Shown: piece by piece, positions 1-64,000 of the stretch | How positions within the stretch are numbered: position 1 is the stretch's first letter | How the letters are laid out: every line of letters starts with the position of its first letter | Assembly: GCA_963422375.2 (NCBI GenBank) | Contig: OY729427.2 | Location: 896,001-960,000, forward strand | Source: Bryobacterales bacterium | Lineage (GTDB): Bacteria > Acidobacteriota > Terriglobia > Bryobacterales > UBA6623 | Direction of reading: 5' to 3' | Length of the DNA stretch: 64,000 bases | Notes under the pieces: generated by a model | Seen by the model: only the letters and a program-made list of their open reading frames with translations | Told to the model about the DNA's origin: nothing | The model's database searches: none | Made by a program: the position numbers and the translations under genes

Positions 1-1
1 C

Positions 2-313
2 TATATCACGGCCTCGCTCCCGGACTTTCGGGGCAACTGCCGACCGTCGATCACGAACGTGGGCATGCGCCCAACGTTCGGCGGCCGCCGCCGCACCGTC
101 GAGACGTACCTGCTGGGCGTTGTGGGAGACGAGCCCCCGGAAGCGATAGAATTAAGGTTCCTGCGAAAGATTCGGGACGAGCGCAAGTTCCCGTCGGCCG
201 AGACGCTGAGGGAGCAGATCCGCGCCGACATCGAAGTCGCCGAGCGCTTCTTCCGGGATTCGGGCGCACTGTCCCAAGACGGCCCCGAACCGCAGGCTAG
301 AGAGGATTCATGA
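2..313 (+). CDS. ribF: Bifunctional riboflavin kinase/FAD synthetase, C-terminal part (5' truncated by window)
   Basis: Frame from nt 2 reads ...SITNVGMRPTFGG...VETYLL...FLRKIRDERKFPS..LREQIRADI, the riboflavin kinase NxGxRPTF / IRxExKF motifs; stop overlaps lacD start (ATGA). Confidence 0.92.
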   Translation, partial: YITASLPDFRGNCRPSITNVGMRPTFGGRRRTVETYLLGVVGDEPPEAIELRFLRKIRDERKFPSAETLREQIRADIEVAERFFRDSGALSQDGPEPQAREDS

Positions 314-1338
314 GGATTCGATACTCCGTCGCCAAGCGCGAGCACATGCAAGCCCTGTCCACGGACGACGGGATCATCGCCGCGGCCGCCATGGACCAGC
401 GGGGGTCGCTGAAGAAGGCGATCGGCAAGGGCAAGGGCATCCCTGCGAGCGACGTCACCCACGAGATGATGTCCGAGTTCAAGCTGAGCGTGTCGAAGGT
501 GCTGACCCCGCACGCGAGCGCCATCCTGCTGGATCCGATCTGGGGCATCCCGGCAGCGAGGGCGCGGGCCGCGCGCACGGGCCTGCTCATGTCGTACGAG
601 AAGAGCGGCTACGACAACACGCAGCCGGGCCGCATGGCCGACCTGATCCCGAATCTCTCCGTGGATCGGATTACCGAGATGGGCGCCAACGCCATCAAGG
701 TCCTGCTCTACTACACGCCGTTCGAGAAGCCGGCGATCAACGATGTCAAGCACGCGCTCATCGAGAGGATCGGTGCGGAGTGCGCCGCATTCGGCGTGCC
801 GTTCTTCCTCGAATTCGTCGGATACGATCCGGACGGTGGCGACGAAAAGGGCTTCAAGTTCGCCAAGCGCAAGCCCGAGGTCGTCGCGGCGAGCATGCGC
901 GAGTTCTCGAAGCGGCAGTACGGAGTGGACGTGCTGAAAGTCGAGGTGCCGGTGAACATGAAATTCGCGGCCCGCTCGAAGGCGTTCGAGGGCCCGAGGG
1001 CGTACACGAAGGGCGAGGCGATGGACCACTTCCGCGCGGCGGCGGCGGCGGCGGGCCGCCCCTTCATCTACCTCAGCGCCGGCGTGTCCAACGAAGTCTT
1101 CACCGAGTCGCTAGAGTGGGCGGCGGAAGCCGGTGTGAACTTCTCGGGCGTCCTGTGCGGCCGGGCCACCTGGCAGGACGCCATCCCGATCTACTGCGAG
1201 CGGGGCGTTAGCGCGCTCGAGGACTGGCTGGCGGACAAGGGCGTCGAGAACATCGGGCACATCAACCGCTGCCTGGAGCGGGCCACGCCGTGGTTCCGCT
1301 TCTACGGGGCCGACAGCGCCGAGGCCCTCTCGGCATAG
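310..1338 (+). CDS. lacD: Tagatose-1,6-bisphosphate aldolase (class I, LacD family)
   Basis: AMDQRGSLKK, ASAILLDP, YEKSGYD, DVLKVEVPVN, PFIYLSAGVS, GVLCGRATW motifs. Confidence 0.92.
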   Translation: MRIRYSVAKREHMQALSTDDGIIAAAAMDQRGSLKKAIGKGKGIPASDVTHEMMSEFKLSVSKVLTPHASAILLDPIWGIPAARARAARTGLLMSYEKSGYDNTQPGRMADLIPNLSVDRITEMGANAIKVLLYYTPFEKPAINDVKHALIERIGAECAAFGVPFFLEFVGYDPDGGDEKGFKFAKRKPEVVAASMREFSKRQYGVDVLKVEVPVNMKFAARSKAFEGPRAYTKGEAMDHFRAAAAAAGRPFIYLSAGVSNEVFTESLEWAAEAGVNFSGVLCGRATWQDAIPIYCERGVSALEDWLADKGVENIGHINRCLERATPWFRFYGADSAEALSA

Positions 1339-1339
1339 G

Positions 1340-2464
1340 CTAGGCCGCGGGCTGCGAGCGACGCAGCCCGCCGAATTCGAGCAAGGCGCGCTCGTCGGCT
1401 GGATCCAGCGAGCCGTCGGGCAGGAGCGGGACGCGCAGCAGCAGGTTGGCGTCCCGCGAGGATGCTTCCCGGAGCGTCGCAAGCAGGTCTTGCGCGTCCG
1501 GCGGGCCCTCGGCGCCCGGCACCCGCAATGGACGGCCAATCTCGAGAGGCCTGCCGCCGGTCTCTATTCGCGTGCCGGTCGCGGCTCCGTCGACGCTGAC
1601 GAAGTCCTCGCCGCCGCTGGCACCGGGCCCGAAGCTCACCAGGCCCGCGGGCCGGGCCTCGCGCAGGACCGCGTAGGTCTGCTCCACGGGGAACAGGTCG
1701 GGCCTGGCACGGTAGCCCGCCAGGGGCTCCAGACGGATTCCGGCGAGCGCGTCGTAGCGATAGGCGATCTCCTGCAGCTGGCCGTGCGCGTACCGGACGT
1801 AGTAGAGGAAGTCCTCGTCGGTCTCGAACCGGTACTCAGGCTGGAGCTCGGCGTAGGCCGGGCGCGCCCCGCGCCAGTCGGTCCACGCCGTCTCGGCGGG
1901 GAAGAAGTAGGGATGACGCCAGTCCGCCGCGTAGGAGTACGACAGGACCAAGCCGATGCCGCTGCGGCTGCACGATTCCGACAGCTCGCCGACCAAGTCC
2001 CGCCCGCTGCTCTCCAAGCTATTGAACTCGGTCTCGACCGTCCGGAAGAGGCAGAACCCGTCGGCATGCCGCGCGGGCAGCCCCACATACTTCATGCCGC
2101 ACTCGACCGCCAGCCCGGCGAGCCGCTCGGCATCGAAGCCGCCGGGGTCGAAGGTCCGGTTCAGCTCGGCGTAGCGAGCGACCGGAATCCGCTCGTCGAA
2201 CTGCACGGACGGCCCGCGGCGCAACTGGGAGTACACTCCGTACTCTAGGAACAGGCCGCACGCGGCAGAGCGGAACCACGCCCGGGCCGCCCCGCTCGGT
2301 TCGGTAGATCGCCCATCCCGGAACGCATCCAGATGGGCCGGGATCTCGGCCTCGGGCGCGGCAACGGGCTCGGTGCAGGCCGCCGAACCGGCGGCAGCGG
2401 CAAGAAACACGCGCCGATGAATGCGTCGGCACGCAGTCTCCCGACGATTCCCAACGGACCTCAC
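1340..2464 (-). CDS. Alpha-L-fucosidase (GH29)-like exported lipoprotein with divergent active-site motifs
   Basis: WFRSAACGLFLEYGVYS, FDPxxFDAE, GMKYV..ARHADGFCLF, GRDLVGEL, QLQEIAYRY, NLLL.VP..PDG; Tat/lipoprotein-like N-terminus RRVFLAAAAGSAAC. Start uncertain: GTG 2464 chosen, the track ORF to 2797 is probably overextended. Confidence 0.78.
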   Translation of the reverse strand: MRSVGNRRETACRRIHRRVFLAAAAGSAACTEPVAAPEAEIPAHLDAFRDGRSTEPSGAARAWFRSAACGLFLEYGVYSQLRRGPSVQFDERIPVARYAELNRTFDPGGFDAERLAGLAVECGMKYVGLPARHADGFCLFRTVETEFNSLESSGRDLVGELSESCSRSGIGLVLSYSYAADWRHPYFFPAETAWTDWRGARPAYAELQPEYRFETDEDFLYYVRYAHGQLQEIAYRYDALAGIRLEPLAGYRARPDLFPVEQTYAVLREARPAGLVSFGPGASGGEDFVSVDGAATGTRIETGGRPLEIGRPLRVPGAEGPPDAQDLLATLREASSRDANLLLRVPLLPDGSLDPADERALLEFGGLRRSQPAA

Positions 2465-2820
2465 GGACTGCCTTCGGCGGTCAAGTCGATCAGCGCGCCT
2501 CAAGCCGTAGTTTAGACCGACTCGACCGGAGGGCGCGGCGCTCGGATGCCCCGTCCCTGATACCCAGCGTCGGGACGCGCGACGAGATTCGCCTCGCCGA
2601 ATCCCCCATCTCTCCGTATGTCCAGCCCCGCGCCCTTCCTCCGCCGGCAGACGCGTGCGCTCCGGCGGTTCAGTCGAAGTCCTGGCGCGAACGCGGCACT
2701 CGCGACCTGCGGAAGCATTCGACGTCATCGACCGACGCCTTGGGGAACAAGGGAAGAATTCCCCCAATTGTCGGCACTCTCGCATCCTAGGGAGCACTTC
2801 CTCCAGTCGAGAGAGGCCAC

Positions 2821-2967
2821 ATGACGATGCCGCGAGTGCGGGGACTCGCCGACATTACGTACAGCCCAACCCAATGGACGGAGCCTAGGAACGAGCTGAT
2901 TGAAGTGGACGAATGGGTGAGAAAAATCCCAAATGGATGCCGGCGGGGAGGTGCTTCTTCGAATTGA
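2821..2967 (+). CDS. Possible 48-aa small protein (MTMPRVRGLADITYSPTQWTEPRNELIEVDEWVRKIPNGCRRGGASSN)
   Basis: ATG 2821 preceded by GAGAGG, open to TGA 2965-2967, in a lower-GC intergenic stretch; no recognisable family. Confidence 0.25.
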   Translation: MTMPRVRGLADITYSPTQWTEPRNELIEVDEWVRKIPNGCRRGGASSN

Positions 2968-3063
2968 TCCGATCTCAATTCCCGGCGGGACCGATCGATA
3001 CCGTGGCACGGGACGGAGGATTGGGCGGACGCCGATGAAGCGTCGGCGTGCTACGATGGCGGC

Positions 3064-4275
3064 ATGTTGCGAGTTGGGAGCGTCGCCATCGCGATTCTGT
3101 CGCTGCTGCCGGCCTGCGGCAACCCGCCGGAACAGCCGAGCGACTCTGCCAGCCCGCGCGTCGCGCGAGTGTTCGAGGCGGCGACCGGCGGATACGCCCA
3201 TTACCGGGTGCCGGCGATCGCGGTCTCGCCCGCCGGAACCGTCATGGTCGTCGTCGAGGCCAGGGCCAGCGAGCGCGGCGACTGGGGCCTGCAGGACATC
3301 CTCATGCGGAGGAGCTCCGACAGGGGCGAGACCTGGGACGCGCCGCGCAAGATCGTCCAGCTGCAAGATCCGCAGCCGCAGAACGAAGCGGCCATCGCCC
3401 AAGGCCTCGCTGCGGAGGGCGTGACGACCTACAACAACATCGTGCCGATCGTGGACCGAGAGGCCGGGACGGTGCATTTCCTGTTCTGCAGCGCGTACGC
3501 TAGGGCCTACTACATGCGCACCGAGGACGACGGCGAGACCTTCAGCCAGCCGGTCGAGATTACCGAGACATTCGAGCGCTTCCGTGACGAATACGACTGG
3601 AAGGTGATCGCGACCGGTCCCGGGCACGGGATCAAGCACTCGAGCGGGCGGCTGATCGTGCCCGTTTGGCTTTCCGACGGCACGGGCGGCCATGCCCACC
3701 GTCCGTCGATCGTCTCGACCGTCTACAGCGACGACGGCGGCGCGAGTTGGGAACGAGGCGATGTCGTCGTGCGGCACCCCGAACTGAAGAATCCTTCGGA
3801 GACGTTGGCTGCGGAGCTCTCGGACGGCTCCGTCATGCTCAACATCCGCAACGAGTCGCCGGAACACCGCCGGTCAGTGACCGTCGGGCCCGACGGCGCG
3901 ACGGGGTGGTCAGCCCTGCGCTTCGACGAGGCCCTGGTCGAGCCGATCTGCATGGGCAGCCTGCTGCGCGTCGGGGAGGCGCTGGTGTTCGCGAATCCCG
4001 ACAGCACCGAGCCGCGCGACCCGGCGAATCCGCTGGGCGGCTGGAAGCGGCAGAACCTGACCGTCAGGCTCAGCGAGGACGACGGGAGGACATGGCCGCA
4101 CAAGCGCGTCATCGAGCCGGGCGTGAGCGGGTACAGCGACCTGGCGGCGAGCGAGGACGGCACGGTCTACTGCGTCTACGAGGACGGCACGCCGAGCAAC
4201 CGGGGCACGCACGTGCAGTACGTCAGTGTCGCGCGCTTCGACCCGGACTGGATCCGGGAGCCGTCAGGCGAATAG
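3064..4275 (+). CDS. Exo-alpha-sialidase (GH33, BNR/Asp-box propeller), lipoprotein
   Basis: YRVP (F/YRIP motif); Asp-boxes SSDRGETW, TEDDGETF, SDDGGASW, SEDDGRTW; GYSDL and VYE near C-terminus; lipobox LPAC. Confidence 0.9.
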   Translation: MLRVGSVAIAILSLLPACGNPPEQPSDSASPRVARVFEAATGGYAHYRVPAIAVSPAGTVMVVVEARASERGDWGLQDILMRRSSDRGETWDAPRKIVQLQDPQPQNEAAIAQGLAAEGVTTYNNIVPIVDREAGTVHFLFCSAYARAYYMRTEDDGETFSQPVEITETFERFRDEYDWKVIATGPGHGIKHSSGRLIVPVWLSDGTGGHAHRPSIVSTVYSDDGGASWERGDVVVRHPELKNPSETLAAELSDGSVMLNIRNESPEHRRSVTVGPDGATGWSALRFDEALVEPICMGSLLRVGEALVFANPDSTEPRDPANPLGGWKRQNLTVRLSEDDGRTWPHKRVIEPGVSGYSDLAASEDGTVYCVYEDGTPSNRGTHVQYVSVARFDPDWIREPSGE

Positions 4276-4332
4276 CGCAAAGGTCGCGCCGAAGGGCGCA
4301 AGGGCCCCAAGGCGGCGAGCGAGGGCCGGAAC

Positions 4333-5733
4333 TCAGACCGCGTCCCCGGCGGACCGGGCTGCGCGAGTCAGCTCCTCGAGAATCCCGGCGTTGCCGGAAT
4401 CGTCGATCACGTTCACGAACTCTCCCGGATCGTTTTCCAAGTCGAAGAGCTCGCTGCGCTCCCAGCTCAGGTAGTTCAGCTTCCAGCGGTCGGTGCGCAC
4501 CATGAGGATCGGCGGCTTGCCCACGAACCGGTCGTCCGCGGTAAACACCCGGCGACAGAAGTAATACTCCGAATAAGCGAATTCGCGCGCGGCATGGCGG
4601 GTCCCGAGCATGCTAGGCGCGAACGACCGGCCGTCGATTCCCTCGGGCGCAGCGAACCCGCAGAGCTCGGCCAGCGTCGGAAACAGGTCGACCTGCTCCA
4701 CGATGTGGTCGCGCGAGGAGCCGGCGCCGTGCCGCTCCGGCGTGCGCACCACCAAGGGCACGCGGACGGACTGCTCGTACATATTGTGCTTCGTCCACAT
4801 GCGGTGCGCGCCCGCCATCTCGCCGTGGTCGGAGGTATAGACCACCACGGTGTTCCTGTCGAGTCCGAGCTCGCGGAGGGTGTCGAACACGCGCCCGACG
4901 TTGGCATCCATCTGCGAGACGTTCCCGTAGTAGCCGCGGATCGCGTCGTGGAGCTCCTCATCCGTCTGCTGGTACCAGCCGCGCTCCCTCGCGCGGACCA
5001 AGTGACCGTGGAAACCGGTCTCGAGCGCGCGGGAGGAGCGTTCCGGGAGATCGAGCCGGACGCCGGAGTACCGATCCCAGTACCGCCGGTGCGGTACCAG
5101 CGGCGTGTGGGGCATGAAGAACGATGCCCACAGGCAGAAGGGCTGGTCGCGGTGCGCCCGCAGGAAGCGCACTGCCTCCTCGGAGTAGAAGGTGTCCCGG
5201 AACAGGCGCTCGGGCATGGCGGAGGGCCGGCCGGACGTGCCACCGCCCGCGCCTTGGTCCGCACGGAACTCCCGGACCTCCTCCCTAGTGAGTCGGGACT
5301 GGTAGGTTGCCGCGTTCACCCGATGCGCGAAGCCGTGCCGGCGCGATTCGTCGACGAAGTGCATCTTGCCGATCGCCGCCGTCGAGTAGCCGCGATCCGC
5401 GAAGAAATGGGCTACTGTGCGGGCGTCGCTAGGCAGGGGATCGCCGAGCACGCGGGCCCCGTGGCGGCTCGCGTAGCGCCCCGTGATGATCGAACCGCGG
5501 GACGGGACGCAGACCGGGGACTGGCAGTAGGCGCGCTCGAAGCGCACTCCCTCGGAAGCGATCTCGTCGATGTGCGGGGTCAGGGCCTGGTGGTGGCCGT
5601 AGCACCCCGACGCCGCGGCCTGGTGCTGGTCCGAGCAAAGGAACAGGACGTTGGCCTGCTTGGTCCGCGAGAACGCGAAGAACGGGCCGACCGAAGCCGC
5701 GGCCGCGGTGCGAATCGCCTGCCGCCTGTCCAC
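4333..5733 (-). CDS. Formylglycine-dependent (Cys-type) sulfatase, choline-sulfatase-like, Tat-exported
   Basis: NVLFLCSDQH, CVPSR (CxPxR), GKMHF, PHTP, SDHGEM, YEQSVRVP; N-terminal MDRRQAI. Confidence 0.92.
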   Translation of the reverse strand: MDRRQAIRTAAAASVGPFFAFSRTKQANVLFLCSDQHQAAASGCYGHHQALTPHIDEIASEGVRFERAYCQSPVCVPSRGSIITGRYASRHGARVLGDPLPSDARTVAHFFADRGYSTAAIGKMHFVDESRRHGFAHRVNAATYQSRLTREEVREFRADQGAGGGTSGRPSAMPERLFRDTFYSEEAVRFLRAHRDQPFCLWASFFMPHTPLVPHRRYWDRYSGVRLDLPERSSRALETGFHGHLVRARERGWYQQTDEELHDAIRGYYGNVSQMDANVGRVFDTLRELGLDRNTVVVYTSDHGEMAGAHRMWTKHNMYEQSVRVPLVVRTPERHGAGSSRDHIVEQVDLFPTLAELCGFAAPEGIDGRSFAPSMLGTRHAAREFAYSEYYFCRRVFTADDRFVGKPPILMVRTDRWKLNYLSWERSELFDLENDPGEFVNVIDDSGNAGILEELTRAARSAGDAV

Positions 5734-5788
5734 GGAAGCCCAATATACCAGCGAGCGGGCCGGGCCGGCAGGGAGGGAGGCGCCGCGG

Positions 5789-6949
5789 CTAGCGCCGCGC
5801 CCGGGCGAAGCAATAGACTTCGCCGCTGCGCGAGCCTATCACCAAGCGCCCGTCCGCGATCGCGGGCGACGCCACGACTCGCCCGCCTATCGCGAACTTC
5901 CACAGCAACGATCCGTCGCCGTGGTCGAGCGCGTAGAGGTTGCCGTCCATCGAGCCCACCCAGATCACGCCTCCGGCCAGGGCGGGCGAGGAGTCCACGC
6001 GGGAGCGGGTCTCGAACTCCCACTTCAGCTTCCCGGTCGCCTCGTCGATCGCATGCACGCGCTTGTCGCGCCCGCCGATCACGACAAGGCCACCGCTGAC
6101 CACCGGCGAGGAGAAGAACTCGAAGTCGGTCACCGGATGGTCGTAACGCCACGCGACCCGCCCCTCCTTCCAGTCGATGCGGAGGACCTCGTAGCCGAAG
6201 GTGCCCACGTAGGCCGACCCGCCGACGACAGCGGGCGACGCGGCCACGTAGTCCCGCATGTCGATCACCGCGTCCTCCTCCCCGGAGCGGATGTCGATGA
6301 CGCGGAACTGCCCGTCGCAGCCGGTGATGAACGTCCTGCCCCCGACAACCGCCGGGCTGGAGTTCACGCGGTCGTCCGTCTGGTACTTCCAGAGGACCTC
6401 GCCGGTCCTCGGATCGAACGCGTAGAGGTTGCTGTCGTACGATCCCACCAAGACGCTCTCGGCGCTGCAATGAGGCGACGAGAGAATCTCGGCGAACGTC
6501 TGGTAGGTCCACCTCGCCTCCCCGGTCTCGATGTCCACCGCGTGGAAGAAGCCCTCCTCGTCACCGAAGAAGACTGCGCCGGCGACGACGCAGCCCGAGG
6601 CGGGCACGCCGAGATTCGCCTGGTAGACCCACCTAGCCGTGCCCGTCGCGAGATCGACGGCATGGAAGCGCCCGTCCATCTCGCCGAAGTAGACGGTGCC
6701 GTCGACGATGATCGCCGTCGAATCGACCCCGCCCGGGGCCTCGTACACCCACTTGACCTCCAAGGGAGGATCGAAGGCCGAATCCGCGACCGAGTTCCGG
6801 TCGCTGTTACCGAGAAACAGCGGCCAGTCAGCGGAGTCCGACGGAAGAGCGCACAGTGCCGCGAGCGCCGCCGCGGTGGCGAAGCGACCGGCACCGGCCT
6901 GGCAAGTTGCTACAACGACTTGAAATAGCACCGGAGCAGCGCGAGGCAC
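5789..6949 (-). CDS. PQQ-binding-like beta-propeller repeat protein (BamB-like repeats)
   Basis: Repeated SSP..G.V..GS.DG..YA.D..TG...W units after WPLFLGN; start uncertain. Confidence 0.85.
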   Translation of the reverse strand: MPRAAPVLFQVVVATCQAGAGRFATAAALAALCALPSDSADWPLFLGNSDRNSVADSAFDPPLEVKWVYEAPGGVDSTAIIVDGTVYFGEMDGRFHAVDLATGTARWVYQANLGVPASGCVVAGAVFFGDEEGFFHAVDIETGEARWTYQTFAEILSSPHCSAESVLVGSYDSNLYAFDPRTGEVLWKYQTDDRVNSSPAVVGGRTFITGCDGQFRVIDIRSGEEDAVIDMRDYVAASPAVVGGSAYVGTFGYEVLRIDWKEGRVAWRYDHPVTDFEFFSSPVVSGGLVVIGGRDKRVHAIDEATGKLKWEFETRSRVDSSPALAGGVIWVGSMDGNLYALDHGDGSLLWKFAIGGRVVASPAIADGRLVIGSRSGEVYCFARARR

Positions 6950-6964
6950 CCTGCCTCGCCCTCT

Positions 6965-7927
6965 CTAGAAAGTAGCGATCGGGTTGAACGGGCTGCCGGT
7001 GCCGCCGCCGACCGCCATCGGCGCCGCCGTGACCAGAAACTCCCAGCGCTCTTGGCGGGCAGCCTCCTCCGCCACGTCCTCGAGGTCCAGGTTATCGAAT
7101 ATCGGCATGCCCATGGCGATTATGACCAGCTGGTGGATGGGCTGGCCGACGCCGTCCACCAGCGACGGCGAAACGTCGCTGGCCGCGTCGCTGCCGAGAA
7201 TCGCCGCGTCGCGATCCCTGAGCCACTTCGCGCACGACGCATGCAGGCCGGCCGACTTGGCCGAGACGTCCCACGGGCCGTCGCTGTCGCGCTTGGCCCA
7301 CCGCCCCGTTCGGATCAGGACGATGTCCCCGCCGCGCACCTTCGCCTTCGCCCGCTTCTCCCATGCGTCGAGATCCGCCGGATAGATCGGCGTGCCGGGC
7401 TCCAGCCAGTCGACCCCCTTCAGCCGCGCGATGTCCATCAGGACCGCGCGAGCGAAGATGCCTTCCTTGAAGTTCGTGACCGCCAGCTTGGGCGCGCCCT
7501 CCGCAACCACATCGGCCTGCGGGAAGCCATTGTACATCTTCCCTTCAAACGCCATGTGGCACAGGGAATCCATGTGCGTATGCGCGTATCCGTGATAGCT
7601 CACCCGGTAGTCGTCCGAGACGAACTGGCCGGGGTTGTTCAGCCCTACGTTGAGCATCTTGTGCTTGAACGGGCGGGGATTATCGACGGCGGTCTCCTTC
7701 TCCACGTCGCGAGCGAGCGAGACCGAGATGCCTTTCGTCACGAGTCTCGCCGCCGCCAAGCGGGTCTCTGGGGTGATCAGATTGATCGCGCCGAGCTGGT
7801 CGTCCTCGCCCCAGCGGCCCCAGTTCGAAAGCGATTCCATCCACGCGTCGACATCGGCTTTCGTCATGGAGGGCTGGCCGTACGCGCAAGCCAGCACCAG
7901 CGTCGGCAGCAGAAGCTTCTTCGTCAC
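6965..7927 (-). CDS. Cyclase family metal-dependent hydrolase (kynurenine formamidase-like), exported
   Basis: NWGRWGEDDQLGAINL, HGYAHTHMDSLCH (HxxTHxD), GDIVLIRTG, GTGSPFNP; signal peptide. Confidence 0.87.
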   Translation of the reverse strand: MTKKLLLPTLVLACAYGQPSMTKADVDAWMESLSNWGRWGEDDQLGAINLITPETRLAAARLVTKGISVSLARDVEKETAVDNPRPFKHKMLNVGLNNPGQFVSDDYRVSYHGYAHTHMDSLCHMAFEGKMYNGFPQADVVAEGAPKLAVTNFKEGIFARAVLMDIARLKGVDWLEPGTPIYPADLDAWEKRAKAKVRGGDIVLIRTGRWAKRDSDGPWDVSAKSAGLHASCAKWLRDRDAAILGSDAASDVSPSLVDGVGQPIHQLVIIAMGMPIFDNLDLEDVAEEAARQERWEFLVTAAPMAVGGGTGSPFNPIATF

Positions 7928-7978
7928 GCCAACAGCTTAGCAGGACGCTCGCAACGGCCGTCCCCTCGCGCCCCGGGT

Positions 7979-9757
7979 TCAGCCCGGCTTGCGCATTCCC
8001 CGGCCGAGCGGCCACTGCTCGCGTGCGACGACGCCCGTGCCCTCCTCGATACGCACCAAAGCATTGGCCGGCACGGCCTCGAATTCTTCGGAGGCACCCG
8101 ACGGCCAACGGACTTCCAGATCGGCGGCAATCTCGGGCCCTAGCCCGAAATGCAGGCGGCTGTCGCTGGCGGAGTGGAAGCTGGACTGGCTGAGCACGGC
8201 CCGGGCCTGCGAGCGCCCGCCATAGCGAGCGACGACGGTCGCGCCGACGGCACCCCTGTTCGACTTGGTGCCGACGAGCTTCACCTTCAGCCAGTTGCCC
8301 TTTCCCGACACATCGTTCCTGAGCAGCGACGGCGGCGCGTTGAGGTTCACGACCAGAATATCCACGTCGCCGTCGTTGTCGAAGTCACCGAAGGCGCAGC
8401 CCCGGCTGCAGCGCGCCTCGCCGAGGGCCGGCCCGGCCTCGTCGAAGATCTGCTCGAACCGCCCGTTGCCGAGATTGCGGAACAGGACCCTGGGCGTGGC
8501 GGCGGGGTAGCGGTCGAACTCGCGCGCCACCTGCGGATACACGCTCCCCGTAACGAAGAATATATCGGGGAGACCGTCGTTATCCAGATCCGCGATGCCC
8601 GCGCCCCAGCCGACATAGCGGGTCTCGACGCCGATCCCCGACCGCGAGGTCATGTCGTCGAAATAGCCTGATCCGTCGTTCCGGTACAGTACATGCGTGT
8701 CGTCCGAAAAGTGCGTCTTGAACAGGTCCAGCTGGCCGCTGAGGTCGTAGTCGCCGACGGCGACACCCATGCCGGCCTGCTCGGCACCGTCCTCGCTGAC
8801 GGCGCATCCTCGCTCCAGCGCTTCCTCGGCGAAGGTGCCGTCGCCCCTGTTCCGGTACAGCAGGCTCGGGCTCGAGTCGCCCGCGACAAAGATGTCCTGC
8901 CAGCCGTCTCCGTCGAAGTCAGCGGCAACGGCCGTCAACGCGTAGCTCTCGGTCGGCGAGGCGATTCCCGAGACCTCGCTGACGTCCTCGAAGGTGCCGT
9001 CGCCCTTGTTCCGGTACAGCAAGTTTCGGCCGCGAGGCAGTCCGCGCGGGCCGCACACGACGGGAACGCCCTTCCATACGCACACGGAGGAATCGCCCGG
9101 CAGTGGGACGGATCCGAAATCGAACTCGAGATAGCTGGCGACGAACAGATCCAGATGCCCGTTCCGGTTGCAATCGACGAACGTGCAGCCCGACCCCCAG
9201 CGCACCTCGTCCAAGGCCAGCCCCGCATCCTCGGTCACGTCGGTGAACGTCCCGTTCCCGTTGTTCCGGTACAGCACGTTCCGTCCCCAATAGGTCACGA
9301 ACAGGTCGTCGAATCCGTCGTTGTTGTAGTCCCCAACGCACACGGCGGACGCCCAGCCGCTCCGGACCAAGCCGGCTTCCTCAGTGGCATCCGTGAAGGT
9401 CCCGTCGCGGTTATTCCGGTAGAGGCGGTTCGTGGCACCGTCGGGAACGCCCTCAAGGGTGCGTCCGTTAAGGAGGAAGATGTCGAGCCACCCGTCGTTG
9501 TCGTAGTCGACGAAGGCTGCGCCGCATCCGATGGTCTCGAGGATGTACTTGGGGTTGTCAGCCGAGCCGTATACCGTCGGCCTATCCAAGCCGGCTGCCG
9601 ACGCAACGTCCGTGAGCCTCGCGGCGAAGGGCAATCCCGACGCCCGCGGGCGAGGCTGGGGCCGCACTCCCCGCGAAGCGACGCCCTGCGCCCGGAGGAC
9701 GGCGGGGCCTGCCGGGGCCAGCGACAGGACTTGACGGCGCGTAAGCCTAGCGTCCAT
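7979..9757 (-). CDS. CRTAC1-family FG-GAP repeat + ASPIC/UnbV protein, Tat signal
   Basis: Repeated DYDNDGWLD/DFDGDG Ca-binding loops, C-terminal SQSSFHSASDSRLHFGLG..EVRWPSG (ASPIC/UnbV), N-terminal LTRRQVL. Confidence 0.9.
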   Translation of the reverse strand: MDARLTRRQVLSLAPAGPAVLRAQGVASRGVRPQPRPRASGLPFAARLTDVASAAGLDRPTVYGSADNPKYILETIGCGAAFVDYDNDGWLDIFLLNGRTLEGVPDGATNRLYRNNRDGTFTDATEEAGLVRSGWASAVCVGDYNNDGFDDLFVTYWGRNVLYRNNGNGTFTDVTEDAGLALDEVRWGSGCTFVDCNRNGHLDLFVASYLEFDFGSVPLPGDSSVCVWKGVPVVCGPRGLPRGRNLLYRNKGDGTFEDVSEVSGIASPTESYALTAVAADFDGDGWQDIFVAGDSSPSLLYRNRGDGTFAEEALERGCAVSEDGAEQAGMGVAVGDYDLSGQLDLFKTHFSDDTHVLYRNDGSGYFDDMTSRSGIGVETRYVGWGAGIADLDNDGLPDIFFVTGSVYPQVAREFDRYPAATPRVLFRNLGNGRFEQIFDEAGPALGEARCSRGCAFGDFDNDGDVDILVVNLNAPPSLLRNDVSGKGNWLKVKLVGTKSNRGAVGATVVARYGGRSQARAVLSQSSFHSASDSRLHFGLGPEIAADLEVRWPSGASEEFEAVPANALVRIEEGTGVVAREQWPLGRGMRKPG

Positions 9758-10106
9758 GCGCACACTCTATCAACGCGCGCCGACAGCGGTGACTCACGCT
9801 GACGGCCGTGCGGCAGCCTGCACAAAGTTGCGACCCTCTACACGGATCCTGCCCGGACTTCTTGCGCCGCAGCCGACGGGCATCCCGTGGGCCGACGGAA
9901 ACTCGCCACTCGACGGCCCCTGCAGGTAACGCGACGGTCCCAGCCGGACTGGCCATTTCCCGAACATCGCCGGCTGACCAGCCGACTTGATCGCGCAACT
10001 CCCGGACAGCAGGATTCTACACAGGGCCACTGGCATGCCAACATGAGGAGGTCCCGCGGATGGGCAAAGCGTCTCGTCAATGCATCTCGCACGAAGAGGC
10101 ACGGAA

Positions 10107-10852
10107 ATGGACACCACGCAGAACGAGTACCGCTTCGTCATCGATGCTCTCCGCCCTGACGCCATTTCGATGGCGCGTCTCGCCGAGTACATGGGCGAGT
10201 TGGCGCGTCTGCTCGGCGAGACGCGCCATGTGCATTTCTTGCGCTTGGACGAGGGTAGCGTCGCTCTGGCGCACTGAGTCGACCGCGAGGCCGTGCCGCA
10301 AGTTCTGGCTCGCGTCCAAGGGGTGCGCGAGGGAAAAGCGCCGCGCGGCGCAGTCAAGGCGTACCAAGCCTTGAGCGAGCGACTTAGGGAAGACAACGCA
10401 ACGGCGGGGTGGCACGATTTCGACGGGACGCGCCTCCTCGAATTCAAAGGCGGCGATCATCCTTCCGAATCTCCAATAGGTCCATTCAGCCAAGCGGACA
10501 CGCTGTACGCGACGCTCATTCGCATCGGCGGTCAAGGAGACATAGTACCGGTACACTTGGAGGACCGAGATCGAATCCACCATTGCGAGGCCGGCCGAGA
10601 CCTTGCTCGGAATCTGGCCCGGCACCTGTTCAGCGGAACTCTGCTGATCGACGGCAACGGAACATGGTTGCGCGACAACAAAGGCCAGTGGTTGATGAAG
10701 AAGTCAGGATCACGGCATTCGAGGAACTTGATGACAGCCCGCTGACGGAGGTCGTCGCCAAGCTGGGAAGCGGCAAGGGCACGAAGTGGGAGTTCATCGG
10801 CAACGCACATGAAGCCTTGATGCAGATGCGTCGAGATGAGGAGAGCGACTGA
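10107..10852 (+). pseudogene. Uncharacterised ~245-aa partner of the downstream PIN gene; in-frame TGA (10275-10277) and a frameshift near 10700
   Basis: ORFs 10080..10277 and 10293..10745 share a frame across a TGA; after WLMKK the protein-like reading continues in the 10409..10852 frame (RITAFEELDDSPLTEVVAKL), ending in TGA overlapping the PIN ATG; RBS GAAGAGG before ATG 10107. Confidence 0.75.
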
Positions 10853-11400
10853 TGGCGGTCTTCGACGCGTCAGCGGTCCTATATCTCTTCGATGACGAGG
10901 CAGCTTCTCCGCTGGATCCGACGACTGCATGTCCTGTGACCCAAGCGAAAGAGCGGATCGACTATCCGCTTCAGAGACTCGAGGAGAATGGCGAGACACT
11001 AGTCATCCCAACGCCGACCCTCAGTCAAATCCTCATGATCTCCGATCAGGAAGGGCAAAGCCTGCTCGACGAGATGAAGTCCTATAGCTCATTCAGGGGC
11101 GCGCCATTCGACGAGCGATCTGCAATCGTCCCAGCAGACTTGACCCGCAGGGACAAGGGAGCAAATGATCTTCGCGCTGGCACTTCGGAGACTCGAGCAA
11201 AGCTCAAGTTCGACCGGCAGATCATCGCAATCACGCTCACCCTGAAGGAGTCGACCATCTACTCCGACGACTTGGGCCTTGCCAAAGTCGCCCGTCGATT
11301 GGAGGTTGAGGTGATTCACACCTACCAGCTGCCCTTGCCCCCGTGGCAAGAACCACTATTCCCTCGATTCGCAGGTCAGCAGCCATCTGCAATCGAGTGA
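10852..11400 (+). CDS. PIN-domain (VapC-like) ribonuclease, possibly inactivated
   Basis: MAVFDAS, VIPTPTLSQIL, APFDERSAI, KFDRQIIAI, IYSDD; the acidic residue expected after PTPxLS is Q. Confidence 0.78.
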   Translation: MAVFDASAVLYLFDDEAASPLDPTTACPVTQAKERIDYPLQRLEENGETLVIPTPTLSQILMISDQEGQSLLDEMKSYSSFRGAPFDERSAIVPADLTRRDKGANDLRAGTSETRAKLKFDRQIIAITLTLKESTIYSDDLGLAKVARRLEVEVIHTYQLPLPPWQEPLFPRFAGQQPSAIE

Positions 11401-11585
11401 CGAGCAGGCCAACCGCGCGGGCCCGTCTCGGCCGGCTCGTCACGCGTACCGCTTGCACTGAACCGCTACCCTGCCCCGTCGGAGCCGAGTGGCCAGTAGC
11501 GGGCTCGCGCCGAGCTCCGCCTCACCTCAGGTTTCGCGGTCCGAGTCCGAGGTCACCGCAAGACCGTCGGCCCGAGCGATAGAGT

Positions 11586-12830
11586 GTGAACAGCAGTAGT
11601 CTGACCGCGATGGCGGCGAGTCCCGAGCGGCCTGCCGCGAATCCGGGCCCGACGTGCGAGTCACCAGTGCGCTTTCGAATCCTCAGGGCCCTGTCGGCAC
11701 TCTGCGCAGCATTGGCAGCATTGTCGGCAGCGCAGCCTCAGGCTGCGGACGACGCGCTGGCGCTCGGCGCGAGACTCCAGAGCGAGGGCAAGCTCGAACT
11801 GGCGGCGGAGGCGTACGAAAGGGCGTTGCAGCTCGCCCCGGGGCGGGTCGACGCGATCTCGAACCTAGCGGTCGCACGCCTCGGCCTAGGCCAGCCGGAG
11901 AGAGCCATACAGGGCCTGCGCAGGGCACGAGAGGCGGTGCCGGGCCATTCGGGAGTCGCGTACTATCTGGGCCTGGCCCTGTTTCAGAGCGGGCGGCTCG
12001 CCGAAGCGCGCGAGGAGCTGGCATGGGTGCTCGAAAGACAGCCCTCGAACAATCAAGCGCTGCACCTGTACGGCCTCTGCCTTCTGAAGCTGGGCGAGAT
12101 GTCTCAGGGAATCTCCGTTCTCGAGAAGGTGCTGGCTGCCGCCCCTGCCAACCGCCAGGCCTCCTACACGCTCGGATCGGCCTACATCAAGGCCGGCCGG
12201 GTCGAGCGGGCGGAACAACTTGCAGAGCGGCACCTGGCCGAGGACGAGAGCGCCGAGGCCCAGCTCGTCAGGGGCTCGCTGCACATTGCCAGCAAGGAGT
12301 ACGCGGAGGCGCTGAGGTCCCTCGAGCGGGCCGCGGCCGGCGGCGCCGACCTGCCGACCCTGCGGTCCCAAACCGGCGTCGCGCTGCTCTACGCAGGCCA
12401 ACGAGACCGTGCCGCGCGCGAGTTCGAAGCCGAGCTCGCACGCAATCCCGCCGATTTCAACGCCAACGCCTTGCTCGGCTGGCTCGTGCATCAAGACGGG
12501 GATCCCGATCGAGCGCTCGACCTGCTCGGAACCGCCTACGATCTGAATAGGGACGACACGGGCGTGAAGTACCTGCTCGCTCAGGCGCATAGCGGGAAAG
12601 GCAACTGGCCGGAGGCGCGAGCGCTGCTGGAGCAGGTCGTCGAGGCCCAGCCCGAATTCGCTCCGGCGCATGTGATGCTGGCGCGAGCCTACGCCAAGCT
12701 CCAGCGCACTGACCTCTTCCGCGAGAGACAGCGGATCATCCGAACGCTGAACGCCGCGCAGCAGCAGCGGGACTTGCAGGGAGTGGATCACCTCTACGAG
12801 GGCAGAGTCCTGCCAATGCCCGGCCGGTGA
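11586..12830 (+). CDS. Exported tetratricopeptide-repeat protein
   Basis: Successive TPR helix pairs ([36 protein letters not shown]) after a signal-like segment; start uncertain; GTGA overlap with next gene. Confidence 0.85.
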
Positions 12831-14536
12831 CATTCGCGCTCGCCCGCAACAGCATGAAGCGCGGCCTCGCAGCAATCCGCTCCACCGCCCGGGCAGCTCT
12901 GCTGGCGCTAGCGGCGCTGGGTGCGTCTTACAGCTCAGCGCAGACGGGCGCGATTCGATTCACCCCCGTCCCCCCGAGCGCGTCCGGCATTTCCTGGAGC
13001 CACGCCAACGGGATGTCGGACGCGCGCCACCTGCCGGAGACCGTCGGGGCCGGATGCGCCTTCCTGGACTTCGACGGCGACGGCTGGATGGACGTCTACC
13101 TAGTGAACAGCGGGCCCTCCGATTTCTTCAGGCCCGAGAAGCCGCTTTCGAACGCCCTCTATCGCAACAACCGCGACGGGACCTTCACGGACGTCACGGT
13201 GGCGGCAGGCGTTCCGGGGGGCCAGTTCGGCATGGGCGCGGCGGCGGCGGACTACGACAGAGACGGCCACACCGACCTCTTCCTCACGTCGTACGGGCGC
13301 AACTTGCTCTACCGCAACCGCGGCGACGGCACGTTCGAAGAAGTCGCCCGGGAAGCCGGCCTAGATGCCAAGGGCTGGTTCACCGACGCCGTCTGGTTCG
13401 ACTACGACGGCGACTCGCACGTCGACCTGTTCATCTCGGGCTTCGTCTCCTACAGCCTCGAGGAGTCCAAGTACTGCGGCGACAACGCTGCCGGCAGGCG
13501 GCACTACTGCATTCCCCGGTCGTTCCGGCCAACCAAGTGCCGGCTTTTCCGCAGCAACGGCGACGGGACCTTCACGGACGCGAGTGAGGAGTCGCGCATC
13601 GCGAGCGTAGGCAGCAAGTCCTTCGGCGCCGTAGCGACCGACATCAACCGGGACGGGGCGCTGGACCTGTTCGTCGCGAACGACACGATCCAGAACTTCC
13701 TGTTCGTAAACCAGCGCGACGGCACCTTCTCGGAGGAGGGGCTGCTGCTAGGCGTCGCCTACAGCGACGCCGGCCTGCCCCGGTCGGGCATGGGCGTCGA
13801 CACCGCCGACTACGACGGGGACGGCTGGCAGGACCTATTCGTGGCCAACATCGACCAGGAGATGTTCAGCCTGTACCGAAATCTCGGCGGGGACGACTTC
13901 AGCGACACGTCCCTCGCGGTGCAGCGCGCCACGCGGCTCTCGAGCGGCTGGGGCCTCAAGTTCGCCGATTTCGACAACGACTCGGACCCGGACCTGATCC
14001 TCGCCAACGGCCACCCCGATGACATGATCGGAATGTTCAAGCCCTTGGTGACCTACAGGCAGAGGCTGATCCTGCTGGAGAACACGGGCCAAGACTTCGC
14101 GAACGTCAGCGAGAGCGCGGGAAGCGTTTTCGCGGAAGAGCACTCGTCGCGCGGGCTAGCCGTCGGCGACTACGACAACGACGGCGACACGGACGTGCTC
14201 GTGGCCAACAACGGCGGGGCCCCGCTCCTGCTGCGGAACGACACGGAGCCGGTCAACGCATGGGCAGGCCTGCGTCTAGTCGCGAGGCGGAGCAGCTCCG
14301 CGGCGGTCGGCGCTGTCATCGCGTGGAAGGCAGGGGATGTCGAGCGGACACGGTTTCGGGCCGGGGGCGGCAGCTTCCTCTCGTCTCACGACCCGCGTGT
14401 CATCCTTGGGCTCGGATCCGCGCAGCGCGCCGAATGGATCGAGATCCGCTGGCCTAGCGGCACGGTGGACCGGCTGGAGGCCCCGAGGAGCGGCCGGTAC
14501 GTCACCGTCCGCGAGGGACTTGGAGCCGAGCCGTAG
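12827..14536 (+). CDS. CRTAC1-family FG-GAP repeat + ASPIC/UnbV protein
   Basis: [13 protein letters not shown] repeats, [26 protein letters not shown]-terminal domain, signal peptide. Confidence 0.9.
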
Positions 14537-14588
14537 AGGGGCGAGTCGCGGGCCCGGCAGGCCCGTTGCTGTAATCTGGGAACCTGGC

Positions 14589-15191
14589 ATGTTCGGCGGC
14601 GACGAGCGCAAGAGGCTTGAACAGGAACGCAGGAGCCAGGGCAGGCTTCCGCCCGGCCAGTCGCTGACGCTGAAGTGGCCCGTCCTCCACGCCGGCTCCG
14701 TACCGGCCTTCGATCCGGCGACGTGGACGTTCGCCGTGTCGGGCCTCGTGGAAGATCCGTTCGAGCTGACCTGGGACGAGTTCAAAGCGCTGCCGCGAAC
14801 GCGCGTCAGGGCCGACTTCCACTGCGTGACCACCTGGAGCAAGTTCGACAACGTCTGGGAGGGAGTCTCCGTCCGGACCTTGGTCGGACGCGCCCGGCCC
14901 GCGAAGGAAGCACGCTACGTGATCCAGCATTGCGAGGGCGGCTACGCGACCAACACCCCCCTGGAGGACCTGCTGCGGGACGACGTGCTCCTAGCGGACG
15001 CCCACAGCCCCGAGCCGCTCACTCCCGAACACGGCGCCCCGCTGCGCATGGTGGTGCCGCACCTTTACGCGTGGAAGAGCGCCAAGTGGATCCGCGGGCT
15101 GGAATTCGTCACCGAGGACCGAGCCGGCTTCTGGGAGCAGCGAGGCTACCACATGTACGGCGATCCCAAACGCGAGCAGCGCTTTTCGTAG
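14589..15191 (+). CDS. Sulfite oxidase-like molybdopterin-binding oxidoreductase (cytoplasmic, YuiH-type)
   Basis: RLPPGQ, DFHCVTTWS (Mo-ligating Cys), HGAPLRMVVP, YAWKSAKW, GFWEQRGYH; ATG 14589. Confidence 0.88.
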   Translation: MFGGDERKRLEQERRSQGRLPPGQSLTLKWPVLHAGSVPAFDPATWTFAVSGLVEDPFELTWDEFKALPRTRVRADFHCVTTWSKFDNVWEGVSVRTLVGRARPAKEARYVIQHCEGGYATNTPLEDLLRDDVLLADAHSPEPLTPEHGAPLRMVVPHLYAWKSAKWIRGLEFVTEDRAGFWEQRGYHMYGDPKREQRFS

Positions 15192-15200
15192 GACTGCCGG

Positions 15201-15620
15201 GTGCTGAAGGGATTCCTGGGTCGCCTGGCGGGACGGCGCGAGCCGGAGCCGCCCGCCCTGCGGGGCCGCCCTGCCATCCGGCGCGAGAAGACGTACTCGG
15301 CCGAAAGCGGCTATGTCTACCAGTACACCTACGAAGGCTTCCGGGACGCGACGCGCGACGGCACCCATGGCCGCGACTTCGTGTTCCGCTGCACTTCGGA
15401 CCGGGCCCGCCATTGCTCGCTGGCGGTGTTCGCTCCGGACAGGACGTTCGCCTCGTGGGAGCGGGACTTCGGTCGCGAGCTGAGCGAAGTCGAGCGCTAC
15501 GCGGTCGTCAAGATGCGCCTGTTCGAGATCCTCGACGAATCGGCGCGCATCCGCGCGGACCGCGTGGAGCTGCTGGCGGCGGAGCACGTGCAGCGCCAGG
15601 TCGAGGCGCTCGACCTGTAG
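15201..15620 (+). CDS. Hypothetical protein
   Basis: Clean ORF (KTYSAESGYVYQYTYEG) between two recognisable genes, typical codon usage. Confidence 0.7.
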   Translation: MLKGFLGRLAGRREPEPPALRGRPAIRREKTYSAESGYVYQYTYEGFRDATRDGTHGRDFVFRCTSDRARHCSLAVFAPDRTFASWERDFGRELSEVERYAVVKMRLFEILDESARIRADRVELLAAEHVQRQVEALDL

Positions 15621-15647
15621 AAGGGCCCGCGCACGTACAATGGGCCC

Positions 15648-17372
15648 ATGGGCACACGCGTGGTCTGGCTGGCCGCGGCGCTCGCGGCCGCGAGTTGTAG
15701 CACGGACCGACCGTCGCAGGACGCCGAGTTCGTCGCGCTAGCGGAACGCTACATCGAAGACCTCCTCCGAGAAGCCCCGGAGTTCGCCACCGCGCTCGGC
15801 GACCACCGATACGACGGACGCCTGAACGACTACTCGGCGGAGGCCGTCGCCCGGCGTGCCGACTCGGACCGGCGGTTTCTCGAGGAGCTCGCCGCGATCG
15901 ACCCGTCCGGACTCAGCGACGACAACGCCGTCGACCGGGCCATCCTCGAGAACGAACTCCGCTTCGGTGTCTGGTCTGCCGAGGAGCTGCGGGAGCACGA
16001 GTGGAACCCGAGGCGCTACGGCGTCGGCGACGCGCTTTACGGCCTGCTCGCCCGGGACTTCGCCCCGCTCGAGACCCGGCTCGCCAGCCTCAAGCAGCGG
16101 CTCGAGGCCGTGCCGGCGGCCTTGGAGGAGGCACGCGAGAACCTGGCCAGCCCGCCCGCAATCCACACAGAGACGGCGATCCGGCAAAACGACGGCGCGG
16201 TCGCGCTGATTCGCGACGAGCTCGACGCATTTCTCGACGAGGCGCCCGACATGCGCGAGGAGCTCGAGTCGGCTCGCGCCGCGGCCGTGGCCGCCTTGGA
16301 AGAGTACGGGCGCTGGCTGCGCGACGACCTGCTGCCGCGGTCGGACGGAGACTTCCGGATCGGCGAGAGCAGATACCGCGCCAAGCTGGCGTTCACGCTG
16401 CATTCGGACCTGTCGATGGAGGAGATCCTGGCCCGGGCCGAGGCCCGGCTGGCCGAACTGCAGGACGAGCTGTACGACACCGCCCTGCCCCTGTACCTGG
16501 AAGCCCATCCCGCCGCGAGCGAGTCCGAGCGACGCGACCGGAGCGCGGTCGTACGCGCGGTTCTCGACGATCTGGCCGACTCCCACCCGACGGACATGTC
16601 GATCGTGGAGGATGCCAGGAGCGCGCTCGATGAGGTCACCGCGTTCACGCAGGAGCGCCGCCTGGTGAGCCTGCCCGGCAAGCCGCTGCAGATTATCGTC
16701 ATGCCGGAATTCCGGCGCGGCGTCTCCACGGCGTACTGCGACTCGCCCGGGCCGCTCGAGGAGAACGGGGAGACGTTCTACGCGATCTCGCCCACGCCCG
16801 AGGACTGGACGGACCAGCGCAAGCTGTCGTTCTACCGCGAGTACAACGATTTCATGCTGAGGGATCTGACCGTTCACGAAGCCGTGCCGGGGCACTACCT
16901 CCAGATCGCCCATTCCAACCGGGCGCGCCCGCCGACGCTGGTCCGGGCGGTTTTCAACTCGGGAACGTTCGTAGAGGGCTGGGCCGTCTACGCCGAGCAA
17001 GTGATGGCGGAGCACGGATACGGCGGCCCGCGCTTCAAGATGCAGCAGCTGAAAATGCTGACCCGCGCCGTGATCAACGCGATCCTCGACCAGAAGATCC
17101 ACGCCGGTTCCATGACCGAGCAGGAGGCGATGGACCTGATGCTGCGGGAGGGCTACCAGGAAGATGGCGAAGCGGCGGGCAAGTGGATCCGGGCGCAGCT
17201 GACGTCGGCGCAGCTATCCACGTACTTCGTCGGAATCGCCGAGCACAACGACCTGCGGGACGCGTGGATCGCCAGGAACGGCCTGATCGAAGACTGGCAG
17301 GCGTATCACGACCGCGTGCTCGCGCACGGCTCGCCCCCTCCGAAGTTCGTGAGGCAGCTGCTCGGCCTGTAG
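15648..17372 (+). CDS. DUF885 family lipoprotein (metallopeptidase-like fold)
   Basis: Lipobox AASC; HEAVPGHYLQ, FVEGWAVYAE, QLSTYFVG, FHD-like YHDRVL motifs. Confidence 0.9.
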   Translation: MGTRVVWLAAALAAASCSTDRPSQDAEFVALAERYIEDLLREAPEFATALGDHRYDGRLNDYSAEAVARRADSDRRFLEELAAIDPSGLSDDNAVDRAILENELRFGVWSAEELREHEWNPRRYGVGDALYGLLARDFAPLETRLASLKQRLEAVPAALEEARENLASPPAIHTETAIRQNDGAVALIRDELDAFLDEAPDMREELESARAAAVAALEEYGRWLRDDLLPRSDGDFRIGESRYRAKLAFTLHSDLSMEEILARAEARLAELQDELYDTALPLYLEAHPAASESERRDRSAVVRAVLDDLADSHPTDMSIVEDARSALDEVTAFTQERRLVSLPGKPLQIIVMPEFRRGVSTAYCDSPGPLEENGETFYAISPTPEDWTDQRKLSFYREYNDFMLRDLTVHEAVPGHYLQIAHSNRARPPTLVRAVFNSGTFVEGWAVYAEQVMAEHGYGGPRFKMQQLKMLTRAVINAILDQKIHAGSMTEQEAMDLMLREGYQEDGEAAGKWIRAQLTSAQLSTYFVGIAEHNDLRDAWIARNGLIEDWQAYHDRVLAHGSPPPKFVRQLLGL

Positions 17373-17376
17373 CGGC

Positions 17377-18327
17377 ATGCCAGACCACCGACCTGGCGGC
17401 GCCGCGCCGCGCCGCGCGCCGGGCGGGGTGACCCTCTCGCGCCTCGCACTCGCCGCGGCGCTCGGCCTGCTCGGCGGCGCCTGCTCCGTCAAGAAGTTCG
17501 CGGTGCGGCAGGTGGCCGACGCCCTTGCGTCGGACGGGTCGGTCTACGAGAGGGATTCCGACATCGAACTCGTCGGCGGGGCCCTGCCGTTCAGCCTCAA
17601 GCTGGTCGAGAGCCTGCTCGACGTCACCCCGCGCCACCGGGGCCTGCTGGTCACGGCCGCCAAGGGATTCGCGCTGTACGCGCTCGCGTACGTCGACACG
17701 CCCGGGGAGATCCTGATCGAGGAAGACTTCGAGCGGGGCCGCGAGCTCCGGGTTCGCGCCAAGCGCCTCTACCTGCGTTCCCTCGCCTTCAGCACCGACG
17801 CGCTCGAGAGGGCCTATCCGGGCATCGAGGACCAGTTGCGGAGCAGCCCTCGCGAGGCGGCCGCCCGCGTGAAGAGGAAGGACATCGACCTGCTGTACTG
17901 GGCCGGCGCGGCCTTGGGGCTTTCGATCTCGGCGGACACCACCGACCCGCGCATGCTGCTGCGCCTGGGCGAGGTAGAGGCGCTGCTGGATCGCGCCATG
18001 GAACTGGACGAGGGCTGGGACCGGGGCACGCTGCACGAGTTCCGCCTGAAGCTGGAAGCGGCCCGGCCCGGCGGCGCCAGGCCCGACGTGATCGAGAGCA
18101 GCTTCCGCCGGGCGGCTGAGCTGTCGGACGGGCAGCGCGCGAGCCTGTACGTGGATTACGCAGTAGCCGCCGCCATCCCGTCCCAGAACCGGGAACTGTT
18201 CGGCAAGATGCTGGACCGGGCGCTGGCGATCGACGCGGATGAGTTCGAGCAGTACCGCCTGCTCAACCTGCTCGCCCAACGACGGGCCGTCTGGCTGCGC
18301 TCCCGCACCGACGATCTCTTTTTCTAG
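17377..18327 (+). CDS. TRAP transporter T-component (TatT-family TPR-like lipoprotein)
   Basis: Lipobox GGAC; D.ELVGGALPFSLKLVESLL..P, RAKRLYLR, LLYWAG, FRRAAELS; adjacent to a DctP gene. Confidence 0.83.
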   Translation: MPDHRPGGAAPRRAPGGVTLSRLALAAALGLLGGACSVKKFAVRQVADALASDGSVYERDSDIELVGGALPFSLKLVESLLDVTPRHRGLLVTAAKGFALYALAYVDTPGEILIEEDFERGRELRVRAKRLYLRSLAFSTDALERAYPGIEDQLRSSPREAAARVKRKDIDLLYWAGAALGLSISADTTDPRMLLRLGEVEALLDRAMELDEGWDRGTLHEFRLKLEAARPGGARPDVIESSFRRAAELSDGQRASLYVDYAVAAAIPSQNRELFGKMLDRALAIDADEFEQYRLLNLLAQRRAVWLRSRTDDLFF

Positions 18328-18428
18328 CGCTGCCGCGCGCGCGGGCGCGACGCATATACTGAAGCTGGAAGTCCCGAACGGGCGCGACGCGGGACAGTCC
18401 GGCGGCCGCGAACGGAGCGAGTGTCGAC

Positions 18429-19451
18429 ATGAGCAGCCTTCGCGTCGCAGTAGCGGCGGCACTCGCGACCGTGCTCGCGGTCGCTGTGGCGGTCGAGACG
18501 GCCCCCGCGCAGCGCCGGCGCGCGAACCGGATCAAGCTGGGGACGGTCGCGCCCAAGAACAGCGTCTACCACGAGGTGCTCCTTCGCATGCGCCAGTCCT
18601 GGCGGGCGATCTCGAACGGAGCCGTCGACCTGCTGATCTACCCGGGCGGAGTGGCCGGCGACGAGATCACCATGCTGCGCAAGATACGCGCGGGCCAGAT
18701 GCAGGGCGCCCTGATCTCCGGCAGCGGGATGTCCTTCCTCGACGACGGCATTAGCGCCCTGCAGGTGCCCTTGATGTACGACTCGCTGGAAGAGTTCGAT
18801 TTCGTGCTCTCCAAGATGGCCCCCGCCTTGGAGCGGCGCCTGCACGGCAAGGGCTACACGGTGGTCGGCTGGGGCGACGCCGGCTGGGCGCGCTTCTTCG
18901 CGGTCGAGCCGTTCCAAACGCCGTCCGACCTGCGCCGGATGAAGCTCTACACGTCGAAGGGCAGCGACGAGATGCTGCACCTGTTCTCGGAGTTCGACCT
19001 GCGCGCGGTGCCGCTCGACCTGACCGAGCTGCAGGCCAATCTCGAGACCGGGCTGGTGGACGTATTCGCCGTGCCGCCCCTAGTCGCCGCCGGCTACCAG
19101 TGGTTCGCGTCAGCGCCGAACATGCTCGATCTCCGGTTCCTGCCTATCATCGGCGCGGTGCTGATCGACAACGAGTCCTGGGAGGCGATTCCCGAGGCGC
19201 AGCGGGATCTGATGCGGGAAGCGGCGGGCGAGGCGACCGACCAGATCCAGATCGCGGTGCGCGACCAGGAAGCGACGGCCATCCAGGAAATGCGGAAGTA
19301 CGGCCTCAACGTGATCGAGCTGGACGAGGCCACCTTGGCGGAGTGGCGGCGGGAAGTCGGCGAGGCGTATCCGCGCCTCCGCGGGCGCTACGCGCCCGCG
19401 GAGGTCATGGACGAAGCCATGGCCTGGAGAGACAGCTTCCGGGCGCGCTAG
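18429..19451 (+). CDS. dctP: TRAP substrate-binding protein DctP/TatP
   Basis: IKLGTVAPKNS, IYPGGVAGDE..MLRKIRAGQMQG, GWGDAG, LETGLVD. Confidence 0.87.
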   Translation: MSSLRVAVAAALATVLAVAVAVETAPAQRRRANRIKLGTVAPKNSVYHEVLLRMRQSWRAISNGAVDLLIYPGGVAGDEITMLRKIRAGQMQGALISGSGMSFLDDGISALQVPLMYDSLEEFDFVLSKMAPALERRLHGKGYTVVGWGDAGWARFFAVEPFQTPSDLRRMKLYTSKGSDEMLHLFSEFDLRAVPLDLTELQANLETGLVDVFAVPPLVAAGYQWFASAPNMLDLRFLPIIGAVLIDNESWEAIPEAQRDLMREAAGEATDQIQIAVRDQEATAIQEMRKYGLNVIELDEATLAEWRREVGEAYPRLRGRYAPAEVMDEAMAWRDSFRAR

Positions 19452-19523
19452 CCCGGTCGGCCCGGCTCCCGCCGACGGCGCGCACGAGACGTGGCGAGGG
19501 CCATCGTCTATAATCCCGGGCAA

Positions 19524-20435
19524 ATGCGTGACCTGAACCGTCGCGACCTGCTAGCGCTGACGGCAGCCTCGGCAGCCTCAGCCAAGGCTGCGACAAGACC
19601 TACCCTCTGCCTGTTCACCAAGCACCTTCCGCACCTGGGATACAAGGAGCTGGCCAAGGCCGTGCGGGCCTTCGGCTTCGGCGGGGCGGATCTGACCGCC
19701 CGCCCTCGAGGCCACGTCCTGCCCGAGAACGTCGAACGAGACCTGCCGAAAGCACACGAGGCTCTCGCCAGCGAAGGCGTCGCTCTGCCGATGATCTCGA
19801 CCGGGCTGACCTCCCGCAACGACCCGGCCGCCCGGCCGACTCTGTACACGGCCGCCCGGCTCGGCATCCCGCATTTCAAGCTCGGATACTACCGCTACCG
19901 GAGCCTCGACGACATCGACGCCTATCTCGCCGGCGTCAAGGCCGACGTGGAGGGACTGGCAGCGATCGCCGGCCACGCCGGCATCGCCGGCGGCTTCCAC
20001 AACCATTCGGGCAAGTATGTCGGCAGCGCTCTCTGGGATCACTGGTGGGTGCTTCGCGACACCGACCCGCGCCACGTCGGATTCTACTTCGACCCGTGCC
20101 ACGCTACGATCGAGGGCGGCTCGGCCGGATGGGAGATCGGATTCCACCGCCTCAAGGGCCGTCTCGCGATGGTCGCGTGCAAGGACTTCTACTGGGAACG
20201 GACGCAGGGCGAGTGGAAGGCGCGGATGTGCCCGCTCGGGGAGGGCATGGTCGACTACCCGAAGTTCTTCCGCGCTCTCGCCGCCAGCGGCTTTTCGGGC
20301 CCGATCTCCCTCCATGTGGAGTACAAGATCGAAGCGCCCACCGAGGCGCGGCGAATCGAGCGGGAGATGCTGGCCATCGAGACGGACTTGGGATACCTGA
20401 AGTCGCAGTTCGAGGCCGCCTTCGGGCCGGCGTAG
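19524..20435 (+). CDS. Tat-exported sugar phosphate isomerase/epimerase (AP-endonuclease-2 TIM barrel)
   Basis: LNRRDLL Tat motif; HNHSG, FDPCHA, ACKDF, GEGMVD, SLHVEY. Confidence 0.85.
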   Translation: MRDLNRRDLLALTAASAASAKAATRPTLCLFTKHLPHLGYKELAKAVRAFGFGGADLTARPRGHVLPENVERDLPKAHEALASEGVALPMISTGLTSRNDPAARPTLYTAARLGIPHFKLGYYRYRSLDDIDAYLAGVKADVEGLAAIAGHAGIAGGFHNHSGKYVGSALWDHWWVLRDTDPRHVGFYFDPCHATIEGGSAGWEIGFHRLKGRLAMVACKDFYWERTQGEWKARMCPLGEGMVDYPKFFRALAASGFSGPISLHVEYKIEAPTEARRIEREMLAIETDLGYLKSQFEAAFGPA

Positions 20436-20586
20436 CCGGACGAAAGGCCGGCCCGGCCGCACGGAGCGCCGGCCAGCGGCCCGGACCTAGCCCGGGACCG
20501 AAGTGCCGGAGCAGCCCGGGCGACGCGGGGCCGTTCGGATCCGGCCCCGCTCGAGTTCCGACCGGCCGGGAGGTGCCGCCGCGACC

Positions 20587-23500
20587 CTAGAACTCCAGCC
20601 TGAGCGAGAGCTGGGACACGCGGCCGCCCGTGCCGCGGAGCGTGCTGGAGACCCTGCCGAATCCGCCGCGCCCCCGCCGCTCCTCGGGATTGGCGAACTG
20701 CGGATGGTTGGGGAGGTTGAAGAAATCGGCTCGGAACTGGACGCGCAACCGCTCGCTGAAATCGAACCACTTATGCACCGAGAAGTCGATGTTCGCGAGC
20801 CCCGGCCCGCAGCACAGCGAACTCGGGCTGCTGCCGAATACGCCCGTGCCCGGCGCCTCGAACAGGGCAGTGTCGAAGAACGTGTCGCCCTTGACGTTGC
20901 CGCGCCAGCCCGCCTTCTGGACCGGGTCGCCCAGGATGTTGGGACGCTGGCTCGCCGCGTAAGTGTTGCTGCGATTGGTGTTCTCGATGATGACGAAGGG
21001 CGAGCCGGTGCGGAACTCGCTGATGACGCCGATCCCCCATCCGCCGGCAATGGCGTCAAGCAGGCCTCCGCTGATGTCGAACTTGCGCCCCTTGCCGAAC
21101 GGCAGCTCGTACACCGAGCTGAGCGCCACCCGGTGCCGGATGTCGCTCCCGGAATACCCCCGGTCGAGATGGCGCAGTTCCTTGTGCTGCTCGCGGTTGC
21201 CCACGAACTCAGACAGCTCCGAGCCGGCCTCGACGTCGTCGAGGTACTTGGACCACGTGTAGTTCATGAGCAGGTTAAAACCGCCCGAGTAGCGCTTCTC
21301 GAGCTTCAGGTTCCCGGAGTGGTACACCGAGTTGCCCCAGTCCACGGACCGCTGGACCACGCCGTTGAATGTCGGGAACGGTCGCAGCTGCTGGGATTGC
21401 TTATCCGGCCCGCGTCCGTTGACGAGCGGAATCTGATTCCAGTTCGTATTGGCGCCGCCCAGCCGATGGCCCACGTTCGCGATGTAGGCCACCTCGACGA
21501 GGTAGTTGTTCGGGAGCTGCTGCTGGATGCCGAAGTTCCATTGCTGGGCCATCGCGCTGCGGTGTCCCTGGCGGAAGAACTGGGGCGAGATCTTGGGACG
21601 CTCTCCGAAGCGAACCGAGCCGAATCCGGGCCCGAGGTCCGCCGCCGCCGTGGCCGGCATGCCTTGGGACAGGGAGAACGCACGGGTGATTCCACCGTCC
21701 GGGGAAGTGAAGTTGCCCTGCGTGCTGAATCCCAGGGAGAACGCGTTCGGCACGGCGCCCCGGTACGCCCCGTAGTAGTTGATGCCGTACCCTCCGCGCA
21801 CGACCGTGGCATCGGTGATCCGATAGGCGAGGCCGAAGCGCGGGCCGAGGGCTCCGTAGTAGGTGTCGTGCGAGTACTTGCCGAGACCGTCCCGTCCGAA
21901 GAACGTCACCGTTCCCGGCAGGCCGGAAACCGGATTGGTCGCATGCCAGTCGAAGCCGTTCAGGCGGTTGTTGCGGTCCCACAGGGGCGTGTCCACCTCG
22001 TAGCGGAGACCCAGGTTCAGGGTCAGCTTCGAGGCGACTCGCCAGTCGTCCTGGACGAAGACGCCGAAGTAGTCCGTCCTGCGGTCCAGTATCTCGGCAT
22101 CGTTGATGTCCCCCGAGCTGACGTGCCCGAGGAGCAGCTCGGCCGTGCCGACCCCGGTGGCGCGGTTCCCGAACACGAACTGGCCGCCGGTGCGGTTGTT
22201 CTGGTCGTCGATGTTCCGCGAGTAGCGCCAGTTGAATCCGTACTTGATCTGGTGGGAGCCGCGAATCAGCGTCTGGTTCTGGTTGACCTCGATGGTCCTG
22301 ATCGGAGTCTGGAGCCGCTCCTGGTTCGCGGGAACCAGCGGCGTCAGCCCGTTGACGTTGATTCGGGCGAACGATTCCGGGTTGACCCCTCCGATACCGT
22401 ACTCGCCGTTCTTGCCGGAGTTGCGGGCCGCAGAGCGGTTGATGTGGAGCCGGTCGCCCCAATTGAAGCGAAACTCGTTGATCATCGTCGGCGAGAAGTT
22501 GTGAATCCAGTTAACCGTCGTGTTGTGGTGACGATTCTTCCGAATTCCCGCACGCGGGTCGGCGAAGTCGTGCGGGTAGACCCCCGGGATGTTCTGCGGA
22601 GCCGTCACGTGCATGAACCTGACCGAGACGCGATCCGCCTCGGACACGTTGTGGTCCCACTTGGCGGTGTAGTAGTTCTGGTCCAAGCCGTTCGACGCGT
22701 TGTTGACGTAGTTGTTGGCCGGCTTCGACGCGACGTCCCCGGGCACGTTCGGATCCGGGTACAGCTGGATAAGTTGAGCGGCGATCGGATCGATTCTGCT
22801 TGGCGGAATGACGTTGTTGGGAAACACGCCGCCCGTCGGATCCTTCAGCGACAGCCCGGCGCGCTGGGAGAAATCCCCCGACTTCTCGATGACGTGGGGA
22901 ACATCGTCCCCGGAGTAGGTGACGCCGTCGCGCCGTCGCGCTCCCTCGTAATTGAAGAAGAAAAACGACTTGTTCTTCCTGACCGGCCCGCCCAGCGAGC
23001 CGCCGAAGATGTTGTAGCGCAGCGGCGCCGTCTCCTTGGCGAAGAAGGACCGGGCGTCCATCGCGTTGTTGCGGAAGAACTCGTACACGGCCCCGTGGAA
23101 GTCGTTGGTTCCGCCACGCGTCGTCATCAGGATGAAGCCGCCCCCGGCTCGGCCGAACTCGGCGGAGTAGTTGTTCACTTCTGCCTTGAACTCCTGCAGG
23201 GACTCGGCGGGCGGGTTCAGCCCCAGCTGCTGCGTCCCGATGGCCATGTTCTGGACCACTGAGCCGTCAAGCGTCCACATCTGATTCTGGGAGCGCCCGC
23301 CCGCCATCGAGAACTTCGGGATCTGCTCGCCGCCGTCCTCGGAGCGGAACGAGATATTCCCGAGGAGCCGGACCAGCGAGGCGCTGCGCCGGCTGATCAC
23401 CGGCATGTTGAACACCGTCTCCCGTTCGATGAACTGGCCGACCGAGGACGTAGCCGCTTCGAGCTGCGGCGTCGTAGCCTCGACGGTGATCACCTCGGTG

Positions 23501-23853
23501 AGCTCTCCGATCTCCATCTGGACGTTCACCGTGCGCGTGGTTCCCGTCTCGAGCGCGACCCCGGTTTGGTTCGAGGTCTTGAACCCGTCGACCTCCGCCT
23601 GCAGCGTGTACACGCCCGGCGCTACGTACGGGAACACGTACACCCCGGACTCGTTGCTCTCGGCGGTCGTCGCCACACCCGTGTCGACGTTGCTCAACGT
23701 CATCCTGGCGCCCGGGATGGCTGCGCCGGTCGTGTCGGTCACCGATCCGCCGAGGCGACTCTGGTCCTGAGACCAAGCGGAGATCCCCGCCAATCCGAGA
23801 GCGCAGGCGACAATGCCGAGGCGCCTCGCCGCAACTAGGTATCTGTGTGCCAT
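20587..23853 (-). CDS. TonB-dependent receptor, Oar-like, with N-terminal carboxypeptidase-regulatory-like domain
   Basis: GSVTDTTGAAIPGA N-domain, NNYSAEFGRAGG, FVQDDWRV..KLTLNLGLRYE, C-terminal QLSLRLEF; ATG 23853 preceded by GGAAGG. Confidence 0.92.
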   Translation of the reverse strand: MAHRYLVAARRLGIVACALGLAGISAWSQDQSRLGGSVTDTTGAAIPGARMTLSNVDTGVATTAESNESGVYVFPYVAPGVYTLQAEVDGFKTSNQTGVALETGTTRTVNVQMEIGELTEVITVEATTPQLEAATSSVGQFIERETVFNMPVISRRSASLVRLLGNISFRSEDGGEQIPKFSMAGGRSQNQMWTLDGSVVQNMAIGTQQLGLNPPAESLQEFKAEVNNYSAEFGRAGGGFILMTTRGGTNDFHGAVYEFFRNNAMDARSFFAKETAPLRYNIFGGSLGGPVRKNKSFFFFNYEGARRRDGVTYSGDDVPHVIEKSGDFSQRAGLSLKDPTGGVFPNNVIPPSRIDPIAAQLIQLYPDPNVPGDVASKPANNYVNNASNGLDQNYYTAKWDHNVSEADRVSVRFMHVTAPQNIPGVYPHDFADPRAGIRKNRHHNTTVNWIHNFSPTMINEFRFNWGDRLHINRSAARNSGKNGEYGIGGVNPESFARINVNGLTPLVPANQERLQTPIRTIEVNQNQTLIRGSHQIKYGFNWRYSRNIDDQNNRTGGQFVFGNRATGVGTAELLLGHVSSGDINDAEILDRRTDYFGVFVQDDWRVASKLTLNLGLRYEVDTPLWDRNNRLNGFDWHATNPVSGLPGTVTFFGRDGLGKYSHDTYYGALGPRFGLAYRITDATVVRGGYGINYYGAYRGAVPNAFSLGFSTQGNFTSPDGGITRAFSLSQGMPATAAADLGPGFGSVRFGERPKISPQFFRQGHRSAMAQQWNFGIQQQLPNNYLVEVAYIANVGHRLGGANTNWNQIPLVNGRGPDKQSQQLRPFPTFNGVVQRSVDWGNSVYHSGNLKLEKRYSGGFNLLMNYTWSKYLDDVEAGSELSEFVGNREQHKELRHLDRGYSGSDIRHRVALSSVYELPFGKGRKFDISGGLLDAIAGGWGIGVISEFRTGSPFVIIENTNRSNTYAASQRPNILGDPVQKAGWRGNVKGDTFFDTALFEAPGTGVFGSSPSSLCCGPGLANIDFSVHKWFDFSERLRVQFRADFFNLPNHPQFANPEERRGRGGFGRVSSTLRGTGGRVSQLSLRLEF

Positions 23854-24181
23854 GTAATGCCCTTCCACGAATCGCGATTGCCGGGCAACCCCTCGCCCGG
23901 GAAACGCGCAACTTACATTCTAGACGACTCGTAACGCCTGAAGCCTTCCCGCGGGAACGCTCCGCCATGCGCCGCTCGGCCGACGGCTTCAGGCAGACCT
24001 GAGCGGCACCGTCAATCCCAGCATCCAGCCGCCCCGGCGCTCGCGGCGGAACGCCCGGACCGCCGCAAGCGGCCAAGGGACGCGCCGACCCGCGGCCTGC
24101 GGGCATCCACCCGAGCCGACCGAGACCGCTCCGCGGGCGGCGGGCAGCCCGGCGCAGCGCGGGACCGAGACCGAGAGGCCC

Positions 24182-27100
24182 TCAGGAATCCAAGGTGAAC
24201 CTCTCGGGATGCATCGAGGAGTCGCCCCGCACCAGAATGTTGGCGCCGACGGTCGCCTCCAAGTCCTCGAGGTGCGAGTTGCCCTTGCTCTTGAGGGACT
24301 TCGCGACCTCGGGATGGACCCGTAGTGTCAACTCTCGCGAGTCCCCGCCGCCCGGACTGTTCCGGCGCGCGGCGATGCGGTCCGCCGCGGAGAAGATCTC
24401 CGACAGCACGGTGGCCGACGACTTCACGCTGCCGGCGCCGCTGCAGGCCGGGCAGGGGATGCACAGGGCCCGCTCCAGGGACTGCCTCATCGCCTTCCGC
24501 GTGATGACCACCAGCCCGAAGTCGTTGAACGGCAGCAGCCTGCTCGGGGAACTCATCTTCTTCAGCGCTTCCTGGAGCACTTGATGCACGCTCTGGCGGT
24601 TCTTGCGGTCTTCCATGTCAATGAAGTCGATCACGATGATCCCGCCGAGGTCGCGCAGCCGCACCTGCCGCACGATCTCTTCGGCGGCCTCGAGGTTCGT
24701 CTTCAGCACCGTGTCCTCGAGCCTGTTGGACTTGCCGACGTACTTGCCCGTGTTCACGTCGATCGCGACCAGCGCCTCGGTCTGATTGATCACGATGTAC
24801 CCGCCGGACGGCAGCCGGACCTTGGGATTGAGCGCGTCCTCTAGGCTCTTGGAGATCCCGAACTGGTCGTACATGGGCTGCGGGCGGGTATAGAGCTTGA
24901 CACGCCCCGCCATCTCGGGCTGGAATCGATGCGCGAATCGCATGATGCGCTCGAACTCGTCCTCGGAGTCGACCCACACGGTCTTGTAGCTCTGGCCGAG
25001 GTTGTCCCGGAGCACGCGCTCGACGATGCCGAGGTCGCTGTGCAGCTTGGCTGGGGCCCTGCGCTTCGAGGCCTTCCCCTGGAGATCCTCCCAGAGCTTC
25101 TGCAGGAATTTCAGGTCGGCCACCAGGTCCTGCTCGCTGACGTTGCGGGCGGCGCTGCGGACCACGAACCCTCCGGGCTTGCCGTCGGAATGCGCGTCGA
25201 CAATCTTTCGTAGGCGGATCCGCTCCGACTCGGGCTGGATCTTGCGAGAGACGCCGTGGTGCTTGGCGGTGGTCATGTAGACCATGTAGCGCCCGGGCAG
25301 CGAGACGTGCGCGGTGACCCGCGCGCCCTTGGCCCCGACGGGCTCCTTGTTGACCTGGACGATCACCTCCTGCCCGCTCTTGAGCAGGTCGTCGATGTTG
25401 GCTTGGGGGCCCGGTTGCTTGTCCCGCTGCGGGGCGCCGGCGCGCCGGCCTCCCAAGCTCCGGGTGCCCGTCTTGCGCCGTCCTTCTTGGGGGCGCTTCG
25501 GGTGGGCCGCCTTCGCGTCGACCTTCGCCTTCTTGACGGGCGCTTCCCTCGGCAGCCCGGGTATGGGCCGCACGTCCGCCCGGGGGCTCGTCTTCCGGCG
25601 CGCCCCGCCCTTGGGTGCATCCGCCGGCCGTCGCGGCTCGCGGGCGGTCGGCGGCTCCGGCCGCGGAGCGCTCTCGCTGCCTCGCCCTACCTTGCTCTTC
25701 AGCCAGTTGACCAGATCGATCCGCAGCTCGGCGACCGCCGAGGGCGCCTCGACGGAGGCGCTGCGCCTAGGAGGTTCCGGAGACGCCGCGAGGGAGTCGC
25801 CGGAATCGGGACCCTCGGACGGATCCGGCGCGGCGGCCGGCTCGCTCGCCGGAATCGCTCCAGCTCCCTCGTCCCGCACCGCTGCAGGCCCAGAGGCGCC
25901 GTCTGCCGTTCCGGCTGCGGGCGTGTCGCTCTCGCCCGCCGGACCTTCCGAGGCGCCCGCCGGCTCCGGAACGCCGTCCCCGCGTTCGCCTGCCGGCTTG
26001 CTCGCGCCGTACCTCGCGATCGACTCGCCCGGCAGGACCTGGCCTGCTAACTCTTCCGCGACCGCTTTGGACGCGCCGTCGTCGGTCCGGCCGACCGCCT
26101 CGCCAGCCGCCGGCGCCTCGGCACCGCCCGTCTGGTGGGGCGACTCGTCGCGAGCAGGTCCGGCTGCCGCGACGTCCCCGGCCGCAGCGGCTTCGGATTC
26201 CCGCGGCTCCGCCGCGACGCGGGCATCGGCCCGGTAGCGGGCGGCACGCTCCCGGAGGCCTTCCCAGGGCCCTCGCAAGAAGGCGATTCTCGAGCGGATC
26301 GACTCTAGGTCGGCCACCAGCTCCTCCTCGCCGATTCCGCGAGCTCCGGACAGCGCTTCGAAGCCGCCGACCACGCCTTGGGCGTGGCTGTCGACGATCT
26401 TCTTGAGCCGCTTCCGCTCCGATTCGCGCTGAATCCTGCGCGAGCAGCTGTTCTTCTTCGCGGACGCTCGGTAGAGGAGATAGCGGGCCCCCAGCCTCAA
26501 GTCGGCCAGGGCGGGATCCTGCGCCCCGGGGGCGGGACCGGACCCGGCCGGAGCCTCGCCCTCTTCCCCTGCTCCAGCGGCGGAGTATGGCACGGCGGCT
26601 TCCGTCCCGCCCTCGGGCCCGTAGCGCGCTGCGTGCTGCTGAAACTCCTCGCAGAGGCCGCGCAGGAATTCCATCTCGGAAACAAGGTCCCCCTCGGCCA
26701 CGCCCGCGGCGGAGTTCAGCACCTCGAAGCCCCCGTCCTTGCCGCCCGCGTGGAGATCGACCAGTCTCTTCAGTCGCTTCCGCTCCGCCGTGGGCTGAAT
26801 GGACTTGGTGACTCCGTTGAAGGAAGCGTTCGTTCGGTAGGTCGCGAAGCGGCCGACCACGATGAGATTGGCGGACACCACACCCGGCCCGGAATCGTCC
26901 GACGCGCCGTGGGAGGCGGGAGCGTCGGCTTGCTCGCCCGCTCTCCCTCGAGCGGTGTCCGCAGGCGCGACGCGACCGAGATCGTCGGTCGGGCTCCGCT
27001 TGGGGTGGGCGTCGGCTGGAGCCGCGGCTTCTTCGGCGGCGGCCACAGCTCCCGGGCGGTCGCGGCTGTGGTCCTGGCCGGGGGCCGCGTCGCGATACTT

Positions 27101-27625
27101 GGCGATCGACTCGCCCGGGATCACGTCGAAGCGCCCGTCATCGTCGCCGTCCGCCTCGGAGGGCTCCGGGTCGTCCGCGCCGAACCCCTCGCGCCCGGCC
27201 GCGTCGGCCGGGCGTCGCCGCCGCCGACGACCGCGGGCCTGGCCGGGAAGATCGTCCGCGCCGCGGGCCGCTTCCTCCGCCTGCCGCTCGTCCTCGCCCG
27301 GCTCGGACGGCTCGTCGGCGCTCGCGGCCACTTGGAGGGACTGGGCCAGTTCCGCCTCGATGGGACCGGCGTCCAGGTCGCCGTCGTCCCCGGCGGCGGG
27401 GTCGAGCACGTCCGTCACGTACAGGAACGCGTCGCGTGCCAGCCCTAGGTTGACGAACGCGGACTGCATTCCCGGCAGGACGCGCGTCACGCGGCCCTTG
27501 AAGATGCTTCCGACGAGAGCCCTCCGCTCTCTGTGCTCTACGCAGATCTCGACGAGGCGATCATCCTGCAAGATCGCCACAGTCGTCTCGATCGGATTCG
27601 ATGAGATGACCAGTTCTTGGGACAT
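24182..27625 (-). CDS. rne: Rne/Rng family ribonuclease (RNase E/G) with a ~2-kb insertion in the S1 domain
   Basis: GSIFKGRVTRVLPGMQSAFV..., VQVNKEPVGAKGARVT, IDVNTG and IDFIDM catalytic motifs, CPAC Zn-link; follows rodA. Confidence 0.92.
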   Translation of the reverse strand: MSQELVISSNPIETTVAILQDDRLVEICVEHRERRALVGSIFKGRVTRVLPGMQSAFVNLGLARDAFLYVTDVLDPAAGDDGDLDAGPIEAELAQSLQVAASADEPSEPGEDERQAEEAARGADDLPGQARGRRRRRRPADAAGREGFGADDPEPSEADGDDDGRFDVIPGESIAKYRDAAPGQDHSRDRPGAVAAAEEAAAPADAHPKRSPTDDLGRVAPADTARGRAGEQADAPASHGASDDSGPGVVSANLIVVGRFATYRTNASFNGVTKSIQPTAERKRLKRLVDLHAGGKDGGFEVLNSAAGVAEGDLVSEMEFLRGLCEEFQQHAARYGPEGGTEAAVPYSAAGAGEEGEAPAGSGPAPGAQDPALADLRLGARYLLYRASAKKNSCSRRIQRESERKRLKKIVDSHAQGVVGGFEALSGARGIGEEELVADLESIRSRIAFLRGPWEGLRERAARYRADARVAAEPRESEAAAAGDVAAAGPARDESPHQTGGAEAPAAGEAVGRTDDGASKAVAEELAGQVLPGESIARYGASKPAGERGDGVPEPAGASEGPAGESDTPAAGTADGASGPAAVRDEGAGAIPASEPAAAPDPSEGPDSGDSLAASPEPPRRSASVEAPSAVAELRIDLVNWLKSKVGRGSESAPRPEPPTAREPRRPADAPKGGARRKTSPRADVRPIPGLPREAPVKKAKVDAKAAHPKRPQEGRRKTGTRSLGGRRAGAPQRDKQPGPQANIDDLLKSGQEVIVQVNKEPVGAKGARVTAHVSLPGRYMVYMTTAKHHGVSRKIQPESERIRLRKIVDAHSDGKPGGFVVRSAARNVSEQDLVADLKFLQKLWEDLQGKASKRRAPAKLHSDLGIVERVLRDNLGQSYKTVWVDSEDEFERIMRFAHRFQPEMAGRVKLYTRPQPMYDQFGISKSLEDALNPKVRLPSGGYIVINQTEALVAIDVNTGKYVGKSNRLEDTVLKTNLEAAEEIVRQVRLRDLGGIIVIDFIDMEDRKNRQSVHQVLQEALKKMSSPSRLLPFNDFGLVVITRKAMRQSLERALCIPCPACSGAGSVKSSATVLSEIFSAADRIAARRNSPGGGDSRELTLRVHPEVAKSLKSKGNSHLEDLEATVGANILVRGDSSMHPERFTLDS
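26234..26510 (-). repeat. Extra copy 2 of the RNase E 5'-sensor subdomain, within rne
   Basis: LGARYLLYRASAKKNSCSRRIQRESERKRLKKIVDSHAQGVVGGFEALSGARGIGEEELVADLE..FLRGPWEGL aligns with the native copy. Confidence 0.85.
26622..26875 (-). repeat. Extra copy 1 of the RNase E 5'-sensor subdomain, within rne
   Basis: VVGRFATYRTNASFNGVTKSIQPTAERKRLKRLVDLHAGGKDGGFEVLNSAAGVAEGDLVSEMEFLRGLCEEF aligns by eye with the native LPGRYMVYMTTAKHHGVSRKIQPESERIRLRKIVDAHSDGKPGGFVVRSAARNVSEQDLVADLKFLQKLWEDL (~25060-25312). Confidence 0.85.
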
Positions 27626-27915
27626 GGGATTGTCCGGGGAAGCTCGGCTCCGTGCCGTGCGCCGCTTCGAATGTCGTCGGGAATCTACAGTTCATGCTCC
27701 TCCCATTCGGACGAACCGGCTTGACTGCTGCCTCGCGACCGTTCGGGGCCGGCCCGGAAGCGCCGTGTTTCCCGGCAGCGAGCGGAGCGCCTAGCGGGGC
27801 TGGCACGCTCGAGCAGGCCGGGGCGCAACCGGAGACCGGGCCCTCGGGTCGAGTACTTCCTTGCTACCCTTTCTTTCTTGGAGCCAGCGACGCTGCCTGC
27901 ACCGGCGATTGAAGT

Positions 27916-29025
27916 TCAGTTCACGAAGCGGCGGAGCCGCACGTTGTTGACCAAGCCAAGCATCACCAGGCAAGTCAGCAAGTTGGATCCGCCGTAACTC
28001 ATCAGAGGCAACGGCAGGCCGGTGACCGGCAGCTTGTTGGCCACCATCCCGACGTTGACCAGAATGTGAAACAGCAGCAGGGCCGCCACGCACATGGCGA
28101 TGATCGATCCTTCGGCGTCCGCGGCCGACTGGCCGGTCTGCACGATCCGCATTAGCAGCAGGTAGTACAGGGCCAGCAGCAGCGTGATGCCGAAGAAGCC
28201 GCGCTCCTCGGCGAACGCCGCGAATATGAAGTCGGTGTGCGGTGTCGGCAGGAATCGCAGCTGCGTCTGCGACCCCTGCACGAAGCCCTGGCCCCAGATG
28301 CCGCCCGCCCCGACCGCGATCTTCGACTGCAGGATCTGGTACCCGAGGCTGCGGGGCGATTCCTCCGGATCGAGGAAGCCCGTGATGCGGGCCTTCTGGT
28401 ACGGCTTGAGCATGGACCACCCGATCGGCACCAGCAAGACGGCGACCAAGCCGACTATAACGAAGTGCTTCTGGGGAATCGAGGTCAGGTACAGCCCCAT
28501 CGCGAGGATCGGCACGGTGCTCAGCGCGGTGCTCAGGTCCGGCTGAAGCACCACGACCCCGAACGGCGCGAAGAACAGCACTGCGATGACCGCGTAGTCG
28601 AAGAAGCCCGACATCTTGGTCGAGAGCTTGGCGCAGTACTTCGCTACCACCAAGATTAGCACCACCTTCATGAACTCGGACACCTGCACCGAGAACCCGA
28701 ACGGTGTCGGGAGCCAGCGGCGGGCGCCGTTGATGGGATCCGTGAAGGCGAGCACTGCCAGCAGGGCCAGCAAGCCGGCCAGCCACAGGACGGGCGAGGC
28801 CCAGACGCTGAAATGGTAGTCGACCGAGGACGCGAACCAGAACAGCCCGGCGCCGATCGCCAGCCACATGAGATGGTCCGTGTGAACGCCTTGGAACTTG
28901 GTGTTCAGGGTGGCGCTGTAGACTTGGACCACGCCGACGACGCAGATCAGGAAGACCAGCCCCGCCATGATCCAGTCGAAATCGCGGAAGAAGTTTCCGC
29001 CCGAGGCCGCCGAGCGCACGGTCAC
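27916..29025 (-). CDS. rodA: Rod shape-determining SEDS glycosyltransferase RodA
   Basis: GARRWL, QVSEFMK, QPDL.TA, GYQILQSKIAVGAGG, PTPHTDFIF, PVTGLPLPLMSYGGS; GTG 29025 overlaps the mrdA stop. Confidence 0.93.
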   Translation of the reverse strand: MTVRSAASGGNFFRDFDWIMAGLVFLICVVGVVQVYSATLNTKFQGVHTDHLMWLAIGAGLFWFASSVDYHFSVWASPVLWLAGLLALLAVLAFTDPINGARRWLPTPFGFSVQVSEFMKVVLILVVAKYCAKLSTKMSGFFDYAVIAVLFFAPFGVVVLQPDLSTALSTVPILAMGLYLTSIPQKHFVIVGLVAVLLVPIGWSMLKPYQKARITGFLDPEESPRSLGYQILQSKIAVGAGGIWGQGFVQGSQTQLRFLPTPHTDFIFAAFAEERGFFGITLLLALYYLLLMRIVQTGQSAADAEGSIIAMCVAALLLFHILVNVGMVANKLPVTGLPLPLMSYGGSNLLTCLVMLGLVNNVRLRRFVN

Positions 29026-30869
29026 ATCCTCCCGGGACCAAGGCGCGCGAGCGTCCCCTCGGGCGCGGCGCGACTGCTGGAGGAACGGTTGAGCAGCCAG
29101 ACTTGGAGGATGTCCCGCGCGACGGCCGCGGAGTAGTAGCTGTGCTTGCCGTTCTCCAGCAGTACCGCCACGACGATCTCCGGGCTGCTGCACGGGGCGA
29201 AGCCGGCGAACCAGGCATCGTCCTCGAAATCCTCGCGCCCGGCCCGCAGGCGCAGGTCGTTCGACACGCGCTGGGAGGTGCCGGTCTTGCCGCACACCTC
29301 CACGCCCGACAGGCGCGCCTGCCGGCCCGTGCCCGCGCCGTTGACCACGTCCGACATCGCGCCTCGAAGGGCCGCCATGTGATCGTCGCTCACGGGCCAC
29401 CTGCGCGGCGGCTCCGGGCGGCTCCCGGGCTCGACCAAGGCTCGCTGCTGGTGGGAGACTAGATGCGGCCGGTGCCAGACACCGCCGACCGCCAGGCCGG
29501 CGATCGCCTGGGCCGCCTGAACGGGCGTGATCGACATCGCGCCCTGGCCGATGGAAACGACGACGGTCTCGCCGGGGTGCCACGGCTGCAATGTGTGGCG
29601 CACCTTCCAGCGGACCGAGGGCACGAGCCCAGTCACTTCGTCGGGCAAGTCCACGCCCGTGCGGCTCCCCAGGCCGGCGATGCGCGCGTACTCGGAGAGG
29701 GTGTCGATCCCGAGGCGGTGGCCCAGCTGGTAGAAGTACACGTCGCAGGAGAGGGCGATCGCTTGGCGCAGACGCACCGTGCCGTGGCCGCCGCGCTTGT
29801 GGCAGCGGAAGTATCTTCCGCCGAAGCGCATACCGCCGGGGCAATGCGCCGTGAAGTCCGGTCCCGCCACGCCGGCCTCCAGACCGGCCAGGCCGTGGAT
29901 GGGCTTGAAGACCGAGCCCATGGCGTAGGTGCCTTGGATGGCGCGGTTGAGCATGGGCGTCCGCGGGTCGCGGTTGAGATCGACCCACTCGTCGCGCGCG
30001 AACCCGGTGACGAACTTGTTAGGATCGAAGACCGGGGCGCTCGCCATCGCTAGGATCTCGCCGTTGCGTGGGTCGAGGGCGACGACGGCCCCCTTGCGCC
30101 CCTCCAGACCCAGTTCCGCGACGGCCTGCAGGTCGAGGTCGATCGTGAGATGCAGGTTGCGGCCGGGCACGGGCTCCATGCGGCCGACCGTGGCCAGTTC
30201 CCGGCCCATGCTGTCGACGAGGAACTGCAGGCTGCCGTCCTGCCCCGTCAGCCAGTGGTCGTACTGCCGCTCGATGCCGCTCTTGCCGATCTCGGCGCCG
30301 AAATCGCGCAGCAGGTACTCCCGTAGGTTGAGATCGCTCTTGCTCGCCTCGCCCACGTAGCCCATCGCGTGGACCCCGACAGCATCCTCGGGGTACTGTC
30401 TGCGCATGATCTCGACCAAGGCGATCTCCTGGAACTCGCTGCGGTGGGCCGCCAGGAAGGCGAGGTCGGCGGGATCCAGGTTCTCCTTCAGGACGATATG
30501 CTCGGACTTGCCGTACTCGGAAGCGTCCGCGAGACGCCCGCGAACGAATTCCTCCTCGAGTCCCAGCCCCATCGCGATTCTCGGCAGGGCGGCGTCCGAG
30601 GTGGCGGCCGGGTCGATCATGGCCGAGAGCGCGATCCGGCTCTGGGCGAGCACGCGCCCGTACCGGTCGAGGAGGTTTCCCCGGGCGGCCGGGATAGGCA
30701 GCGTCTTGATCCTGTTCTCCTCCGCCCGCCGGCGGTAGTACTCGTTGTTGGCTACCTGGATCTCCCAGAAGGCGAGCAGGAGGAGCACGAAGACCGCCGA
30801 GGCGACGATCTGGAAATGCATCACGCGGGACGTGAGCAGCTTCCCCCACATCTTCGGCGCCCACGTCAT
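29022..30869 (-). CDS. mrdA: Penicillin-binding protein 2
   Basis: N-terminal TM, RGNLLDRYG, GKSGIERQY, SVFK / SCD / KTG transpeptidase motifs; ATG 30869 overlaps the mreD stop. Confidence 0.93.
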   Translation of the reverse strand: MTWAPKMWGKLLTSRVMHFQIVASAVFVLLLLAFWEIQVANNEYYRRRAEENRIKTLPIPAARGNLLDRYGRVLAQSRIALSAMIDPAATSDAALPRIAMGLGLEEEFVRGRLADASEYGKSEHIVLKENLDPADLAFLAAHRSEFQEIALVEIMRRQYPEDAVGVHAMGYVGEASKSDLNLREYLLRDFGAEIGKSGIERQYDHWLTGQDGSLQFLVDSMGRELATVGRMEPVPGRNLHLTIDLDLQAVAELGLEGRKGAVVALDPRNGEILAMASAPVFDPNKFVTGFARDEWVDLNRDPRTPMLNRAIQGTYAMGSVFKPIHGLAGLEAGVAGPDFTAHCPGGMRFGGRYFRCHKRGGHGTVRLRQAIALSCDVYFYQLGHRLGIDTLSEYARIAGLGSRTGVDLPDEVTGLVPSVRWKVRHTLQPWHPGETVVVSIGQGAMSITPVQAAQAIAGLAVGGVWHRPHLVSHQQRALVEPGSRPEPPRRWPVSDDHMAALRGAMSDVVNGAGTGRQARLSGVEVCGKTGTSQRVSNDLRLRAGREDFEDDAWFAGFAPCSSPEIVVAVLLENGKHSYYSAAVARDILQVWLLNRSSSSRAAPEGTLARLGPGRM

Positions 30870-31396
30870 CGGCGCCCCACCAAGCTGTCGAACAACGGAT
30901 AGGTCAACAGGGCCAGGCCCGTGTGCAGGAACGCCAGAGCGCACCACAGGCCGAGCTCGAACGGCACATCCCGCCCGATCAGGTGCGCATTCACCACGTA
31001 CAGCAGGATCTCGTGCGTCACGTAGGCCGCGGCCACGACCGCGGCCAGCACGTACGCCAGTTTGACCTTGATATGCTGCCGCGCCAGAGCGGACATGTAG
31101 CCGAGCACGGTATAGGCGAGGCCGAAGGGGCCGACCGGCCCCTGCACCAAGCCGTCGTGCGCCCAGCCCAGAGCCAGCCCCAAGACCATCGAAGGGACGG
31201 CCGCGTGGCTCAGGAGCATGAAGTAAACCCCCACCAGCAGCGGCAGGTTGAGCACGGCGGCGAACGGCAGCAGCATCGGCAGGAACATCTGTAGCGCGAG
31301 CGACGCGACAAGCAGCGCCACGGCGGGCGCAACCGACACGGAGCGCGGATGACCGTAGTCGGCCTTGCCGGCGCGGGCCGCGAAGACGCCGATCAC
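30866..31396 (-). CDS. mreD: Rod shape-determining protein MreD
   Basis: Hydrophobic multi-TM protein with G...D.L..GP.G motif, between mreC and mrdA. Confidence 0.8.
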   Translation of the reverse strand: MIGVFAARAGKADYGHPRSVSVAPAVALLVASLALQMFLPMLLPFAAVLNLPLLVGVYFMLLSHAAVPSMVLGLALGWAHDGLVQGPVGPFGLAYTVLGYMSALARQHIKVKLAYVLAAVVAAAYVTHEILLYVVNAHLIGRDVPFELGLWCALAFLHTGLALLTYPLFDSLVGRR

Positions 31397-32463
31397 CGGC
31401 CTGCCTCGAGTGAGTTCCCCGCGGGAGCGTCGGCCACGCGCAGCGGGTCGATGGCCGCGCTGAAGTCGGGGGGCCCGGAGTAGGTCAAAGTGCCGACCCG
31501 GCGGCCCTGCGCATCAACGGACCGGCGATAGGCCAGCTTGATCCGGTCAGCTTCCGTCGGCAGCGAAATGACCGGCGGATGGCCGGGGCCGTCGGCCCAG
31601 CGAGCGGAACTGTGAGCTAGGGTTTGTCGCACGCCGTCCGGGAGGAGATCCTGGTCGCTCTTGAGGACGACAAGCACCTGCTCGAGGCGCCCCAGCTTGG
31701 CGAACGGACGAACCTGGATCGTCTGGATCTCGACGCCCTTGTCCACGGCCGTAACGTGGCCGACCGGCAGGCCGCGCGGGAAGACGCCGTCCAGGCCCGA
31801 CGTGTAGACGAACTCGCCCGGCACAACGCGCACGTGCGGCCCGATGTAGTCGACCCGGCAGGTCGGGCGGCTCGTGCCCCGGAGGACTCCCGGCTGGCCG
31901 CTGCGCCCAAGCAGGACGCCGGCGCCGGCCTCAGTGTCGCTGATGAGCAGGACCATGCTAGATCCGCCATGCACGGCCTTGACCATGCCCACGACCCCTT
32001 CCGGGGTGATCACTGCCATGCCTGCACGCACGCCGTCACCCTGGCCCCGGTTCAAGAAGACCTCTCGCGAGGACCGGCTCGGGCCCTGGGCGATCACGCG
32101 GGCCGGAAGCGTCACCGCCGCCAGTCCCTTGCGGAAGGCGTCGAGCTCCTCCTCGCTCCTGTAGCGCCGCAGTTCCTGCTGCAGGAAGTGGTTCTCCAGC
32201 CGCAGGCGGGCCGCCTCGGCGCCCAGCTGCCTGTTCTCGGCCTCCGCTCCGACGAGCCAGAAGTAGCGGTGCCAAGCGCCGCCGACGAATCCGACGGTCC
32301 CCTGCGCGACCTGCTGCAGGGGCAGCAGGACCGCCGCGGTCCAGTAGCGCAGCCGCGTCTCGCCCGGGCCGGAGCTAACTTGGTGGCCGATCATCAGGAT
32401 CTGGCCGAAGACCAAGGCACCCAGCACGATGCCGTTGGCGCGTCGACTGATCAGCGACCACAC
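31393..32463 (-). CDS. mreC: Rod shape-determining protein MreC
   Basis: TM plus coiled coil (AENRQL), LNRG..DGV..GMAVITPEGVVG, TSGLDGVFPRGLPVG. Confidence 0.9.
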   Translation of the reverse strand: MWSLISRRANGIVLGALVFGQILMIGHQVSSGPGETRLRYWTAAVLLPLQQVAQGTVGFVGGAWHRYFWLVGAEAENRQLGAEAARLRLENHFLQQELRRYRSEEELDAFRKGLAAVTLPARVIAQGPSRSSREVFLNRGQGDGVRAGMAVITPEGVVGMVKAVHGGSSMVLLISDTEAGAGVLLGRSGQPGVLRGTSRPTCRVDYIGPHVRVVPGEFVYTSGLDGVFPRGLPVGHVTAVDKGVEIQTIQVRPFAKLGRLEQVLVVLKSDQDLLPDGVRQTLAHSSARWADGPGHPPVISLPTEADRIKLAYRRSVDAQGRRVGTLTYSGPPDFSAAIDPLRVADAPAGNSLEAGR

Positions 32464-32491
32464 TGCGCTACCCCTTCGGACGCCCCCCGCG

Positions 32492-33517
32492 CTAGTTGAC
32501 CGAGATGCGCTGGAGCAAGTTGAAGTCCTTGAGCACCTTGCCTGTCCCGAGCACGACGCACTGCAGCGGGTTCTCGGCCATCGTGACCGGGACGCCCGCC
32601 TCGTCCCGGATGCGCTTGTCGAGGTTGCGCAGGTACGCGCCCCCCCCGGTGAGCACGATGCCGCGGTCGCATATGTCGCCGCTCAGCTCGGGCGGAGTGT
32701 TCTCGAGCGCCTCGCGGATCGTGATCATGATCCGGTCGATCCCGTCGGAGATGGCCTCGCGCACCTCCGCATCCGAAATCGTCAGGGCGCCGGGAATGCC
32801 TTGCGCCAAGTTGCGCCCCTTCACCTCCAAGGCCAGCGGGGCGTCCAGCTCGGTCGCGGACCCGAGCTGGATCTTGATCTTCTCGGCAGTGTGTTCGCCG
32901 ACCAAGAAGTTGTACTTCCGCTTCAGGTGCTGCATGATCGACTCGTCCAGCGCGTTACCGCCGATGTTCACCGAGCGCGAGAACACGATGCCGGACAGGG
33001 AAATCACGGCGATGTCGGTAGTGCCGCCGCCGATGTCGACCACCATGTTCCCGGCGGGCTCGGTCACGGGCAGGCCGGCGCCGATGGCCGCCATCATCGC
33101 CTGCTCCACCAAATGCACCTCGCTCGCGCTGGCCCGCATTGCCGAGTCGACCACCGCCCTGCGCTCGACCAGCGTGATCTGGCTGGGCACGCCGATGATG
33201 ATCCGCGGATGGACCAGCATCTTGCGATTGTGCGCCTTGCTGATGAAGTAAGTCAGCATCCGCTCGGCAATCTTGAAGTCGGCGATCACCCCGTCCTTCA
33301 TGGGGCGAATCGCGGTGATCGTGCCCGGCGTGCGGCCGAGCATGCGCTTCGCATCGGAACCGATGGCCTCCACCTGGCCCGTGACGTTGTTGATCGCGAC
33401 GATCGACGGCTCGTTGATGACTACGCCATCTTCTCCGACGTAGACCAACGTATTGGCGGTGCCAAGATCAATCGCTAAGTCGTGCGAGAAGAGCGAAAGC
33501 ATGGAGCGAAACGTCAT
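32492..33517 (-). CDS. mreB: Rod shape-determining protein MreB
   Basis: DLAIDLGTANTLV, RPMKDGVIADF, VDIGGGTTD, GIVLTGGG. Confidence 0.97.
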   Translation of the reverse strand: MTFRSMLSLFSHDLAIDLGTANTLVYVGEDGVVINEPSIVAINNVTGQVEAIGSDAKRMLGRTPGTITAIRPMKDGVIADFKIAERMLTYFISKAHNRKMLVHPRIIIGVPSQITLVERRAVVDSAMRASASEVHLVEQAMMAAIGAGLPVTEPAGNMVVDIGGGTTDIAVISLSGIVFSRSVNIGGNALDESIMQHLKRKYNFLVGEHTAEKIKIQLGSATELDAPLALEVKGRNLAQGIPGALTISDAEVREAISDGIDRIMITIREALENTPPELSGDICDRGIVLTGGGAYLRNLDKRIRDEAGVPVTMAENPLQCVVLGTGKVLKDFNLLQRISVN

Positions 33518-34295
33518 TGTTCTCTATAGGCCCCGAATCTAACGGCACACGAGCCGCGACATGAAAGAGATGCAGAATGCGGCAGCGAACGCGGAGGACG
33601 CACCTCGTGCCGCGCTAGGTCGGTTCGGGCCTAGCTCGACTACAGGAGGGCGAGTGCTTGCAGACACCATAAAGCAGTCTAGCGCAGTTTTGGACCGATC
33701 TCCGCCCTAGGGCGCGAATTCGTACAAGATGGCTCGGAAATGTATTGGTCGGCCAGCAGCCGGAGCTGGCCCGCATCGCGAATGGCGGCCAGTCGCCGCA
33801 GGAGGCGGGCCGTCGCCCGGAGTCCGGTGTTCGCTGCGAATGCCGACCTACACCCGGGCTGCGCGCGGGCGGCAGTGCGGGCCGAGGCCCGAAACCCCCC
33901 ACGCAGAGTCGCGCCCGGCAAGCTCTACCTTACTCCATCTGCCCGAGCGGAGCGAGCCCTCCGGCCCGGACGGCTCGCGCTTTCAAGGGGCTTCCGCCAG
34001 CCGCGCCCGAATCCCGGCATTCGCGGGACGTCGGGCCGAGCTTGCCGAGCGACTGGGGTCACCGCCCGGGCGTCGCGAGGCGGAGGAGCGGGTCGGCCTT
34101 CGCGAGGCCCGTCGGCACAGCCGGCAGAACCGCCAAGCGCCGGCGGACCCGAGACGATCCTCGCATCCGGCGAGGCCAGGGCGTCGCTAGGGGCCTTGGT
34201 CCGGAGCCGCTTGAATTGGCGCCGTTCCATGCGTACACTCGGATGCTTGCGCCCGGCGCGCCGAATCGCGCGCCGCGCAGAGGAGGGTGCCAATC

Positions 34296-35441
34296 ATGGA
34301 AAAGCTGCGCGTCGCGGTCATCGGGACGGGATTCGTGGGTAGGGTGCATGTCGAGAACGTGCGCCGCCAGACGGACGCCGAGATCGTTGCGATCGCCGAC
34401 CAGACGGACGACCTAGCGCGTCGCTTCGGCGCGCAGCTCGGCATTCCCAGGACCGTCGGTAACTACCGCGAACTGCTGGACGACCCGGCGATCGACGCCG
34501 TGCATGTCTGCACGCCGAATCACACCCATTTCCCCATCGCCAAGGACGCGATCTCCGCAGGCAAGAACGTGATCTGCGAGAAGCCCCTGGCGATGACAGC
34601 CGCGGAGGCGACCTCGCTGGTCGAACTGGCAGAAGCCAAGGGCGTGATCCATGCCACCAGCTACAACCTGAGGTTCTACCCCAACGTAGCGCAAATGCGA
34701 CGCATGGTCGCGACCCGCCAGGTCGGGGATGTGCTGGCGGTGCAGGGAAGCTACGTGCAGGACTGGCTATTCTACGACACCGACTACAACTGGCGCTTGG
34801 AGCCCGGAGTCGGTGGCTCTTCGCGAGCCATGGCGGATATCGGCTCGCATTGGTGCGACTTGGTCGAGCACGTGACGGGCCGCCGCATCCGCGCGGTATG
34901 CGCCGAGCTGGCAACCTTCCATCCGGTCCGGAAGAAGCCGAAACGCCCGATCGAGACCTACGCCGGCAAGATGCTCGCGCCCGAGGACTACGAGGACCGT
35001 TCCATCTCGACCGAGGACTTCGGCGCGATCCTGCTCCGCTTCGACGGCCGCGCCAAGGGCGTGCTGTCGGTCAACCAGGTCGCTGCCGGGCGCAAGAACC
35101 GCCTGCAGGTCGAGATTTACGGCACTCGCCGGGGCCTCGCCTGGGACGGCGAGCGGCCGAACGAGCTCTGGATCGGCCGACGCGACGGCAACAACGAGCT
35201 GCTGGTGAAGGACCCGTCGCTGCTGGAGCGCGAGGCACAGTCGTTCGCCGACCTGCCCGGCGGGCATGCCGAGGGCTACGCCGACACGTTCAAGCAGTTC
35301 TTCCGCCGGTTCTACGCGGCCTGCCGCGACCGGTCGCTGGCGGGTGCGCTGCCCGGCTTCGACGCCGGCCTGCGGCAGCTGCGCCTAGTGGAGGCGACGC
35401 TCCGCAGCAACGCCGAGGGCGGCTGGGTCGAGATCGACTGA
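34296..35441 (+). CDS. Gfo/Idh/MocA family oxidoreductase
   Basis: VAVIGTGFVG, CTPNHTH, CEKPLA, DIGSHWCD. Confidence 0.92.
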   Translation: MEKLRVAVIGTGFVGRVHVENVRRQTDAEIVAIADQTDDLARRFGAQLGIPRTVGNYRELLDDPAIDAVHVCTPNHTHFPIAKDAISAGKNVICEKPLAMTAAEATSLVELAEAKGVIHATSYNLRFYPNVAQMRRMVATRQVGDVLAVQGSYVQDWLFYDTDYNWRLEPGVGGSSRAMADIGSHWCDLVEHVTGRRIRAVCAELATFHPVRKKPKRPIETYAGKMLAPEDYEDRSISTEDFGAILLRFDGRAKGVLSVNQVAAGRKNRLQVEIYGTRRGLAWDGERPNELWIGRRDGNNELLVKDPSLLEREAQSFADLPGGHAEGYADTFKQFFRRFYAACRDRSLAGALPGFDAGLRQLRLVEATLRSNAEGGWVEID

Positions 35442-35501
35442 AGGGGCCGCCGCTGGCAGAACCACCGGCGCCGGCGGGACGGCGGCATTACAATGAGGGC
35501 G

Positions 35502-36356
35502 ATGACGGATCTGGAGCCGCTGCAGGTCGGGCTCATGTTCTGGACCGGCGGGGATCTAGGGGTGGACGCGCCCCCGCACGAGATTGTGGAGTCCGTCAGC
35601 AGCCTGGGCGTCCGCTGCGGCCAGCTGGGCGTCCACGGGGACGCCAGCCTGGACGCCGCCAGCGCGGAGGCATGGAGGTCCGCGCTGGACCGGCGCGATT
35701 TCCGCGTCGTCACCGCCTTCACGGGGTTCCGCGGCGAGAGCTACGCGTCGATCCCGATCTGCGCCGAGACCGTGGGCTTCGTGCCCGCGGCGACCCGGCA
35801 GGAGCGCGAGGCGCGCGCCGTGGATGTGTCCGACTTTGCCGGCGCTCTGGGCATTCCGGGCCTGGCCACGCACCTGGGCTGCCTGCCGGAAGACACCGAG
35901 CATCCCGACTACGCGGCAGTAGTCGGACTCGTGCGCAGACTGTGCGAGCGCTGCGAGCGCAACGGGCAGACGTTCGCCCTCGAGACGGGCCAAGAGCCCG
36001 CGGGCGCGCTGCTCGAGTTCCTCCGCTCCGTGGACCGGCCCAACATCGGCATCAACTTCGATCCGGCCAACATGATCCTGTACGGCTCGGGCGAGCCGCT
36101 GGCGGCGCTCGAGGCCCTCAGCGACCATCTGATCACGGTTCACTGCAAGGACGGAACCTGGCCCGAGACGCACGGAGAATGGGGCCGCGAAACGCCGCTG
36201 GGCGAGGGAGACGTGGGCATGGGCAGGTACGTGGCCGCGCTCCGGGCCGCAGGGTACTCCGGGCCGCTGACGATCGAGCGCGAGATCGTGGGCGAGGAAC
36301 AGCGGGCCGACATCCGCAAGGCCATCGCGCTGCTGGAAGGCCTGCGCGCGGGCTAG
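35502..36356 (+). CDS. Sugar phosphate isomerase/epimerase (AP-endonuclease-2 TIM barrel)
   Basis: ALETGQE, NFDPANMILYG, VHCKDG, GEGDV, LTIERE. Confidence 0.88.
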   Translation: MTDLEPLQVGLMFWTGGDLGVDAPPHEIVESVSSLGVRCGQLGVHGDASLDAASAEAWRSALDRRDFRVVTAFTGFRGESYASIPICAETVGFVPAATRQEREARAVDVSDFAGALGIPGLATHLGCLPEDTEHPDYAAVVGLVRRLCERCERNGQTFALETGQEPAGALLEFLRSVDRPNIGINFDPANMILYGSGEPLAALEALSDHLITVHCKDGTWPETHGEWGRETPLGEGDVGMGRYVAALRAAGYSGPLTIEREIVGEEQRADIRKAIALLEGLRAG

Positions 36357-36420
36357 CCGCGACGCGCCGGCGCGGAGCGCGGGCGGACGGAGGGCATCGG
36401 TGCTACACTGCCTGCCGAGC

Positions 36421-37656
36421 GTGCGCCGGTTCCTCGGAGTCGCCCTCTTCCTGTGTGCCCCCGGCACCTTGGGCGCGGACGCGTTGCGCCTAGCGGCGGA
36501 AGCGCTCGAGCGCGACGATTTCGCGACGGCGATTCCCCACCTCGAGCGGGCGCTCGGAGACGAGCCGGAAAACGTCAGCGCCCGCTTCAATCTCGCCTAC
36601 GCCTATCAGTCCGCGGGCGACGAGGCCGGGGCGATCCGCCAGTACGGCCTGATCGCGCGGCAGCAGCCGAACCTGCTCGCGGCGAGGCGGAACCTAGCCG
36701 CCCTACTCGTCCGGGCGGGCCGATTCGGGGAGGCCGCGGCCGAGTACGAGGCCGTCGCGGCGGCGCTCCCGGACGACCTGTCCGTCCTCGGCTTGCTGGC
36801 AGCGGCGCACCGGGGATCCGGTGACGCCGCGTCCGCCGCCGAGGCCTACCGCAGGCTGCTGGAGCAGGACGGCGGATCCCCCGACACTCTGCTGGGTCTC
36901 GCCCAGGCGCTGGAGGAAGCGGGCCGGCTGGGCGAGGCCGTTCCCTACTACCTGCGGGCGGTCGAGACCGACCCCGGGCTCGCAGGCCTGCTGCCTGGAA
37001 TCGCCATCCGGCTCGACGAAGTCGGCGCCGAGGAAGACGCCTTGGCGCTGTTGCGCAGGTACGCTCGCGACCGGCCGGACGATGCCGCGGCTCAGGAGGA
37101 GATCGGAATCCGGCTGCTGGAGGCCGACCGGGTTGCGCCTGCGGTGGACGCGCTGCAACGCGCCGTAGCCGCGAGGCCGAGTTCGGAGCGCCACGCGGCC
37201 CTCGCGGAGGCCTACCGGCGCGCCGGCGAGGCGGAGGGCGCGTTCGAGCAGCTCCGGCTCGCTGCGCGAGCGGCTCCGGGCAGCGCCGGAACGCGGGTGC
37301 GCTACGCCAGCGCGCTGCTGCAGCGCCGGGAGTACGATGCGGCGGCGCGGGAATACCTGGCGGCTTGCGAGGCGGACGCGGGCCACCGCGACGCGTGGAG
37401 CGGACTGGCGTTCGCCATGTTCCAGCTCGGGGACTTCGCGGCGTCCCTGCGGGCGATCCGAGAAGCCGAGAGGCTGGGCCCGCCGGTGCCCGCGAGCGTC
37501 TATCTGAAGGCGCTGGGCCTCGACAGGCTCGGGCTCTACGAGCCCGCCCAGGCCGCCTACCAGGAGTTCCTCTCGCTGCGGCCGGAGATGCCGGACGAGG
37601 CCTGGAAGGCGGAGCAGCGGCTGAAGGCGATCGCGAAGGTCCTGGCCAAGCGATGA
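36421..37656 (+). CDS. Exported tetratricopeptide-repeat protein
   Basis: ARFNLAYAY, ARRNLAALL and further TPR units; GTG 36421 chosen downstream of a TGCTACACT box. Confidence 0.82.
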   Translation: MRRFLGVALFLCAPGTLGADALRLAAEALERDDFATAIPHLERALGDEPENVSARFNLAYAYQSAGDEAGAIRQYGLIARQQPNLLAARRNLAALLVRAGRFGEAAAEYEAVAAALPDDLSVLGLLAAAHRGSGDAASAAEAYRRLLEQDGGSPDTLLGLAQALEEAGRLGEAVPYYLRAVETDPGLAGLLPGIAIRLDEVGAEEDALALLRRYARDRPDDAAAQEEIGIRLLEADRVAPAVDALQRAVAARPSSERHAALAEAYRRAGEAEGAFEQLRLAARAAPGSAGTRVRYASALLQRREYDAAAREYLAACEADAGHRDAWSGLAFAMFQLGDFAASLRAIREAERLGPPVPASVYLKALGLDRLGLYEPAQAAYQEFLSLRPEMPDEAWKAEQRLKAIAKVLAKR

Positions 37657-38093
37657 CACGCCGCGCCCTTGCCGCCGCGCTCGCATGGGCCGTCGCTGCC
37701 CCGGCGCAGACGAGCGGACTGGACCGCATCCGGCGAAGCCCGGATCCCGAGCGGCGTTCGCGCCAAGCGCTGGAGTTCGCGCAGGTTCAGCTGGACGCGG
37801 CGATCGACGCGTATCGGGAGAATGACACCGGGGGCGGCGAGGCCGCGCTGGACCTGATCGGCGACGCCGTCGAGCTCGTGGCGGAATCCCTGCGGTCGAC
37901 GGGCAAGCACCCGAGGAGGCACCCGCGTCACTTCAAGCACGCGGAGATCCGCACGCGGCAGCTGCTCGAGCAGCTGCGGGACGCGCGCCGCGACGCGCAT
38001 CTCCAGGACCAAGGCGACTTCGACGATCCGATCGAGCGAGTCGAGAGGGCGAACGCGGAACTCCTGCTTGGCATCATGAGCCCGAGGAAGTAG
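37653..38093 (+). CDS. Hypothetical exported helical protein
   Basis: ATG 37653 overlaps the TPR stop (ATGA); signal peptide MTRRALAAALAWAVAAPA. Confidence 0.75.
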   Translation: MTRRALAAALAWAVAAPAQTSGLDRIRRSPDPERRSRQALEFAQVQLDAAIDAYRENDTGGGEAALDLIGDAVELVAESLRSTGKHPRRHPRHFKHAEIRTRQLLEQLRDARRDAHLQDQGDFDDPIERVERANAELLLGIMSPRK

Positions 38094-38108
38094 AGTGAGA
38101 TCGGAGCC

Positions 38109-38765
38109 ATGACCGCCCGCGCCGTCGCCCTCGGCCTCCTGCTTTGCGCTCCGTCGCCCGCCCAGGAATTCGTTGGCGGGGGGGACTTCCTGACCGACAA
38201 CGAAGTCGACGTGCTGCGCGCGAAGCAGGGCTTCCAGGAACGAATCCAGGCATATATCAAGTTCGCGACGCTGCGCCTGGAACTGGTCGACCAGCTGCTC
38301 GCCAAGGACGAAGCCGGGCGGGGCGCGAAAGTGCATCGCACGCTGCAGGAGTACGGATCGGTCATCGAGGCGATCGACGACGTCATCGACGACGCGCTGC
38401 TCCGCAACCGCAAGACAGAGGGCGGGCTGGCCGGGCTGCTCGAGGCCGAGCGCGGCTTCCTAGCGCGGCTGGCAGGCGTTGCGGCCCGGCCCGAGGAGGA
38501 CGCGTGGCGGTTCCAGTTCGTCCTGGAGGACGCGATGGCGATCACGCAGGACAGCATCGAGCTGCTGGCCGAGGACCTAGGCGACCGCAAGCGCGCGGCG
38601 GTCCAGCAGGAAGAGGCCGAGAAGCGCCGCCTGGACGAGACCATGGCCCCGGAGCGCAGGCGCGAGGCCGAGCGGGAGCGGCAGGCCGAGGCGGCCGAGA
38701 CGAGCAAGCGGGAGCGCAAGCGGCCCTCGCTGCTCCGGCCCGGCGAGAGGGTGGGCGACAAGTAG
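38109..38765 (+). CDS. Hypothetical exported helical/coiled-coil protein
   Basis: RBS GGAG, signal peptide, DFLTDNEVD.LR..Q...ERI..Y, basic C-terminal RKRPSLLRPGE. Confidence 0.78.
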   Translation: MTARAVALGLLLCAPSPAQEFVGGGDFLTDNEVDVLRAKQGFQERIQAYIKFATLRLELVDQLLAKDEAGRGAKVHRTLQEYGSVIEAIDDVIDDALLRNRKTEGGLAGLLEAERGFLARLAGVAARPEEDAWRFQFVLEDAMAITQDSIELLAEDLGDRKRAAVQQEEAEKRRLDETMAPERRREAERERQAEAAETSKRERKRPSLLRPGERVGDK

Positions 38766-38768
38766 CCC

Positions 38769-41700
38769 CTACCGCACGGCGATCTTCGCGGCGTTGCTGG
38801 TCGCGCCGTGGATCTCCAGTTGGAGATCCAAGTCGCCCGGCGGCGCGTTCGGCGGGACAGTGAACCGCACCTGGCCGAGGCCCACGGCACCCGGAAGGGT
38901 GCCGCTGAACGCAACGCGGGCGGCCAGCCCGCCGACTCTCACCGTCGGAGCATGGCGGGTCGGGTTGGGCTCCGAGCCCGAGACGCCCGTCAGCGCGCGG
39001 CGGACGAGGGGGCCGAGCCCGGTCACGTGCGCCGTCACCTCTCCGCCAGGGCGGGCGGGGCGCGCGCGGTCCACCGGGGAGCCGTCCGGATGCCACAGGG
39101 CGGCGAGGCCCTGCCCGGGGACATCGCGCAGATAGATGCCCGGCGCGGCATCCGCGAGATCGATCGAGACGGGCTCGGAGGCGAACTCGAATCCGAGCCG
39201 GTCGCGAACGCGGACTTTCAGCACGGCGAAGTTCAGCCCGGCGAACTCCCACGGAACCTGCACGCGCACCTCTCGCTCGCCGACGGCCACGACCGGGGCG
39301 GCCACGCTCAGACCCTCGTCGGGGTAGTCGAAGCTCGCGCTCACCGCCTTGAGCGCGAGCGGCGCCGGGGAATGCGGCGACTCGCCCGGAAAGGCGGCCA
39401 GCCCGGCGCCGAGGACAGCGATGATGGAACCCGGAGCGACCGGGAGCCCGAATTCGCGCCCGGCATCGTTCGTGACCCCCGCGATGTGCGGCCGCGGCCG
39501 GGCCGCCTCGAACCGGAACGGGATCTCGAGGCCCCCGCCCGCGGCGACGACCTCCTGCAACCCGGGCGCGCCCCCGAATTCCACGACGGCGCTAGCCACG
39601 CCGAACTCGTCCGTCGCAACGGACCCGGACTGGATGCGCGCGGCCCCTTGGCGGACGGAGAACCGCACCGGAAGGCTCGGCACCGGGGCGCCGAACCTGT
39701 CGACGAACTTACCCGCCAGCTCCCGCACGGCGACCTCGCCCGCCAAGCCGCGCTCGAAGCCGTCGGAGAGCGCGAAGGAGTTGTGCGGCACCCCGTCCCC
39801 GACGACGTAGAGATACGGGACGCGGAGATCGCCGCCGCCGGCCTCGCGCGAAACTCTCAGATGCCCCTCGTACGATCCCGGCGCAGGGAGGCGGCCGTTC
39901 AGAGTGACTCTCAGCCTCGCGAACTGGCCGGGCTCCAGCCGGAAATCGACTTCCCTGTAGCCGTCCACCGTCACCGCCGCTCGCTCCTCGACGTCCCTCG
40001 CCTCGACAGCGACGCGATACGCGTGGGTCGCGCTGCCGCGATTCGTGACCAGCACCTCCTGCCACGCCGGAAATCGAGCGCCGTCCAAGACGCCGAACCC
40101 GACCACGGGAGGCTCGACCGTCGCGATCGGCCCCGACGCCTTGGCCAGGTCGAGCAGGCCGGCTCCGACGGAGGCCGCGCGAGCGATCTCCCCGTCTTCC
40201 ATCACGGCCCGGCTGGCGGTGTTGATCAGGGCCGACGACACCTCCCGGGCGGTGAGATCGGGCAGAGCCTCCCACACGAGCGCGGCGGCGCCCGCCACCA
40301 CGGGCGCCGCCATGCTGGTCCCGCTGGCGCCGCGGAAACCGGTCGGGCTGAACGATCCGCCTCCCCCGTTACGCCTCTCGGAGGCGGCGGTGTAGACATG
40401 GTCTCCGGGCGCCGCGATATCCGGCTTGAGGTTCAGGCCCGGCGACGGCCCCCTCGCGCTGTACGGGGCGACCCGTCTCCAGTCCTGCTGTCGGCTCGAG
40501 AGCGCGGCGTCCAAGGTGACGCTAGCGGGCCGACCGGACGGCGAACTGCGGGCCAGTGAAAGAAGCGAGGCCCCGTCCCTCGCTCCGACGAAGTAGGCCG
40601 GGATGTCGGTGTCCGCGATCAGCGCCATGACCTGCAACTCGTCCGAGGCGTAGCTGTCGTAGACGACCGCACCGACAGCCCCGGCGGCGTCGACGTGCTC
40701 GACCTTGTCGAGGAAGTCGCAGCTCCCCCGCTGAATCAGCACGATTCGGTCATCCAGCGGGCTTCCGTGGAACGGTCGGCATGCGAGCGGGTCGCCGGCG
40801 TCGGCCGCGACGGCCAGCGGAGCGGTCAGCTGGCCGTCCACCTGCGGGCCCGAGCCGCTGAGGGCCGGCGCATCCAGCGGCCCCGAGCGGACGCGCTGCA
40901 CGAACCGCTTCGAGTTGGCGGTGGCGGCGACGGCGATCACGTCCGGAGCGACCGCCGGGGAGGCAATGGTGTTCCTAGCCGGATTCGACTGCAACCCGTT
41001 CCAGCCCGCGTTCCCCGCGGCGGCGACCACCACCCGCCCGAAATCGACCACCGCGCTCTGCGCCGCCACGGCCAGCGGATCGCAGTCCAAGGAATCCGCG
41101 AAGAGGCCGCAGGCGCCGCCGTAGGCATTCCATGCCAAGCGGGCAGGAGCTCCCAAGCTCAGATTCAGGATGTCCATGCCGTCGGTGATAGCGTCGTCGA
41201 TGGCGGCGATCACCGCCGCCGACGTGGGTTCGGAGTTGACTCCCTCGGTGCCAATGACCTTGTAGACGCCGAGGTAGGCCTTGGGCGCGATGCCCTCCAA
41301 GGACCCGGCGGGCGATTCAACGCGGGCACCGGCCGCGATCATCGCGACGGCGGTGCCGTGCCCGCGGGTGTCGCGCGGCGAACGGTCGTCCGGCGTAGAC
41401 GTACGGGGATCCCCGGAGTTGCGCAGGTGCATGTACGACCGCACCGCGATGACCTTGCGACTGGCGAACCGCAGGTCGGCGGGCCTGCCCCGGGGATACC
41501 CGGGAACTGCCGGCAGGGACTCGTCCCTAAATGCCGGATGGTCGAAGTCGAGGCCCGAATCGATGATCGCTATCCTCACGCCCGCGCCGGTGCCTCGCCC
41601 GCTCGCCCGGGCAGCAGCGAGACCCACGACCTGCGCGACCCCGTCAAGCTGGAACCGGAGCCGGCGGCTTCGCGCGACGACGCGCACTCCCGGAACTTCC

Positions 41701-42065
41701 GCGACGGCCTCCGCTTGCGACTGCGCGGCGCGGATAAACACCGCGTTGAGGACGTTTCTCACGGAGCCGACCACCTCGACGCCCCTGGCCTCCAGGACTG
41801 CGATGACAGGGTCCTGGCTGCGGGCCACCGCCCGGGCCAAGGTGGCGAAGCTGGACGCTGCGACGCGCGCCGGCACGCGGCTCGCGCCCTTGGCTCGCGA
41901 CATCGAGATGCGCCGTCCCGCCGAGGGTGCTTCCAGGACAACCGTGTACAGGGACCGGTCCGCCGCCGCGTCCGCGAGCGACGCGCCGAGCAAGAGGGCG
42001 CCGATCGCGGCGACGAGAAGCCTGGGGGCGGCGTCGGGGATCGGTCGGGCCACGGGCAAGCGCAT
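38769..42065 (-). CDS. Subtilisin-like S8 serine peptidase (Vpr-like) with I9 propeptide, PA domain, Ig-like domain and TIGR03437-type C-terminal domain
   Basis: Catalytic triad motifs IIDSG, GHGTAVA, SGTSMAAP; PA domain LIQRGSCDFLDKV; C-terminal VAPGSII...QVPWE...TGLG...GLGQVRFTVP. Start uncertain. Confidence 0.9.
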   Translation of the reverse strand: MRLPVARPIPDAAPRLLVAAIGALLLGASLADAAADRSLYTVVLEAPSAGRRISMSRAKGASRVPARVAASSFATLARAVARSQDPVIAVLEARGVEVVGSVRNVLNAVFIRAAQSQAEAVAEVPGVRVVARSRRLRFQLDGVAQVVGLAAARASGRGTGAGVRIAIIDSGLDFDHPAFRDESLPAVPGYPRGRPADLRFASRKVIAVRSYMHLRNSGDPRTSTPDDRSPRDTRGHGTAVAMIAAGARVESPAGSLEGIAPKAYLGVYKVIGTEGVNSEPTSAAVIAAIDDAITDGMDILNLSLGAPARLAWNAYGGACGLFADSLDCDPLAVAAQSAVVDFGRVVVAAAGNAGWNGLQSNPARNTIASPAVAPDVIAVAATANSKRFVQRVRSGPLDAPALSGSGPQVDGQLTAPLAVAADAGDPLACRPFHGSPLDDRIVLIQRGSCDFLDKVEHVDAAGAVGAVVYDSYASDELQVMALIADTDIPAYFVGARDGASLLSLARSSPSGRPASVTLDAALSSRQQDWRRVAPYSARGPSPGLNLKPDIAAPGDHVYTAASERRNGGGGSFSPTGFRGASGTSMAAPVVAGAAALVWEALPDLTAREVSSALINTASRAVMEDGEIARAASVGAGLLDLAKASGPIATVEPPVVGFGVLDGARFPAWQEVLVTNRGSATHAYRVAVEARDVEERAAVTVDGYREVDFRLEPGQFARLRVTLNGRLPAPGSYEGHLRVSREAGGGDLRVPYLYVVGDGVPHNSFALSDGFERGLAGEVAVRELAGKFVDRFGAPVPSLPVRFSVRQGAARIQSGSVATDEFGVASAVVEFGGAPGLQEVVAAGGGLEIPFRFEAARPRPHIAGVTNDAGREFGLPVAPGSIIAVLGAGLAAFPGESPHSPAPLALKAVSASFDYPDEGLSVAAPVVAVGEREVRVQVPWEFAGLNFAVLKVRVRDRLGFEFASEPVSIDLADAAPGIYLRDVPGQGLAALWHPDGSPVDRARPARPGGEVTAHVTGLGPLVRRALTGVSGSEPNPTRHAPTVRVGGLAARVAFSGTLPGAVGLGQVRFTVPPNAPPGDLDLQLEIHGATSNAAKIAVR

Positions 42066-42138
42066 CTCGGAGTTGGACTCGCTTCGAAGCGCGCGGGTTT
42101 CGCAGGCCGGCTGACGGCGTCCGTACAATGGGACTCCG

Positions 42139-43599
42139 ATGCTCGGTATACGAGCTGCGGCCTTGGGGCTCGGGCTGCTGGCCTGCGTCGAGCTGCTGCC
42201 CGCCCAAGCCGACTACCGAGTCTACCGGGATCACCCCAGGCTGTTCCTCGACGCCGGGAGGCTGGCAAGGCTGCGCAAGGACGTCAGTCGCCGGACGCAG
42301 CGCTGGCTGTCACTCCGCGCGTTGGCGGATGCGGGGACGCGATTCCCGGAGCGGCCCCTTGTCCACGCCCTGCTGTTCCAAGCCAGCGGATCCGAGGAGT
42401 CCGGCCGCGCCGCGGTCGAATGGAGCCTGGCGCTGGCGGGACGCGGCATAAGGGACGCCAGCGACCTGCGCCTGGCGGCACTCGCCTACGACTGGTGCCA
42501 CGGCCTGCTCGACGAGGGATCGCGCGATGCATTGGGGTCGGCGATGGCCGGAGCCGTCAGCGCCATCCTGCCCCGAGCGGGCCTCGACGTGGGTCTCGTC
42601 AGGGCGGGCGTCCTCGCGTCGATCACCCTGGCGGGGGACTGGGAGGGGGCTGAGCCCGCGCTCGCCGCGCTGATCGGCACGCACTGGGACGGGGACATCC
42701 GCCCCGCCCTGGCAGCGGGAGGGTTGACCGACAGCGGGGCGGACCTAGTCGCCGTGCTTGAAACCAGCCTCGCCGTCCGCCACAACTTGGAGACGGACCT
42801 GCTGCTCCCGGCCACCGAGGCCCTCGCCTCGCTGGTCCGCACCAGGCTGCTGAGCTACTACCCTGTCGACATCGAAACGCCCGAGGGCGTCGCGCGCCGC
42901 CCGTCGCGGTTCGGCGCCGACGATGCCCGGGCCCGCCTGCAAGCGCCGCTGTACCGCCTGGCGGACCTCCTGCTGGTCGCGTACGAAGCGAACCTGCGGG
43001 AGTTCCAGTTCGTGCAGGGCTGGCTGCGCGACGACAGCTATCTGCTGCGATCCCCCATGGCAGCGCCGTACGAGTTCCTGTGGGGCAATCCCTACCTTCC
43101 GGGCCTGACACCCCAGTCGGCCCCGACCCTCGCGCATGACCCCGTCCGGGGGCGCCTGTACGCCAGGGCGGACTGGCAGCGGCCGACGACCTGGATCGGG
43201 TACGCCGACGGGCGGCTGGAGATCCTGTCCGGCGGGCGGGTCGCGGCGAGCGACAGCCTGGAGGGCCTGGCGCCCCTCTACTTTCCCGACGCCGTGGTGG
43301 TGCCGGTCAGGCCCCCGGCAAGGGTCACCCTGTCCTGGCTGCCCGCCGGCGAGCCAGCGCCGGAACAGGCCAAGATCTACATCATCGGCCTGCGAGCGGG
43401 AGAGACCTACGGGCTCAAGGTCGGCCGGCGCCCGCCGCGGCTCGTCGACGCAGGGCCCGGCGGGATTCTCGTCCTGCGCAGCGACCCGAACGCCCCCAAG
43501 CGGAACCGAATCGACCTGCGCCGGAAGGTCCGGCTCGAGTTGCAGCCGACGCTCAAGCCGACCGATCCGACGCGGCCCCGCCCCACGCTCGGCCGTTGA
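42139..43599 (+). CDS. Hypothetical exported protein (possible alpha/alpha-toroid, heparinase-like N-terminus)
   Basis: Signal peptide, HPRLFL, LALAYDWC, YARADW; family assignment tentative. Confidence 0.65.
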   Translation: MLGIRAAALGLGLLACVELLPAQADYRVYRDHPRLFLDAGRLARLRKDVSRRTQRWLSLRALADAGTRFPERPLVHALLFQASGSEESGRAAVEWSLALAGRGIRDASDLRLAALAYDWCHGLLDEGSRDALGSAMAGAVSAILPRAGLDVGLVRAGVLASITLAGDWEGAEPALAALIGTHWDGDIRPALAAGGLTDSGADLVAVLETSLAVRHNLETDLLLPATEALASLVRTRLLSYYPVDIETPEGVARRPSRFGADDARARLQAPLYRLADLLLVAYEANLREFQFVQGWLRDDSYLLRSPMAAPYEFLWGNPYLPGLTPQSAPTLAHDPVRGRLYARADWQRPTTWIGYADGRLEILSGGRVAASDSLEGLAPLYFPDAVVVPVRPPARVTLSWLPAGEPAPEQAKIYIIGLRAGETYGLKVGRRPPRLVDAGPGGILVLRSDPNAPKRNRIDLRRKVRLELQPTLKPTDPTRPRPTLGR

Positions 43600-43615
43600 A
43601 TCAGGCGCGCCCCGC

Positions 43616-44287
43616 TCAGGCCGCCCGGCGGGCGGAAGGGCAGAGAGCATTCAGACCGCACTCCTCGCAGCTAGGCTTGCGCGCGCGGCAGACCCTGCGA
43701 CCGTGGTGGATGACCTGGTGCGAGAAAGGCACCCAGCGCGTCCGCGGCAGCAATTCCATCAGGACCTTCTCGATCTTCTTCGGATCCTCGTGCTTCGCCA
43801 GCCCCAGGCGGCGCGAGATCCGCCGCACGTGCGTGTCGACGACCACGCCCGTCGCCTTGCCGAACCACGTGCCTGTCACCACATTGGCGGTCTTCCGCGC
43901 GACTCCGGGCAGGGTCAGCAGCTGCTCCATCCTGGAAGGCACCCGGCCGTGGAACTCCGTCACGATCCGCTGGGCCGAGCCTTTCAGCGACTTCGCCTTG
44001 TTGCGAAAGAACCCGGTGCTGCGAACCAGCTCCTCGATCCTCTCGATCGGAGCCGCGGCCATCGCGGCGACGGTCGGATAAGCCGCGAAGAGGCCGGGCG
44101 TGACTTGGTTGACGCGGTCGTCGGTGCATTGGGCCGAGAGGATCGTCGCCACGAGGAGCTCCCACGCGCTGCCGTGCCGCAAGGCGCACTCGGCTCGCGG
44201 ATAGTCCCTGTCCAGCTGCCGGACAATCTTCCGCGCACGGCGCTTCCGGGCCTCGTCGGATTCGGCCGGCGCGTCCGAGGCGTGCAT
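43616..44287 (-). CDS. nth: Endonuclease III
   Basis: LVATILSAQCTDDRVN, HhH LPGVARKTANVV, VDTHV, C-x6-C-x2-C-x5-C 4Fe-4S motif. Confidence 0.96.
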   Translation of the reverse strand: MHASDAPAESDEARKRRARKIVRQLDRDYPRAECALRHGSAWELLVATILSAQCTDDRVNQVTPGLFAAYPTVAAMAAAPIERIEELVRSTGFFRNKAKSLKGSAQRIVTEFHGRVPSRMEQLLTLPGVARKTANVVTGTWFGKATGVVVDTHVRRISRRLGLAKHEDPKKIEKVLMELLPRTRWVPFSHQVIHHGRRVCRARKPSCEECGLNALCPSARRAA

Positions 44288-44318
44288 CGAGGCCATGGTA
44301 GACGACCGCCCGCCGGGA

Positions 44319-45860
44319 CTAGCCCCGGCGGAGCGTTGCCCGCAGCTCCGTCTCGTACGCGGAAAGCTCCGCATCCTCGCGCGCCGCGCTCCAGCCCAGG
44401 GCCGACCGGCAGATCGCGGCGGCGGCTTCCGCCCAGCGCGGCTCGTAGTCCGGATCGTGAGCGAGCCCCGTGCGCCGCAGCAGGATGTCGCCAAGCGTGC
44501 GCGCCTTCTCCCTCTGCACGGCGAAGAGCACCTCGCCGCGCGTGACTTCGCACCCGCGGGCAAGCGGCCGCGCCAGCTCCGGGGCCGACTCCAGGAAGCG
44601 CAGCAGCGCGGGAGCGCGCGGGCCGTACATCGACGCGACCCGCGGCGGCACGCCGTCCAGTCGAGGAATCGCGGAGATGGCGCCGGCGCGCGACGCCGGC
44701 AGGCGCAATTTGCGCCGGGCCTGGCGCAGGGTCCGGGCAGCGAGCGACGGGGCGGTGGTGAGCTTCCCGCCGGCCATGGTAATCAGACCCAGGATGCGGT
44801 CGTCCCGCTCGTGGTCGACAACGGCGTAGCCGCGCGTCGCCCGGTTCAGGTCGCCCGCGGGCGCCCGCAAGAGGGGCCGCGAGCCGGAATACGAGTAGAG
44901 GATCGACTGGGGCCCTACCGCGGCACCGGGACACAGGTCGTTGGTCTCGGCGAGGAGGTAGAGAATTTCCTCGGCCAAGGGAATCGCGCTGTCGGGACTG
45001 CCCGCGAATCTCGTCTCCGTCGTCCCAATAAGGTAGAGCCCCCGCCACGGCACGATGAAGAACGGACGGCCGTCCGAACGCGCCTCGCGGTACACGGCGT
45101 GCCGTGGCGCACCGGGAAAGGCCCTGATGACAATGTGCGCTCCGTTCACGAGCGCCAGCAGCGGACGCGCCCGGAACGGGTCCAAGAGTCCGAGCACGCG
45201 GTCGACCCACGCCCCCGCGGCGTTCACGACGAGCCCTGCGGAGAGCTCTCCCGCGGCCCCCTCACGCTCGAACCGCACTCCCAGGACGCGCGGGCCGTCC
45301 ATCAGGAAACCCGTGACGCGGGCGTGATTGCAGACCTCGGCACCGTTCTCCTCGGCCTGGAGCGCCATCTCGAGGGCGAGCCGCTCCGGGTAGGCGGCTT
45401 GGCAGTCGTAATACGCAAAGCCCCCCCGCAGGCCGCGCGGATTCAGGCCGGGCGCGATCACGAGCGCCTCGCGGGCGCTCACCAAGCGGTGATGGGGCAA
45501 GCGTCCGCCGGCGGAAAGGCCCTCGTATACGGCCATCCCCAATGCGAGGTACCACGGCGGCCGGGAATCGCCCGCATACACCGGGAGCAGGAAGGCCTGC
45601 GGCGCGACCTGGCCCGGGAACTCGCGCAGCAGGACCTCGCGGTCGCGCAGCGACTCGCGCACCAGCGAGAACTGGAAGCGCTCCAAATAGCGCAGCCCGC
45701 CGTGGATCAGGCGCGTGGAGCGGCTGGTGGTCCCGGATCCGAAATCGCGCTTCTCAAGCAGGACCGTCCGAAAGCCGCTCCGCGCAGCCGCGCGAGCCAG
45801 CGCGCAGCCGTTGATGCCGCCGCCGACTATAGCCAAGTCATAATGGCCCGTTGCGACCAT
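44319..45860 (-). CDS. glpD: FAD-dependent glycerol-3-phosphate dehydrogenase/oxidase
   Basis: IVGGGING, DFGSGTTSRSTRLIHGGLRYLE, VNAAGAWVD, GGKLTT, LRRTGL. Confidence 0.9.
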   Translation of the reverse strand: MVATGHYDLAIVGGGINGCALARAAARSGFRTVLLEKRDFGSGTTSRSTRLIHGGLRYLERFQFSLVRESLRDREVLLREFPGQVAPQAFLLPVYAGDSRPPWYLALGMAVYEGLSAGGRLPHHRLVSAREALVIAPGLNPRGLRGGFAYYDCQAAYPERLALEMALQAEENGAEVCNHARVTGFLMDGPRVLGVRFEREGAAGELSAGLVVNAAGAWVDRVLGLLDPFRARPLLALVNGAHIVIRAFPGAPRHAVYREARSDGRPFFIVPWRGLYLIGTTETRFAGSPDSAIPLAEEILYLLAETNDLCPGAAVGPQSILYSYSGSRPLLRAPAGDLNRATRGYAVVDHERDDRILGLITMAGGKLTTAPSLAARTLRQARRKLRLPASRAGAISAIPRLDGVPPRVASMYGPRAPALLRFLESAPELARPLARGCEVTRGEVLFAVQREKARTLGDILLRRTGLAHDPDYEPRWAEAAAAICRSALGWSAAREDAELSAYETELRATLRRG

Positions 45861-45933
45861 TTTTCAACATAGCAGCGGCCCGCAAGGGATCCGCGGCCCG
45901 TGCAGGCGCTCGGCCGTGAGATCGGAATGATTC

Positions 45934-46863
45934 GTGGCCGAGCTGCGCACGGACCTTTGCGGCATCGGACTGCGGAATCCCGTCATCGCCGCCAGCGGAA
46001 CATTCGGCTACGGCCTGGAGTTCGAGACGCAGGCGGACCCGGGGCGCCTAGGGGCGATCGCGGTCAAGGGCATCTCGCGCGAGCCGCTCGAAGGAAACCC
46101 GGCCCCGCGCCTGGCCGAGACCGCCTCGGGCATGCTGAATTCGGTCGGGTTGCAGAACGTCGGGGTCCGGGCGTTCGCGCGGGACAAGCTGCCACGGCTC
46201 GCCCGGCTCGGCGTCCCGGTCATCGCCAACGTATTCGGGTTCCGCATCGAGGATTACGTCGAAGTCCTGCGGGTTCTCGAGGACCAAGACGGCCTGGCGG
46301 CCTACGAGCTCAACGTCTCCTGCCCCAACACGCATCGCGGCGGACTCGAGTTCGGGTCCAGCGCCGCGGCATTGCACGAAGCCGTCGCGGCGGCGAGGTC
46401 GGCCGTCCGGCGGCGGCCGCTGCTGGTCAAGCTCTCTCCGAACGTCGCGGACATCGCGGACATGGCCAGAGCAGCGGTCGCGGCGGGCGCGGACGGGCTC
46501 AGCCTGATCAACACCCTGCGCGGCCTCGCCGTCGACGCCCGGTCGGGGCGGCCCCTGCTCGGCACCGGCTACGGCGGCCTGTCGGGCCCGGCGATCAAGC
46601 CCGTCGCGCTGTACATGGTGCATAGGGTCGCGCAAGCCGTCGACGTGCCGGTCGTGGGCATGGGCGGGGCGGCAACGGCGGACGACGTTGCGGAGTTCAT
46701 CCTGTGCGGAGCCGCAGCGGTACAAGTCGGCACCGCCAGCTTCTGGGATCCGGGTCGGACAGCGGCGCTGGCCGGGGAACTCGGTGCGTTCCTCGACGGC
46801 GCGGGCTGGACGAGCGTCGACGAGATGCGCGGGGCGCTCGAGTTCCCGCGCCGCGATGCCTAG
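45934..46863 (+). CDS. pyrD: Dihydroorotate dehydrogenase, family 1 catalytic subunit
   Basis: ASGTFGYG, GMLNSVGLQN, ELNVSCPN, VKLSPN, INT, GGLSGPAIKP. Confidence 0.94.
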   Translation: MAELRTDLCGIGLRNPVIAASGTFGYGLEFETQADPGRLGAIAVKGISREPLEGNPAPRLAETASGMLNSVGLQNVGVRAFARDKLPRLARLGVPVIANVFGFRIEDYVEVLRVLEDQDGLAAYELNVSCPNTHRGGLEFGSSAAALHEAVAAARSAVRRRPLLVKLSPNVADIADMARAAVAAGADGLSLINTLRGLAVDARSGRPLLGTGYGGLSGPAIKPVALYMVHRVAQAVDVPVVGMGGAATADDVAEFILCGAAAVQVGTASFWDPGRTAALAGELGAFLDGAGWTSVDEMRGALEFPRRDA

Positions 46864-48697
46864 CGCCGGCAGGTCGCGCTTCTCGCCGCCGTTGCGCCCC
46901 GCCTGGCAACCTGCTACGGTCTCTCTAGAGCTCGACGTCACCTACAGCCTCTCGCGTCGCACGGCGGTCGCGAGTAACGGGGTTGGATATGGCCTGCAGG
47001 CTCATGGCTCTTTGCCTCTTGGCAGCGCTCGGTGTCTGTCAAGCCCAGCTGGCCGAAGCGGGCGACAGCGCTTCGCTGCGAGGTCCGGCGGCGGAGCAGC
47101 CCGGTCCAGCAAGTGCTGGCGCGGGGCGACGCAGGGGCGGCCGGCTCGCTCTCCGAGCTCCAGGCCGGCGAGATCGAGAAGCTCCTGGAGCAGCTCGCCG
47201 AAGGACTCGTCTCCGGCACTCCGATCTCGCGCGACAGCGTCGCCCCGGACTTTCGCGGCACGCCGCTCGGCCCGGCAGCTGAGGAGCTAGCCCGTTCGCA
47301 GGACGGGCTGGAGACGTTCCGCGGCACGCCGCCTACCGATCCGTCGATCACGCCAAGTTCAAGATCGTGAGCATCGAGCCGCGGGGCGAGAACGCCGCGC
47401 GCACGACCTTGCGTTTCCAGCTGTCGGGCGCGACGAACGGGGGGCATCGCGAGCAGCTCGACGCCGAGTGGCGCTGCGACTGGCGGAAATCGCCCTTGGG
47501 CCAACGGCAGCTGGCGGGACTGGCGGCCGGCCCGAGCGAGCGAAGCCGCGCAACGGTCGCGGTATTCAACGATGTCTCGGAGTCGGCCTTCGGACATAAC
47601 GCTTCCTACCAGCGGCAGCTGAAATTCGGCACGCAAGTCTGGCGGACCAGAATGGACGCCGCCTCGGGCATGGACGTCTACGGCCAGCGGGGACTGGCGG
47701 TCGGGGACTTCAACGGGGACGGGCTCGAGGACTTCTACCTCACGCAGCCGGGGGGACTACCGAACCGGCTGTTCCGCAACCTAGGCCACGGAAGCTTCGC
47801 CGACTTCAGCGCCGAGGCCGGCGTCGACGCCCTGGACGGCTCCTCGGCCGCGTTCTTCGCGGACATCGACAACAACGGGACGCAAGACCTGATCGTCATC
47901 CTTTCCGTCGGCCATCCGATCCTGTTCCTGAACGACGGACGCGGCACGTTCCGGCTGTCGCCGGACGGATTTCCCCCGGGCGTCAAGCCGGGGGCGGTCG
48001 GCGGCTGCATCGGAGACTACGATCGCGACGGATTCCTGGATCTGTACGTGACCGCGTATCTGTGGCCGAACGCGGCCTCGCAGCTCCCGCGCCCCTACTA
48101 CGACGCCACGAACGGCCCCCCGAACGTTCTCTACCGCAATCCGGGGACCGGCGCGTTCGAGAACGCGACGGCCGACGCGGGGCTGGAGGAGAACAACGAC
48201 CGGTTCAGCCACGCATGCGCCTGGGGCGATTACGACCAGGACGGATGGCCCGATCTCTTCGTGGCCAACGACTTCGGCCGCAAGAACGTCTATCGCAACC
48301 GAGGCGACGGAGGCTTCCGGGACATCGCCGCGGAGGCAGGCATCGAGGATCCCGGAGCCGGCATGAGCGTCGCGCTGGGCGACTACGACGGCGACGGGAG
48401 GGAGGACGTCTATTTCGGCAACATGTGGTCGTCGGCGGGGCGCCGGGTCACGGCGCAGCGGGACTTCAAGAGCGCCAGCCCCGGGGCCCCACGCACATTT
48501 ACCGCCGGCATGCGCGCGGCAACTCCCTGTACCGGAACGAGCTCCGCCGCTTCGCCGACGTAACTCTCGAGTCCGGCGTGGAACTGGGCCGCTGGGCGTG
48601 GTGCTCGGACTTCGTGGACTTCGACAACGACGGCCGTCTCGACATCTACGTCGTCAACGGCTTCGTCACCGGGACCGAGGGACAGGCCCCCGATCTT

Positions 48698-48740
48698 TGA
48701 AGCTTCTTCTGGCGGCAGGTCGTGTCGTCCTCCCCCGAGG
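48698..48740 (+). promoter_or_regulatory. In-frame UGA plus candidate bacterial SECIS hairpin
   Basis: TGA(48698-700) AGCTTCTTCT GGCGGCA-GGTCG-TGTCGTC: 7-bp stem with two G-U pairs and a GG-initiated loop starting 18 nt after UGA; GCAGGTC core identical to the E. coli fdhF SECIS. Confidence 0.6.
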
Positions 48741-49714
48741 ATCGCGCCCGCTCCTCGCGATACGAGCGCAGCTGGGCGCTGCTCTACAGGCTGATCCGCC
48801 TCAGCGGGCACGAGCGGAACGTGCTGTACTGGAATCGCGGCGACGGCACCTTCGCGGACCTGTCGGCGGTCGCCGGCCTGGACTTCCCCGAGGACGGCCG
48901 CGCGTTCGTCACGTTCGATTTCGACCGCGACGGAGATCTCGACATCCTCCTGAACAATCGGAACTCCCCGCAGTTGCGGCTGCTGCGCAACGACTTCGCG
49001 ACATCCCATTCCTCCGTGGCCGTCCGGCTCGAGGGCACCGAGAGCAACCGGGACGGCATCGGCGCGAGGCCGGTGCTCGAGACCGCCTCCGGGCGGCGCC
49101 TCGCGAGATCCGTGCGCAGCGGCTCGGGCTTCCGGTCGCAGCCCTCCCGGACGGCGCATTTCGGCCTGGGCAGCGAAGAAGAGGTCGGCGAGCTCACGAT
49201 TCACTGGCCGTCGGGGCGGCGGGACCGCCACCGGGGGGTCCCGGCCGGACACCTCGTGTCCCTGAAGGAAGGGAGGCGCGACGTAGCCGCGGTTCCGTTC
49301 GAGGCCCCGACCGCGACCGCGCCGCCCGCCCGCCGGAGCCCGCACGACCGCCGAGCCGAACGGGCGTCTGGCTGACGGAGGCCACCCCGGCCCCGCAGCT
49401 GCGCGGACGGACGCTGGACGGCGAGCGGATTCGCCCGGAAGCTTACCGCGGCCGGCGGCTGCTGCTCAATTTCTGGGCGACCTGGTGCGCGCCGTGCAAC
49501 ACCGAGCTGGCGGACTTCGCCCAGCACCGCGCCGATTTCGAACGCGCCTCGCTGCTGCCGTTGCTAGTGTCGGTCGACGAGCCGGGCGAGGTCGAGACCG
49601 TGGGCCGCTACGCGCGAGAGAAGCAGCTGCCGTTCCCGGTCCTGCTTCCCGACAAGGGCACCGTGACCGCGTTCGACCTGCTGGTCCGCCATGTTCTCGA
49701 CCAGTCGGCCGAGC

Positions 49715-49752
49715 TGGCGGTCCCCAGCACGTTTGGCGATCCCCAGCACGTT
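49715..49752 (+). repeat. 19-bp tandem duplication causing a frameshift
   Basis: TGGCGGTCCCCAGCACGTT (49715-49733) followed by TGGCGATCCCCAGCACGTT (49734-49752), one mismatch. Confidence 0.92.
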
Positions 49753-51186
49753 TCTCTTCGACGAGAGGGGCAGGATCGTGTGGCTCTACCTCGGCCTGAC
49801 GCCCGCGCAGCGGATTCTGGCCGACGCGGAGAGCTGGCCGGCCGGCGGCTCCGGGTTGCTCGAGCGGGACCTGCCCTTTCCCGGACGGGCCTACGTAACC
49901 CGATTCGAGCGGAACTGGGTCCAGCTCGCGGACGCGTACGCCGCGGCCGGCCTGCGGGACGAGGCGGTGGCGACCCTCGAGCACGCCGTCGAAGCCCACC
50001 CTCAGCACGCGGCCAGCCTCGACCGGCTCGGGAGCCTGTACGCCGAGCAGGGCCGCTGGCAGGAAGCGCGGGAGAGGCACAGGGCGGCGGTCGAACTGGG
50101 GTTGCCGGGCGGCGCAGCGCAGATTCACCTCGCCACCGCGCTGGCGGAGCTGGGAAGGCTGTCCGAGGCTCGGGCAGCCGCCACGGAGGCGCTCGCACAG
50201 TTTCCGGAGGACGCGGACACGCTGCGCGTCTGGGGCGCGGTCGCCTCGCGCCAAGGGACTTCGAGAGCGCCTTGCCCGCACTGGTCGCCGCGCGCCGGAT
50301 CGATCCCGACAACGCCGCGGTCCACTACAACCTCGGCTGGCTGCATGTGCAGGCGGGACGGACCCGCGAGGCGACCGCATCCCTGCTGAAGGCGGTCGAG
50401 CTGGAGCCCGGGCATGCCAACGCCCTGCACGATCTCGGCATCCTGCACGCCCGAGCCGGGGCGTGGGAGGAGGCCGCGCAATCGCTCCGCGAGGCCATCG
50501 CGTCGGAGCCGGGCCTCGCGGAAGCGCACTACAGCCTTGGCATGGTCCATGCGCGGCAGGGAGACTTCAAGCGAGCCGAGGAGGCCCTGCGGGAGACCTT
50601 GAAGATCCGCGGTGAATACGCCCAAGCCCTCACCGACCTAGGGGCCGTCTACATCGCGACGCGCCGGTACCGCGAGTCCCTAGCCCTGCTGGAGCGAGCC
50701 CGCCGGGCCCAGCCCCAACTCGGCCAGTCCTACTTGAACGCCGCCAAGGCCCATCTAGCCTTGGGAGACGTAACGGGCGCGGTCGCCAGCTTGGACGCCC
50801 TCCTCAGCGTGCATCCCGGCGATCCGAGCGCGCTCGCCCTCAAGGAGCGCTTGCAGGCGCCATGACCGCGCGCGCAGGCGGCGTCCCCGGTCCGAACGCG
50901 GGGCGCTCTAGGTCCCATCGAGGATCCGGTCACCGCAATCCAGGCGAACGCGGGCTCCTCTTCAGCCAACCGTTTCGGCCCGCTCGGAGGGTCCCTCGAC
51001 GAGAGTCCGCAAGACGTCATCCGGCACCGCGCATGCAGCGCGAACGCCGCGTCTCGCATCCTCCTCAACGGTTGGGAAGCGCGTTGGCCTACCGCCGGTC
51101 TCCTTGCGACCGCTCCTTGAATGACCCGCGGATCGGGCTGCGGTAAGCCGTCGCGACGGAACGTTCCCGCGGGTATACTTCGAACG

Positions 51187-52781
51187 ATGCCAGAGGGGCG
51201 CCGCGCACTGTTCGCGCTGTGGCTGCTCGCGTCTGCCCACGGGTCCCCGCGCGATCCGACCGTCCTCCCTCCGCCGCCGTCCGCGCACGCCGCTCCGGGC
51301 GTCGCGTTCGAAGATGTCACTTCGTCCGCCGGCCTGGGCTCGTTCGAACACCGCGCCGGATCTCCCGACAAGCCATACCTGCCCGAAACCATCGGCTCGG
51401 GCGTAGCGCTTTTCGACTACGACAACGACGGCTGGCTGGACGCGTACCTGCTCAGCTCCCTGTCCGAAGAGGCGCGCCGGGGAATCGCCCGGCCTAACCC
51501 GTCCGTGCTCTTTCGCAACAATCGCGACGGCACGTTCACGGACGTCACCGCGCAGGCCGGCGTCGCGAACGAGCGCTGGGGGGTCGGCACCTGCGCCGGG
51601 GACGTCAACAACGATGGCTGGACGGATCTCTTCGTCACCAATTTCGGCAAGAGCCGGCTCTATCTGAACGGCGGCGACGGAACTTTCGAGGACACCGCGG
51701 CGGAAGCCGGGGTTCAGGTCGACGCCTGGTCGACGGGATGCGCCTTCGGCGATTACGACGCGGACGGCCTGCTTGACCTCTACGTGGCTAGCTACGTCGA
51801 CTTCCGCTGGGATGATCCCCCGCCCCCGGGGGCTCCGCCGGGCAGCTGCCAGCGGAGGGTCGCGCGGCAGCGCATCCGACCGGCGGCGAGCCTGCGACCG
51901 GCGCCGCCTACAGCCCCGGCATGCCGGTCTGCGTGTACTTCGGGGTGCCCGTCGCGTGCGGTCCCAAGGGCCTGCCCCCGCAAGCCGACACGCTTTTTCG
52001 CAACGAAGGCGACGGCCGATTCCGCGACGTCACCCGGAAATCGCGCCTGAGTGAGGCACGCCCCAGTTACGGACTGGCAGTCGCGTGGGTCGATCCCGAC
52101 GACGACGGCCATCCCGACATCGTCGTGGCCAACGACTCGATGCCGAACTTCCTGCACCGCAACCTAGGAGACGGCACCTTCGAGGAGATCGGCGTGCTCA
52201 GCGGCCTAGGCACGAACGGGGACGGCCACGACCAAGCCTACATGGGCGTCGCCGTCGGGGACTACTCCCGCGACGGCCGCAGCGACTTCTTCTTCACCAC
52301 CTTCTCCGGTGACAACTACACGCTGCATCGCAACAACGGCGACCTAGACTTCAGCGACGTCACGCTGCAATCCGGGCTGCTGGCGGCGACGCTTCCGTTC
52401 CTCGGCTGGGGCACCACGTTCCTCGACTACGACAACGACGGCTGGCTCGACATCCTCGCGGCCAACGGCCATATCTTCCCCCAGGCGGACCCCGCGACGT
52501 GGGGGACGTCGTACGGGCAGAGGACCCTGCTGTTCCGCAACCTGCGCGACGGCAGGTTCGCTGACGTCTCGGGAAGCGTCGGGGCCGGCTTCGCGCGGCC
52601 CAGGAATTCCAGGGGAGCCGCGGTCGGGGATCTGTTCAACGACGGCAGCGTCGACGTGGTCATAAACAACCTGGACGGCCGCCCCACCGTGCTCCTGGCC
52701 AGGATCTACCTCGACGGGCGCAGCCTGGAGCTTGCGGAGGCCACGGTGCAGCGCGCGATCGAAGTCCAACCGCATAGCTAG
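51187..52781 (+). pseudogene. CRTAC1-family FG-GAP protein pseudogene: frameshift near 51840, ASPIC domain deleted, fused to a TPR remnant, ending at the IS
   Basis: PYLPETIGSGVALFDYDNDG repeats in the 51121 frame continue in the 51921 frame (CVYFGVPVACGPKGL); after NNLDGRPTVLL the sequence switches to TPR-like ARIYLDGRSLELAEATVQRAIEVQP. Confidence 0.82.
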
Positions 52782-54637
52782 TGCTTGTGACAGAACGCGC
52801 AAGCCCTTAGTTTCCGGGCGGTTGCAGCAGGTCCGTGGGACGAAGATCGGGGCGATCCGGGCCGGCTTGCGCGCTTCCGGCGGTCAAGCGACAATCTTCG
52901 TTGAGGAACCGCCCGTGAGGACCGTTCAGGAGATCCAGCTCACCCTTGGCCGGACTGCAATCGAGGATATCGATCTCGACGTCCGTTCCCGCGACGATAT
53001 CCCGGCCATCTTGCTAGGAATACAATTCATCTATCGCACCGAGGAGTTGCGGGACAGGGTTTTCGGACTGCTCGAGAGCCGTATCCTCGGCCTCGGCGAG
53101 AGTAGCGGGAACGGCGGGAACGGCGAGAACGGAAGCGATCCTTCCGCAGGCGAGTCCGGCAGGATCAACCCTGCCGTCGGTCGTCCCGGCATGCAGCTGT
53201 GGAACATTCTCGTCCCGGGCCTGCTCAAGCAGGGATTGAATTGCGACTGCGACCGCGTGACGGAGCTGGCGAACAAGCACGCGGACGTCCGGCGCTTCCT
53301 CGGTCTGAACGCGACGCTCGACGAGCAGGTGTTCAGCTACCGGACAGTCAACCGGAATCCGAAGCTTCTCACGCCCGACCTCCTCGCGGAAATCAATCGG
53401 CTGGCCGTGCGGGAAGGGCACGCGCTGGCGGGGTGCGAGGAAGGCGATCCGCTGAAGGCGCGGCGCGACTCGTTCGCGGTGGAAACGAACGTGCATTGCC
53501 CGACGGACGTGAGTCTCCTATGGGACGCCTTGCGCTGCCTGATTCGCTCTATTGCGCCGCTGTGCAAGGGGCGCGGTATCGCGGTCTGGCGGCAGAGCGC
53601 GCGGCTGCCGAAGACGCTGAAGCAGGAATTCAACCGGGTGCGGCAGGCGAAGAGGAGGCAAGGCAACCCGGAGAGGGTGCGGTCGTACCTGGAGGCGGCC
53701 CTGGAGATAGCGCGGCGGGCGGAGGGTGCGCTGGCGGCCCTGGCGCGGGCCGGGGAAGACGAGGGAACCTTGGGAGCGGCAAGGAGTGACCTCGGGTACG
53801 TGCAGCTCCTGGCGGACCCGGTGGAGCGGCGCGTGCTGCGGGGGGAGAAGATCCCGCACGAGGGGAAAGTGTTCTCGATCTTCGAGGAACACACGCGCTG
53901 GTGCGTGAAAGGAAAAGCGGGGGTTCCGGTGGAGCCGGGCGTGCCGGTATGCATCGTGGAAAGCGAGCACCGATTCGTGATGAATCACGAAGTGACGTGG
54001 AAGGGGAGCGACGCGGACGTGGCGGTGGGAATCGTCGAGGGGGCGCAGGGGCTGTACGCGGGGCTGTCGAGCTGCAGCTTCGACCAGGGCTTTCACAGCC
54101 CGGCGAACCGGACGCGCTTGGCGGAACTGCTATCGTGCCACGCGATGCCGCGGAAGGGGAGGCTGTCGAAGGCGGCGAAGGAGACGGAAGGCGCGCCCGA
54201 ATTCGCGGCAGCGAGGCAGGCGCACCCGGCCGTGGAGTCCGCGATCAACAATCTCGAGTGCCGCGGTCCGGACAGGGTGACGGACCGGGGAGCGGAGGGA
54301 TTCGAGCGGATGATCGGGCTGGCGGTCCTGGCGGCGAACGTGCATCGAGTGGGCCGGATCGTGCGCGACAGAGAGAGGGAGCGTCTCAAGACGGAACCCT
54401 TGCCGCTGGCTGCATAGGCAGTCGGCAGCGATCTGAATTGCCCTGAATTGAAACCTTGAAGAGACGAGGTTCAGGAAAAGTTTACAACTAGAACAGAACT
54501 AACTGTATCCTCACAATGAAAATGGAATATGAGGCAATGAGTTCGGGTAATTGGCGCAGCCTGTTTCTTCCATAGCTATCATTTGGTGGGGATCTATTAG
54601 CTAGAATCCCCAAAATATCAGGGTTTTGTCACAAGCA
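52782..54637 (+). mobile_element. Insertion sequence (ISNCY/IS5-like DDE), ~1.86 kb, 15-bp imperfect TIRs, flanked by CTAG
   Basis: Left TGCTTGTGACAGAAC (52782-52796); right GTTTTGTCACAAGCA (54623-54637), whose reverse complement matches 14/15; CTAG at 52778-81 and 54638-41. Exact ends are ambiguous because CTAG is palindromic. Confidence 0.9.
52915..54417 (+). CDS. DDE transposase (ISNCY/IS5-like), probably degenerate
   Basis: RSRDDIP, GRPGMQLW, DSFAVETNVHCPTD, KVFSIFE.HT.W..KGK, SFDQGF, HPAVESAINNLE; GTG 52915 with GAGG upstream. Confidence 0.88.
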   Translation: MRTVQEIQLTLGRTAIEDIDLDVRSRDDIPAILLGIQFIYRTEELRDRVFGLLESRILGLGESSGNGGNGENGSDPSAGESGRINPAVGRPGMQLWNILVPGLLKQGLNCDCDRVTELANKHADVRRFLGLNATLDEQVFSYRTVNRNPKLLTPDLLAEINRLAVREGHALAGCEEGDPLKARRDSFAVETNVHCPTDVSLLWDALRCLIRSIAPLCKGRGIAVWRQSARLPKTLKQEFNRVRQAKRRQGNPERVRSYLEAALEIARRAEGALAALARAGEDEGTLGAARSDLGYVQLLADPVERRVLRGEKIPHEGKVFSIFEEHTRWCVKGKAGVPVEPGVPVCIVESEHRFVMNHEVTWKGSDADVAVGIVEGAQGLYAGLSSCSFDQGFHSPANRTRLAELLSCHAMPRKGRLSKAAKETEGAPEFAAARQAHPAVESAINNLECRGPDRVTDRGAEGFERMIGLAVLAANVHRVGRIVRDRERERLKTEPLPLAA

Positions 54638-55003
54638 CTAGTTTGCAACACCATCGGGCCGATTGCAAGATCGGCATGTGCCCCTGGAACCGGCAGGCAC
54701 GACATCTTGCGATGTTACGGTGTGGCCCCATATTCCCGTCGCGCTGGCCGCGCCAAGCAAGGGGCTCTCTGGCCGGCGAGCCTACCCTCGACAGCTCCGC
54801 GGCCCACACCGGCCGGCCCTCGTCACGGCGGCGATCCAATCGGGCAGCACCGTCCGCGCGGGAGGCTGGGTCGGCCTGCTCGCGCATCCGGCACATCGGG
54901 TGCCCGACGCGATGTCCGCGACCGGCGACGGTCCGCAGGGAGCCGGCAAGCCGTTCCGCAACTGCGGCGCCTCGGCGCCGAGGCGCCAGCCGCGGGGAGC
55001 GCA

Positions 55004-56128
55004 TCACGGAGCGGCAACGCCGGAGGCGCGAGACTCTGGCCTGGGTGCCATGCAATCGGAGTCCCGGTTGGAATGCAGGCCGACCGCCGACCGGTCGAAC
55101 GCGAACCTGAACCCGTTGGCGACGATTCCCGCAATCTCGGCCCACCCGAAGCCGAGGGACGCCAGGCACGCCAGCTCCTCCGCTAGCGACACGCCGAAGA
55201 AGGTCGGGTCGTCCGTGCTGATCGCCAGCGGCACGCCTGCCTCGTAGAGACTTCGCGCCGGGTGTCGCTCGAGCGACGGGTACACGCCCGTGCGCACGTT
55301 GCTTGTCGGGCAGACTTCCAGCGGAATCCCCCGCTCCGCGAGGCAGCGGACCAGGGCCGGATCCTCGATCGCCCGGACGCCGTGCCCGATTCGCTCCACT
55401 TCAAGAATCCTCAGGGCGTCCCATACGCTCTGCGGCCCGAGGGCCTCCCCGGCGTGGACCGTGGTGCGCAAGCCCCCCTCGCGGGCGATCTGGTAGGCCC
55501 GCCGAAAGGGACCGGGCGGGCTCAGGTGCTCGGCACCGCCCAGCGTCAAGCCCACGACCGACCGCGGGCGAGACTTCAGCACCCGGACCAGCAGTTTCTC
55601 GGCGGCGTCCGGCCCGAGGGTGCGGACCGGATCGACGATCCAGCGCAGCCGGGGCGGCTCGGGCCGCGGCTCGCCGAGCGCGGCAAGCAGATCCTCCAAC
55701 GCGATTCCCTGCTGCAAGTATTCGGGCAGCGACACCGTGACTTCGGCATAGAGCACCCTCTGGCGCCGCAGGCCGCTGCGAACCGCGTCGATCAGGTCCC
55801 GGAAATCGACGATGTGCCGGACGAAGTGGCCGGTGAAGACGTACGCGGCGAGGAAATCCTCGAGCGAGGCGTATTGGAAGAGCACGCCGGCCTCGGCCGC
55901 AGGATCCGGCGACTCCACGATTCGGCGGATGCCGGGATGCCGCAGCATCCATGCCAGCGTCCGCGGTCGCGCACCCTCTATCGCGCGGGCCGGCGGGTAC
56001 TTCCGGAAACGCTCCCGCAGGAAGGGAAGCGGGATGGCACCTCTCAGGTGAAGGTGCAGCTCGGCCTTCGGTAGCCTCTGCAGGTCCTCGAGCGATCGGG
56101 GCTCGGAGGAATCGCGCAGGGAGGGCAT
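55004..56128 (-). CDS. add: Adenosine/adenine deaminase
   Basis: LPKAELHLHL, HAGE, RIGHG, LEVCPTSN, STDDP. Confidence 0.92.
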   Translation of the reverse strand: MPSLRDSSEPRSLEDLQRLPKAELHLHLRGAIPLPFLRERFRKYPPARAIEGARPRTLAWMLRHPGIRRIVESPDPAAEAGVLFQYASLEDFLAAYVFTGHFVRHIVDFRDLIDAVRSGLRRQRVLYAEVTVSLPEYLQQGIALEDLLAALGEPRPEPPRLRWIVDPVRTLGPDAAEKLLVRVLKSRPRSVVGLTLGGAEHLSPPGPFRRAYQIAREGGLRTTVHAGEALGPQSVWDALRILEVERIGHGVRAIEDPALVRCLAERGIPLEVCPTSNVRTGVYPSLERHPARSLYEAGVPLAISTDDPTFFGVSLAEELACLASLGFGWAEIAGIVANGFRFAFDRSAVGLHSNRDSDCMAPRPESRASGVAAP

Positions 56129-56183
56129 CTCCCTCGGGTGCGTCGGACGCGCGAGCGAGGCCGCGAGGCCCCCGCGCCCGCGC

Positions 56184-57689
56184 TCAGCCGCGCTCCCCGT
56201 ACTGCGCCCGCAGCGCGGCAAGGTCGGCCCGCAGTTCCTCCGCCAGCTGGGCGTGGCCCGGCTCGCCGTAGAGATTCCGCAGCTCGTGCGGGTCCTCGCG
56301 GAGATCGAAGAGTTCCCAGTAGTCGCCCTCGCCGTAGTACTCGATCAGCTTGTACCGGTCGGTTCGAACGCCCCGATGCGGTCCCACTCGGTGGGGCGTC
56401 CAGAATCGGAAGGTCGGATCTGTCATCTGGTCGCGAGCCATGTCGCGGAAGGCCCAGGAGTTCTCGTAATAGCTGTAGAGGATCGCCTGCCGCCAGTCCG
56501 AGGGGAGGTCGCCCTCCAAGATCCGGCGCAGGCTGCGCCCCTGCATCGCTTCGGGCACTCGCACACCCGCGAAGTCGAGGATCGTGGGGGCGATGTCCAC
56601 GTTCAGGGCTGCCCGCTCGGGAACCTGCCCGGATCCGACCAGCCTGGGATAGCGCACGAGCAGCGGGATCCGCAGCGCCGGCTCGTACATGAACCGCTTG
56701 TCGTACCACCCGTGCTCGCCGAGGAAAAAGCCGTTGTCGGTGGTGTAGACGATCAGGGTGTCCTCGGCCAGCCCCGCGTGGTCGAGATAGTCGAGCACGC
56801 CCCCTAGGTTTTCGTCGACACCGTAAACGGCGCGGTGGTGGTCCTTGACGAAGCGCTGGAAGATCCATTCCCGCCGGGCGTCCGGCCCCAGGCCCACCGG
56901 AAGGTCGGGGTAGTCCCCGGCCAAGCTGGCCTCGAAGCGCATGTCCTCGGCTTCGGCAGCCACCCGCCGCGTGGAGTAGTCGTCGTCGTACGAGGGCGGC
57001 TTCGGCCAGTCCGTGCCGTCGAACAACCGCGCATGGCGGGGCGCGGGCGTGAACGGGCGGTGCGGCGCCTTGTGCTGGTAGAGAAGGCAGAACGGCGCGT
57101 CCCCGCCCCGTCGCAGGAAGTCGAGCGCGAAGTCCGTCGTGACGTCGGTGGCATACCCGGACTCCTCGGAGACCCGGCCTCCGGCGATGAAGTCCGGGTC
57201 GAAGTAGACGCCCTGGCCGGGCAGGATCTTCCACTCGTCAAAGCCTCGGGGCTCCTCGCGGAGGTGCCACTTGCCCACCAGCCCCGTCCGGTAGCCGGCC
57301 TCCCGAAGGAGCTGCGGGAACGTGGGCAGTGACGGGTCCAGACTTTCTACGGCGTCGGACTTCTCGGAATTCCCGCGGATTCCGTGGATATGCGAATAGC
57401 ATCCAGTGAGCACGCTCGCGCGCGAGGGGGCGCACAGGGAGTTGGTGCAGTAGGCGTTGGCGAACCGCGCACCCTCGGCCGCCAGCCGGTCCATGTTCGG
57501 CGTTCGCAGCAGGGGGTGACCGGCGCAGCTCATCTGGCCGTGTTGCTGGTCGTCCGTCATGACGAAGAGAATGTTCGGACGGGGAACGCCGGAGCCTCCG
57601 CAGCGGGTGAGCAGGGCCGCGGCCCCGCCCGCCATGGCCCGCACGGCCGCCCGGCGGGTGGGATTCCCGGTCTCTCCTACTGGCCGCAC
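56184..57689 (-). CDS. Cys-type sulfatase (N-acetylglucosamine-6-sulfatase-like), Tat lipoprotein
   Basis: PNILFVMTDD, CAPSR, GKWHL, HKAPHR, DNGFFLGEHG..DKRFMYE; TRRAAV...LLTRC N-terminus; start uncertain. Confidence 0.9.
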   Translation of the reverse strand: MRPVGETGNPTRRAAVRAMAGGAAALLTRCGGSGVPRPNILFVMTDDQQHGQMSCAGHPLLRTPNMDRLAAEGARFANAYCTNSLCAPSRASVLTGCYSHIHGIRGNSEKSDAVESLDPSLPTFPQLLREAGYRTGLVGKWHLREEPRGFDEWKILPGQGVYFDPDFIAGGRVSEESGYATDVTTDFALDFLRRGGDAPFCLLYQHKAPHRPFTPAPRHARLFDGTDWPKPPSYDDDYSTRRVAAEAEDMRFEASLAGDYPDLPVGLGPDARREWIFQRFVKDHHRAVYGVDENLGGVLDYLDHAGLAEDTLIVYTTDNGFFLGEHGWYDKRFMYEPALRIPLLVRYPRLVGSGQVPERAALNVDIAPTILDFAGVRVPEAMQGRSLRRILEGDLPSDWRQAILYSYYENSWAFRDMARDQMTDPTFRFWTPHRVGPHRGVRTDRYKLIEYYGEGDYWELFDLREDPHELRNLYGEPGHAQLAEELRADLAALRAQYGERG

Positions 57690-58492
57690 GCTTCCGGGCC
57701 TCCTCCGGCGGCCGCCCACGGCGGCCGCTCCTTGCTCAGGAACGCCTGGACGCCGGCCCGCCCCTCCGCGGACGAGCGGCGCACCGCCAGCGCCTCGGCC
57801 GTGCGCTCTCGCATCTGCGCGTCGAGCGGCCGGCCGGCGATCTCCCGGACGAGCTGCTTGCATTCGAGCTGCGCTCCGGGCGCCCCCTTGACGAGATTCC
57901 GCGCCATCGCGTCGGTCGCATCGCCGAGCCGGTCGTGAGCGACCACCTCGTCAACCAGCCCCCACTCGGCCGCCCGCGCCGCCGGGACGCGCTCGCCCGT
58001 CAGCATCAGCCGTCTCGCGACGCGAGGCCCCAGCGCCTCCACGAGATACGGGCCGACCATCGCCGGGATCAGCCCCAGGCGGACCTCGCTCAGGCGGAAG
58101 AACGCACGCTCCGAAGCCACGGCGAGATCGCAGCATGCGACGAGGCCTACGCCCCCGCCCACCGCGGCGCCCTGCACGCGGGCGACCGTCGGCTGCGACA
58201 GCGAGCTCAGGACACGGAGCATCTCGACAAAACGGCGTGTGTCGGCGAGGTTCTCCTCCGGGCCGGCCGAGCCCATGCGCCCCATCGCACGCAGGTCCGC
58301 GCCCGCGCTGAAGCAGGTGCCCGCACCCGCCAGCACGACAGCGCGGACGGAGGGGTCGCTTCCGACGTCCTTCAGTCCGCGCACGAGATCCCCTACGGTG
58401 GCCGCGTCAAGGGCGTTGCGCGCCTCGGGCCGGTTCAGGACGAGCGTCGCGACGCAGCCCGCCCGCTCCAGAAGCACGCGACACGAAGCCAT
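57677..58492 (-). CDS. Enoyl-CoA hydratase/isomerase (methylglutaconyl-CoA hydratase-like)
   Basis: LNRPEARNAL, FSAGADL, AVGGGVGLVACCD, SEVRLGLIPA, EGRAGVQAFLSKERP. Confidence 0.9.
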   Translation of the reverse strand: MASCRVLLERAGCVATLVLNRPEARNALDAATVGDLVRGLKDVGSDPSVRAVVLAGAGTCFSAGADLRAMGRMGSAGPEENLADTRRFVEMLRVLSSLSQPTVARVQGAAVGGGVGLVACCDLAVASERAFFRLSEVRLGLIPAMVGPYLVEALGPRVARRLMLTGERVPAARAAEWGLVDEVVAHDRLGDATDAMARNLVKGAPGAQLECKQLVREIAGRPLDAQMRERTAEALAVRRSSAEGRAGVQAFLSKERPPWAAAGGGPEACGQ

Positions 58493-58571
58493 CGCCCTAG
58501 GGATCATAGCCCACCGGGCCCGCCGGGCCACGGACGGCTCCTCCCGCACGCGATTCCGGGGCGCGGCGGCG

Positions 58572-59075
58572 CTAGAGAAGTTCCGCGATCTCGGCCTCGT
58601 AGGTCCCCTTGGGAACCAAGCCCGTGTGGCGGCGGACGACGTTGCCCGAGCGGTCCACGATCAGCGTTGTGGGCAAGGCGTGGATCCCACCGAAGTCATC
58701 GGCCAGCGGGTCGTCTCCAAGGACGACCGGGAAGTTCAGCTGCAGCTCGTTCGCGAAAGCTCGCACCGGCTCGGGCCCGTTCACGTCGAGCGAGATCGCG
58801 AGCACGGTGAAGCCTTGGTCCTTGTACTTGCGCTGAAAGTCGACGAACCACGGCATCTCGATCTTGCAGGGCCCGCACCAGGTCGCCCAGAAGTTGACTA
58901 GGGCCACGTTGCCGCCCAGATCCTCGTTGGTGACGAGATTGCCGTCCAAGTCCTGGACGCTGAACTCCGGAAGCGGCGTGGGCTCCGCCGCCCAATAGGC
59001 TGGCGGGGCGGAGGAGCAGGCTGCGGCGGCGAGGGTCAGCGCGAGCAGGATCGGGTGGACGGCTTTGCGGGTCAT
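58572..59075 (-). CDS. TlpA/ResA-family thiol:disulfide oxidoreductase lipoprotein
   Basis: Lipobox AAAC, NFWATWCGPCKIEMP, ALPTT. Confidence 0.92.
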   Translation of the reverse strand: MTRKAVHPILLALTLAAAACSSAPPAYWAAEPTPLPEFSVQDLDGNLVTNEDLGGNVALVNFWATWCGPCKIEMPWFVDFQRKYKDQGFTVLAISLDVNGPEPVRAFANELQLNFPVVLGDDPLADDFGGIHALPTTLIVDRSGNVVRRHTGLVPKGTYEAEIAELL

Positions 59076-59110
59076 CTTGGGATACGGCGCGCTGGTTCGG
59101 CCTACGTCGA

Positions 59111-60643
59111 TTATAGGGAGTCAACCGCCGAGGGGGCACGGATCCCGCCCTTCGGGGCGCGGTTCTCGACCCGCACGCCCAGTCTTCCGCGATGCAGCCT
59201 TACGGAGAGCGCCTCGCCCAAGCTGACTTGGCCGCTGTCGCGAACGGCCTCGCCCGAGCCGGAATGCAGGATCGAATAGCCGCGCTCTAGGATCGCGAGC
59301 GGGCTCAGGGCGTGCAGCCGACCCAGTGCCGAGCCGAATCGCGACGTCCTGCGATCCAATGCCGCCCGAACTGACCGAGGCAGGCGCGCCGCCGGCCCGG
59401 CAAGGCGTTCGGCTTCCCGGGCGAGCCGCCCGCGCAGGATTCCTGAGGTTGCGGGCACCGCCGCCAGCCGCGACCCGCGGTCGTCCAGCGCTCTGCGCAT
59501 TGCGGGCACCAAGCGCGCTGCCAGGGATCGCAGCCGCTCGGACTGCCGGGCGAGCCGGATCCGCAGGTCCAAGGCGGCGAGATTCCGCTCGGCGCGCTCG
59601 AAACGAATTCGAGCCGCCCGGACCCGAGCGGCCTGTGTCGCGCGCAGGGCCAGTTCCGCATCGTCCAGGCGCTGGCCCGCATCGCCCACCCGACGCCCCA
59701 CCGTCAGCGCCGCGCGGTCCATGCCATTGCGCAGGACGACATTGCGGAGGCGGGCGAACAAGAAAGTCGTCGCCTTCGCGACTCGCGCCTCCGTCCCTTC
59801 CAACGCCTGGCGGATGCCCGCCGCCTCGGGCACCGCCCGCTCGGCCGCTACCGACGGCGTGGCGGCCCGCACGTCGGCCACAAAGTCGGCGATCGTGACG
59901 TCGGTCTCGTGCCCGACGGCGGACACGACCGGCATCGCCGCGGCGGCGATGGCCCGCGCCACCCGCTCGTCGTTGAACGCCCAGAGGTCCTCCAAGGATC
60001 CCCCGCCCCGCCCGACGATGACGACGTCGGCCCAGTCCCGCGTGCCGAAGTAACGAACACCGGCGGCGATCTCCTCGGCGGCCCCCTCTCCCTGGACGCG
60101 AACGGGATACAGGCGGATGTGCAGGCCGGGAAAGCGGCTCTCGATGACGCGCAGCATGTCCGCGATAACCGCCCCGGTAGGCGATGTGACAATGCCGATC
60201 CGGCTCGGAATCGGCGGCAGCCGGCGCTTGCGGTCGGCGTCGAACAGCCCATCGGCGCCGAGCCGAGCCTTAAGGCGCTCGAACTGCACCTGAAGGGCAC
60301 CCCGGCCCTGGAGCTCCAGCGCCTCGACGTACAGCTGGTAGCGCCCCTGTTGGGGATAGACGCTCACGCGGCCGCGAGCGATCACTTCCAAGCCGCCAGC
60401 CGGCTTGACGCGCAGGAAGCGGGCGCGGCCGCGGAAGCAAACGCAAGAGATCTGCGCGCTTTCGTCCTTAAGCGTGAAGTACCAGTGACCGCTCCGATGC
60501 ATCTTGGCGTTCGAGATCTCGCCGGAGACCCGCACGCTAGGGAAGTTCCCCTCGATGAGGCCCCTGAGCTCGGCCGTCAGATCCGCGACGGAGTAGACGC
60601 TCCTCCCGGATCCGAAGCTGAGCAGTTCTGCCCGGGCGCTCAC
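59111..60643 (-). CDS. xseA: Exodeoxyribonuclease VII large subunit
   Basis: VSGEISN, SGHWYFTLKD, TSPTGAV..D, GRGGGSLEDLWAFN, SAVGHETD, ATPS, LSPLAILERGY; GTG 60643 overlaps the upstream stop. Confidence 0.95.
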   Translation of the reverse strand: MSARAELLSFGSGRSVYSVADLTAELRGLIEGNFPSVRVSGEISNAKMHRSGHWYFTLKDESAQISCVCFRGRARFLRVKPAGGLEVIARGRVSVYPQQGRYQLYVEALELQGRGALQVQFERLKARLGADGLFDADRKRRLPPIPSRIGIVTSPTGAVIADMLRVIESRFPGLHIRLYPVRVQGEGAAEEIAAGVRYFGTRDWADVVIVGRGGGSLEDLWAFNDERVARAIAAAAMPVVSAVGHETDVTIADFVADVRAATPSVAAERAVPEAAGIRQALEGTEARVAKATTFLFARLRNVVLRNGMDRAALTVGRRVGDAGQRLDDAELALRATQAARVRAARIRFERAERNLAALDLRIRLARQSERLRSLAARLVPAMRRALDDRGSRLAAVPATSGILRGRLAREAERLAGPAARLPRSVRAALDRRTSRFGSALGRLHALSPLAILERGYSILHSGSGEAVRDSGQVSLGEALSVRLHRGRLGVRVENRAPKGGIRAPSAVDSL

Positions 60644-62196
60644 GGCTGGCGAGCCTCCCGACGGCCGCGGAAGGCGCCAACGGCGCCCAGAACCAAGGCG
60701 CCTAGGACCGCGCCGACGATGGCCAGCAGATCCAGGCAGGCCCGGAATGCCGGATCGATCTCGATCATCCAGCCCTGCATGCGGAGTCCGTGGGCGTAAT
60801 AGGTGGCGACGACGGAAAGGGCGAGCAAGCTGGTGACGAGAGCGGCCAGCCGCGTTCCGTGATCCCCGCCTCCGGGAGAGGCGCGACGGGCCCACGCCGT
60901 CGCCGCGGGGGTCGCCAGCGCCGCCGCGGCGATGTCGCGGCCGAAGAACGAATAGAGGAATTCCTGCCGCACCACGGAGCTGATGGAGTATCCCAGCTGG
61001 AAGAGATAGAAGAGGCCGTAGTATGCGGCGGCGAACGCGGCCACGCCCCCCGCGAACGCCGCGAGCGGCTGCCGGTGGACCGCCCACGCCGCCACCGCCA
61101 GGAACCATGCGCAGGCCGCCAGCGATAGCGGGACGCGGCGTCTCCTCGCGGCCTCGGCCGCCTCCGCCGTGTCGGGCAGGTGGCGCAGAAGGGCGTCCCG
61201 CTGCACGCGCTCGAGCTCCCGCAGGCCGGGCGCCAGGTCCGCCGGGACATCCAAGGCGTCCCACAGGACCCTTCCCTGGCTGTTGGCAGGGATCGGCAGG
61301 CCCAAGAGCATGCTCGCGGTCGGCGCGACATCGAGGATGCGCGCCTCGGACGGACGGGAGACCCGGATTCCAGGCCCTGCCATCGCGAACGGGGCCGACA
61401 GGACCTCCGGCTCGGTCCCGCCGTGCCCGCCCTTGCCCCAGCGGTGGATATGACCGTGGTCGGACAACGCCAGCACGGCCGTGCCGGGACCGGCCGCTGC
61501 GACCAGGCGGCCCAGGCAATCGTCCGCGGCGGAGGTCACTTGGCGATACCCGTGCGACCGGCCGCCCCAGTAGTGGCCGGCCTCGTCACCTGCCACCAAG
61601 CCGACCACCTGCAGCGCCGCAGGGGCCTCGCGAATCGAGGCGAGGGCCTCCTCGCAGGCGCTCGCCTGCCACCCGGCCAGGTCGGCAGGGCCGCCAACCG
61701 GCGGCTTGCCGGGCAGCGGGCGGAACGCGGAGATGTGCGCACGGAACGCGCGCGGCCAGAACCGCGTTCCGAGCACGAACGTTTCCATGCCTGCGCGCCG
61801 GGCCATGCCGAGCAGGGACTGGACCGGGGGCGCGTCGAACCGCCCGTTGTTGGTGACGCCGCTGACCTCGGGCGAAGCTCCCGTGACGAGCGCCGCACGC
61901 GCCGGGTTGGAGAGCGAGGGCGCCGTGACCCGCATTTCCCCGGAGGCCCCGCGCTCCGCCAGCGAGCCGAAGCTGGGCAGGTCCGCGGCGCGGTCGCTGC
62001 GCAAGCCGTCCAGAATGACGATCAGCAAGCCGTCGGCCAGCGCCGGTCCGGCGTCGAAATGCCGATCCAGGGCGTACTCGCTGCGATAGCCCTGCACCGA
62101 CGCCCACAGGCTGGCGGCGACCGCCGCGCTGGCGCAGGCCAGCACGACGAGGTACAGCAGCGGGAACGCGGATCCGAGCGAGCGCACCGCATCCAT
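60640..62196 (-). CDS. Membrane-bound alkaline-phosphatase-superfamily protein (phosphodiesterase / phosphoethanolamine-transferase-like)
   Basis: ILDGLR, PSLSNP (Ser nucleophile), DEAGH, SDHGH, GGHGG, DVAPT...GLPIP.NSQG; one N-terminal and several C-terminal TM segments. Start uncertain. Confidence 0.8.
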   Translation of the reverse strand: MDAVRSLGSAFPLLYLVVLACASAAVAASLWASVQGYRSEYALDRHFDAGPALADGLLIVILDGLRSDRAADLPSFGSLAERGASGEMRVTAPSLSNPARAALVTGASPEVSGVTNNGRFDAPPVQSLLGMARRAGMETFVLGTRFWPRAFRAHISAFRPLPGKPPVGGPADLAGWQASACEEALASIREAPAALQVVGLVAGDEAGHYWGGRSHGYRQVTSAADDCLGRLVAAAGPGTAVLALSDHGHIHRWGKGGHGGTEPEVLSAPFAMAGPGIRVSRPSEARILDVAPTASMLLGLPIPANSQGRVLWDALDVPADLAPGLRELERVQRDALLRHLPDTAEAAEAARRRRVPLSLAACAWFLAVAAWAVHRQPLAAFAGGVAAFAAAYYGLFYLFQLGYSISSVVRQEFLYSFFGRDIAAAALATPAATAWARRASPGGGDHGTRLAALVTSLLALSVVATYYAHGLRMQGWMIEIDPAFRACLDLLAIVGAVLGALVLGAVGAFRGRREARQP

Positions 62197-62252
62197 TATC
62201 GCGATTGGCCGACCCGGGCGGGCGGCGGCGTCCCCTAGAATGGTAGGCACCG

Positions 62253-62501
62253 ATGGCTCCTGTCTCGAACTTCAAGGATCTCGTCGGCCAGGCTCCCGAC
62301 CGCCTCGACCTCGCTACCCGCGAGGCGACCGTGGGCAAGGTCATCGCGATGCGCATCTACTCGCCGCAGAACCTAGCACTTCAGCGGATCGAGGCGATCG
62401 GCGACTCCGTTCGCGAATGCGTCGAGAACCTGCGGGAGCGCGGGCTCGATCCCCTCGACCACGAGTTCACCCGCCTAAATCCGCCCTTCCTGGCTCGCTG
62501 A
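62253..62501 (+). CDS. Small hypothetical protein
   Basis: 82-aa ORF (MRIYSPQNLAL.RIEAIG.SV.EC) with a TAGAAT box 11 nt upstream; typical codon usage. Confidence 0.7.
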   Translation: MAPVSNFKDLVGQAPDRLDLATREATVGKVIAMRIYSPQNLALQRIEAIGDSVRECVENLRERGLDPLDHEFTRLNPPFLAR

Positions 62502-62699
62502 ACAGGAGCGGGCATCGCGCCGTTCGGCGAGGCACGCCGGGCGCGCAGGTAGAAGTCCGGGCACGCGGTCTCAGGCTGACCGGGCCGTCGGCACCGTCTC
62601 GCCCGCCAATTCCCGCGAGGCTGCGCTCGGAATCCGCGAGATCCGGGAAGGCTTAGCGGCGCATCCGCCCCTGGATCGAGAATTTCTTACTGACGGCGC

Positions 62700-62750
62700 T
62701 TGACAGTCGCGCCACTGACATGTATCATTCCGTTATATCGATCAGATATA
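62700..62750 (+). promoter_or_regulatory. Sigma70 promoter (TTGACA-17-TATCAT) overlapped by palindromic operators
   Basis: TTGACA 62700-62705, TATCAT 62723-62728; perfect TATATC-N5-GATATA 62734-62750 and imperfect TGTATC-N5-GTTATA 62721-62737. Confidence 0.8.
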
Positions 62751-62762
62751 TCTACCAGAGCG

Positions 62763-63398
62763 ATGAAGTCCAGCCCCGAGAGCAGAACAGCCTACGCCTT
62801 GCTCGGTTTCCTAGCATGGCGCCCGATGTCCGGATACGACCTGAAGCAGGTCATCGCGCGCAGCGTCGGCAGCTTCTGGGCCGAGGGCTACGCGCAGATC
62901 TACCCGGTGCTCCGCCGTATGAGCGAGGCCGGCTGGATCGCCAAGCGAAGCGAATGCGGGACGGGCCAGCGGACCCGCCACGTCTACGAGATCACGCCGT
63001 CCGGCCGCGACAGGCTGCGGGCGTGGCTGGACGAGCCCGTCGCCGAGACCCCGCCCAGGATCGAGCTTCTGCTCAAGGTCTTCTTCGGGAGCGAGGTGCC
63101 CGTTGCGGTCAGCGTCGCTCATGTCGAGGCGACGCGCGGCCGCGCGTCGGAAAGACTCGCCGAGTACCTTTCCATTGCCACGGATCTCGAACGGCGCCGG
63201 GAGCACAATCCGGACGCGCTGTTCTGGCGCCTGACGGTGGACTACGGGATCGAAGCGATGCGGGCCCGGCTCCGCTGGTGCGACCGCGCCCTTGCGGAGC
63301 TGCAAGGCCTCGCGGAGCGAGATTCCGCGAACACGGAACCCAGCCGGAACGGGCTCGTCCGTCCGGCAGAACAAGTACGGAAGGAGCATCAACGATGA
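62763..63398 (+). CDS. PadR-family transcriptional regulator with C-terminal AphA-like helical domain
   Basis: LLGFL...PMSGYDLK, FW....QIYP.L, YEITPSGR..L..WL, ELLLKVFF. Confidence 0.92.
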   Translation: MKSSPESRTAYALLGFLAWRPMSGYDLKQVIARSVGSFWAEGYAQIYPVLRRMSEAGWIAKRSECGTGQRTRHVYEITPSGRDRLRAWLDEPVAETPPRIELLLKVFFGSEVPVAVSVAHVEATRGRASERLAEYLSIATDLERRREHNPDALFWRLTVDYGIEAMRARLRWCDRALAELQGLAERDSANTEPSRNGLVRPAEQVRKEHQR

Positions 63399-63853
63399 CA
63401 CACACACGCACACTGCCGCGCACGGCAGCCCTGCTGGCGATGGCGGGGACGCTGGCCCTCGGGGCCCAGATCGAAGTCTCCGTGAGCGAGATCCGGAGCG
63501 ACTCCGGCAATATCATGGTGGCCCTCCACTCCGAGGACTACCCGGGCCCGTTCCCGGACGAGCGCGGCGCCGTGAGCAAGCAGATGGCGAAGGCCGCCCC
63601 GGGCACGGCGCGCTTCGTATTCGGGGACTTGCGTCCGGGCAAGTTCGCGGTTGCCGTCTACCACGACGAGAACGGCAACGGCGAGCTCGACACGGGCTTC
63701 CTAGGAATCCCCAAGGAAGGCTACGGCTTCACCCGCAACGCGAAGGCCACCTTCGGCCCGCCGAGCTTCAGCGCCGCCGAAATCGAACTCGCCTCGGAAG
63801 AGGAACGGTTCGACGCGCCGATCAAGATGAAGTACCGGGACGGAAAGCTATGA
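63395..63853 (+). CDS. DUF2141 family exported protein
   Basis: GNIMVAL, PGKFAVAVYHDENGNGELD..FLGIPKEGYGF.RN...FGPPSF; ATG 63395 overlaps the padR stop. Confidence 0.88.
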   Translation: MTHTRTLPRTAALLAMAGTLALGAQIEVSVSEIRSDSGNIMVALHSEDYPGPFPDERGAVSKQMAKAAPGTARFVFGDLRPGKFAVAVYHDENGNGELDTGFLGIPKEGYGFTRNAKATFGPPSFSAAEIELASEEERFDAPIKMKYRDGKL

Positions 63854-64000
63854 CGACCCGGCGCGACTTCCTAGCGGGCACGGCCCTCCTCGGCCTCGGC
63901 GGCGCGTCGGCCCGGGCGGCGCGGGCGGAAGATCCCTGGGGGCGGAAGTTCGAGGCAGCGCTGGCCTCGGACCCGGCCCTGCTGGGCTGGGCCAGCGCCG
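63850..64000 (+). CDS. Tat-exported protein, 5' part (possibly carotenoid-oxygenase family)
   Basis: MTTRRDFLAGTALLGLGG Tat signal, ATGA overlap with the DUF2141 gene; the family guess rests only on gene context and the first 50 aa. Confidence 0.55.
   Translation, partial: MTTRRDFLAGTALLGLGGASARAARAEDPWGRKFEAALASDPALLGWASA

Follow-up and report, generated by a model that had tools for sequence, protein, structure and literature searches.

A family of large exported bacterial proteins built around a CRTAC1-like beta-propeller very probably contains selenocysteine (Sec) at an in-frame TGA codon, with the copy in the window (the whole 64,000-nt stretch of Bryobacterales contig OY729427.2 analyzed here) being a dead member of that family. 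Insertion of Sec at the TGA by SelB, guided by a hairpin of the bacterial SECIS type, is very probable from the comparison of homologous sequences. The TGA would then be a SelB/SECIS-decoded Sec codon in proteins that combine the propeller with an ASPIC/UnbV domain, a CxxC domain and a TPR array. A preliminary description of this DNA had read the gene as that of a selenoprotein. That reading is supported. A redox role for the Sec, with recycling by the CxxC domain, is what we infer.

Codon and hairpin

The frame across the site reads ...NGFVTGTEGQAPDL-TGA-SFFWRQVVSSSP..., and the in-frame TGA and the 7-bp hairpin with a GG-initiated loop 10 nt downstream, both reported in the preliminary description, are found at the positions given in Table 1. 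The hairpin, GGCGGCA-GGTCG-TGTCGTC, begins 10 nt past the TGA and its loop begins 17 nt past the codon. As given in the legend to Figure 2A of a 2026 review (PMC13188914), the bacterial SECIS consensus has a loop of 3-9 nt, a stem of 4-16 bp and a G in the first two loop positions; further limits in the same source are a distance of 16-37 nt from the UGA and a minimum free energy of at most -7.5 kcal/mol. The hairpin in the window satisfies the consensus as stated there, with a 5-nt loop (GGUCG), 7 bp, 17 nt and -8.7 kcal/mol, the last value being that of a 28-nt piece that folds to exactly the 7-bp stem.

A single hairpin of this kind is unremarkable and is therefore weak evidence; it is the comparison across the family that makes it strong. 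The folding statistic for this one hairpin is not significant (z = -1.04, with 32 of 200 shuffled sequences folding as well), and such single-hairpin statistics were set aside as evidence. With 63 or 100 nt of sequence, a fold other than the 7-bp hairpin has the lowest energy. Of the stop codons that end frames of at least 300 codons in this genome, 88 of 3371 TGA, 78 of 2696 TAG and 16 of 544 TAA have downstream a hairpin that is SECIS-like by a loose definition, or about 2.6-2.9% of each type.

Across the family, a 5-bp core of the hairpin is intact at 57/57 TGA sites and at 5/64 sense-codon sites, counts which, like the codon counts below, include kin and hence are not independent. Conservation of the hairpin in TGA copies had been put forward as a check, and it holds. 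On the earlier caution that the hairpin partly follows from the codons for WRQVV, random synonymous recoding of the same ten residues keeps the core in 5.5% of draws. Codon +8 is GTG in all 57 TGA copies (36/64 in the others), codon +7 is only GTC or GTT, and codon +9 is TCG in 55/57. The same copies use varied synonymous codons for Ser at +1 and +11 and for Pro at +12. Several variants keep the pairing. For example, a G-U pair is replaced by A-U in six copies and by G-C, with a change of Ser to Pro, in one; in one genome (G220) a two-sided change from G-U to C-G accompanies a change of Ser to Ala. At three loci (L157 in G220, L168 in G030 and L310 in G513) Gln to His at +6 adds a C-G pair to the stem, and the loop shrinks to GUC, as in the hairpin of the FdhA-like gene of this genome.

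Table 1. Features of the family copy in the window (positions in the window; homologue-based boundaries are projections)
Feature	Position	Strand	Basis or remark
Very probable Sec codon, in-frame TGA	48698..48700	+	Motif DL-U-SFFWRQVV; homologue comparison and model
Putative bacterial SECIS-type hairpin	48711..48729	+	7-bp stem; 5-nt loop GGUCG at 48718-48722
Pseudogenised gene for an exported protein, ~1310 residues	46989..50865	+	ATG at 46989; last frame ends at 50865
Pseudogene layout: signal peptide, N-terminal domain, FG-GAP beta-propeller with probable Sec, ASPIC/UnbV, ResA/TlpA-like redoxin, TPR array			Pfam domains of P0002
Probable signal peptide, general-secretory type	46989..47060	+	N-terminus short and hydrophobic, lacking a twin arginine; approximate end
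First frameshift, net -8 nt	47083..47097	+	Relative to three intact homologues; matching letters in public contigs
FG-GAP beta-propeller region	47328..49050	+	Pfam and AlphaFold model of intact homologue; end approximate
ASPIC/UnbV domain	49055..49250	+	PF07593; projected from P0002 residues 717-782
ResA/TlpA-like redoxin	49357..49734	+	PF00578, PF08534; Foldseek matches to ResA and TlpA structures; CAPC at 49486-49497
End of redoxin and TPR array	49733..50853	+	1-nt deletion at ~50255

Distribution of the family

The codon at the site was tabulated for 121 distinct homologous DNA sites, pooled from fetched loci after removal of duplicates; some of the listed matches were fetched as DNA, the site pattern missed a few divergent sites, and three further sense-codon sites lie outside the 121. 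The codon is TGA at 57 sites, TAA or TAG at none, and a sense codon at 64 (S16, N14, E8, C8, G5, M5, A4, D3, Q1). Intact homologues with TGA or Cys at this position, which the preliminary description had asked for, thus exist in both forms. Cys is a minority residue, with 8/64 sense-codon DNA sites and 5/79 uninterrupted database proteins.

In 41 related genomes, 42 of the listed matches contain exactly one stop codon, which is always TGA; all lie in frames of ~1200-1430 codons except the window copy (591 codons) and one frame of 867 codons. Between one and three TGA copies are present in each member of the genus, and the family may thus be a main use of their Sec machinery. Of 301 genomes drawn across the phylum, 22 have the motif region and nine besides this genome have TGA. 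A draw of 401 genomes across the class gave 103 with the motif region, further TGA copies among them, and one TGA copy was found in a Verrucomicrobiales bin (L026). TGA copies are present in at least 42 genomes. A metagenome scan returned mostly generic FG-GAP matches, with the motif in 2/78 loci, both with sense codons.

TGA copies occupy both sides of the deepest split in an unrooted 95-row FastTree phylogeny, on which six changes are needed; the tree leaves out one short row and two rows that have frameshifts upstream, and both quick and FastTree trees were used. As far as an unrooted sequence tree can indicate, the pattern fits an old Sec with repeated loss. Twin-arginine signals occur in 20/27 non-TGA rows and 1/29 TGA rows, that one probably spurious. 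This signal was considered as a correlate of Sec loss and rejected: its carriers fall in one clade and represent one event.

This genome has four copies of the family, namely the window copy, two intact copies with TGA and one intact copy with Cys. The two intact TGA paralogues, C2:3299315 (-) and C1:580604 (+), are, as judged from their sequences, the working copies. In the Cys paralogue at C2:1413016 (L125) the signal is of the twin-arginine type and the redoxin is degenerate. This copy falls in a Cys clade nested among copies with N, M or E, so Cys there looks secondary and not ancestral to Sec.

Selenocysteine machinery

Genes for the four components of Sec insertion, whose presence had been proposed as a check, are all found in this genome: selA, selB and selD each score above the curated cut-off, and tRNA-Sec (selC) lies at C2:1571727-1571821. 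The genome also has a second selenoprotein gene, the FdhA-like gene (L272) at C2:2609581 (-), whose in-frame TGA is followed 19 nt later by a SECIS-like hairpin. The SelD of the genome (L011) has Cys in the active-site motif.

Among the at least 42 genomes with TGA copies, selA was found in 41; the remaining one is a 400-contig bin that has selB, selD and tRNA-Sec. It had first appeared as two TGA-bearing genomes without selA (G344 and G543), which are the same bin under two handles. A selD match in this bin (G543, C291:1015-1923) has one in-frame TGA. No TGA copy was seen in the 17 family-bearing genomes without selA, and selB was not found in the four of these that were checked. Since selA is common in the phylum (found in 120/139 genome searches), co-occurrence is only a modest test; nine class-level genomes lie outside this check. 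In one genome whose family copies have no TGA (G523), selA is in two pieces (C9:338555-339265 and C16:237355-237852) and contains two TGA stops, which may reflect decay of the Sec system.

Protein architecture and a proposed role of selenocysteine

Intact copies have a signal peptide (judged by eye), FG-GAP repeats, and ASPIC/UnbV, AhpC-TSA/Redoxin and TPR domains. The FG-GAP propeller is followed by the ASPIC/UnbV domain in the intact homologue L014/P0002. An AlphaFold model of 900 residues of L014, made from 57 sequences, has a mean pLDDT of 91, and the read-through protein is predicted to fold as one unit (pTM 0.91). In the model a helix (501-511) begins at residue 501, the Sec position, and sits in a two-helix insertion between propeller strands. 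The best Foldseek match is murine CRTAC1 (9etn_A), followed by ResA/TlpA proteins. ASPIC/UnbV proteins are highly expanded in these genomes, with 70 matches in this one.

The WCAPC thioredoxin motif that the preliminary description placed in the same gene is indeed there (Table 1). In its canonical form, N-x-W-A-x-W-C-x-x-C, the motif occurs in 55/55 TGA copies with at least 300 residues downstream of the site and in 0/61 others, and all eight DNA sites with Cys are without it. Across the 28 TGA rows of alignment A1, no Cys other than the CxxC pair is invariant, and a local resolving Cys is therefore lacking. Some W-x3-CxxC is present in 14 of the 79 uninterrupted database proteins; the canonical WA[ST]WCxxC is present in only two, both with Cys at the site, and a degenerate W-x3-CxxC is found in 12 of the 74 non-thiol proteins. 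Three of the five uninterrupted Cys proteins have no CxxC. The natural homologues P0024 and P0161 have Cys at the Sec position together with the canonical CxxC and are convenient bench surrogates.

These features suggest a mechanism. After export, Sec at the helix N-terminus on the propeller would be a reactive nucleophile, acting on an extracytoplasmic substrate bound by the propeller or the TPR array. It might reduce or repair oxidized thiols, or sense oxidation. The fused CxxC domain would re-reduce the Sec and could in turn be fed from the cytoplasm by a membrane protein of the DsbD/CcdA type; one DsbD_TM gene occurs in this genome. In lineages losing Sec, the SECIS and the canonical CxxC would decay and the proteins would stay as non-redox binders. 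A relay of this sort is favored by the co-occurrence of CxxC with TGA, the lack of a local resolving Cys and the restriction of canonical CxxC in uninterrupted proteins to those with Cys. Taken as a whole, from reactive exported Sec through CxxC re-reduction to a DsbD/CcdA feed, the mechanism is an evenly balanced proposition. The wider reading is tentative, a little short of even: old, multi-phylum exported CRTAC1-like propellers would be a selenoenzyme with a built-in TlpA-like CxxC reductase, in which Sec is ancestral and has been lost repeatedly along with the CxxC, mostly to non-thiol residues and not to Cys.

Sec could also be inserted and yet not be recycled by the fused CxxC, serving as a metal or ligand contact or as a structural or regulatory residue, with the redoxin acting on other proteins. 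This is a serious alternative, of appreciable though less than even probability. The residues at 56/64 sense-codon sites are non-thiol and typical of helix N-termini, which counts against an obligatory catalytic thiol: the fold does not require one at this site. The persistence of a degenerate CxxC in the 12 non-thiol proteins fits the alternative as well. Phylogenetic coupling of Sec and CxxC is not significant: 3/3 independent pairs agree on starred branches (p = 0.25), and with Cys pooled with Sec there are four that agree, none that oppose and three ties (p = 0.125). The perfect co-occurrence in the DNA set argues the other way, as do the invariant cysteines of the TGA rows, limited to the CxxC pair, and the pairing of canonical CxxC with Cys in the uninterrupted proteins. 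No conserved operon with redox partners was seen in 39 neighboring frames from nine loci, where the recurrent neighbors are other FG-GAP/ASPIC genes, TPR genes and outer-membrane barrels.

Alternatives to selenocysteine at the TGA

In a different view, translation truly ends at the TGA, which would divide the gene in two, and would start again eight codons farther on, at the invariant GTG. The universal GTG in TGA copies is what such a start would need, and gene callers do split the gene: five representatives end exactly at the site and 80 database proteins begin shortly after it (79/80 with CxxC, which the query favored). This reading is nevertheless very improbable. Neither TAA nor TAG ever replaces TGA among the 121 sites. 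Codons +1 to +7, which would lie between stop and start, change synonymously while the amino acids stay the same, as translated sequence does, and a start codon does not explain TCG at +9 or the paired changes in the stem. The cut would also fall within one propeller and deprive the second half of a signal peptide, whereas the 64 sense-codon homologues are single frames.

Equally doubtful is a UGA read without selenium, either by a near-cognate tRNA for Trp or Cys or by leaky termination. Cys does occur at the site in the small number of homologues noted above, as near-cognate reading might predict, but Trp never does. Such reading leaves unexplained a conserved hairpin whose spacing and G-initiated loop are those of the bacterial consensus and which is similar to that of the FdhA-like gene in this genome; nor does it account for the failure to find a TGA copy in the 17 genomes without selA.

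Simple decay of the codon, the caveat raised in the preliminary description and suggested by the six frameshifts of the window copy, is excluded for practical purposes, since dozens of genomes, from both sides of the deepest split, have the same TGA within open frames of ~1200-1400 codons.

Relation to known selenoproteins and related proteins

Decoding of the TGA as Sec would follow a known mechanism. In E. coli formate dehydrogenase H (fdhF, UGA-140) the in-frame UGA is likewise followed by a short hairpin within the reading frame. The two hairpins share the GCAGGTC core at nearly the same distance, as had been pointed out, with the core one base closer to the codon here (14 nt, compared with 15 nt in fdhF). 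The decoding machinery of fdhF (selA, selB, selC and selD) is also in this genome. The proteins themselves are unrelated: the family lacks a molybdopterin domain, its probable Sec is on an exported beta-propeller, and no UxxC or CxxU surrounds the Sec.

Murine CRTAC1 gives the best structural match (9etn_A; Foldseek E 4.3e-27, TM-score 0.72 by target length, 18% identity). It also matches by sequence (E 5.3e-20) and has in common the FG-GAP repeats (PF13517) followed by ASPIC/UnbV (PF07593). In contrast to CRTAC1, the family adds an N-terminal domain, the helical insertion with the probable Sec, a CxxC redoxin and a TPR array. The redoxin domain matches structures of ResA, TlpA and StoA (E 1e-9 to 1e-7), with which the model shares WCxxC at a helix N-terminus, and it scores 68-76 bits against the ResA model NF002854, below the curated cut-off of 170 bits. 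Unlike those membrane-anchored single-domain proteins, it is fused inside a protein of 1300 residues.

Catalogued selenoproteins of the redoxin type (UxxC, UGC-containing TlpA and the ResA-like WAxxUGC proteins of NF041054) also combine Sec with a TlpA/ResA-like domain. In the entries of Table 1 of PMC13188914 their Sec is within the redoxin's own motif. None of the 55 TGA copies that extend far enough has Sec inside the active-site motif of the redoxin, as UxxC or UGC; the redoxin has two Cys, and the probable Sec is ~270 residues upstream in another domain. Scores against NF041054 are 38.7 and 46.2 bits, with a cut-off of 300.

The preliminary description placed the gene outside the selenoprotein families it knew, and the sources covered agree. 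The 119-family table of prokaryotic selenoproteins in the 2026 review (PMC13188914) has no FG-GAP, CRTAC1 or ASPIC entry, and no mention of ASPIC, CRTAC1, propeller, tetratricopeptide or VCBS was found in the accessible portion of that review, where most listed families are thioredoxin-fold or metal-cofactor enzymes. NCBIfam has no family-specific model; the matches shown are of TPR and ResA type and lie below cut-off except for one generic TPR. The family was not found in the passages covered of the BSepDB paper (PMC13326102) or in its one supplement, nor by a term search of the deep-Sep text and four supplements (PMC12013277). Full-text searches of the literature gave no report of Sec in the CRTAC1/ASPIC-UnbV family; the combination of selenoprotein with FG-GAP returned only non-microbial papers, and that with ASPIC returned none. 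The family is thus absent from the catalogues covered; the groundwater deep-Sep list, subscription papers, bioRxiv supplements and RefSeq Sec annotation could hold it.

The decoding mechanism is already known, the scaffold is new and the function is what we infer. If the reading is correct, selenium chemistry outside the cytoplasm would gain a new scaffold, an exported propeller of 1300 residues carrying Sec, and bacterial ASPIC/UnbV proteins a first biochemical handle and a testable redox hypothesis. Public protein sets cut the gene at the TGA, and many entries would be mis-annotated as two genes.

The window copy

The copy in the window is a true pseudogene and cannot make the protein. It is covered by six tblastn segments in alternating frames, with 59-78% identity to the intact homologue P0002. 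Its signal peptide was judged by eye from the translation, and intact TGA homologues have a similar type of N-terminus. Read from the start codon, the frame is closed after 97 codons by a stop at 47280; the UGA is thus out of reach of ribosomes in that frame, and there is no intact frame from start codon to UGA. The earlier estimate of about six frameshifts proved accurate: relative to three intact homologues there are six net frame-changing indels, at ~47083-47097, 47332, 48490, 49305-49350, 49713 and 50255. Within the propeller region these are a 61-nt deletion (47332) and a 1-nt deletion (48490), with an in-frame deletion of 12 nt at 48797 in addition. The redoxin region is entered via the frameshift at ~49305-49350 and has a 19-nt duplication at 49713.

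Assembly error as the source of the frameshifts was considered and rejected. The same letters are found in contigs from public runs of three studies, which makes the pseudogene real. Contigs from runs X3 and X4, from which this assembly may have been built, agree with 46900-48614 and 48700-50900 at every letter and contain no gaps there; contigs of a second study (X5) match except at 48615-48699 and 49837-49960; and a third study (X6) gives exact pieces spanning three of the breaks. Contigs of this kind drop rare variants. Since the window copy is a pseudogene, the selenoprotein would be made, if at all, from the intact paralogues. By itself the window copy adds little: it is a dead duplicate in which codon and hairpin persist.

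Downstream in the window, at 51121-52781 and 52732-54417 (+), an FG-GAP/CRTAC1-like gene is split over two frames and runs into an inserted 561-codon frame that resembles an IS transposase (by eye; no Pfam match at 1e-12). The intact paralogue on C2 is likewise followed by an FG-GAP/ASPIC gene, there intact, and an ADP-ribosylglycohydrolase is nearby, as in L014. The gene pair in the window is probably a decaying duplicate of this two-gene cassette on C2.
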